Virus record (IMG/VR): IMGVR_UViG_2778261639_000017
DNA: 4,524 bases
From: a virus
Taxonomy: Duplodnaviria > Heunggongvirae > Uroviricota > Caudoviricetes
Reading direction: 5' to 3' (one strand)
In this document: piece after piece, positions 1 to 4,524 of the stretch
Layout of the letters: each line of letters opens with the position of its first letter
How positions within the stretch are numbered: position 1 is the stretch's first letter
Position numbers and translations under genes: made by a program
Notes under the pieces: model-generated
What the model was told of the DNA's origin: nothing
Seen by the model: the letters and a program-made list of their open reading frames with translations, nothing else
Databases searched by the model: none

Positions 1-110
1 AGGCGCTCGCACTAATGACGCCCGTGGAATATATTTTAAAAGAGAATAAAAATTGCAATATGTGGTGGACCCATACATTCTGTTGTTTATGCCAAAGATA
101 AAGGCTACCA

Positions 111-311
111 TCAGGCAGCCTTGTTGTTCTGTTTGTCAAGTTCTCTGGCAATTATTGCCGTCGTTCGTATTGCCCATTTATCGACATATTTCCTATCTTC
201 CATTACAGGAAACATTTCTTCAGGCTTAACCATGCATTCCGATTGCAGCTTGCATCCATTACATCGCTTGAATTGTCCACGCCATTGATTTTTATCAATA
301 GTCGTAGTCAT
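111..311 (-). CDS. ral: Ral-like restriction-alleviation protein (66 aa)
   Basis: ORF of 66 codons with an ATG start at 309-311 (minus strand) and an AGGA Shine-Dalgarno about 8 nt upstream. Size, a Cys-containing RCNGCK...C motif, and position distal to N and sieB in the leftward early operon fit lambda Ral. The sequence also resembles lambda Ral as I recall it (recall not verified). Confidence 0.6.
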   Translation of the reverse strand: MTTTIDKNQWRGQFKRCNGCKLQSECMVKPEEMFPVMEDRKYVDKWAIRTTAIIARELDKQNNKAA

Positions 312-381
312 ACGGATAGTCCTGGTATTGTTCCATCACATCCTGAGGATGCTCTTCGAACTCTTCAAATTCTTCTTCCAT
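295..381 (-). CDS. Small highly acidic ORF (28 aa, MEEEFEEFEEHPQDVMEQYQDYPYDYDY) overlapping the ral start by 17 nt
   Basis: Hand translation of the minus strand gives ATG at 379-381 and a TGA stop at 295-297. This size and overlap match what I recall of the small orf28 annotated beside ral in lambda. It is below the 60-aa cutoff of the supplied ORF track. Its coding status is uncertain. Confidence 0.3.
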   Translation of the reverse strand: MEEEFEEFEEHPQDVMEQYQDYPYDYDY

Positions 382-460
382 ATATCACCTTAAATAGTGG
401 ATTGCGGTAGTAAAGATTGTGCCTGTCTTTTAACCACATCAGGCTCGGTGGTTCTCATGT

Positions 461-504
461 ACCCCTACAGCGAGAAATCGGATAAACTCTATTCACCCCT
501 ACAG
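461..504. repeat. Direct repeat ACCCCTACAG(C/A)GAG, two copies (461-474 and 495-508), directly upstream of the sieB-like start
   Basis: Seen directly: the 10-mer ACCCCTACAG occurs at 461-470 and 495-504, and the next four bases also match except at one position. Confidence 0.5.
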
Positions 505-524
505 AGAGCAAAAGAGAAACGCCG

Positions 525-1106
525 ATGAACAACTCATGGTGGCAGGAACTAATGCATTTTTTCCTGCAAGGAATGACACTTAAACAGTTGATTCATATGC
601 TAATCATCCTGATCATATTGATTATTGTTATGCCGGTAAGCGTAAAAGAATGGATAAACCTGCATAATCCAGAAATCCTTCCTCATTACTGGATGTATTA
701 CATCCTGTTGTTTTGCGTTAGCTATGTGCTTAACGGCGTTGTTAATTCCGCTTATCACGCTGTGACTGAAAGAATTGAGGTATCCGCTGCTCAGAAGCGC
801 AAATCTAAAGAAGAAAAATATGTGCAAGATTTGTTTGATTCATTAACTCTTGGAGAAAGAGCGTATTTGGCATTCGCTGTAGCCGCTAATAACCAGCTAC
901 AAACGGAAAAGGGAGCTCATGAATCAATTTCATTGCTCAAAAAAGGACTCCTCGTTCGAAGGCCTCCTGCTGTTGGATATCCTGATACCGACCGTTTCGT
1001 TATCCCTGAAAGCTATAGACATGAGTGCTACATTAGGTTTGCCGGGAAGGCAGACAGCCTTATGGATGAACTTATCGCTCAGGATAAGCATGGCAAAAAC
1101 AAGTAA
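525..1106 (+). CDS. sieB: SieB-like superinfection-exclusion protein, predicted inner-membrane protein (193 aa; alternative start ATG 552 giving 184 aa)
   Basis: Long + strand ORF ending in TAA at 1104-1106. The N-terminal part has two strongly hydrophobic stretches (LIHMLIILIILIIVMPV and YWMYYILLFCVSYVLNGVV) typical of SieB. It lies between ral and N and converges on N, as sieB does in lambda. ATG 552 has the better Shine-Dalgarno (CAGGAA, 4-nt spacer). Confidence 0.6.
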   Translation: MNNSWWQELMHFFLQGMTLKQLIHMLIILIILIIVMPVSVKEWINLHNPEILPHYWMYYILLFCVSYVLNGVVNSAYHAVTERIEVSAAQKRKSKEEKYVQDLFDSLTLGERAYLAFAVAANNQLQTEKGAHESISLLKKGLLVRRPPAVGYPDTDRFVIPESYRHECYIRFAGKADSLMDELIAQDKHGKNK

Positions 1107-1122
1107 TTAGCAAATGAATTTA

Positions 1123-1395
1123 TCATCTCGCCGTCAGTTGTTTTGATTTCCGGTAGCCTGCCGCGTAAAGAGCTACGTTCGGAAGACAAGTTGAACCTTC
1201 ATATTTTCTGGTCAACGTTGTCAGAGTTATCACTTCTGCTCTCATTGCTGGTTTGCGCTTGCATTGCAAGACCACTCGTGAAGGGGTTGGCCTGTGTAGC
1301 TTGTCGGAGCTGATCGCCTCCTGACTTTGCAGATTTGCGCGACGAGCTCTACGGCGAGAAGCTGCGGTGCCTTTAAATTCTGTTTTTCTGGACAT
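1123..1395 (-). CDS. N: Antitermination protein N (90 aa) with an arginine-rich motif and a P22 gene-24-like C-terminus
   Basis: ATG at 1393-1395 is preceded by a strong Shine-Dalgarno (GGGAGGAA, 5-nt spacer). The N-terminal region carries an arginine-rich motif (GTAASRRRARRANLQ). The C-terminal residues ...LPNVALYAAGYRKSKQLTAR closely resemble the P22 N-like protein as I recall it. The 24-codon upstream extension in the ORF track (to 1467) is rejected because it lacks a ribosome-binding site. Confidence 0.75.
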   Translation of the reverse strand: MSRKTEFKGTAASRRRARRANLQSQEAISSDKLHRPTPSRVVLQCKRKPAMRAEVITLTTLTRKYEGSTCLPNVALYAAGYRKSKQLTAR

Positions 1396-1493
1396 GGATT
1401 CCTCCCGAATAAACTTTGGCGATGCAATCTCGAAGCTCCTCCTGAGACGGTTGCTTCGGCATTGCATCCCACAGCTTATGTGGTTGGGTGATC

Positions 1494-1539
1494 TGGCTTT
1501 TCAGCCACGTAGTCGAGAGTCGACGTTGTTTAAAGAGCC
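1494..1539 (-). promoter_or_regulatory. nutL: nutL: boxA (GGCTCTTTAAACAAC on the minus strand, + 1525-1539), spacer hairpin (GTCGA-CTC-TCGAC, + 1512-1524), boxB-like hairpin (TGGCT-GAAA-AGCCA, + 1494-1507)
   Basis: The boxA core GCTCTTTAA matches the lambdoid and rrn boxA consensus. The element lies between the predicted pL and the N start. Its architecture is mirrored at nutR on the + strand with compensatory changes in the boxB stem. Confidence 0.6.
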
Positions 1540-1584
1540 TGCCAGTCTGTTCCATTTGGCTTCCAGCGTCCTGCTGACGGTTAA

Positions 1585-1613
1585 ATAGTACGATATGTAC
1601 TTTACAAGATCAA
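1585..1613 (-). promoter_or_regulatory. Candidate pL with an embedded operator: -35 TTGATC (+ 1608-1613), -10 TACTAT (+ 1585-1590), 17-bp spacer containing the 12-mer TAAAGTACATAT (+ 1593-1604)
   Basis: The same 12-mer sits at the same place in the spacer of the predicted PR (3 nt after the -35, 2 nt before the -10). The hexamers are moderate matches to the sigma70 consensus. An alternative -35 (TTGTAT) is possible. Confidence 0.4.
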
Positions 1614-1797
1614 TACAATTTGTTGTAGGTTGGCGTGGTTTTTTATAACGCTTTGTATTTAATAGTGTTGTTTTTTAGCGTGGATGTATTGTCTCGGCGA
1701 TGTAAGGAGAGATCAGAATTGCGTGGTTTAGTGGGTTGCATCTATTTATTTTTCAATAAATATAATTGGTTATGTGTTTTTAGGTGGGCGAACGTGA

Positions 1798-1828
1798 GGC
1801 AAAGAAAACCCGGCGCTGAGGCCGGGTT
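1798..1828 (-). terminator. Intrinsic terminator of the cI-cassette operon: 8-bp GC-rich stem (AACCCGGC / GCCGGGTT), 6-nt loop, then TTTTCTTT on the minus strand
   Basis: Seen directly. The hairpin at 1807-1828 begins 3 nt after the stop of the 250-aa gene (stop at 1832-1834) and is followed on the minus strand by a T-rich tract (+ 1798-1806). Confidence 0.65.
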
Positions 1829-1831
1829 GTA

Positions 1832-2584
1832 TTATGCTGCAAGTCTCTTAATCCAAGTCTCTCTTTTGGAGAATGGTAGAACTTGGCTTGATTCATGGAA
1901 GAGTAAGGAGAGTTGTTGCATTTGATCACCAATTGCTTCGCTGTCTATAACAACAAATCTGTTGTTATACTCCTCACTTGAAGCTTTAAGATCAATTAGT
2001 TTCCCAAGCAATGAGTAAGCACTATTCCAGCTTCCTCCGTGTTTCACGCTTGATGTAAAAACGTATTTAGGTATGTCGGTTTTTATTGTTACAGGGACGG
2101 TAATTTGATGTCCACTCAAGCCATATACGTTTTCACGAAGAGAAAGTGCGTCTCTAAGCTCTGTGTGATATAGATAATCAATAACCATACTTTCAAACTT
2201 TTCAGCTTGAACTGGCTGATACCAGTCTAACGACAAAGTTGATGCGAGTATACCAGCTCTAATTATGTTCGATGTAATCGCACCGACATCCTTTTCTGTT
2301 GCCCAAGCAATGATTTCTCCTCGAGCATTGAGTTCTGCGCCTTCTTTAAGCAGTAATTGTCGTATCTCATCAAGTCGTTTTTTGGTAAGCGAGATCCCTC
2401 TTGCCTCCATATTCATTAAGGCATCGCATCTGTCACTAACTAAATACCTACCATTGACTTCACGGATAAAGGCACCGACATGCTCTCCATCATCACAGTA
2501 AGTGAATGGACTGATAATTCTCAAGGTCTTGCCTATTGGATGGCATTCGAAACCTAGTTGTGAGATCACTGTTGAGCACATCAT
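1832..2584 (-). CDS. Hypothetical protein, 250 aa, distal gene of the two-gene cassette in the rexAB-equivalent slot; function unknown
   Basis: Long minus-strand ORF. Its ATG (2584..2582) overlaps the TGA stop of the upstream gene in an ATGA arrangement, indicating translational coupling. No transmembrane-like segment, P-loop or other motif I can recognise. Not RexB-like (RexB is a small multi-pass membrane protein). Confidence 0.8.
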   Translation of the reverse strand: MMCSTVISQLGFECHPIGKTLRIISPFTYCDDGEHVGAFIREVNGRYLVSDRCDALMNMEARGISLTKKRLDEIRQLLLKEGAELNARGEIIAWATEKDVGAITSNIIRAGILASTLSLDWYQPVQAEKFESMVIDYLYHTELRDALSLRENVYGLSGHQITVPVTIKTDIPKYVFTSSVKHGGSWNSAYSLLGKLIDLKASSEEYNNRFVVIDSEAIGDQMQQLSLLFHESSQVLPFSKRETWIKRLAA

Positions 2585-3138
2585 ATTCCAAACCCCATTT
2601 GCCCCGACTCATCTTCAAGCGGTAAAGGTACTCTCCCAGAGTAAGTTATGTTCAGATGTTTACAGAAGTAATTCCAATACCCTACCAGGTCATCTGGGTT
2701 TATGTCATCTTCGATTGGAAACGCTATTCTATCACTATAGTATCCAGCTTCTTCATAGTATACATGGTAGTGAGCACCGTAAATGATATCTTGGTACTTC
2801 GGATGATCGACCTTGTAACTATTCGTGTGTTTGTCAAAGTGATAGGTATCTACCGCGAAAACCCTCTTGTTATGATAGAAAGCAATAATATTTATTTTAG
2901 GGTAAGAAATCGGGTCATCAGGTTCTGAATCCTGATCTGGTTTCCATTTCAGTTCAAACTTTAGCCCTTGTATAGGTATACAATCCTCATCCAAGGGGAT
3001 GATATGAGCTTGTAGCCACATATCAGAGCGACTTGGTTTCTGTTTCCATTTAACGCCAGAAAAGTTAACTATTTTTTTACAATAAAGTACTTTATCAACT
3101 TCTACTTGGCTTGGCTGATAATCATCTATTTTTGCCAA
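2581..3138 (-). CDS. Hypothetical protein, 185 aa, proximal gene of the two-gene cassette immediately downstream of cI; function unknown
   Basis: Minus-strand ORF bounded by an in-frame TAA two codons upstream. The only start consistent with full length is TTG at 3138..3136, with AGGGCGG about 6 nt upstream; the next in-frame ATG is at codon 40. The product is acidic and aromatic-rich (many D, E, Y, H) with no hydrophobic segments. It starts 39 bp after the cI stop. Confidence 0.7.
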   Translation of the reverse strand: MAKIDDYQPSQVEVDKVLYCKKIVNFSGVKWKQKPSRSDMWLQAHIIPLDEDCIPIQGLKFELKWKPDQDSEPDDPISYPKINIIAFYHNKRVFAVDTYHFDKHTNSYKVDHPKYQDIIYGAHYHVYYEEAGYYSDRIAFPIEDDINPDDLVGYWNYFCKHLNITYSGRVPLPLEDESGQMGFGI

Positions 3139-3177
3139 TGTTTACCGCCCTGTAAATTGTAGATAAAAGTGGTTTCA

Positions 3178-3831
3178 TCACCCAAACGTCTCTTCAGGCC
3201 ATTGGCTGGCGATAACTTTCCCCACAACGGAACAACTCTCATTGCATGGGATCATTGGGTATTGTGGGTTTAGTGGCTGTAGAAACACCTGACCGCTATC
3301 CCTGATCAGTTTCTTGAAGGTAAATTCATCACCACCAAGTCTGGCTATGCAGAAATCGCCGGGCTCAACAGCTTGCTCAGGGTCAACCAGAATTAACATC
3401 CCGTCAGGAAAGCTGGGTTTGGAACCTGTTGGTGCGGTCATTGAGTTACCTTCAACCTCAAGCCAGAATGCAGAGTCACTGGCTTTTTTGGTTGTGCTTA
3501 CCAATCTCTCCGCATCGCCTTTGGTAAAGGTTCTGAGTTCTGGAGAGAACATCCCAGCCTGAACATGAGAAAAAACAGGGTACTCATATTGTTTTTTAAC
3601 TGGGGCCGATGAGTATTCGCCAACAGGTGAAAATGTCCCGTCGTGGTTGAATGATATGTTATCAATACCAAGGTATTTAAACACCACACCAATATCACTA
3701 AGAGATGGATGACGAGATCCGCGCAACCAGTGTCCAATCCCACCCTGCGTCATACCTAGCTCTTCGGCTAACTTCTCTTGAGTTATGCCGAGCTCTTTCA
3801 TTCTGGATCTAGCCAGTTCATACCATTTCAT
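3178..3831 (-). CDS. cI: CI-type prophage repressor: XRE-family HTH N-terminal domain plus lambda-CI-type S24/LexA-like autocleavage C-terminal domain
   Basis: The C-terminal ~135 residues ([16 protein letters not shown]...SQWPEETFG) match lambda CI as I recall it at all but one position, including the Ala-Gly cleavage site (VQAGMF), the catalytic Ser (GNSMTAP) and Lys (FKKLIRD). The N-terminal domain ([38 protein letters not shown]...) is an unrelated HTH. Start chosen at ATG 3829-3831, which has AAGGA 7 nt upstream. Alternative starts are ATG 3835-3837 and ATG 3871-3873 (which would be leaderless-like, as in lambda PRM); TTG at 3879 is the track's limit. Confidence 0.9.
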
Positions 3832-3873
3832 TTTCATGTCCTTATTATTACGCTTTGTACTGGAACCATCCAT

Positions 3874-3946
3874 GCACAATGTGTATTTTTACTTGTATTC
3901 TTAAAGTACATATTGTATTTTTATTCGTGTTTACTATGGAGGGCAT
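3874..3946. promoter_or_regulatory. Divergent cI/cro control region (OR with PRM and PR). Candidate PR: -35 TTGTAT 3893-3898, -10 TATTTT 3916-3921, operator 12-mer TAAAGTACATAT 3902-3913 in the spacer. cro Shine-Dalgarno GGAGGG at 3938-3943
   Basis: Seen directly: an AT-rich intergenic region between the divergent repressor and cro genes, with recurring TGTA/TACA inverted motifs (for example the 17-mer TGTATTCTTAAAGTACA at 3894-3910, half-sites matching 6 of 8). The 12-mer is shared with the pL region in the same promoter-relative position. Confidence 0.6.
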
Positions 3947-4162
3947 ATGAGCAACCTACGAAAATATCGAGAGTCACTGAATATCTCTCAAACAACACTT
4001 GCTAAGGCAGTTGGATGCACACAGGGAGCTATCGGACATTGGGAATCTGGTCGTCGCTTCCCAGACCTTAAAACATGCCGTGCTCTTGTTGCATGCCTAA
4101 ACAAGTTAGGCGCAAAAGTCAGTCTTGATGACGTGTTCCCGCCGGAACATAAAGCCGCTTAA
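3947..4162 (+). CDS. cro: Cro-like HTH regulator (71 aa)
   Basis: ATG at 3947 is preceded by a strong Shine-Dalgarno (GGAGGG). The product has an XRE-type helix-turn-helix (ISQTTLAKAVGCTQGAIGHWESG). It is divergent from cI across the operator region. Stop TAA at 4160-4162. Confidence 0.85.
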   Translation: MSNLRKYRESLNISQTTLAKAVGCTQGAIGHWESGRRFPDLKTCRALVACLNKLGAKVSLDDVFPPEHKAA

Positions 4163-4172
4163 TAAGCGGATC

Positions 4173-4218
4173 CGCTCTTTGTAACAACGGACATTCGTCC
4201 TACGTCGCTGAAAAGCGA
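4173..4218 (+). promoter_or_regulatory. nutR: nutR: boxA (CGCTCTTTGTAACAAC, 4173-4188), spacer hairpin (GGAC-ATTC-GTCC, 4189-4200), boxB-like hairpin (TCGCT-GAAA-AGCGA, 4205-4218)
   Basis: Position-for-position parallel to nutL on the opposite strand (boxA, small hairpin, TACGT, then a 5-bp stem with GAAA loop). The boxB stems differ by base-pair-preserving changes (GGCU/AGCC versus CGCU/AGCG). Located just downstream of cro, as in lambdoid phages. Confidence 0.6.
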
Positions 4219-4303
4219 GTTCCAAGATATCTGACCAACTAAGGCCATATGCGTTTCCACGCATACCTTTCAACTAACTATTCACTATTGGAAATCTTAA
4301 GAA

Positions 4304-4450
4304 ATGGAAAGAACAAGTTACAGCAAACTATCACAGCGTGACGTTGATCGCGCAGAAACAGATTTACTTATCAATCTGTCAGCTATTACCCAGCGCGGTC
4401 TGGCAAAGATGATTGGCTGTCATGAATCGAAGATAAGCAGAACGGACTGA
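4304..4450 (+). CDS. cII: CII-like HTH activator, apparently truncated (48 aa) by an in-frame TGA
   Basis: Hand translation gives MERTSYSKLSQRDVDRAETDLLINLSAITQRGLAKMIGCHESKISRTD then stop. The HTH segment aligns with lambda CII (...LLNKIAMLGTEKTAEAVGVDKSQISRWKRDW...) as I recall it. Lambda CII is 97 aa. The frame stays open beyond the TGA to the window edge. Confidence 0.4.
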   Translation: MERTSYSKLSQRDVDRAETDLLINLSAITQRGLAKMIGCHESKISRTD

Positions 4451-4524
4451 ACCGCCCCGGGTTTCCTGGAGAGTGTTTTATCTGTGAACTCAGGCTGCCA
4501 GATCATCGTTTCCGATGGAAGCAT

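Follow-up and report, generated by a model that had tools for sequence, protein, structure and literature searches.

The two sites described here, at 1494-1539 on the minus strand and at 4173-4218 on the plus strand of the window (the whole stretch of DNA that was analysed, 4,524 bases long), are best explained as the nutL and nutR of a VT2-Sakai-type lambdoid prophage, with tetraloop boxB hairpins and two matched classes of N protein and boxB loop. From sequence comparison, we put the probability of this reading at about 0.85.

Gene context of the two sites

The gene content of the window indicates the immunity and early-regulation region of a lambdoid prophage. Its layout is that of VT2-Sakai, in which the promoters are annotated, and its closest phage records are those of Escherichia phages ev207 and ev017 (97% coverage, 99.2-99.3% identity). 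The features run as follows.

111-311, minus strand: ral
525-1106, plus strand: sieB
1123-1395, minus strand: N gene, 90 aa, starting MSRKTEFKG, recognised by Pfam and by identity to the VT2-Sakai N
1396-1493, minus strand: N leader, 98 nt, from nutL to the N ribosome-binding site
1494-1539, minus strand: nutL, boxA through the end of boxB
1828-1807, minus strand: terminator
1832-2584 and 2581-3138, minus strand: two overlapping genes in the cI-pL interval
3178-3879, minus strand: cI
3947-4162, plus strand: cro, which precedes nutR in the pR transcript
4173-4218, plus strand: nutR, whole site
4304-4450, plus strand: cII, the next gene after nutR, truncated by the IS629 end after codon 48
4450-4524: IS629 end, matching the IS629 terminus in phage Stx2a_WGPS6

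nutL lies between pL and N, about 98 nt upstream of the N start codon, and nutR lies between cro and cII, 11 nt past the cro stop codon, which is the placement of nut sites in lambdoid phages. Indeed, identical sequences are marked 'putative N-utilization leftward' and 'rightward' in the VT2-Sakai GenBank record (AP000422), which further puts pL with its operators ahead of nutL and, just past nutR, a putative Rho-dependent terminator. The N protein belongs to the Pfam family N_peptide (PF25694, 3.4e-32), so that the N of a lambdoid nut system is encoded beside the sites, and it is 100% identical to the N of VT2-Sakai, of the Stx1-converting phage, of phage 1717 and of others. Its 90-aa start is the same in the VT2-Sakai record, with a Shine-Dalgarno sequence (GGGAGG) 5 nt upstream. 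The initial annotation had named the two sites nutL and nutR, and the N family, the identity of N to that of VT2-Sakai and the VT2-Sakai annotation of the same sequences all support these names. The arginine-rich arm of N and its linker occupy residues 1-33, coded by 1297-1395, with the arm sequence KGTAASRRRARRA.

The N leader folds as one long hairpin (-39.3 kcal/mol, z = -4.2, none of 200 shuffles being as stable), whose arms are the inverted repeat I12. By its location it is reminiscent of the N leader that RNase III processes in lambda.

Other features of the window concern the neighbouring genes. cII has 48 codons in the window against 98-99 aa in intact homologues, and the last 75 bases (4450-4524) give thousands of extra matches in E. 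coli genomes; in view of the stop at 48 codons and of the IS629 match, the prophage cII appears to be interrupted by an IS element. At 1807-1828 on the minus strand, a strong intrinsic terminator (AACCCGGCCTCAGCGCCGGGTT followed by TTCTTT) closes the cI operon before the pL region, and the homologous position in VT2-Sakai is annotated as the terminator of the pRM transcript. A 21-nt inverted repeat (1584-1604, AATAGTACGATATGTACTTTA, and 3902-3922, TAAAGTACATATTGTATTTTT; 86% complementary) has one arm upstream of nutL and the other in the cI-cro intergenic region, and it probably contains the oL/oR operator sequences shared in this immunity type. The two overlapping genes between cI and pL occupy the slot of rexAB in lambda. 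The gene at 1832-2584 has a DUF1828 domain and matches the PADLOC candidate defence protein PDC-M24B (6e-10), and the gene at 2581-3138 has a weak match to PDC-M24A (5e-4), with DUF6978 below threshold. They may form a prophage defence pair that is co-expressed with cI.

Structure and conservation of the nut sites

Both sites are composed of a boxA, a spacer hairpin, a UACG linker and a boxB hairpin. nutL reads GGCUCUUUAAACAACG-UCGACUCUCGAC-UACG-UGGCU-GAAA-AGCCA (by parts, GGCUCUUUAAACAAC G UCGA CUC UCGA C UACG UGGCU GAAA AGCCA) and nutR reads CGCUCUUUGUAACAACG-GACAUUCGUCC-UACG-UCGCU-GAAA-AGCGA (by parts, CGCUCUUUGUAACAAC GGAC AUUC GUCC UACG UCGCU GAAA AGCGA).

1525-1539, minus strand: nutL boxA with its 3' extension, GGCUCUUUAAACAAC
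1512-1524, minus strand: nutL spacer hairpin, GUCGA-CUC-UCGAC
1508-1511, minus strand: nutL UACG linker between the hairpins
1494-1507, minus strand: nutL boxB, UGGCU-GAAA-AGCCA, loop at 1499-1502
4173-4180, plus strand: nutR boxA
4189-4200, plus strand: nutR spacer hairpin, GGAC-AUUC-GUCC
4201-4204, plus strand: nutR UACG
4205-4218, plus strand: nutR boxB, UCGCU-GAAA-AGCGA, loop at 4210-4213

The three-part architecture that had been described at both sites is borne out together with its coordinates, all four described elements being correct, and it is also found at the annotated nut sites of 933W, whose record carries a nutL and a nutR built alike, and at the H-19B nutR that has served in experiments. 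In the window, the composite pattern GCTCTTT..TACGTNGCTGAAAAGCNA has two matches, at 1494-1538 (minus strand) and 4174-4218 (plus strand), with 0.00 expected from 200 shuffles, and TACGTNGCTGAAAAGCNA with up to two mismatches finds the same two (0.01 expected). The nut sites are also the top inverted repeat in the window (I1). A search of Rfam at permissive thresholds gave no nut-site family and only chance-level matches (E of at least 0.15).

Folded alone, the boxB hairpins have a 5-bp stem and a 4-nt loop, with energies of -7.1 kcal/mol in nutL and -6.5 kcal/mol in nutR, and no register of the window boxB gives a 5-nt loop with a paired stem. The GAAA loops fit the canonical GNRA tetraloop, with a Watson-Crick closing pair. 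Among 80 loci whose N is at least 98% identical to that of the window, nutL is conserved in 76, and the loop is GAAA in every copy that was found (76/76 for nutL and 74/74 for nutR).

The nut sites of relatives were collected from four sources, namely these 80 IMG/VR loci, 116 loci with the common nutR spacer, 77 loci picked by the N body alone, and Enterobacterales genomes from a whole-genome pattern scan. The scan gave mostly chance matches in unrelated phyla (with 16 bases specified and 2 x 596 Gb scanned, we estimate that about 280 would arise at random), and its Enterobacterales matches alone were used, several of them with two divergent sites 3-4 kb apart. The resulting 24 distinct nut sites came from Escherichia, Salmonella, Klebsiella, Pantoea, Mixta, Citrobacter, Kluyvera and Yokenella, and a smaller alignment of 16 sequences was also made. 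Since MAFFT put the gaps due to loop length inside the 3' arm of boxB, the register was fixed by hand and the loops were padded with N. The share of cells that pair is 99.6% in the alignment of 24 sites, as compared with 69% for shuffled sequences and 19-45% for slid registers, the last control being the safeguard against the bias toward the proposed structure that a hand-set register brings into such counts. Compensatory changes are seen in 8 of the 10 pairs and the covariation score was reached by none of 500 shuffles, the aligned sites being related and the independent events far fewer than the cells.

Both hairpins in the nut sites are strongly supported by this comparison, and boxB is a GNRA-type stem-loop with compensatory changes. 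The boxB stems seen were UGGCU, UCGCU, AGGCU, CGGCU, UAGCU, UGGCC, GCGCU and GCUCC. Between the two sites of the window, the covariation of boxB that had first been pointed out comes down to a single pair with full compensation (G-C at nutL, C-G at nutR), and the relatives strengthen it. The nutL spacer hairpin has compensatory changes at 4 of its 5 pairs across the family; under the same N its stem is constant and its loop is CUC, ACAC, ACUC or AUC. Five unrelated spacer stems (GUCGA/UCGAC, GGAC/GUCC, GGCC/GGCC, GGUGA/UCACC and GAUUC/GAAUC) occupy the same slot between ACAAC/ACAAU and UACG. The UACG linker is invariant (24/24 distinct aligned sites), and ACAAC/ACAAU is kept in nearly all 24, Yokenella having CAAAC.

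With GGCUCUUUA in nutL and CGCUCUUUG in nutR, both sites have, 5' of boxB, a boxA that fits the NusB/S10 consensus. The window boxA, GCUCUUUA, is rrn-type by comparison with the rrn boxA UGCUCUUUA and the lambda boxA CGCUCUUA (PMC2724277), and that of nutL is closer to rrn-type UGCUCUUUA(ACAA) than to the lambda boxA. This near-perfect rrn-type boxA of the window nutL differs from what is seen in nutL of the 933W/HK97 type (L199, 3615-3681; L117), which has no recognisable boxA. There, the slot CGCUCUUU..ACAACG reads GGCGGUGAAUAUACAACG in the 933W nutL and GGCGGUGAUAUACAACG in the HK97 nutL, and ACAACG, the spacer hairpin, UACG and boxB are retained.

Loop length and N arm length

N proteins of the family were classed by how many residues precede the conserved HRPT motif, which gave 177 distinct N neighbourhoods after deduplication. 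nutL was accepted where the spacer hairpin lies directly 5' of UACG, and this sets aside a later leader hairpin, CGACC-GGAGUU-AGUCG.

33 residues before HRPT: 30 distinct arms, 4-nt loop, 119 neighbourhoods with at least one nut site
40 residues before HRPT: 9 distinct arms, 5-nt loop, 57 neighbourhoods with at least one nut site

In one further neighbourhood of the 33-residue class, no nut site was detected. The rule that joins arm length to loop length has 0 exceptions in the 177 neighbourhoods, a count that is partly inherited and does not stand for 177 independent trials, because independent class switches are few (one clean swap, between the loci L107 and L112, and perhaps one or two more). 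It also holds in the two samples that were unselected for loop or arm, one picked through the nutR spacer and the other through the N body alone. The 33-residue class has an arm of the form ..RRR[AE]RRA.LQ.. and GAAA or GCAA loops, closed by a U-A pair (C-G in the nutL of L116), and the 40-residue class has the arm ..RRRERLKAKALANGVLAREE.. and 5-nt loops of the GACAA type. The class of the loop is the same at nutL and nutR of every phage and changes with N.

The clean swap carries much of this argument. The DNA of L107 and L112 is about 98% identical over two stretches (pL to the N end, cro to cII), save for three patches: the boxB of nutL, codons ~6-32 of N, where there is also a 21-nt indel, and the loop of the nutR boxB (GACAAGG vs GAAAAG). 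At the sequence level, the pair is a natural cassette swap of the arm and both boxB sites, and it supports matched recognition classes of N arm and boxB loop. The initial annotation had suggested that the recognition mode of this N may differ from that of lambda, and the comparison, through the tracking of arm and loop and through the cassette swap, points the same way.

It might nevertheless be argued that loop length is functionally neutral, that both N classes read any GNRA-like fold, and that the association reflects linkage and descent. The lambda N peptide binds a GNRA-tetraloop version of boxB, P22 N accepts many GNRA-like loops, and both proteins reportedly tolerate several of them, so that loop length might matter less for binding than the association suggests. 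Moreover, some phages (L100/L139, L167) carry GAAA at one of their nut sites and GCAA at the other, which indicates that some loop positions are free, and few independent switch events are documented. However, the rule is without exception in 177 neighbourhoods spread over several genera, and L107 and L112 changed three separate patches together in otherwise ~98% identical DNA. The nutL boxB is about 200 nt from the N arm codons and the distance to nutR is several kb, and over such distances linkage alone can hardly account for the joint change. In P22, the looped-out C of boxB contacts peptide side chains (PMC12550061, PMC11480772), which also argues against neutrality. On balance, we consider a neutral loop unlikely.

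The closing pairs are seemingly under looser rules in the pentaloop class. In L107, L131, L174 and relatives (Salmonella-type phages), nutL has GCUC-C-GUCAA-C-GAGC, in which a C-C mismatch closes the loop, and nutR has UCGCU-GACAA-GGCGA, with a U-G closing pair. In L230 (Yokenella regensburgei, ~6820-6885), a nutR of the tetraloop type is directly preceded, on the 5' side of its boxA, by an extra lambda-like hairpin with a pentaloop, GCGCU-GAAAA-AGCGC, which may represent a second boxB of another class or a recombination remnant.

Alternative folding and other roles of the sites

RNAfold returns the boxB hairpins as first drawn when these are folded in isolation, but it does not return the two-hairpin form as the minimum of the whole site. 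At both sites the minimum has boxA paired to the 3' half of boxB, with the spacer hairpin enclosed, at -14.1 against -12.0 kcal/mol for the two-hairpin form in nutL and -16.5 against -11.7 kcal/mol in nutR. The functional or regulatory state might then be one in which boxA (NGCU.UUU) pairs across the spacer hairpin with boxB, at its closing U, its loop and its 3' arm, a fold that would need to be opened or prevented by N or Nus factors. The first base of boxA (G in nutL, C in nutR) fits the boxB pair that differs between the sites, so that the alternative pairing is kept in both, and the title of Neely and Friedman 2000 ('alternative NUT RNA structures') suggests that such an idea exists for H-19B. 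Against this, across 11 distinct boxA/boxB combinations the alternative pairing holds in 83% of cells vs 81% in shuffles, and its sole informative pair is broken in 5 of the 11, whereas the local boxB helix pairs at 100% in the same 11 sequences and none of 500 shuffles is as high. In addition, nutL of the HK97 and 933W type has no recognisable boxA, and the local boxB hairpin would form first during transcription. We keep the alternative fold as a minor and non-exclusive rival, which is quite improbable as the functional state. A three-way covariation of the first boxA base with the boxB stem pair was considered as well and rejected, as it is not conserved in the 11 distinct sites.

It is very improbable that the nutR element is primarily part of the Rho-dependent terminator tR1, as a Rho loading site, and not an antitermination signal. 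In H-19B, Rho binds the nutR spacer, and nutR and tR1 overlap (PMC3526286); the terminator annotated in VT2-Sakai just downstream of nutR fits with this. However, a role in tR1 is compatible with nut function, and as the primary role it leaves unexplained both the near-identical element at nutL and the co-variation of loop and N arm.

Hardly credible is the view that N binds at the spacer hairpin instead of the GAAA hairpin: although the spacer hairpin is conserved in position, its covariation is as strong as that of boxB and N plus NusA protect it as well as boxB in the H-19B nutR footprint (PMC3526286), it cannot be the specificity element, because one N serves unrelated spacers (GUCGA-CUC-UCGAC in nutL, GGAC-AUUC-GUCC in nutR), its loop differs in length and sequence among loci with an unchanged N, an identical nutR spacer hairpin serves both N classes, and only the 3' hairpin changes with the N arm. 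As judged from this comparison, boxB is the specificity element.

Proposed mechanism and significance

In the preferred reading, that of VT2-Sakai-type nut sites with matched N and loop classes, nutL and nutR would act as RNA in the pL and pR transcripts. By analogy with lambda and H-19B, the single-stranded, rrn-like boxA (GCUCUUUA..ACAAC) would recruit NusB/S10. The interval between boxA and boxB, made of the spacer hairpin and UACG, is the likely contact zone of NusA, which binds at this interval in work on lambda and H-19B (PMC2724277; PMC3526286), and at nutR that of Rho too. boxB, with its 5-bp stem and GNRA tetraloop, is the predicted partner of the N-terminal arm of the 90-aa N. From boxB, the bound N would loop over to RNA polymerase together with NusA and let the enzyme pass the terminators that follow N and cro.

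The superfamily of H-19B, HK97 and Sakai would comprise two matched classes, a 33-residue arm with a 4-nt GNRA loop and a 40-residue arm with a 5-nt loop in which one base may be looped out as in P22. As the window N belongs to the 33-residue/tetraloop class, the GNRA fold that it reads should be unmodified and free of an extruded base. In lambda, the extruded base is reportedly needed for recognition of the N-boxB complex by NusA. Without a looped-out base, the Sakai class would lack both the peptide contact seen in P22 and this NusA contact of lambda.

A further idea, which we put forward tentatively and at somewhat less than even odds, is that the Sakai-type N/nut pair forms a distinct, orthogonal class, which would read an unmodified tetraloop, be switchable by indels and insulate the phage. 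The contact made by the extra base would be either absent or supplied by the spacer hairpin and UACG, and a one-base indel in the loop with a 7-residue indel in the arm would switch a phage from one class to the other. If true, orthogonal classes would insulate co-resident Stx prophages from each other's N, and this would bear on whether one induced prophage can drive the early transcription of another, and so toxin production. The tetraloop class is common and is carried by the Stx2 phage of O157:H7 Sakai; Sakai-type N and nutL (at least 80% query cover) are found in 759 of 5,426 complete E. coli genomes, and the 933W/H-19B type in 414. N-boxB serves widely as a tethering tool and is a textbook case of RNA recognition by a peptide, and the three-patch swap offers a ready design for testing a joint change of specificity in an arginine-rich arm and an RNA loop.

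Comparison with known systems

The closest experimental relative is H-19B, a Shiga-toxin phage like 933W, with a nutR system that the Sen laboratory works with. N- and Nus-dependent read-through of terminators has been shown for it (PMC3526286, PMC4499122), and we rebuilt its nutR from the antisense oligos RS662-665 (supplement of PMC3526286). The nut sites of H-19B, 933W and HK97 have the same order as those of the window, with boxA, ACAAC/ACAAU, a structured spacer hairpin, UACG and a 5-bp boxB, and in both the first base of the spacer hairpin is the G right after ACAAC/ACAAU. The H-19B and 933W nutR are even identical to the window nutR in the spacer GGACAUUCGUCC, in UACG and in the boxB stem UCGCU/AGCGA. 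They differ in the loop, which is GAAA (4 nt) in the window and GACAA (5 nt) in H-19B and 933W; the GACAA pentaloop of the H-19B/933W/HK97 boxB is replaced by GAAA at both window sites. The N proteins are homologous, with the same Pfam family, the HRPT motif and the C-terminal LP.VA.YAAGYRKSKQLTAR, but the window N has 90 aa and a 33-residue arm, against 127 aa and a 40-residue arm (..RRRERLKAKALANGVLAREE..) in H-19B, 933W and HK97, and the tblastn identity between the two types is about 37%. At nutL, the window has a good rrn-like boxA, which 933W and HK97 lack. The extra spacer hairpin, which had seemed a departure from lambda, is thus already known in the H-19B family, whose studied members carry GACAA loops.

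The lambda boxB is a GNRNA pentaloop (GAAAA/GAAGA) with one extruded base (PMC12027372), as the initial annotation had it. Lambda and the window share the 5-bp stem, the U-A closing pair and the GNRA-type fold, as well as an arginine-rich N-terminal arm of N and a boxA 5' of boxB (PMC2724277, PMC12027372). The window has a spacer hairpin, which is absent from lambda, and a boxA of the rrn type in place of the lambda CGCUCUUA, and the window boxB is without the extra base of the lambda-type five-nucleotide loop.

HK97 and 933W, of the sister class to the window sites, have as nutL boxB exactly the P22 sequence, GCGCUGACAAAGCGC (PDB 1A4T; PMC11480772). In the complex of P22 N (gp24) with boxB, a C is looped out of a GNRA-like fold (PMC12550061, PMC11480772), and GACAA minus this C is GAAA, the loop of the window (PMC12550061). 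With a 4-nt loop, the contact of the looped-out C with the peptide is impossible for the window boxB. A PDB sequence search with the whole N gave no match, and a search with the N arm gave only the N peptide of phage 21 (1NYB), weakly (E = 0.14), with 12 of 20 residues identical over N residues 6-25 (ESKGTAKSRYKARRAELIAE aligned with EFKGTAASRRRARRANLQSQ); this is the only solved structure with a sequence match to the window N arm. The phage 21 boxB is a CUAACC hexaloop that mimics the GNRA fold, and the solved boxB complexes all have 5- or 6-nt loops that imitate this fold (PMC12550061), whereas the window has a true GNRA tetraloop.

In the literature within reach, no description of a true-tetraloop boxB with a matched shorter arm was found. 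To conclude, the nut sites and their three-part architecture are already known from the H-19B family and from public annotation (VT2-Sakai and 933W). What is new, as far as this literature goes, is the combination of a tetraloop boxB with an N arm that is 7 residues shorter, a variant of a known nut system.

Follow-up and report, generated by a model that had tools for sequence, protein, structure and literature searches.

A 12-mer shared by pL and pR of a VT2-Sakai-type immunity region forms part of predicted 17-bp operators of the CI repressor

Introduction

Temperate phages of the lambdoid type keep their early promoters under the control of a repressor, and the DNA sites predicted to be read by that repressor distinguish one immunity type from another. 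In a 4,524-nt stretch of tailed-phage DNA (IMG/VR record IMGVR_UViG_2778261639_000017; referred to here, at its full length, as the window), an exact 12-mer, TAAAGTACATAT, lies between the −35-like and −10-like hexamers of both candidate early promoters. The initial annotation of this DNA took the two copies for the primary operators OL1 and OR1 of a CI-type repressor and the 12-mer itself for the operator sequence of the immunity type. The locus therefore raises the question of what the repeated element is: a repressor operator, and if so with which boundaries, a constrained part of the promoters, a site for another regulator, or a coincidence. Here, we address this question through the sequence of the window, earlier annotation of closely related phages, natural variation among phages with nearly the same DNA-binding domain, and comparison with distant relatives.

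Results

An immunity region of the VT2-Sakai type

The ORF map, the Pfam matches and near-identical phage records together show the window, as read from its sequence, to be a lambdoid immunity region. It carries ral (111–311, − strand), sieB (525–1106, + strand), a gene for an N-type antiterminator (1123–1395, −), two genes encoding proteins of 250 aa with a DUF1828 domain (1832–2584, −) and 185 aa matching DUF6978 weakly (2581–3138, −), cI (3178–3837, −), cro (3947–4162, +) and a truncated cII (4304–4450, +). A search of 5,426 complete E. coli genomes found at least 80% of the window in 231, and phages such as ev207 and PhiR63_2 match it at 99% identity.

The genes at 1832–3138 (−) overlap, occupy the slot of rexA and rexB in lambda, and are followed by a terminator at 1807–1828. 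Of a candidate defence pair in PADLOC, PDC-M24B is matched at full length (E = 6e-10) and PDC-M24A partially (E = 5e-4), and on the strength of these matches the two genes are likely to form a prophage-borne anti-phage module co-transcribed with cI. At the other end of the window, the last 77 nt (4448–4524) are 100% identical to an end of IS629, matched in Stx2a_WGPS6. Of the 98 codons of cII, the element leaves the first 48 uninterrupted, and this prophage copy is thus without functional CII.

The Pfam matches of CI comprise an N-terminal HTH_3 domain and a C-terminal Peptidase_S24 (LexA-like) domain of the kind responsible for autocleavage and oligomerisation, which is the domain organization of a lambdoid repressor, and the two are joined by a lambda-type hinge; Cro matches HTH_3. 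The start of cI lies at 3837 or 3831, and its annotation is inconsistent among records, being placed at 3873 in PhiR63_2 and in the record of the Morioka Stx1 phage, and at 3831 in VT2-Sakai. From residue 84 onward, CI hardly differs from lambda CI (3bdn, E = 2.6e-96). Its N-terminal domain is only ~32% identical to that of lambda, which is nevertheless its closest solved N-terminal match (E ~2e-3). With the C-terminal part so near to lambda and the N-terminal part so distant, CI is a mosaic of a distinct DNA-binding module and the lambda module for hinge, cleavage and cooperativity, the latter encoded at 3178–3590 (−). At the level of domains, the protein is clearly mosaic between immunity types.

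The N-terminal 95 aa of CI are 100% identical to those of VT2-Sakai (Sp5; AP000422) and of the Stx1-converting phage of Morioka V526 (AP005153). In both records, OR and OL each carry three features annotated as 'putative operator', alongside pL, pR, pRM, nutL and nutR. The positions of these promoters and nut sites are the same in the window, and the 17-mers of OR1, OR2 and OL1 are identical. OR3, OL2 and OL3, in contrast, each differ from VT2-Sakai by one base, the sequence 5′ of the operators is GAAG in VT2-Sakai and TAAAG in the window, the accessory genes between cI and N are not the same, and cII of the window is cut by IS629. Because the spacer bases differ, VT2-Sakai shares an 11-mer, GAAGTACATAT, between its two promoters rather than the 12-mer of the window. 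Given the same DNA-binding domain and operators that are the same or one nucleotide off, the sequence assigns the window to the VT2-Sakai/Sp5 immunity type.

The same 17-mers are tabulated by Yin et al. 2015 (Table S5), who describe them as 'same as operator sequences in E. coli O157:H7 Sakai' and cite Fattah et al. 2000 as the source of the sequences. The labels in that table (Additional file 6) are apparently swapped relative to GenBank, the pR-side AAGTACATATTGTATTT appearing under OL3 and the pL-side TAGTACGATATGTACTT under OR3. As text, the 17-mer is absent from the main texts of the papers searched and present only in one supplementary table. The six operators of the VT2-Sakai type were predicted around 1999–2000 and are thus already known, both as annotation and as a published prediction. 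The sole binding data found on them were obtained with lambda CI, which is not the cognate repressor and bound with a micromolar apparent Kd, near non-specific.

The early promoters and their shared 12-mer

Putative pR (3893–3921, +) consists of a −35 hexamer TTGTAT and a −10 hexamer TATTTT separated by a 17-nt spacer, with a predicted start at ~3928, and occupies the position of the annotated pR of Sakai. Putative pL (1585–1613, −) has the hexamers TTGATC and TACTAT, likewise 17 nt apart, and a predicted start at ~1578, upstream of nutL. With only 7 or 8 matches to the 12 positions of the sigma-70 consensus, the two promoters fall below threshold and neither is called by a simple scan, which consequently lends no independent support to the two promoters. 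A spacer of 17 nt separates the −35 and −10 hexamers in all variants (27 OR variants in the case of pR), and indels occur in the T-runs on both sides; fixed spacing with flanking indels is the pattern that a working promoter would show.

A putative pRM (3844–3872, −; −35 TGGATG, −10 AATAAT at 3849–3844) was mapped by inference from the Sakai annotation. From the end of its −10 hexamer to the first ATG of cI (3837) is a distance of 7 nt, pointing to a leaderless cI mRNA like that of lambda. The pRM −10 and the cI ATG are similarly arranged in SEN22 and Vibrio phage H8.

Downstream of pL lies nutL, with boxA and boxB (1499–1539, −), and downstream of cro lies nutR (4173–4212, +). The position of nutL confirms, at the level of sequence, the direction and the approximate origin of the leftward transcript. 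The boxA sequences of nutL and nutR are GCTCTTTAA and CGCTCTTTG, and the boxB hairpins, at 1490–1512 (−) for nutL and 4200–4222 (+) for nutR, read GGCUGAAAAGCC and CGCUGAAAAGCG, with a compensatory difference at the outer pair of the stem. Further along, in the leader of N, upstream of the start of the gene at 1395, there is a 16-bp inverted repeat (1421–1468; 88% complementary) with a 16-nt loop, and this loop is among the more variable stretches in relatives. The hairpin may be an RNase III or translation-control element like that of the lambda N leader.

The 12-mer occurs in the window in exactly two copies, at 1593–1604 (−) and 3902–3913 (+), and any further match has at least two mismatches. 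The coordinates and strands given in the initial annotation are correct, as is the placement described there: each copy begins exactly 3 nt after the −35-like hexamer and ends 2 nt before the −10-like hexamer. On the + strand, pR thus reads TTGTAT (3893–3898), TCT, TAAAGTACATAT, TG and TATTTT (3916–3921); on the − strand, pL reads TTGATC (1613–1608), TTG, TAAAGTACATAT, CG and TACTAT (1590–1585). The recurrence of TACA and TGTA motifs nearby was confirmed as well.

An exact repeat of this length carries little weight by itself. First-order Markov simulations of the window yield ~1.0 direct and ~1.1 inverted exact 12-mer pairs, with at least one inverted pair in 60% of the simulations, and the window indeed contains another, clearly meaningless pair, the unrelated direct repeat CCCAAGCAATGA at 2003 and 2302 within a coding region. 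A sequence of 4.5 kb is therefore expected by chance to contain such a pair, in keeping with a view of the match as an accidental repeat in AT-rich intergenic DNA. The register of the two copies is another matter: that two promoter-like blocks should agree at 12 positions with equal offset has a probability of ~2e-6, and this placement is not due to chance. The similarity also extends beyond the 12-mer, with identity at 21 of the 29 positions of the pL and pR blocks and 18 matches over a reach of 21 nt (inverted repeat I3).

A predicted 17-bp dyad in a 3+3 layout

The sequence around the two copies shows that the 12-mer is not in itself the functional unit but the left, promoter-distal half and the centre of a longer, 17-bp dyad, nAnTACA-N3-TGTAnTn. 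At pR, bases 3–12 of the 12-mer fall in OR1 (3904–3920, +; AAGTACA-TAT-TGTATTT), which has the top dyad score and is identical to a 'putative operator' of AP000422 and AP005153, and bases 1–2 fall in the variable promoter spacer. At pL, bases 3–12 fall in OL1 (1586–1602, −; AAGTACA-TAT-CGTACTA), likewise identical to a Sakai putative operator. OR1 covers five of the six bases of the pR −10 hexamer, and OL1 five of the six bases of the pL −10.

The dyad recurs in four weaker predicted copies, which would complete a lambda-style set of three sites on each side. On the right, OR2 (3872–3888, +; ATGCACA-ATG-TGTATTT) abuts the putative pRM −35, and OR3 (3846–3862, +; TATTACG-CTT-TGTACTG), with one central base unlike Sakai, overlaps the pRM −10. 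On the left, OL2 (1611–1627, +; CAATACA-ATT-TGTTGTA) overlaps the pL −35 by 3 bp, and OL3 (1644–1660, +; TATAACG-CTT-TGTATTT) is part of a direct repeat (D20) that it has in common with OR3; both are one base unlike Sakai. The predicted sites between the divergent cI and cro genes thus overlap pR and pRM, and the second set, upstream of N, overlaps pL, as in other lambdoid phages. The direct repeat matches at 16 of 18 nt between 1640–1657 and 3842–3859 (TTTTTATAACGCTTTGTA and TTATTATTACGCTTTGTA) and takes in OL3 and OR3 with their left flanks, so that the O3 sites resemble one another more than either resembles an O1 site.

Several counts were used to assess the dyad. Of all sites in the window, OR1 and OL1 come closest to the ideal palindrome, with 15 and 14 of 16 positions, respectively, in a comparison that is partly circular since the ideal was derived from these two sites. 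In a hand tally, every one of the 12 half-sites of the six operators carries A5 and C6, giving the half-site consensus nAnTACA. An unbiased count of exact dyads of 3- and 4-mers in both control regions ranked ACA-N3-TGT and TAC-N5-GTA at the top, but was not significant alone (P = 0.14), and the degenerate core ACR-N3-YGT was therefore needed. This core occurs 10 times in the window against an expectation of 3.4 ± 1.7, a number reached in none of 200 shuffles, and six of the 10 occurrences (at 1590, 1615, 1648, 3850, 3876 and 3908) are the 3+3 sites of the control regions. The case for operators rests mainly on comparative sequence evidence.

Natural variation among homoimmune phages

The sample for the analysis of variation comprised 80 IMG/VR loci encoding a CI N-terminal domain at least 97% identical to that of the window, with 27 distinct OR and 36 distinct OL sequences. 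Among the 27 OR variants, positions 3905–3913 and 3915–3918 of OR1 are invariant, 3914 is T or C, and 3904 is slightly variable. Thus, the operator cores are invariant, in contrast to the adjacent spacer with its π of 0.34–0.68 (46 distinct sequences). The hypervariable segment runs from the pR −35 to OR1 (3899–3903, +), with a counterpart at pL (1605–1609), and is fixed in length. At 3900–3903, π is 0.53, 0.68, 0.61 and 0.34, with three or four alleles per site.

These data set the boundaries of the predicted operator. Bases 1–2 of the 12-mer (3902 and 3903, with π of 0.61 and 0.34) lie within the variable stretch, and the same holds at pL; they differ among phages with an identical DNA-binding domain. 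At the other end, the constrained unit runs on for 7 bp, through yGTAyTn, and, covering five of the six bases of the −10 hexamer, it overlaps the −10 instead of sitting neatly inside the spacer. Across 26 distinct pL/pR pairs, the exact run common to the two promoters measures 8–14 nt, with a mode of 11. Constraint thus acts on the 17-mer, and the 12-nt boundary is an accident of the lineage of the window. The sequence data thus agree with the initial annotation on function, and the assignment of OL1 and OR1 as predicted operators of a CI-type repressor, which matches the Sakai and Morioka annotation and the table of Yin et al. 2015, has good indirect support; the delimitation of the operator as the 12-mer was wrong.

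The diversity of the segment between the −35 and O1 is unusual for this region. Its sites have a mean π of 0.54, far in excess of the 0.10 averaged over 138 four-fold degenerate positions in cI and cro, and none of 100,000 resamplings attained 0.54. The 5-nt stretch has 12 haplotypes compared with a median of two across cI-OR-cro. The spacer between OL2 and OL3 (1629–1638) is similarly hypervariable. Taken together, 3899–3903, 1605–1609 and 1629–1638 show 12–13 five-nt haplotypes and π up to 0.68 at constant length. Since the sequences are non-independent and were chosen by identity of the N-terminal domain, we regard this hypervariability as a lead rather than a result. Selection on promoter strength or on the induction threshold is a possible source of it, and so is a mutational hotspot.

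Operator geometry and recognition in distant relatives

Within the window, the centre-to-centre distances at OR are 32 bp for OR1–OR2 (31–34 bp in variants) and 26 bp for OR2–OR3, and those at OL are 25 bp for OL1–OL2 and 33 bp for OL2–OL3. To place these values in the context of the family, we examined loci of repressors with N-terminal domains 46–56% identical to that of the window, recording start-to-start spacings of ACR-N3-YGT dyads from cI to cro. The longest-ORF starts overshot into OR at several loci, and spacing was taken only from loci with a sensible start. Three dyads were found in Salmonella phage SEN22 (26 and 34 bp), Salmonella phage SPN9CC (26 and 33 bp), a Pantoea piersonii locus (26 and 33 bp) and a Shewanella fodinae locus (26 and 32 bp), as in OR of the window (26 and 32 bp). 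A literature search for the SPN9CC operators gave nothing. In the Klebsiella-type loci, two clear sites are separated by 58 bp and the middle site is degenerate. Over the loci of the relatives, the density of the ACR-N3-YGT core upstream of the repressor gene is six times that in the remaining sequence. The C-terminal domain of CI is lambda-like in the window and in SPN9CC but not in SEN22, and the 26 / 32–34 bp pattern at OR is thus kept in the relatives from Salmonella, Pantoea and Shewanella despite differing C-terminal domains.

The half-sites change together with the presumed DNA-reading residues. Vibrio phage H8, with the recognition helix SQSAIAHW, has changed half-sites, and in a gammaproteobacterial clade with the helix TRGAVTHY the half-sites are GATAC...GTATC.

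The comparative data effectively refute the accidental reading of the 12-mer: the core is invariant across 80 loci with variable flanks, and the motif is kept across genera. Taken with the register of the two copies, this leaves a coincidence hardly conceivable.

A second possibility is that pL and pR arose by divergence from a single promoter, and that the conserved part of the spacer and the −10 hexamer serve RNA polymerase rather than a repressor, supposedly through spacer conformation or a contact like that of an extended −10. The 21 common positions of the two blocks include the TTG of the −35, and part of the conserved block falls on the −10 hexamer, where conservation is to be expected in any case. 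Yet the dyad also recurs outside the pL and pR spacers, at OR2, OR3, OL2 and OL3, it is found with the same spacing in distant relatives that have different promoters, and its half-sites co-vary with the recognition helix. Moreover, the upstream part of the very same spacer is hypervariable, so that the spacer as such is not constrained. We consider a purely promoter-based origin of the conservation extremely improbable.

CI, Cro and other candidate regulators

The recognition helices of CI (TQGGIGHW) and Cro (TQGAIGHW) are one residue apart, and Cro is 35% identical to the N-terminal domain of CI. Such near-identical helices fit the binding of both proteins to the same sites, as in 434 and P22, and Cro very probably reads the same predicted operators. 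The sites might then be bound mainly by Cro, or by yet another regulator, with the prophage repressor acting elsewhere. The helix of Cro is as compatible with the dyad as this proposal demands, and no footprint or EMSA with a cognate Sakai-type CI was found in the literature searched. On the other hand, the helix of CI differs from that of Cro by a single residue, the repressor and Cro share operators in lambda, 434 and P22, and neither OR nor OL yielded an alternative repeated motif. Nor does either control region contain a LexA (SOS) box: a search for CTGT-N8-ACAG gave no match at up to three mismatches to the 20-bp consensus, and all matches to the LexA core with at most one mismatch are outside OL and OR. 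A LexA box was thereby ruled out as a rival element. Control by Cro or a third protein to the exclusion of CI is, in our judgement, very improbable. A search of Rfam at the gathering threshold produced no match in the window.

We conclude that the CI repressor of the window, through its helix-turn-helix N-terminal domain, in all likelihood recognises the 17-bp dyad nAnTACA-N3-TGTAnTn, and that OR1 and OL1 would be its strongest copies, through which pR and pL would be silenced.

Discussion

The predicted control regions can be compared with those of several other immunity systems. As in lambda, cI and cro are divergent, three 17-bp dyads are present at each of OR and OL, O1 lies over the spacer and the first bases of the −10 hexamer, the hinge and C-terminal domain of CI are nearly identical, and OR2, centred ~43 bp upstream of the predicted pRM start (~3837), is placed for activation. 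The half-site, in contrast, is nAnTACA, compared with TATCACC in lambda OR1 as quoted in the literature.

Repressor and Cro of the window are both of the HTH_3 type with similar helices, like those of 434 and P22. In these two phages, the repressor and Cro use common operators. The fold of lambda Cro is unlike that of the HTH_3 Cro of the window. The 434 operator, ACAA-N6-TTGT, is unlike the operator of the window. The phages 933W and BAA2326 play the same role in Stx-phage immunity and have three OR sites, but they are of other immunity types, and their operators, unrelated in sequence, were mapped by footprinting; 933W has five operator sites in all, two of them at OL.

From this layout, a mechanism can be proposed. 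A CI dimer at OR1 or OL1 would lie across the downstream two-thirds of the pR or pL spacer and across most of the −10 hexamer, and would exclude RNA polymerase, so that the early lytic operons, cro-cII-O-P on the right and N on the left, would remain silent. Binding at OL2 would add occlusion of the pL −35, with OL3 further upstream. At OR2, beside the pRM −35, CI would activate transcription of its own gene, and at OR3, over the pRM −10, it would shut this transcription off, resulting in autorepression. On SOS induction, RecA-stimulated self-cleavage of the lambda-type C-terminal domain would free the operators.

The spacing of the sites may bear on how far the comparison with lambda can be carried. 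The centre-to-centre distances in lambda are ~24 and 23 bp at OR and ~24 and 20 bp at OL, as opposed to 32 and 26 bp at OR and 25 and 33 bp at OL in the window. Adjacent pairs near the lambda distance of ~2.3 helical turns, present on both sides of the middle site in lambda, are found here only at OR2–OR3 and OL1–OL2. OR2 is 8 bp further from OR1 than in lambda and is thus off the pR −35. Given that the OR1–OR2 and OL2–OL3 spacings (32–33 bp) are unlike those of lambda, cooperativity between OR1 and OR2 in the manner of lambda should not be assumed.

It may even be that the switch is wired unlike that of lambda, with OR1 standing apart from OR2 by 31–34 bp at a variable phase, and that the 4–5 nt from the −35 hexamer to O1 at both early promoters, whether under diversifying selection or subject to a mutational hotspot, tune promoter strength or the induction threshold. 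The lambda-like pairs at 25–26 bp would then be OR2–OR3 and OL1–OL2, despite the presence of lambda's own cooperativity domain. We hold this arrangement to be rather unlikely, but if true, tuning through the spacer would act among otherwise homoimmune prophages, Stx phages included.

The locations of these operators have been on record as a prediction for 25 years, and the initial annotation adds nothing in this respect. The comparative data provide independent support for the old 17-bp prediction, reveal a 26 / 32–34 bp geometry across the family, and list natural spacer variants, TCTT, TCGC, TTGAG and TAAAA among them, with possible effects on induction. Immunity of the Sakai type governs the induction of Sp5, the Stx2 phage of the Sakai outbreak, and of many other E. 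coli prophages. Because this immunity type controls the induction of Sp5, its operators matter for understanding the release of Shiga toxin.

Follow-up and report, generated by a model that had tools for sequence, protein, structure and literature searches.

A two-gene cassette in place of rexAB in a lambda-type prophage immunity region is a candidate anti-phage module

Results

Gene content of the immunity region

We analysed a 4,524-nucleotide stretch of viral DNA (IMG/VR record IMGVR_UViG_2778261639_000017), referred to here as the window, all of which is the lambda-type immunity region of a lambda-like E. coli prophage. Its left part holds ral (111–311, minus strand), sieB (525–1106, plus strand) and the ORF of the N antiterminator (1123–1467, minus strand; Pfam N_peptide, 2.3e-32), the first pL gene and the left boundary of the cI–N interval. 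N is annotated at 273 nt in PhiR57_1, and the start of the gene is probably internal to the ORF found here. The cI repressor ORF (3178–3879, minus strand) matches HTH_3 and Peptidase_S24 (Pfam, 1.3e-28 and 2e-10). Judged from the AAGGA that precedes it and from the N-termini of relatives, the ATG at 3837 is the probable true start of cI. Divergent from cI lies cro (3947–4162, plus strand; HTH_3, 4e-12), annotated as Cro in PhiR57_1, and only the start of cII is present past cro, at the window end. Operator-like repeats of families D6, I1 and I9 are common to positions 1584–1660 and 3842–3922. These shared repeats place a left operator/promoter region (the pL/OL analogue) beyond the terminator described below and upstream of N, and a right one (the pRM/pR analogue) in the cI–cro interval, an arrangement that matches lambda; the position of the latter is that of lambda OR.

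Two genes occupy the space between cI and the terminator, both on the minus strand and co-oriented with cI. We refer to them as A (185 aa, 2581–3138, TTG start) and B (250 aa, 1832–2584). The cI stop codon occupies 3178–3180 and A starts at 3138, leaving a 39-nt spacer (3139–3177) that holds a weak Shine-Dalgarno-like GGGCGG and has no room for an independent promoter. The TGA of A and the ATG of B share the ATGA at 2581–2584. Three nucleotides past the B stop begins the stem of an intrinsic terminator (1828–1807 on the minus strand), with 8 pairs, 6 of them G-C, followed by the U tract UUUUCUUU. It folds with an energy of -17 kcal/mol (z = -3.46), which no sequence among 200 shuffles reached. 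It corresponds to lambda t_imm and to terminator tM of 933W, whose annotation covers the 47 nt that match. The initial annotation had described two genes of these sizes after cI, 39 bp downstream of its stop, overlapping by ATGA and closed directly by an intrinsic terminator, and each of these points is borne out. A promoter scan returned 6 sites against 9.9 expected by chance; with no excess of promoter-like sites, we dropped an internal promoter in the cassette from consideration. A search of the whole window for Rfam RNA families found none. A and B are presumably co-transcribed with cI.

The cassette replaces rexA and rexB between homologous flanks

Comparison with lambda by blastn agreed at nucleotide resolution with the earlier proposal that the cassette sits in the rexAB slot. 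Window positions 3177–3588 are 93% identical to lambda cI, beginning 1 nt before the cI stop, so that the C-terminal half of the cI ORF is lambda-cI-like in its DNA. On the other side, positions 1707–1828 are 90% identical to the lambda t_imm region, and this similarity ends within the rexB stop codon, of which it includes the last 2 nt. Between these homologous flanks, window 1829–3176 stands in place of lambda 35827–37225, which carries rexB and rexA. The same breakpoints emerged from comparison with phage PhiR11_1, which is 98.7–98.8% identical to the window over 79–1828 and 3176–4449 and carries between them another two-gene cargo, also unassigned; homology to both phages thus bounds an exchangeable cassette at 1829–3176. 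In the viral contigs L041–L044, a cI/OR/cro region 96.5% identical to that of lambda is followed by A–B. These contigs are prophages with lambda-type immunity in which A–B stands in for rexAB.

Despite their position, the two proteins are unlike RexA and RexB, as had been supposed from size and hydropathy. Neither matched the Pfam models of RexA (PF15969) or RexB (PF15968) at E <= 1, whereas lambda RexA and RexB, used as positive controls, matched their own models at 1e-97 and 8.5e-92. The maximal hydropathy over 19 residues is 0.45 for A and 1.19 for B, compared with 2.39 for RexB, in agreement with the view that neither is a membrane protein.

Other cargo has been found at this position. In 933W, the interval bounded by the same terminator holds the Stk kinase cluster L0084-L0083-stk-L0081, where stk matches PD-T4-6 and L0084 matches PDC-S43, and in mEp506 the slot holds HicA-HicB-HicC, a toxin–antitoxin–chaperone module. 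That the position is a known site of defence cargo, as the initial annotation stated, was already published (PMC8585504; 10.1101/2024.02.24.581848): the cI–N interval is described as a mosaic hotspot or 'variable defence locus' (PMC8585504, PMC7067206, 10.1101/2024.02.24.581848), bstA is found at this position too and is driven by the cI promoter (PMC7067206, PMC8585504), and a HigBAC in this locus, related to the HicABC of mEp506, was shown by experiment to be a defence system (10.1101/2024.02.24.581848). Because the slot concept precedes this work, the location of A–B is not categorically new, nor is its occurrence there conceptually surprising. Location in a hotspot is also guilt by association, as the cI–N interval houses non-defence morons as well.

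A and B form an obligate pair linked to diverse repressors

The cassette is identical in phages ev017, ev207, PhiR57_1, PhiR63_2 and Stx1_121427 and in 239 of 5426 complete E. coli genomes (~4%). Its hosts include Shiga-toxin-producing, commensal, animal and ECOR E. coli, and it is also carried by an Stx1a phage. Full-length relatives of B, 48–84% identical, were found in Salmonella, Yersinia, Erwinia, Serratia, Photorhabdus, Providencia, Pectobacterium, Klebsiella, Atlantibacter, Edwardsiella, Aeromonas and Thorsellia, and prophages carrying the A–B pair in Salmonella, Klebsiella, Yersinia, Providencia, Xenorhabdus, Pantoea and Aeromonas. A survey of related prophages, proposed earlier as a check on conservation of the pair next to cI, revealed an A-family gene directly upstream of B in all 99 loci that were fetched with enough sequence, the stop codon of A overlapping the B start.

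The co-oriented neighbours upstream of A–B fall into 43 clusters at 90% identity. Peptidase_S24 was detected in 32 of these and HTH_3 in 35, and 38 are repressor-like. The remaining five comprise four DUF3024 proteins and one hydrophobic ORF, and in each of these cases a cI-type repressor lies one gene further upstream. The repressors that precede A–B thus comprise at least 38 different alleles, in hosts ranging from E. coli to Aeromonas, and a single A cluster in E. coli is tied to at least three different repressors. The prophage backbones are likewise varied (lambda-like, Rac-like with YdaS/YdaT, and Aeromonas prophages). This variety of repressors and backbones indicates that the pair moves as a unit between repressor operons.

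More distant relatives were sought with profiles. An exhaustive profile search of 1.84 billion representatives recovered no more than 32 clusters of the A family, the distant members being ~22–25% identical to the A of the window. A scan of viral contigs for this distant branch found none, and a metagenome scan seeded with the distant members yielded 33 loci, of which 27 had room for a downstream gene. Although A in these environmental loci is only ~25% identical to that of the window, a B-family gene lies directly downstream in 26 of the 27 (E 1e-20 to 1e-51), in most cases with the 4-nt overlap; in the exception, the A gene is split and B follows 56 nt further on. Genes near the environmental pairs encode integrases, S24/HTH repressors, DNA methyltransferases, a terminase, an antirepressor, a resolvase and a TIR protein, and ordinary chromosomal genes occur there too. 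The settings are those of mobile elements, though not always repressor operons, and the pair adjoins repressors or defence genes only sometimes. Across 61 distinct pairs the divergence of A and that of B are correlated (r = 0.96, to which shared phylogeny contributes), with A evolving faster than B. A and B are an obligate pair, and conservation reaching down to about 21–25% identity rules out a non-functional passenger.

Both proteins belong to families of unknown function

The initial annotation could place neither protein in a known family, a statement that no longer holds. B is a DUF1828 protein (33.5 bits, Pfam gathering cutoff 22) and matches PADLOC PDC-M24B at 6.1e-10 over residues 2–248 of its 250. 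A is weakly related to DUF6978 (2e-4, 22 bits, under the Pfam gathering cutoff of 29.6 and confined to the C-terminal 60 residues) and to PDC-M24A (5e-4, residues 104–163 only). Both proteins also fall in PHROG families of unknown function. Among relatives, PDC-M24B was matched by 21 of 25 B proteins (best 7e-15 to 1e-14), PDC-M24A by 6 of 23 A proteins (up to 1.5e-6) and DUF6978 by 7 of the same 23 (up to 2e-6), with no other family matched among the A relatives. Because neighbouring genes each match one component of PDC-M24, coincidence is unlikely; on sequence grounds, A–B is probably a divergent, prophage-specialised branch of this PADLOC candidate. A literature search on PDC-M24, DUF1828, DUF6978 and the phage names, which covered the primary literature on the hotspot incompletely, returned nothing relevant to function.

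Conserved residues and translation start of A

A is predicted to be soluble and beta-rich, and its model found no match among solved structures. Searches of PDB chains with A and B, both as single sequences and as profiles, returned nothing credible. An apparent hit of A to the designed Kelch protein SAKe6AC-LB (1e-10) was rejected, as it consists of six weak repeat matches with per-domain E values of 52–270. The sole significant match in a viral structure library was an uncharacterised siphovirus protein. The A-family alignment was more informative: W31, R92, N106, H123, H125, F158 and P173 are invariant, and K22, D97, H104, G121 and Q180 nearly so. Several of these residues form a conserved cluster (R92, D97, H104-x-N106, G121-x-H123-x-H125), which suggests that A has a metal or catalytic site based on His. 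The description of the DUF6978 family, as paraphrased in a preprint, likewise presents the conserved histidines as a putative metal site. The label 'enzyme' for A rests only on this residue pattern.

The translation start of A is also conserved. In 43 of 45 distinct prophage pairs, A begins with GTG or TTG at a conserved MAK N-terminus, as does the A of the window with its TTG. The ATGA overlap recurs in 36 of the 45, and ATGA or GTGA in 13 of 16 environmental pairs, where A mostly starts with ATG. Weak initiation of A and translation of B coupled to that of A would fit a dose-sensitive or potentially harmful A protein.

B is predicted to combine a chaperone-like and an endonuclease-like domain

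The model of B comprises two domains. The N-terminal one (residues ~1–121), which corresponds to DUF1828, has a predicted YbjN/type III chaperone-like fold and resembles SicP, CesT-family proteins, SycN and SpcU. The C-terminal one (~127–250) is predicted to be restriction-endonuclease-like, and the alpha-beta-beta-beta-alpha-beta core of the PD-(D/E)xK fold is present in the model. Residues P26, D32, G33, D51, G89, W121, G155, S157, G158, H159, P164, W186, G194, D198 and R209 are invariant across the B family, and those of the C-terminal domain include a conserved but non-canonical site (G155-x-S157-G158-H159, W186, D198 and R209). Judged from the family alignment and the strand order of the model, B does not have the canonical D...(D/E)xK triad. 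With residues assigned to strands from the model's secondary structure rather than by structural superposition, the invariant H159 occupies the strand-2 position of the first Asp, and an acidic-x-Lys is not conserved in strand 3; K173 is missing from the distant members of the family. The C-terminal domain may thus be a derived nuclease, or no nuclease at all.

Discussion

The immunity region studied here carries, in place of rexAB, a pair of genes that is widespread in prophages. The slot was known, as were relatives of the pair listed by PADLOC; A–B itself is an uncharacterised, widespread pair. The proposal that it is a candidate anti-phage system, made when only the window had been read, is strengthened by the obligate pairing, the linkage to repressors, the other occupants of the slot and the matches to PDC-M24. 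With moderate confidence, we interpret A–B as a lysogen-expressed two-protein defence or exclusion module, analogous to RexAB in function but unrelated to it, and we infer an interaction between the two proteins, a catalytic activity and an anti-phage phenotype.

A mechanism can be proposed along these lines. A–B would share the transcript that starts at the maintenance promoter of cI, with pRE contributing during establishment, and transcription would end at the t_imm-type terminator. The two proteins would form a complex, and the module would most likely protect the lysogen from other phages, in a role analogous to that of RexAB. The YbjN/secretion-chaperone-like N-terminal domain of B would act as a protein-binding module that either restrains A or recognises a phage protein. 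The output could come from the His/Asp/Asn cluster of A, a putative metal-dependent hydrolase centre, and/or from the endonuclease-like domain of B with its derived Ser-His-Asp-Arg site, and would damage nucleic acid or another essential target, thereby aborting the infection. The GTG or TTG start of A together with coupled translation of B would hold A at low levels that do not exceed those of B, which would make sense for a protein that is harmful when free.

We put forward only tentatively that A–B excludes phages or aborts infection by a mechanism that differs from all those characterised, in which an effector A with a His metal centre is gated by B. It is conceivable, in this same reading, that the gate combines a chaperone-like sensor with a restriction-endonuclease fold lacking the classical triad, and we are equally hesitant to regard A–B as a widespread soluble replacement of RexAB in prophages of Enterobacterales and Aeromonas.

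Several features of the pair would also suit a toxin–antitoxin or addiction module in which one partner is toxic and neutralised by the other, and which primarily stabilises the prophage and protects against phages only secondarily. The genes are small, overlapping, located on mobile elements and obligately paired, the first has a weak start and the second is translationally coupled to it, HicABC occupies the same slot in mEp506, and B contains a nuclease-like domain. We nevertheless consider this explanation unlikely, because the pair has no DNA-binding antitoxin domain and appears to rely on the promoter of the repressor, where type II systems typically have an autoregulated promoter of their own, and because searches of Pfam, NCBIfam and PADLOC matched neither A nor B to a toxin or antitoxin family. 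Many such modules defend against phage anyway, so this alternative overlaps with the defence module that we favour.

The diversity of the repressors bears on another reading, in which A–B modulates the phage's own life cycle (the lysis–lysogeny switch, induction or excision) rather than acting on other phages. There are precedents: RexA is reported to bias the lambda switch, and the cyanobacterial XisH/XisI pair, an endonuclease-fold protein and a small partner, controls element excision. However, the same A–B accompanies at least 38 unrelated repressor alleles on different backbones, which argues against a role in one specific circuit; the near-isogenic PhiR11_1 manages without the pair, and environmental relatives often have no adjoining repressor. 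We therefore give such a role little credence.

A host-fitness or virulence moron unrelated to phages, such as a chaperone-like factor whose target is a protein of the host or of a secretion system, would accord with the resemblance of the B N-terminal domain to type III secretion chaperones and with the presence of the cassette in Shiga-toxin-producing E. coli and an Stx1a phage, but is improbable given its equal conservation in Klebsiella, Providencia, Xenorhabdus, Aeromonas, Thorsellia and uncultured environmental bacteria, its presence in commensal, animal and ECOR E. coli, and the generality of a protein-binding fold that includes YbjN and DUF2170.

If A–B is a defence system, as we favour, it would be a common one, carried by ~4% of complete E. 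coli genomes; DUF1828 and the DUF6978-like family would gain a first function, and a PADLOC candidate would become a validated system. A–B also illustrates, at the nucleotide level, how cassettes in the lambdoid immunity region are exchanged between fixed breakpoints, here the cI stop and t_imm. The system is tractable, since the cultured inducible phages ev017, ev207, PhiR57_1 and PhiR63_2 carry it, and PhiR11_1, with the same immunity, flanks ~98.7% identical and other cargo, is a natural control.

Among known systems, PDC-M24 shares the two-gene architecture and gene order of A–B, and the conserved His block of A aligns, in a weak and partial match, with PDC-M24A and DUF6978. The A–B branch differs in its divergence, its specialisation to prophage repressor operons and the GTG or TTG start of A. 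PDC-M24 is itself a computational candidate, for which we found no published validation or mechanism. At the level of folds, the C-terminal domain of B can be compared with the CRISPR ancillary nucleases Can2/Card1 and with the type II restriction endonucleases NgoMIV, PspGI and BstEII, but identity is 7–12%, the canonical acidic and lysine residues of these enzymes are not conserved in B, and B has no CARF domain. The N-terminal domain shares its predicted fold with YbjN, DUF2170, type III secretion chaperones and XisI but has no sequence similarity to them; unlike these, the DUF1828 domain of B has an acidic motif of its own (D32-G33, D51) and is fused to a nuclease-like domain.

BstA and HigBAC/HicABC occupy the same type of locus, with presumed expression from the repressor promoter (PMC8585504, PMC7067206, 10.1101/2024.02.24.581848). 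BstA and HigBAC are unrelated to A–B as proteins, BstA being a single protein and HigBAC a toxin–antitoxin–chaperone system with a SecB-like sensor. The closest positional counterpart is RexA–RexB of lambda. A–B has no sequence or family similarity to it, the folds predicted for A and B have no relation to the annotations of RexA and RexB, and RexB is a polytopic membrane protein (an ion channel), in contrast to the soluble A and B. Yet each is a two-gene cargo, co-oriented with cI and set between the cI stop and t_imm, for which expression in the lysogen is expected.

The repressor gene and the start of gene A

The window cI (3177-3879) is a mosaic. Its C-terminal half (window 3177-3588) shares 93% DNA identity with lambda cI and its N-terminal DNA-binding part is unrelated, which places a recombination junction within the repressor gene. 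The TTG at 3879 is probably not the true start of the long cI reading frame; an alternative ATG at 3837 is preceded by AAGGA and gives the N-terminus MKMKWYEL, matching related repressors.

Gene A, the first of the two genes (A-B) downstream of cI, has its start codon at 3136-3138 in the window. Among distinct prophage-borne pairs, which lie in repressor operons, A begins with GTG or TTG in 43 of 45, and ATG is used in 11 of the 16 environmental pairs from distant metagenomic relatives. Weak initiation codons on A seem to be confined to the branch that resides in repressor operons. A 518-nt contig from an actinomycete assembly labeled Actinomadura rugatobispora (L020) covers the 3' part of A and the 5' part of B, the latter fragment having 82% amino-acid identity to enterobacterial B, and is probably a contaminant of that assembly.

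A second lysogen-protective function

The superinfection-exclusion gene sieB (525-1106, plus strand; Pfam SieB, 2.5e-22; phrog_1301) is located between ral and N, and its presence gives this short region a second lysogen-protective function besides A-B. The ral gene (111-311, minus strand) encodes a full-length protein of 66 aa (Pfam Ral, 1-66 of 66, 2.7e-44), whereas Ral in the public annotation of the near-identical cultured phage PhiR57_1 spans just 123 nt.

Other cargo in the slot

In Providencia and Izhakiella prophages (L013, L015, L016, L059-L062 and L064), a DUF3024 gene of 113 aa sits between the repressor and gene A, at ~4050-4395 in each locus, indicating that the slot is able to hold three genes. 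In PhiR11_1 (PV340547; L137), which shares immunity with the window and has ~98.7% identical flanks, the counterpart (3549-4929) of the window slot (1829-3176) contains two genes of 283 and 163 aa that differ from A-B. Searches of both against Pfam and PADLOC, a set of defense-system models, returned no match, and we regard the pair as another, unassigned candidate system. The equivalent slot of 933W (L135) holds the neighboring genes L0084 (5284-5625), which matches the PADLOC candidate PDC-S43 (4e-41), and stk (3715-4761), whose product, the kinase Stk, is hit by PD-T4-6 models.

Follow-up and report, generated by a model that had tools for sequence, protein, structure and literature searches.

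When a gene begins with TTG and runs into the start codon of its neighbour, the question arises whether so weak a beginning is an accident of one copy, an error of annotation, or a conserved property of a two-gene unit. The gene considered here (gene A) lies in a stretch of viral DNA of 4,524 nucleotides, hereafter the window, which is the immunity region of a lambda-like E. coli prophage and is 99% identical to the phages ev207, ev017, PhiR63_2, and PhiR57_1 (Table 1). An initial annotation of these letters proposed that a full-length gene A product depends on the TTG, and that the weak start, combined with an ATGA overlap with the downstream gene B, suggests tuned, low-level, and linked expression, as is common for toxic effector or sensor pairs. 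By the comparative data presented below, this interpretation appears largely supported, whereas the notion of a toxic effector or sensor pair is one that we infer.

Table 1. Features of the immunity region, given as positions in the 4,524-nt window.
Feature	Position	Strand	Detail
sieB	525-1106	+	
N	1123-1395	-	
Intrinsic-terminator-like hairpin AACCCGGCCTCAGCGCCGGGTT then TTCTTTGCCT	1799-1828	-	hairpin 1828-1807 plus T-tract tail
Gene B	1832-2584	-	250 aa, ATG start overlapping gene A stop (ATGA)
Gene A	2581-3138	-	185 aa (558 nt), TTG start
Upstream mini-ORF, putative, 18 codons	3122-3178	-	coordinates derived from offsets -40/+16 relative to the TTG
TTG start codon, gene A	3136-3138	-	equivalent codon GTG in the clade's other 14 lineages
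cI-to-A leader, 39 nt	3139-3177	-	AGGGCGG at 3145-3151, in-frame TAA at 3142-3144
cI-type repressor, HTH_3 + Peptidase_S24	3178-3873	-	start 3873 per PGAP/phage annotations
cro	3947-4162	+	
cII, beginning only	from 4304	+	

On the minus strand, the beginning of gene A reads ACAGGGCGG TAA ACA TTG GCA AAA ATA GAT GAT, with an in-frame TAA seen two codons 5' of the TTG (3138-3136). The first in-frame ATG is codon 40, and the codons between codons 1 and 40 include no ATG, GTG, or TTG, so that a full-length product needs the TTG; ATA occurs at codons 4 and 23. For the AGGGCGG ahead of the start, pairing with the anti-Shine-Dalgarno sequence amounts to about -7.8 kcal/mol, compared with approximately -10 kcal/mol for N and cro in the same window. 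The same TTG-started ORF has been annotated by PGAP (WP_001062368.1) and in three phage records, including ev207 and PhiR63_2. The TTG start is therefore a correct observation, but an ordinary one that is already in public annotation.

The question of whether the weak start extends beyond this copy was addressed with 84 related loci, five from reference genomes and 79 from viral contigs, which cluster at 90% protein identity into 15 lineages. Gene A starts with GTG in 57 of these loci and with TTG in 27, all of the latter being of the E. coli type, and no locus has ATG (0/84); counted by lineage, GTG is found in 14 of the 15, TTG in the single E. coli type, and ATG in none. The non-ATG start is thus no accident of the window copy. 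As control columns, 11 fourfold-degenerate sites with an invariant amino acid were used, and all 11 carry three or four different bases, each including A, which indicates synonymous saturation, whereas A is absent from the first position of the start codon in all 15 lineages. By Shine-Dalgarno pairing, the GTG lineages are weak (from -2.8 to -5.6 kcal/mol), and the TTG lineage is stronger, at -7.8 kcal/mol. At the level of sequence comparison, this conserved weak start provides moderate evidence for selection on low initiation.

Start codons are, however, conserved in general, and the retention of GTG could partly represent ordinary constraint rather than tuning. The alternative that survives best, possible although on the unlikely side, is that the weak start carries no regulatory meaning, GTG being ancestral and kept by such constraint and TTG being tolerated drift. 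Being related by descent, the 15 lineages do not count as independent cases, and the E. coli TTG is paired with a stronger Shine-Dalgarno match (-7.8 versus about -3 kcal/mol), a combination that fits neutral compensation as well as tuning. More distant homologues lend this alternative additional weight. A search of 1.8 billion representative proteins recovered only 20 clusters, which makes the gene A family a small one, and among its remote relatives (22-32% identity), L091, L092, and L095 start with ATG after AAGGGG-, AAGGA-, or GGAAGGA-type sites, while L093/L094 start with GTG after GGGAGGA, so that the family tolerates either codon. Since the distant relatives mostly have ATG, the weak start characterises the enterobacterial clade rather than the family at large, and since their ATG comes with a better Shine-Dalgarno sequence, members of the family can work without a weak start. 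Against neutrality stand the absence of any G-to-A change in 15 lineages when A is present in every saturated control column, and the occurrence of a weak Shine-Dalgarno sequence alongside the weak start in almost every lineage. Selection for low initiation within the enterobacterial clade is therefore the reading that we prefer.

The proposed coupling of gene B to gene A through an ATGA overlap is found as described, with the gene A TGA (2583-2581) overlapping the gene B ATG (2584-2582) in the junction GGAATATGATGTGC and a second ATG located immediately after the first one of gene B. A stop/start overlap with gene B is present in every locus examined, including the relatives at 22-32% identity. 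The junction is TATGATG in the closer group and CTATGA in the remote relatives; in the group at 38-41% identity, where the junction was read by eye, the gene B ATG lies 10 nt upstream of the gene A TAA (ATGGGAAATGTAA). Gene B starts with ATG in all loci. A stop/start overlap is the classic arrangement for translational coupling, and because the ATG of B lies over the stop of A, most translation of gene B probably comes from ribosomes that have just completed A. With respect to transcription, no promoter above chance was detected in the gap of 39 nt between the cI stop and the TTG (a single 9-of-12 site is no commoner than in shuffled sequence), and RNA structure in the cI-to-A leader is not significant (z = -1.0). 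On the other side of the cassette, a terminator-like hairpin with a T-tract begins 4 nt past the gene B stop, the position of lambda's terminator after rexB. The short gap, the lack of a convincing promoter, and the terminator after B together make it likely that A and B are co-transcribed with cI in lysogens, cI being the first gene of the predicted operon.

The cI-to-A leader also contains a short reading frame. In the window, the ATG of this mini-ORF overlaps the cI stop (TGATG), and its frame, which differs from that of gene A, crosses the gene A start and ends with a TGA inside gene A codons 5-6. In 14 of the 15 lineages, versus 3.5 expected from shuffled leaders, a mini-ORF was found that opens with ATG, spans 3-18 codons, and terminates somewhere from -6 to +18 relative to the A start, although the kinship of the lineages means that this enrichment is overstated. 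Typical representatives are AAATGGATATTTAAACA-GTG (M-D-I-stop) and AGGATGACATCTATCA-GTGGCTAA, the latter with six codons and a stop overlapping gene A codons 2-3. In lambda, AAATGGATTGAATT stands ahead of the ATG of rexA, and no such motif was observed before the other cargo genes of the cI-N slot. In lineage L055, an ATG lies in frame four codons ahead of the gene A start and may serve as the initiation site.

This element may represent no more than a weak ribosome-binding site with its GGA core, or it may aid termination-reinitiation. If the A start were mainly fed by ribosomes finishing the short upstream ORF, the output of E. coli-type A and B would follow cI translation. We consider this mechanism unlikely, despite the recurrence of the mini-ORF across several unrelated-looking leader types, its placement in the window from the cI stop to codons 5-6 of A, and the similar AAATGGATTGA element before the lambda rexA ATG. 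The common ATGGA or AGGATGA may instead represent a Shine-Dalgarno-like GGA core at workable spacing, the relatedness of the lineages inflates the enrichment, and most mini-ORFs are without a good Shine-Dalgarno sequence of their own. Moreover, the ATG of L055 is in frame with A, and in L039, whose mini-ORF begins further upstream, at -35, the shared ATG is replaced by ACG. Somewhat more doubtful still is the specific proposal that the mini-ORF is a conserved part of the cassette that brings ribosomes to the GTG or TTG, in a chain leading from cI through the mini-ORF to A and then B. If true, such a translational chain would make the quantities of A and the coupled B, a candidate defence module, dependent on the level of the repressor.

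Of 5426 complete E. coli genomes, 241 carry the A-B segment at 99% identity or more, in all cases on the chromosome, Nissle 1917 among them. The Nissle 1917 'phage repressor' paper was rejected as a source on A or B: with a cloning primer located in the cro-cII spacer, it deals with another gene of the region. Full-length A homologues of 183-187 aa occur in Klebsiella, Salmonella, Yersinia, Buttiauxella, and Xenorhabdus, and the cassette has been found in prophages of Salmonella, Klebsiella, Yersinia, Providencia, and Xenorhabdus. The cassette in the window also persists inside an IS-bounded prophage remnant. In all 84 loci, where the upstream repressors represent many immunity types, gene B lies directly 3' of A, and the adjacency is kept in five remote loci, where the order is S24 repressor, A, and DUF1828 gene. 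Near-identical phages carry other cargo between cI and N, namely a 283-aa protein (2G7b), an NYN-domain protein (2B8), and a 173-aa protein (Stx2 phage 1717). In addition, one cI allele is accompanied by two A-B alleles that are only 40% (A) and 51% identical, and A diverges faster than B (38-71% versus 50-83% identity). By these comparisons, A and B form a strict pair that moves as a unit in a mobile, variable slot.

The structure model of protein B (pLDDT 82.5) has two domains. The N-terminal domain corresponds to DUF1828 in Pfam and has structural matches of the YbjN and type III secretion chaperone-like kinds, and the C-terminal DUF1829 domain adopts a PD-(D/E)xK restriction-endonuclease-like alpha/beta fold. 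This predicted arrangement agrees with the Pfam assignment of DUF1828 and with the assignments of HHpred, which placed DUF1828 at residues 25-114 and DUF1829, of clan PDDEXK, at residues 155-241 (PMC13092281 Table S5). Invariant positions of the C-terminal domain are S157, G158, H159, T177, W186, G194, and D198, and K173 is lost in remote relatives; the domain contains neither a conserved acidic-x-Lys nor a recognisable D...(D/E)xK motif. With no clear catalytic D...(D/E)xK residues, nuclease activity is uncertain, and a variant active site is possible. The maximum 19-residue hydropathy of B is 1.19, the model being a mixture of helix and strand with no long hydrophobic helix, and a profile search of B against PDB chains returned nothing meaningful.

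Protein A was initially described as unusually rich in Tyr, His, Asp, and Glu. This is accurate for Asp (10.8%), Tyr (8.6%), and His (4.3%), all well above typical E. coli values, but not for Glu, the share of which (4.9%) shows no enrichment; elevated shares are likewise seen for Lys (8.6%) and Ile (9.2%), consistent with the GC content of the cassette (39.6%). The protein has a pI of 5.3 and a GRAVY of -0.62, and its maximum 19-residue Kyte-Doolittle value of 0.45 confirms the reported lack of hydrophobic segments and thus of a membrane segment. The AlphaFold2 model (mean pLDDT 81.5, pTM 0.81) consists mostly of beta strands with two helices. A Foldseek comparison of this model with viral models gave no match at E 0.001 or better, and profile searches against PDB chain sequences and NCBIfam gave nothing meaningful, so that A, having no structural or family match that points to an activity, represents an orphan fold. 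In Pfam, a sub-threshold match to DUF6978 covers A residues 104-164 and is common to 5 of 15 family members. Residues K22, W31, R92, D97, N106, G121, H123, H125, F158, and P173 are invariant and H104 is nearly invariant across the family, and the conservation of this D/H/N/HxH set suggests a putative metal or ligand site. Two more specific assignments were dropped: a cupin-like reading of HxH(x)3E, because E129 is lost in remote relatives and no useful structural match was obtained, and an HNH/His-Me reading, because the predicted secondary structure there consists of strands only.

As for what the pair does, we lean towards a function in defence of the lysogen against other phages, judging from the genomic evidence. 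The movement of the pair behind many repressor types, the exchange of cargo in the cI-N slot, the faster divergence of A, the matches to the PADLOC candidate PDC-M24, and the DUF1829 domain of the validated DS-6/HipAD system all point that way. In DefensePredictor, A and B are both among the predicted novel defence genes, with log-odds of 4.9-5.6 (PMC13092281 Tables S5, S10). Within the part of the same source that is formed by Table S6, with its 94 tested units, the accessions of A and B were not found (PMC13092281). No experiment on the A-B pair was found in the literature, and literature main texts yielded nothing relevant for DUF1828, DUF6978, PDC-M24, the two protein accessions, or the PhiR names.

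It could also be argued that A and B constitute an addiction or toxin-antitoxin-like module, or have a role in the prophage life cycle (maintenance of lysogeny or control of induction), rather than in defence. An acidic A followed by an overlapping, nuclease-fold B resembles the usual order of antitoxin and then toxin, and the persistence of the cassette in the IS-bounded prophage remnant also speaks for this reading. However, Pfam, NCBIfam, and PADLOC scans assigned no toxin or antitoxin family to A or B (one NCBIfam match was negligible), A is without the DNA-binding domain typical of antitoxins, the cargo is swapped among near-identical phages as in defence hotspots, and both genes are positive in the defence predictor. 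A purely non-defensive role is therefore rather improbable in our view, with the qualification that many toxin-antitoxin-like pairs act in defence and that the two readings overlap to that extent. Defence in the lysogen is retained as the favoured function.

Gene A is not a chance ORF, as it has full-length homologues down to 22% identity and a pN/pS of about 0.35. In the 15 lineage representatives, the proportion of synonymous differences in gene A is about 0.8, and pN/pS is 0.353 for codons 2-39 and 0.358 for the remainder. In an alignment of 18 sequences, M1, A2, K3, D6, P9, Q11, V14, D15, L18, and K22 are invariant at the N-terminus. A start at the internal ATG (codon 40), which the initial annotation had named as the observation that would overturn its reading, was thereby checked, and the codons upstream of it proved to be as constrained as the rest of the gene. 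This constraint, together with the invariant N-terminal residues, indicates that the internal ATG is not the start of gene A. In favour of translation from codon 40 behind an untranslated leader, one can cite the prevalence of ATG over all other start codons, the rarity of TTG, and the imperfect Shine-Dalgarno sequence ahead of the TTG; this alternative is nevertheless scarcely credible, because codons 2-39 are constrained at the protein level like the remaining gene, the motif MAKxDDYxPSQxEVD is kept in homologues to about 38% identity, homologues align from residue 1 (starting (M)AKIDDYQPSQVEVDK in gene A), and M40 falls outside the invariant and nearly invariant columns of the 18-sequence alignment. 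Gene A is thus very probably a real protein-coding gene with a TTG start and a full-length product, on the strength of its codon layout, its identical annotation elsewhere, and its conservation pattern.

Overall, we consider it reasonably probable that the TTG-started A and its partner B are expressed at a low, linked level as an anti-phage cassette of the lysogen in the rexAB slot. In this explanation, translation from TTG 3138 would yield a soluble protein A of 185 aa, and A and B would form a two-gene accessory cassette after the repressor gene, in the position of lambda rexA/rexB. The cassette would be transcribed in the lysogen as a cI-A-B operon, the output of A would be kept low by the non-ATG start and a modest ribosome-binding site, and B would be translated mainly by ribosomes that finish A. 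Protein B, with DUF1828 joined to a DUF1829 domain of PD-(D/E)xK fold, may act as a nuclease-type or DNA-binding effector, and A, the faster-evolving protein with its D/H/N/HxH cluster, as a partner that senses for B or restrains it. The pair is widespread and uncharacterised, and it sits at the classic rexAB position; if defence were shown, it would represent a new effector-partner pair in prophage-borne immunity and a role could then be assigned to DUF1828 and to DUF6978-like proteins. For cloning, conservation of the weak start and of the overlap implies that the native leader and gene order should be kept, as replacement of the start by ATG or expression of B alone may be toxic or misleading.

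Among known systems, the only PADLOC matches for A and B are to PDC-M24, a candidate two-gene system without demonstrated function. The likeness includes gene organisation, with a small protein followed by an approximately 255-aa protein, adjacent on the same strand. Gene B matches PDC-M24B nearly end to end (E 6.1e-10, residues 2-248 versus profile positions 4-253 of 256; a second profile gives 1.3e-7), whereas the match of gene A to PDC-M24A is weak and partial, covering the conserved core towards its C-terminus (E 5e-4, residues 104-163 versus profile positions 79-134 of 148). Within the A family, E 0.001 is reached by 2 of 15 members with the PDC-M24A profile PDLC04536 and by 1 with the second PDC-M24A profile.

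A second comparison is provided by DS-6/HipAD, a validated system in which DS-6B carries DUF1829 (PMC13092281). The shared feature is a DUF1829 domain, of the PD-(D/E)xK clan, in one component of a two-gene defence system, although the HHpred probability of this domain in DS-6B is only 0.78 (PMC13092281). The systems differ in that the DS-6/HipAD partner is a HipA-type kinase, DS-6B joins DUF1829 to DUF3037 and not to DUF1828, and no gene A-like component is present. Type II toxin-antitoxin modules resemble the cassette in their two short genes, a 4-nt stop/start overlap, an acidic first product, and low, linked expression, which for A and B is a prediction; they are distinguished by the DNA-binding domain of the antitoxin, for which A has no counterpart that we found.

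The closest parallel in genomic position is lambda RexAB. In both cases, cI, two genes, a terminator, and N follow one another on the same strand, with A-B occupying the same slot as rexAB, and the first gene is preceded by AAATGGAT both in lambda and in many of the gene A lineages. Lambda rexAB is expressed in the lysogen from the repressor operon. The likeness does not extend to the proteins, as the Pfam, PHROG, and PADLOC scans, which returned only DUF6978, DUF1828, phrog_2017, phrog_1960, phrog_5059, and PDC-M24, showed no RexA/RexB homology of A or B, and RexB is a multi-pass membrane protein whereas gene B, by its hydropathy, encodes a soluble one. The translation signals also differ: the start codon of lambda rexA is ATG, and the two rex genes, unlike A and B, do not overlap but are separated by 15 nt, with a separate AGGAG ribosome-binding site in front of rexB. 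The cassette belongs to the known class of accessory modules in prophage repressor operons, probably defensive ones, and its first protein has an orphan fold.

The position between the repressor gene cI and N, where lambda carries rexA and rexB, behaves as a cargo hotspot, and in the window it is occupied by gene A and the downstream gene B. In phage 2G7b (L088), phage 2B8 (L089) and Stx2 phage 1717 (L090), cI and N are nearly identical and the cargo in between is unrelated: 2G7b has a hypothetical protein of 283 aa, 2B8 a protein with an NYN domain, and phage 1717 a hypothetical protein of 173 aa. The A-B cassette itself also varies at this position: in four related loci (L080, L084, L085 and L087), a cI that is 99-100% identical to that of the window is followed by an A-B allele with an identity of only 40% for A and 51% for B. 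Alleles of the cassette have thus been swapped behind one immunity type.

Both ends of the window are insertion-sequence DNA, the left 76 bases matching IS481-family elements and the right 75 bases matching the end of the IS3-family IS1203/IS629, and cII is interrupted after codon 48 by an IS1203/IS629-type element. Therefore, this prophage copy is a remnant bounded by IS elements and probably defective, in which cI, A and B are retained. A 410-bp "phage repressor (pr)" clone from Nissle 1917 has been reported as protective for MG1655 (PMC5987069); since its cloning primer maps to the cro-cII spacer, the clone appears to represent the cII region rather than cI.

Positions of features in the window and of conserved residues in gene B
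Feature	Position	Strand	Remark
Left end	1-76		IS481-family match
Mini-ORF	3122-3178	minus	overlaps the cI stop codon (TGATG)
cI start, PGAP	3873	minus	ATG
cI start, mechanical ORF list	3879	minus	TTG
"pr" primer site	about 4258-4276		cro-cII spacer
Interrupted cII ORF	4304-4450		297 nt when intact
Right end	4450-4524		IS1203/IS629 match
Invariant patch residues in B	D31-D32-G33-E34-H35, D51, D54, N58, E60, R62		20-sequence alignment

In gene B (1832-2584), the encoded DUF1828 domain carries a dense acidic patch (residues 30-35 and 51-62) that is invariant among the aligned sequences, with D32 and D51 still invariant among remote relatives. The patch may serve as a surface for binding or as a site for a metal.

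The lambda repressor-maintenance (PRM) transcript is leaderless. A similarly leaderless transcript would fit the PGAP start of cI, where the Shine-Dalgarno match is essentially nil (-0.1 kcal/mol; 3837-3879, minus strand). At the start of gene A, an ATG-started mini-ORF terminates at or beside the start codon in 14 of the 15 lineages (leaders of L004-L087), compared with 3.5 expected from shuffles, and lambda rexA is preceded by a similar AAATGGATTGA element.

Follow-up and report, generated by a model that had tools for sequence, protein, structure and literature searches.

A lambda-type self-cleavage module joined to a VT2-Sakai/Nil2-type DNA-binding domain in the CI protein encoded by a lambdoid immunity region

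The stretch of DNA analyzed here, called the window throughout (4524 bases), is in its whole length a lambdoid prophage immunity region, in which cI and cro diverge from each other with operator repeats between them and a second set of operators lies beside N. It comprises ral (111–311, minus strand), sieB (525–1106, plus strand), N (1123–1467, minus strand), the OL operator cluster (1586–1660), a terminator-like hairpin that closes the cI operon (1807–1828, minus strand), a gene for a 250-aa DUF1828 protein (1832–2584, minus strand), a gene for a 185-aa protein that overlaps it (2581–3138, minus strand), cI itself (3178–3831, minus strand, 217 aa, with the stop codon at 3178–3180), the OR operator cluster (3846–3920), cro (3947–4162, plus strand, 71 aa) and the first 48 codons of cII (4304–4450, plus strand). 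The 185-aa and 250-aa genes were delineated from the list of open reading frames and Pfam, as was cI (domains HTH_3 and Peptidase_S24), and cro was assigned to the HTH_3 type by Pfam. Homology to lambda is confined to three islands, namely 77–504 (ral, 96% identity), 1707–1828 and 3177–3588; the second of these (122 nt) is 90% identical to lambda 35708–35826, i.e. to the terminator region after rexB, and contains the hairpin at 1807–1828. Homology to phage VT2-Sakai covers 1123–1829 and 3180–4449. A scan of the window for the sigma-70 consensus returned, at its threshold, no candidate for pR, pL or pRM.

Positions 4448–4524 of the window are the end of IS1203, an IS3-family element (IS629-like) with thousands of copies in E. 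coli genomes and plasmids. The assignment of these last 77 bases to a replication gene, based on one genome match, was ruled out, as they represent the IS1203 end. The element interrupts the 97-codon cII behind codon 48, at position 4448, and consequently the establishment of lysogeny should be impaired in the prophage from which the window derives. At the left end, positions 1–107 show a 92.7% match to a sequence annotated as an IS481-family transposase, and similarity to lambda and other prophages begins only at position 77. The immunity region seems to have an insertion sequence on either side.

The product of cI falls into two parts. Residues 1–81 (3589–3831, minus strand) constitute a DNA-binding domain of a non-lambda type together with the first part of the linker, and residues 82–217 with the stop codon (3178–3588, minus strand) constitute a lambda-type module, which includes the cleavage-site region and the C-terminal S24 domain. 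Pfam identifies HTH_3 at residues 9–56 (E-value 1.9e-10, which passes the curated cut-off) and Peptidase_S24 (PF00717) at residues 85–207 (E-value 1.1e-28). On the minus strand, the codons of Ala92-Gly93 (3553–3558) correspond to the self-cleavage site Ala111-Gly112 of lambda CI, that of Ser130 (3442–3444) to the nucleophile Ser149, and that of Lys173 (3313–3315) to the general base Lys192. With the C-terminal module as query, a database search yielded 373 relatives, from which 113 cluster representatives were analyzed, and Ala92, Gly93, Ser130 and Lys173 are each invariant in 113/113 of them. The Ala-Gly dipeptide lies within the linker, as in lambda, in the context VQAGMF; this type of site is the established point of self-cleavage in lambda CI and in LexA. 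CI of the window therefore has the make-up of a self-cleaving repressor of the S24 type, with an HTH_3 domain, a Ser/Lys dyad and an Ala-Gly site in the linker. Solved LexA chains match residues 121–208 (E-value ~2e-6), and LexA shares with CI the self-cleaving S24 domain with its Ser/Lys dyad and the Ala-Gly site, but its N-terminal domain is of the winged-helix kind and its role is to regulate the host SOS response rather than to act as a phage immunity repressor.

The start codon of cI is ATG at 3831, with an AAGGA box at 3839–3843 and a spacer of 7 nt, and this start is the one kept among homologues (MKWYEL or MNWYDI). A second ATG is found at 3837, two codons upstream. Longer reading frames from TTG at 3879 and from ATG at 3873 were considered and rejected. 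The PGAP annotation gives the latter, a 231-aa CI starting from ATG at 3873 (5602–6297 of locus L005), which we find unlikely to be correct, because the start would fall within OR2, OR3 would be placed inside the coding region, and the homologues conserve the start at 3831 with MKWYEL; the shorter form is more likely.

The resemblance of the C-terminal module to lambda CI is close to complete. With the lambda sequence fetched as reference (NC_001416), BLASTP aligned residues 82–217 to lambda residues 102–237 with 135/136 identities (E-value 9e-112), which rules out a chance match; the sole amino-acid mismatch is ERL versus ERW of lambda, exactly the one position that the sequence-only reading had excepted. 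At the DNA level, alignment without gaps from a C-terminal anchor revealed 384 identical bases out of 411 (93%) in 3178–3588, and 26 of the 27 differences are synonymous, the single non-synonymous one being TTG versus TGG. The corresponding estimates are dS 0.37, dN 0.003 and dN/dS 0.008. The latter ratio represents an unusually strong conservation of the amino-acid sequence; relatives of the module in other genera differ by approximately 15%. Calculated in 30-nt windows, the identity to lambda is 83–97% up to position ~3597 and 13–33% thereafter. The homology breaks within one codon at 3588/3589, between Gln81 and Tyr82, and the nucleotide alignment thus puts the breakpoint in the linker just before YEYPVF, where it had been expected from inspection of the sequence; its opposite limit in cI is the stop codon. 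Solved lambda CI chains that match the module include 3BDN, 8GMU, 2HNF, 1KCA and 1F39, and residues 1–136 of the 136-residue chain 8GMU align exactly to residues 82–217 of the window's CI. From the identity of 135/136 residues to lambda CI residues 102–237 we infer that the cleavage of CI would be stimulated by RecA.

The N-terminal part differs. Residues 1–81 are only ~19% identical to the N-terminal domain of lambda CI. They are identical over 81/81 positions to the counterparts in Nil2, the Stx1 converting phage, PA phages and others, and their next-best relatives, at ~51% identity, are found in the Salmonella phages SPN9CC, g341c and epsilon34. The first ~16 residues of lambda CI, within which the lambda N-terminal arm falls, have no counterpart in the window's protein. 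The sequence-only reading regarded both the helix-turn-helix domain and the operators as unrelated to those of lambda. The operators do differ from those of lambda (see below), but the domain matches the structure of the lambda N-terminal domain (1LLI, E-value 4.5e-4) and is a distant homologue with the same HTH_3 fold.

Six operators of VT2-Sa are given in Table S1 of PMC10742460, where they were taken from Fattah et al. 2000, and the operator sites of the window were located by mapping these published sequences onto it. At the right-hand cluster, OR3 (TATTACGCTTTGTACTG, 3846–3862) differs at one base from its published VT2-Sa counterpart, while OR2 (ATGCACAATGTGTATTT, 3872–3888) and OR1 (AAGTACATATTGTATTT, 3904–3920) correspond exactly to their VT2-Sa namesakes. 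At the left-hand cluster, OL1 (TAGTACGATATGTACTT, 1586–1602) is exactly VT2-Sa OL1, and OL2 (CAATACAATTTGTTGTA, 1611–1627) and OL3 (TATAACGCTTTGTATTT, 1644–1660) each contain one mismatch. The consensus of the six predicted 17-bp operators is nAnTACnnTTTGTAnTT, and its core TACNNNNTGTA has 5 matches in the window compared with 0.46 expected; repeat finding carried out on the OR and OL regions recovered only fragments of the operators. No lambda operator (of the TATCACCGCCAGTGGTA type) was found in the window within 3 mismatches. The centre-to-centre distances also differ from those in lambda: at OL they measure 25 and 33 bp in the window versus 24 and 20 bp in lambda (NC_001416), and at OR 26 and 32 bp versus 23 and 24 bp. 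As a result of this spacing, pairwise cooperativity of the lambda kind is not guaranteed, and the details of cooperativity may differ from lambda despite a cooperativity domain that is 99% identical.

Cro of the window is an HTH_3 protein (Pfam E-value 4.2e-12), unlike Cro of lambda, and is identical to VT2-Sakai Cro over 71/71 residues. It is also 35% identical to the N-terminal domain of CI (E-value 1e-12), and the two proteins have a common recognition-helix motif, TQG(G/A)IGHW, which fits with both of them reading the same sites. This similarity suggests that Cro is a paralogue-type helix-turn-helix protein that should recognize the operators of CI.

Taken as a group, these features place the window outside the lambda immunity group (imm lambda), given an N-terminal domain with ~19% identity to lambda's and the lack of lambda operators. 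We assign it by sequence to the VT2-Sakai/Nil2 immunity type, because the DNA-binding domain is that of Nil2, Cro is that of VT2-Sakai, and all six operators map with 0–1 mismatch. VT2-Sakai (also called Sp5) and the window share Cro, the operators to within one base, and a Leu at the position of lambda residue 129. Lambda and the window have in common 135/136 residues of the module, including the Ala-Gly site and the equivalents of Ser149 and Lys192, and they differ in the N-terminal domain, in the operators and their spacing, and in Trp129 versus Leu.

We consider it very probable that cI encodes the maintenance repressor of a prophage of the VT2-Sakai/Nil2 immunity type, and that the protein is composed of two modules brought together by recombination in the linker. 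In such a repressor the helix-turn-helix domain within residues 1–81 would read the 17-bp sites, three at OR and three at OL, and the C-terminal domain, by virtue of its identity with lambda CI, would dimerize the protein and mediate its cooperative binding. By analogy to lambda, the bound repressor would silence the early promoters that lead rightward to cro and leftward to N, until activated RecA stimulates self-cleavage between Ala92 and Gly93 by Ser130 and Lys173. The cut would part the DNA-binding domain from the dimerization domain and thereby lead to prophage induction. What the sequences show directly is the anatomy of the gene, its breakpoints, the operator matches and the intermixing of N-terminal classes on the C-terminal tree (see below); that the protein binds DNA cooperatively, responds to RecA by cleavage and confers a specific immunity is predicted from them. 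If so, the window presents a textbook case of how a new immunity specificity arises by swapping the DNA-binding domain on a module that provides dimerization, cooperativity and the response to RecA.

The only residue of the module that departs from lambda, Leu110 (codon TTG at 3502–3504, minus strand), corresponds to Trp130 of lambda CI, or Trp129 in the numbering of the mature protein (codon TGG). Among the 113 representatives, which belong to four N-terminal classes (see below), Trp is found at this position in 112 and Leu only in the window's protein. A scan of IMG/VR (loci L006–L125) identified at least 120 contigs with the lambda-type C-terminal stretch of cI. In the matches listed, genes with the window-type N-terminal domain have Leu in at least 44 cases (to which at least 2 truncated genes can be added) and Trp in at least 5, and the lambda-type genes have Trp in 69/69 and Leu in none; among these listed matches Leu therefore occurs almost only with the N-terminal type of the window. 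[quoted passage not shown] A literature search on Trp129 of the lambda repressor found nothing relevant.

A lineage-specific Leu at an otherwise invariant Trp may deserve attention in a repressor that controls the induction of Shiga-toxin prophages. The replacement may be adaptive: in a repressor carried by a major group of Stx2 phages, it may retune the self-cleavage stimulated by RecA, or the way in which the cleavage-site region docks; we regard this speculation as rather improbable, but if it were true, the threshold of induction would be shifted, and with it the release of the toxin. A different possibility is that the replacement alters the response to RecA to such a degree that CI is non-inducible, or else unusually easily cleaved. 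The near-invariance of Trp over all four N-terminal classes, the association of Leu with one N-terminal type among the IMG/VR matches listed, and the location of the residue past the cleavage site and ahead of the folded C-terminal domain would be in keeping with such an effect, which nevertheless appears unlikely in view of the same Leu in VT2-Sakai and of the identical C-terminal domains in Stx2a_F349 and PA30. VT2-Sakai (Sp5) is induced by mitomycin C, and an inducible phage that carries the same Leu argues against a non-inducible CI.

Another explanation to be weighed is that cI survives in a dead prophage as a decaying relic that has lost its action as a repressor. This could be suspected from the truncation of cII by IS1203 at 4448, from the IS481-family-like sequence at the left end of the window, and from the finding that none of the complete E. 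coli genomes in the collection searched contains the whole window as one contiguous piece. We find it very unlikely, since the open reading frame is intact, the DNA of cI is 100% identical to cI of the phages ev207, ev017, PhiR57_1 and PhiR63_2, neither the operators nor cro nor the terminator is damaged, and the catalytic residues are all there. Moreover, a resident repressor in a prophage remnant goes on conferring immunity and silencing genes and for this reason is commonly retained, which further weakens the case for a relic.

The modular origin of the repressor, on the other hand, is borne out by the comparison of the family. Among the 113 representatives the lambda-type module, at 60–100% identity, is joined to four classes of N-terminal domains: the HTH_19 type (44 representatives), the type of the window (40), the lambda type (26) and a fourth type (3). 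In the neighbour-joining tree of the C-terminal module, calculated for all 113 sequences, these N-terminal classes are thoroughly intermixed, and for 42/113 sequences the nearest C-terminal neighbour belongs to another N-terminal class, in some cases at 99–100% identity. The module of the window is itself 99% identical to that of lambda versus 77–86% to modules that carry its own class of N-terminal domain in other hosts. In 8/8 further pairs, which combine near-identical C-terminal modules with N-terminal domains of different classes, the position of the junction is identical, with the similarity beginning directly before (Y/F)EYP(V/L)FS.VQAG. The proposal made from the sequence alone, that the protein is a recombinational mosaic, is thereby supported by three patterns: the sharp break at synonymous sites, the intermixing of four classes on the C-terminal tree and the common junction in all eight pairs. 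The retention of the cleavage site and of the Ser/Lys dyad is a fourth point in its favour.

A difference in protein constraint alone is insufficient to account for this, because the synonymous sites break sharply as well and the DNA outside the module cannot be aligned. That the two halves have always been together, with the N-terminal one diverging fast for the sake of specificity and the C-terminal one frozen, would be compatible with the very strong C-terminal constraint (dN/dS 0.008) and with the distant homology of the N-terminal domain to lambda's, but it is extremely improbable, as the DNA identity switches from 93% to 13–33% (in 30-nt windows) across 3588/3589 with synonymous sites included, the C-terminal domain is closer to lambda than to its own N-terminal class, and the N- and C-terminal phylogenies are incongruent, with C-terminal pairs of 99–100% identity in different classes. 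Recombination in the linker thus remains our preferred explanation. The value of dS (0.37) speaks against lambda itself as the partner in a recent, direct exchange; the module of the window and that of lambda are not recent copies of each other, and both come from a shared pool. Since the junction has the same position in different pairs, the exchanged unit consists of the cleavage-site region and the S24 domain, and its limits are those of the 136-residue lambda CI chain 8GMU. These data support the view that the lambda-type module is a portable unit, which in prophages of Enterobacteriaceae has been combined with at least four N-terminal classes and is joined to them at one point (8/8 pairs).

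Both the repressor and its mosaic type are already known. That the C-terminal half of CI is lambda-like was remarked on when Stx phages of the VT2-Sakai/Nil2 type were sequenced. Besides the four phages with 100% identical DNA mentioned above, cI is 98.6–98.9% identical at the DNA level in Nil2, the Stx1 converting phage, Stx2 II, 1717, 2851, YYZ-2008, the PA series and others, and the records of Stx phages, VT2-Sakai among them, therefore already contain this gene at 98.6–100% identity. The same architecture was described in 2008 for the repressor of phage epsilon34 (PMC2629481): its C-terminal protease domain was reported to be ~80% identical to those of lambda and HK97, and its DNA-binding portion only ~50% identical to those of phages L, VT2-Sa and Nil2, from which the authors inferred a lambda-like inactivation by RecA combined with a different operator specificity, and proposed the operator WTACRAWWTGTAT. 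According to our comparison, epsilon34 gp46 and the c2 repressors of phages L and ST64T belong to the N-terminal class of the window, at ~50–56% identity, and the operator predicted for epsilon34 is similar to those of the window; since only about half of the residues agree between the N-terminal domains, the specificity of epsilon34, L and ST64T is predicted to be unlike that of the window. The C-terminal domain of ST64T is P22-like and 46% identical to the window's. As a discovery the repressor of the window therefore carries little weight, being the well-known CI of the VT2-Sakai/Nil2-type Stx phages.

In the VT2-Sakai record (AP000363) cI is labelled "similar to CI repressor of bacteriophage lambda". 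The gene in this record (3501–4154 of locus L002) contains an in-frame stop at codon 29, within the helix-turn-helix region, and for this reason only a C-terminal coding sequence of 169 aa is annotated there. Either a sequencing error or a genuine nonsense allele could account for this stop.

Chimeric repressors with the DNA-binding domain of 434 or P22 on the C-terminal domain of lambda CI have reportedly been constructed in the Hochschild laboratory. They are analogous to the protein of the window in that a foreign helix-turn-helix domain is placed on the lambda module for dimerization, cooperativity and cleavage, with the difference that the combination was engineered there and is natural and widespread here.

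The lambda-type module also borders on a highly variable region: at its one end one junction is reused over four N-terminal classes, and at the other it flanks a cargo slot. As in lambda, cI of the window has OR on one side and, downstream, a slot whose far end is a homologous terminator region. The limits of the segment 1830–3179 coincide exactly with the cI stop codon and the terminator region, two elements conserved in lambda and in VT2-Sakai, and we regard this segment as a cargo slot because homology to VT2-Sakai stops at 1829 and resumes at 3180. It is occupied by rexA-rexB in lambda, by orf22 in VT2-Sakai and Nil2 and by the 185-aa and 250-aa pair in the window; the cargo is one feature that separates the window from VT2-Sakai and Nil2, the other being the interruption of cII by IS1203. 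The 185-aa gene corresponds to phrog_2017 and the 250-aa DUF1828 gene to phrog_1960, neither of which has an assigned function, and a literature search on DUF1828 found nothing useful. PADLOC gave weak to moderate matches of the pair to PDC-M24A (5e-4) and PDC-M24B (6e-10), which makes the two genes candidate defence genes. In the IMG/VR matches listed (at least 120 contigs), the first 900 nt after the cI stop codon fall into at least about 29 unrelated clusters, with rexAB found there in at least about 9 contigs, and the position 3' of the cI stop codon is a highly variable cargo site.

Follow-up and report, generated by a model that had tools for sequence, protein, structure and literature searches.

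An IS629/IS1203 terminus as the probable origin of the premature cII stop in a lambdoid prophage of Escherichia coli

The window, i.e., the whole stretch of DNA that was analysed (4,524 bases), covers a lambdoid prophage immunity region. The gene names used here are confirmed by related prophages (E. coli F2_81, PE164 and others), with which it shares 99.9% identity between 77 and 4449 (the annotation of the F2_81 prophage, L004, was followed). The prophage fragment (78-4447, 4.37 kb) is bracketed by two IS ends and carries ral (111-311, minus strand), sieB (525-1106, plus strand), N (about 1123-1395, minus strand), two cargo genes (1832-3138, minus strand), cI, cro and the beginning of cII. 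The cI-like gene (3178-3879, minus strand) is intact and encodes a LexA-family repressor with an HTH_3 domain and a Peptidase_S24 domain covered from 1 to 116 out of 116 positions (Pfam, E=1e-28); in relatives it is annotated as a 231-aa LexA family protein. The cro-like gene (3947-4162, plus strand) is an intact HTH repressor gene of 71 aa (Pfam HTH_3, E=4e-12), annotated in relatives as a helix-turn-helix regulator.

The two cargo genes, located between N and cI, overlap (1832-2584 and 2581-3138, both on the minus strand). They encode 250 aa (a DUF1828 protein) and 185 aa, respectively. The pair matches the PADLOC candidate defence system PDC-M24 (M24B over its full length, E=6e-10; M24A partially, E=5e-4) and is found at the place of rexAB in lambda. 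Another module replaces it in two contigs considered below (L007 and L014).

On the left, the window starts within an IS481-family insertion sequence, of which it contains the 3' end (1-77, plus strand); these bases match, at 100%, transposase loci of this family that are multi-copy in 1,070 E. coli genomes. Comparison with L006 and with the F2_81 prophage places the exact boundary between 76 and 80, and prophage homology starts at 77-78, just beyond ral. In relatives the region beyond ral contains DUF2528, cIII, kil, gam and recT; the window has the IS481-family end instead. The right end of the window is also occupied by an IS end, and both IS stubs are 77 nt long, as expected of a de Bruijn contig (k=77) that terminates in repeat nodes. 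It can be inferred that the assembly broke at repeats and that the window is one complete short-read contig, so that what lies across either IS copy is out of view.

The cII fragment is located downstream of the cro-like gene, as in phage ev017 and in lambda, the O side being beyond the IS and the window. The ORF (4304-4450, plus strand) begins with ATG at 4304 and ends with TGA at 4448-4450, leading to a 48-aa product, MERTSYSKLSQRDVDRAETDLLINLSAITQRGLAKMIGCHESKISRTD. This product matches Pfam PF05269 (Phage_CII) with E=8.5e-14 and 52 bits, for a gathering score of 21.3. The ORF list, the Pfam match and the identity with ev017 all define 4304-4447 as the 5' part of a lambdoid cII, i.e., codons 1-48, encoding the N-terminal helix and the helix-turn-helix. 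A complete CII domain occupies about 91 profile positions in a protein of about 91-99 aa; the window product covers positions 1-45 out of 91, versus 1-91 for the intact 98-aa CII of ev017. It is thus a CII homologue that ends early, as had been proposed, and on sequence grounds the window cII is a gene fragment and presumably not a functional member of the family.

Codons 1-48 are 100% identical to those of the intact 98-aa cII of ev017, which reads ACG GAC TGG AGA TTT at this site. The codon affected is that of a conserved Trp, in agreement with the original prediction: Trp49 is invariant in the CII homologues aligned (121/121), BLASTP places it opposite Trp47 of lambda CII, and at least 120 IMG/VR viral contigs sharing the upstream 27-mer have TGG at this codon. 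A non-wild-type base at any of the three TGG positions was searched for in IMG/VR contigs with the same upstream 27-mer, with 0 matches. The same search (0 matches, against at least 120 for TGG) gave no alternative sequence diverging at GGAC/GGACT by which the contigs ending there could be explained. Complete cII ORFs with this 27-mer in viral contigs encode 98-99 aa in 114 cases out of 115. No CII homologue ends near residue 48 and, among 120 homologues, none ends before reference position 81; a functional short CII ending at the same place, by which the original prediction could have been contradicted, is thus not seen among them.

A candidate CII-binding box, TTGC-N6-TTGT (putative -35 region of pRE), is present on the minus strand at 4313-4326, in the first codons of cII. 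This single pattern match is by itself at chance level, since at least one match is obtained in 90 of 200 shuffles. Its location presumably corresponds to that of lambda pRE.

After the TGA the frame is open for 24 codons, up to the window edge, as expected from the original prediction and confirmed by translation. That prediction had also described a residual similarity of these codons to CII (TAPGF... versus WIPKF...) and had explained the stop by a nonsense change of TGG to TGA. Neither of these two claims is retained. The 24-aa translation gives no BLASTP alignment with intact CII even at E<=100 and no Pfam match, i.e., by this search the downstream in-frame sequence lacks similarity to CII C-termini. 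At the DNA level, the window matches intact cII alleles at 100% as far as base 4449, where the identity is abruptly lost; cII stops at 4447-4449 and another sequence starts at 4448. Positions 4448-4524 have exact (100%) counterparts in 4,068 of the 5,426 complete E. coli genomes, at loci that bear the annotation «IS3-like element IS1203 family transposase»; in these genomes this 77-nt tail is found on chromosomes and plasmids (median of 3 copies per genome, maximum of 50).

The sequence that begins at 4448 corresponds to the last 77 nt of IS629/IS1203, of the IS3 family, cut by the window edge and carried on the minus strand (transposase antisense to cII). Two features are recognized in it: (i) a 25-nt terminal inverted repeat, TGAACCGCCCCGGGTTTCCTGGAGA (4448-4472), i.e., the arm beside the 3' end of the transposase gene, whose first three bases are the in-frame TGA; (ii) the 3' end of the transposase (OrfB) gene (4490-4524, minus strand; coding part 4493-4524, stop 4490-4492), ending in ...ASIGNDDLAA. 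The inverted repeat is identical to the arm at 3330-3354 of a complete copy in E. coli strain 28RC1 (L002), and the minus-strand residues ASIGNDDLAA, followed by the stop, are the C-terminus of the transposase annotated as IS1203 in that copy. The 28RC1 copy is 1,310 bp long and has 25-nt inverted repeats (TGAACCGCCCCGGGTTTCCTGGAGA and TCTCCAGGATTTCCGGGGCGGTTCA, 88% complementary) flanked by a 3-bp direct repeat, ATC. The full element, with its 1,310 bp and an annotated programmed frameshift, is seen in 28RC1 and in strain 90-3040 (L003), where it also lies in cII, while the window holds 77 nt of it. In a DNA alignment of the three IS junctions, all align from TGAACC onward. By analogy with 28RC1 (ATC), 90-3040 (CAC) and the published IS629 duplications, the three bases before the IS (GAC, 4445-4447) are the predicted target-site duplication.

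The ends of IS3-family elements start with TG. The TG at 4448-4449 can be assigned to the IS end or to the target TGG, thus the breakpoint is ambiguous by 2 nt at the sequence level. Because the displaced codon, TGG, also starts with TG, the junction mimics a single-base nonsense change. In view of the identities described above, the stop codon of the window cII is the terminus of IS629/IS1203 and not a point mutation.

The mechanism proposed is thus that a copy of IS629/IS1203 (1,310 bp) is joined to cII at the boundary of codons 48 and 49, the transposase gene being antisense to cII. The probability of this explanation is estimated at roughly 0.93. The terminus TGAACC supplies an immediate in-frame TGA exactly at the target TGG (Trp49). 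A hybrid outward promoter was also looked for at the junction, and the consensus scan revealed no promoter-like site; the idea of an IS-end promoter driving leftward, pRE-like transcription toward cI was dropped on this basis.

With 77 nt of the IS, the window stops short of the far junction, of any duplication and of the 3' half of cII. For a simple insertion, the far side is predicted to consist of the left end of the IS (...GGGGCGGTTCA), GAC and then TGG AGA TTT, i.e., codon 49 onward; the corresponding junction would read ...TCTCCAGGA(A/T)TTCCGGGGCGGTTCA-GAC-TGGAGATTTATTGC... Neither the GTDB representative genomes nor the JGI metagenomes contain this predicted junction (IS left end, GAC, TGGAGATTT...). 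The exact near junction is itself absent from the 5,426 complete E. coli genomes, the GTDB representative genomes, the JGI metagenomes, IMG/VR and the phage collection. Its second instance (L007) was obtained via exact-protein look-up only.

This look-up finds the exact 48-aa product on at least 24 contigs, and it is also present under E. coli accessions at NCBI. Ten contigs with this product are listed: one with the IS junction (L007), one with a nonsense mutation (L013) and eight that stop at the junction base. L007 (Logan SRR34274867) has a cII-IS629 junction identical to that of the window and is an independent assembly made with a different assembler. Between 3178 and 4447 (~1.27 kb), 13 sites distinguish it from the window (about 1% divergence in the aligned region), and its N-to-cI module does not align with that of the window. 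L013 (1409-1705; ENA ERZ27255958, metagenome contig k141_233045) contains a genuine W49*, TGG to TGA by a G>A change at nt 147, in a cII otherwise identical to that of ev017 and followed by the O and P genes. Read from the sequence, L013 is a case where the same 48-aa product as that of the IS-disrupted allele is reached by an independent route.

The eight other contigs (L008, L009, L010, L011, L012, L014, L015 and L016) have right ends at ...ACGGAC, ...ACGGACT or ...ACGGACC; they come from several assemblers and represent at least two cI-cro-cII haplotypes. In their last 1,270 nt, L014 and L007 have the same sequence; between L009 and L007 there is a 1-nt difference. Since L007 bears the IS, at least some of these eight ends are probably assembly breaks at the same IS. 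However, Logan contigs keep 24-28 nt of IS at comparable ends, against 0-1 nt in the eight contigs, and this is not fully explained.

Other features of these and related sequences were observed. The first 50 nt (1-50) of L011, a public contig (ENA ERZ652405 NODE_460), are probably an Illumina Nextera i5 adapter, i.e., contamination. In L012 (Logan SRR8494136_600), about 28 nt (1-28) resembling an IS911-like IS3-family end are joined just upstream of sieB (window-equivalent position ~501). In E. coli F2_81, the closest complete-genome relative, cII is damaged in another way (L004:7228-7562): it encodes an 87-aa CII, its 3' end overlaps a partial ninE and the whole looks like a deletion of O, P and the ren-nin region. 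The 87-aa CII of F2_81 (P0101) is recorded on 59 contigs.

Among the alternatives, the first is a sub-variant of the IS explanation, with the same junction after codon 48 and a different far side: an IS-mediated deletion or rearrangement, in which the 3' half of cII, possibly O/P and more, would not be found across the IS. It is a rather unlikely outcome but one to be taken seriously. The prophage fragment is flanked by IS ends at both sides, IS629 is described as a cause of gene inactivation and genomic deletions (PMC9943667), and the predicted far junction is found in no collection scanned. This last point is nevertheless uninformative, since the scanned collections hold neither junction of the window insertion; moreover, the two IS629/IS1203 insertions that are fully visible in this cII family, those of 28RC1 and 90-3040, are simple ones with 3-bp duplications.

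The second alternative is an assembly artefact, the 77-nt IS tail being a de Bruijn graph overlap or a chimera and cII being really intact, reading GACTGGAGATTT. Multi-copy IS sequence of 77 nt at both window ends is indeed the signature of a k=77 short-read contig. Yet a graph edge into a repeat node still needs reads that span the boundary between unique and IS sequence, the boundary is placed exactly at the terminal TG of the IS, as in real insertions, and L007 has the same junction from a different assembler. This explanation is thus very improbable.

A point mutation of TGG to TGA at Trp49, in an otherwise continuous cII, has in its favor that all relatives examined have an intact TGG, from which a single G>A gives TGA, and that this exact mutation is present in another sample (L013, nt 147, with O and P next). 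A nonsense pseudogene however needs collinearity past the stop. The window has none at the DNA or protein level: from 4450 onward it is unrelated to cII, the whole 3' half being missing (DNA alignment and BLASTP at E<=100), and the 100% identity of 4448-4524 to the IS629/IS1203 end includes the inverted repeat and the transposase stop. Such a mutation can practically be set aside as the cause of the stop. It is equally hard to believe in a naturally short, functional 48-aa CII, although at least 24 contigs, as well as NCBI accessions, contain this sequence: among the ten contigs listed, the 48-aa records correspond to partial ORFs at contig ends, to an IS junction or to a nonsense mutant, the Pfam domain is covered by half, and the homologues (none of 120 ending before reference position 81) and viral-contig ORFs (98-99 aa in 114/115) are longer.

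Joining of IS629/IS1203 to cII thus remains the preferred reading, and its recurrence can be considered. Codon 48/49 (...ACGGAC|TG...) could be a recurrent IS629 target, or cII could be preferentially inactivated in resident E. coli prophages; either proposition is doubtful at present. In support of it, the window and L007 share the junction although 13 sites separate their cI-cro-cII haplotypes, eight more contigs from several assemblers stop at exactly the junction base, two other cII sites are occupied by this IS with its orientation unchanged, and a W49* point mutant has arisen independently with an identical 48-aa product. Against it, ascertainment plays a part, since a look-up with the exact 48-aa sequence can return codon 49 events only, and recombination could have spread a single ancestral insertion. 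Recurrence, if true, would suggest either a target preference of IS629 or that selection favors prophages with preserved immunity and cargo genes but without the ability to re-establish lysogeny.

CII is a tetrameric activator needed for the establishment of lysogeny, and cII mutants give clear plaques (PMC3053222); according to work cited in that paper, the C-terminal part of CII is involved in oligomerisation and contains a proteolysis signal. The truncated product keeps the N-terminal helix and the helix-turn-helix and is devoid of residues 49-98. The missing half would carry, as in lambda, the oligomerisation region and the C-terminal signal for degradation by FtsH. Since CII is tetrameric and its oligomerisation half is missing, the truncated product should be inactive; by this analogy, the 48-aa fragment is presumably non-functional, and no activation of pRE, pI or paQ is expected from it. 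With the cI-like repressor gene and the cro-like gene intact, immunity and maintenance of the prophage should persist. The loss of establishment with conservation of maintenance, as originally predicted, is therefore a reasonable deduction from the truncated cII and the intact cI and cro, although the mechanism invoked, a nonsense mutation, has to be replaced. Any phage released would be cII-minus, i.e., of the clear-plaque type. The IS also separates, by 1.3 kb, pR-cro from the replication genes, if these are present, and by analogy with lambda could be polar on O/P and could lower the competence for induction.

On the opposite side of the immunity region, the IS481-family element truncates the prophage beyond ral, i.e., the cIII side is interrupted or deleted by an IS. 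The prophage, which retains the repressor, cro, N, sieB, ral and the candidate defence gene pair and has no working cII, looks like a prophage in decay. Of the two possibilities raised in the original prediction, decay or selection after integration, the first agrees with the presence of two IS; for positive selection or adaptation there is no indication in the data examined. The relevance of the result is limited to the prediction of inducibility or of lysogenic conversion potential for this particular prophage. It also calls for caution in annotation: an apparent nonsense stop at the edge of a contig or window can come from the TG(A) at the tip of an IS3-family element, in which case the frame that seems open past this stop is transposon DNA.

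A known relative of the protein is lambda CII (PDB 1XWR, 1ZPQ, 8IGR; PF05269). The intact allele of the gene encodes a protein 43% identical to it over 88 residues, with an identical C-terminal KKRPAATERSEQIQMEF; the window encodes residues 1-48, and the half that aligns with lambda residues 47-97 is missing. With regard to phenotype, the window allele can be compared by analogy with the nonsense, clear-plaque cII mutants of lambda: the same phenotype would be expected, i.e., no efficient establishment of lysogeny and unaffected maintenance by cI. The cause differs, being a base substitution in the lambda mutants and a transposon insertion in the window.

The closest known case is the IS1203-split cII of E. 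coli 28RC1 (NZ_CP015020.1; ARC77_RS05730 / ARC77_RS05715), both halves of which are labelled as pseudogenes by RefSeq. In 28RC1 and NE122, IS629/IS1203 is inserted within codon 43 of cII with a duplication of ATC (L002:3330-4639). The 28RC1 insertion has the same 25-nt inverted repeat, transposase C-terminus, target gene family and orientation as that of the window, and cII is truncated in both; the window insertion is located 19 nt downstream, after codon 48 instead of within codon 43. In 90-3040 and three other strains, the IS is found at codon 88/89 with a duplication of CAC (L003:3468-4778). At all cII sites the orientation of the IS is constant, with the transposase antisense to cII. The insertions at codon 43 and at codon 88/89 append twelve IS-encoded residues (EPPRVSWRVFYL) before the stop, thus the CII of 28RC1 and 90-3040 gain the tail EPPRVSWRVFYL, whereas the IS TGA is in frame with cII in the window only and the window CII has no IS-encoded tail.

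In O157:H7, IS629 is the most abundant IS and is behind many gene inactivations and deletions (PMC9943667). In the same serotype, 62% of IS629 copies are found in prophages or prophage-like elements, the prophage sites being highly variable and the duplications 3-4 bp long (PMC3271280), and IS629 is a main driver of the diversity of Stx2a phages (PMC4587872). The literature search found no paper describing IS629 in cII specifically. Nevertheless, in view of the 28RC1 and 90-3040 insertions, IS629 in cII is an already known kind of event, here at a site absent among complete genomes, and the window would represent one more case of IS629/IS1203 eroding lambdoid prophages in E. coli.
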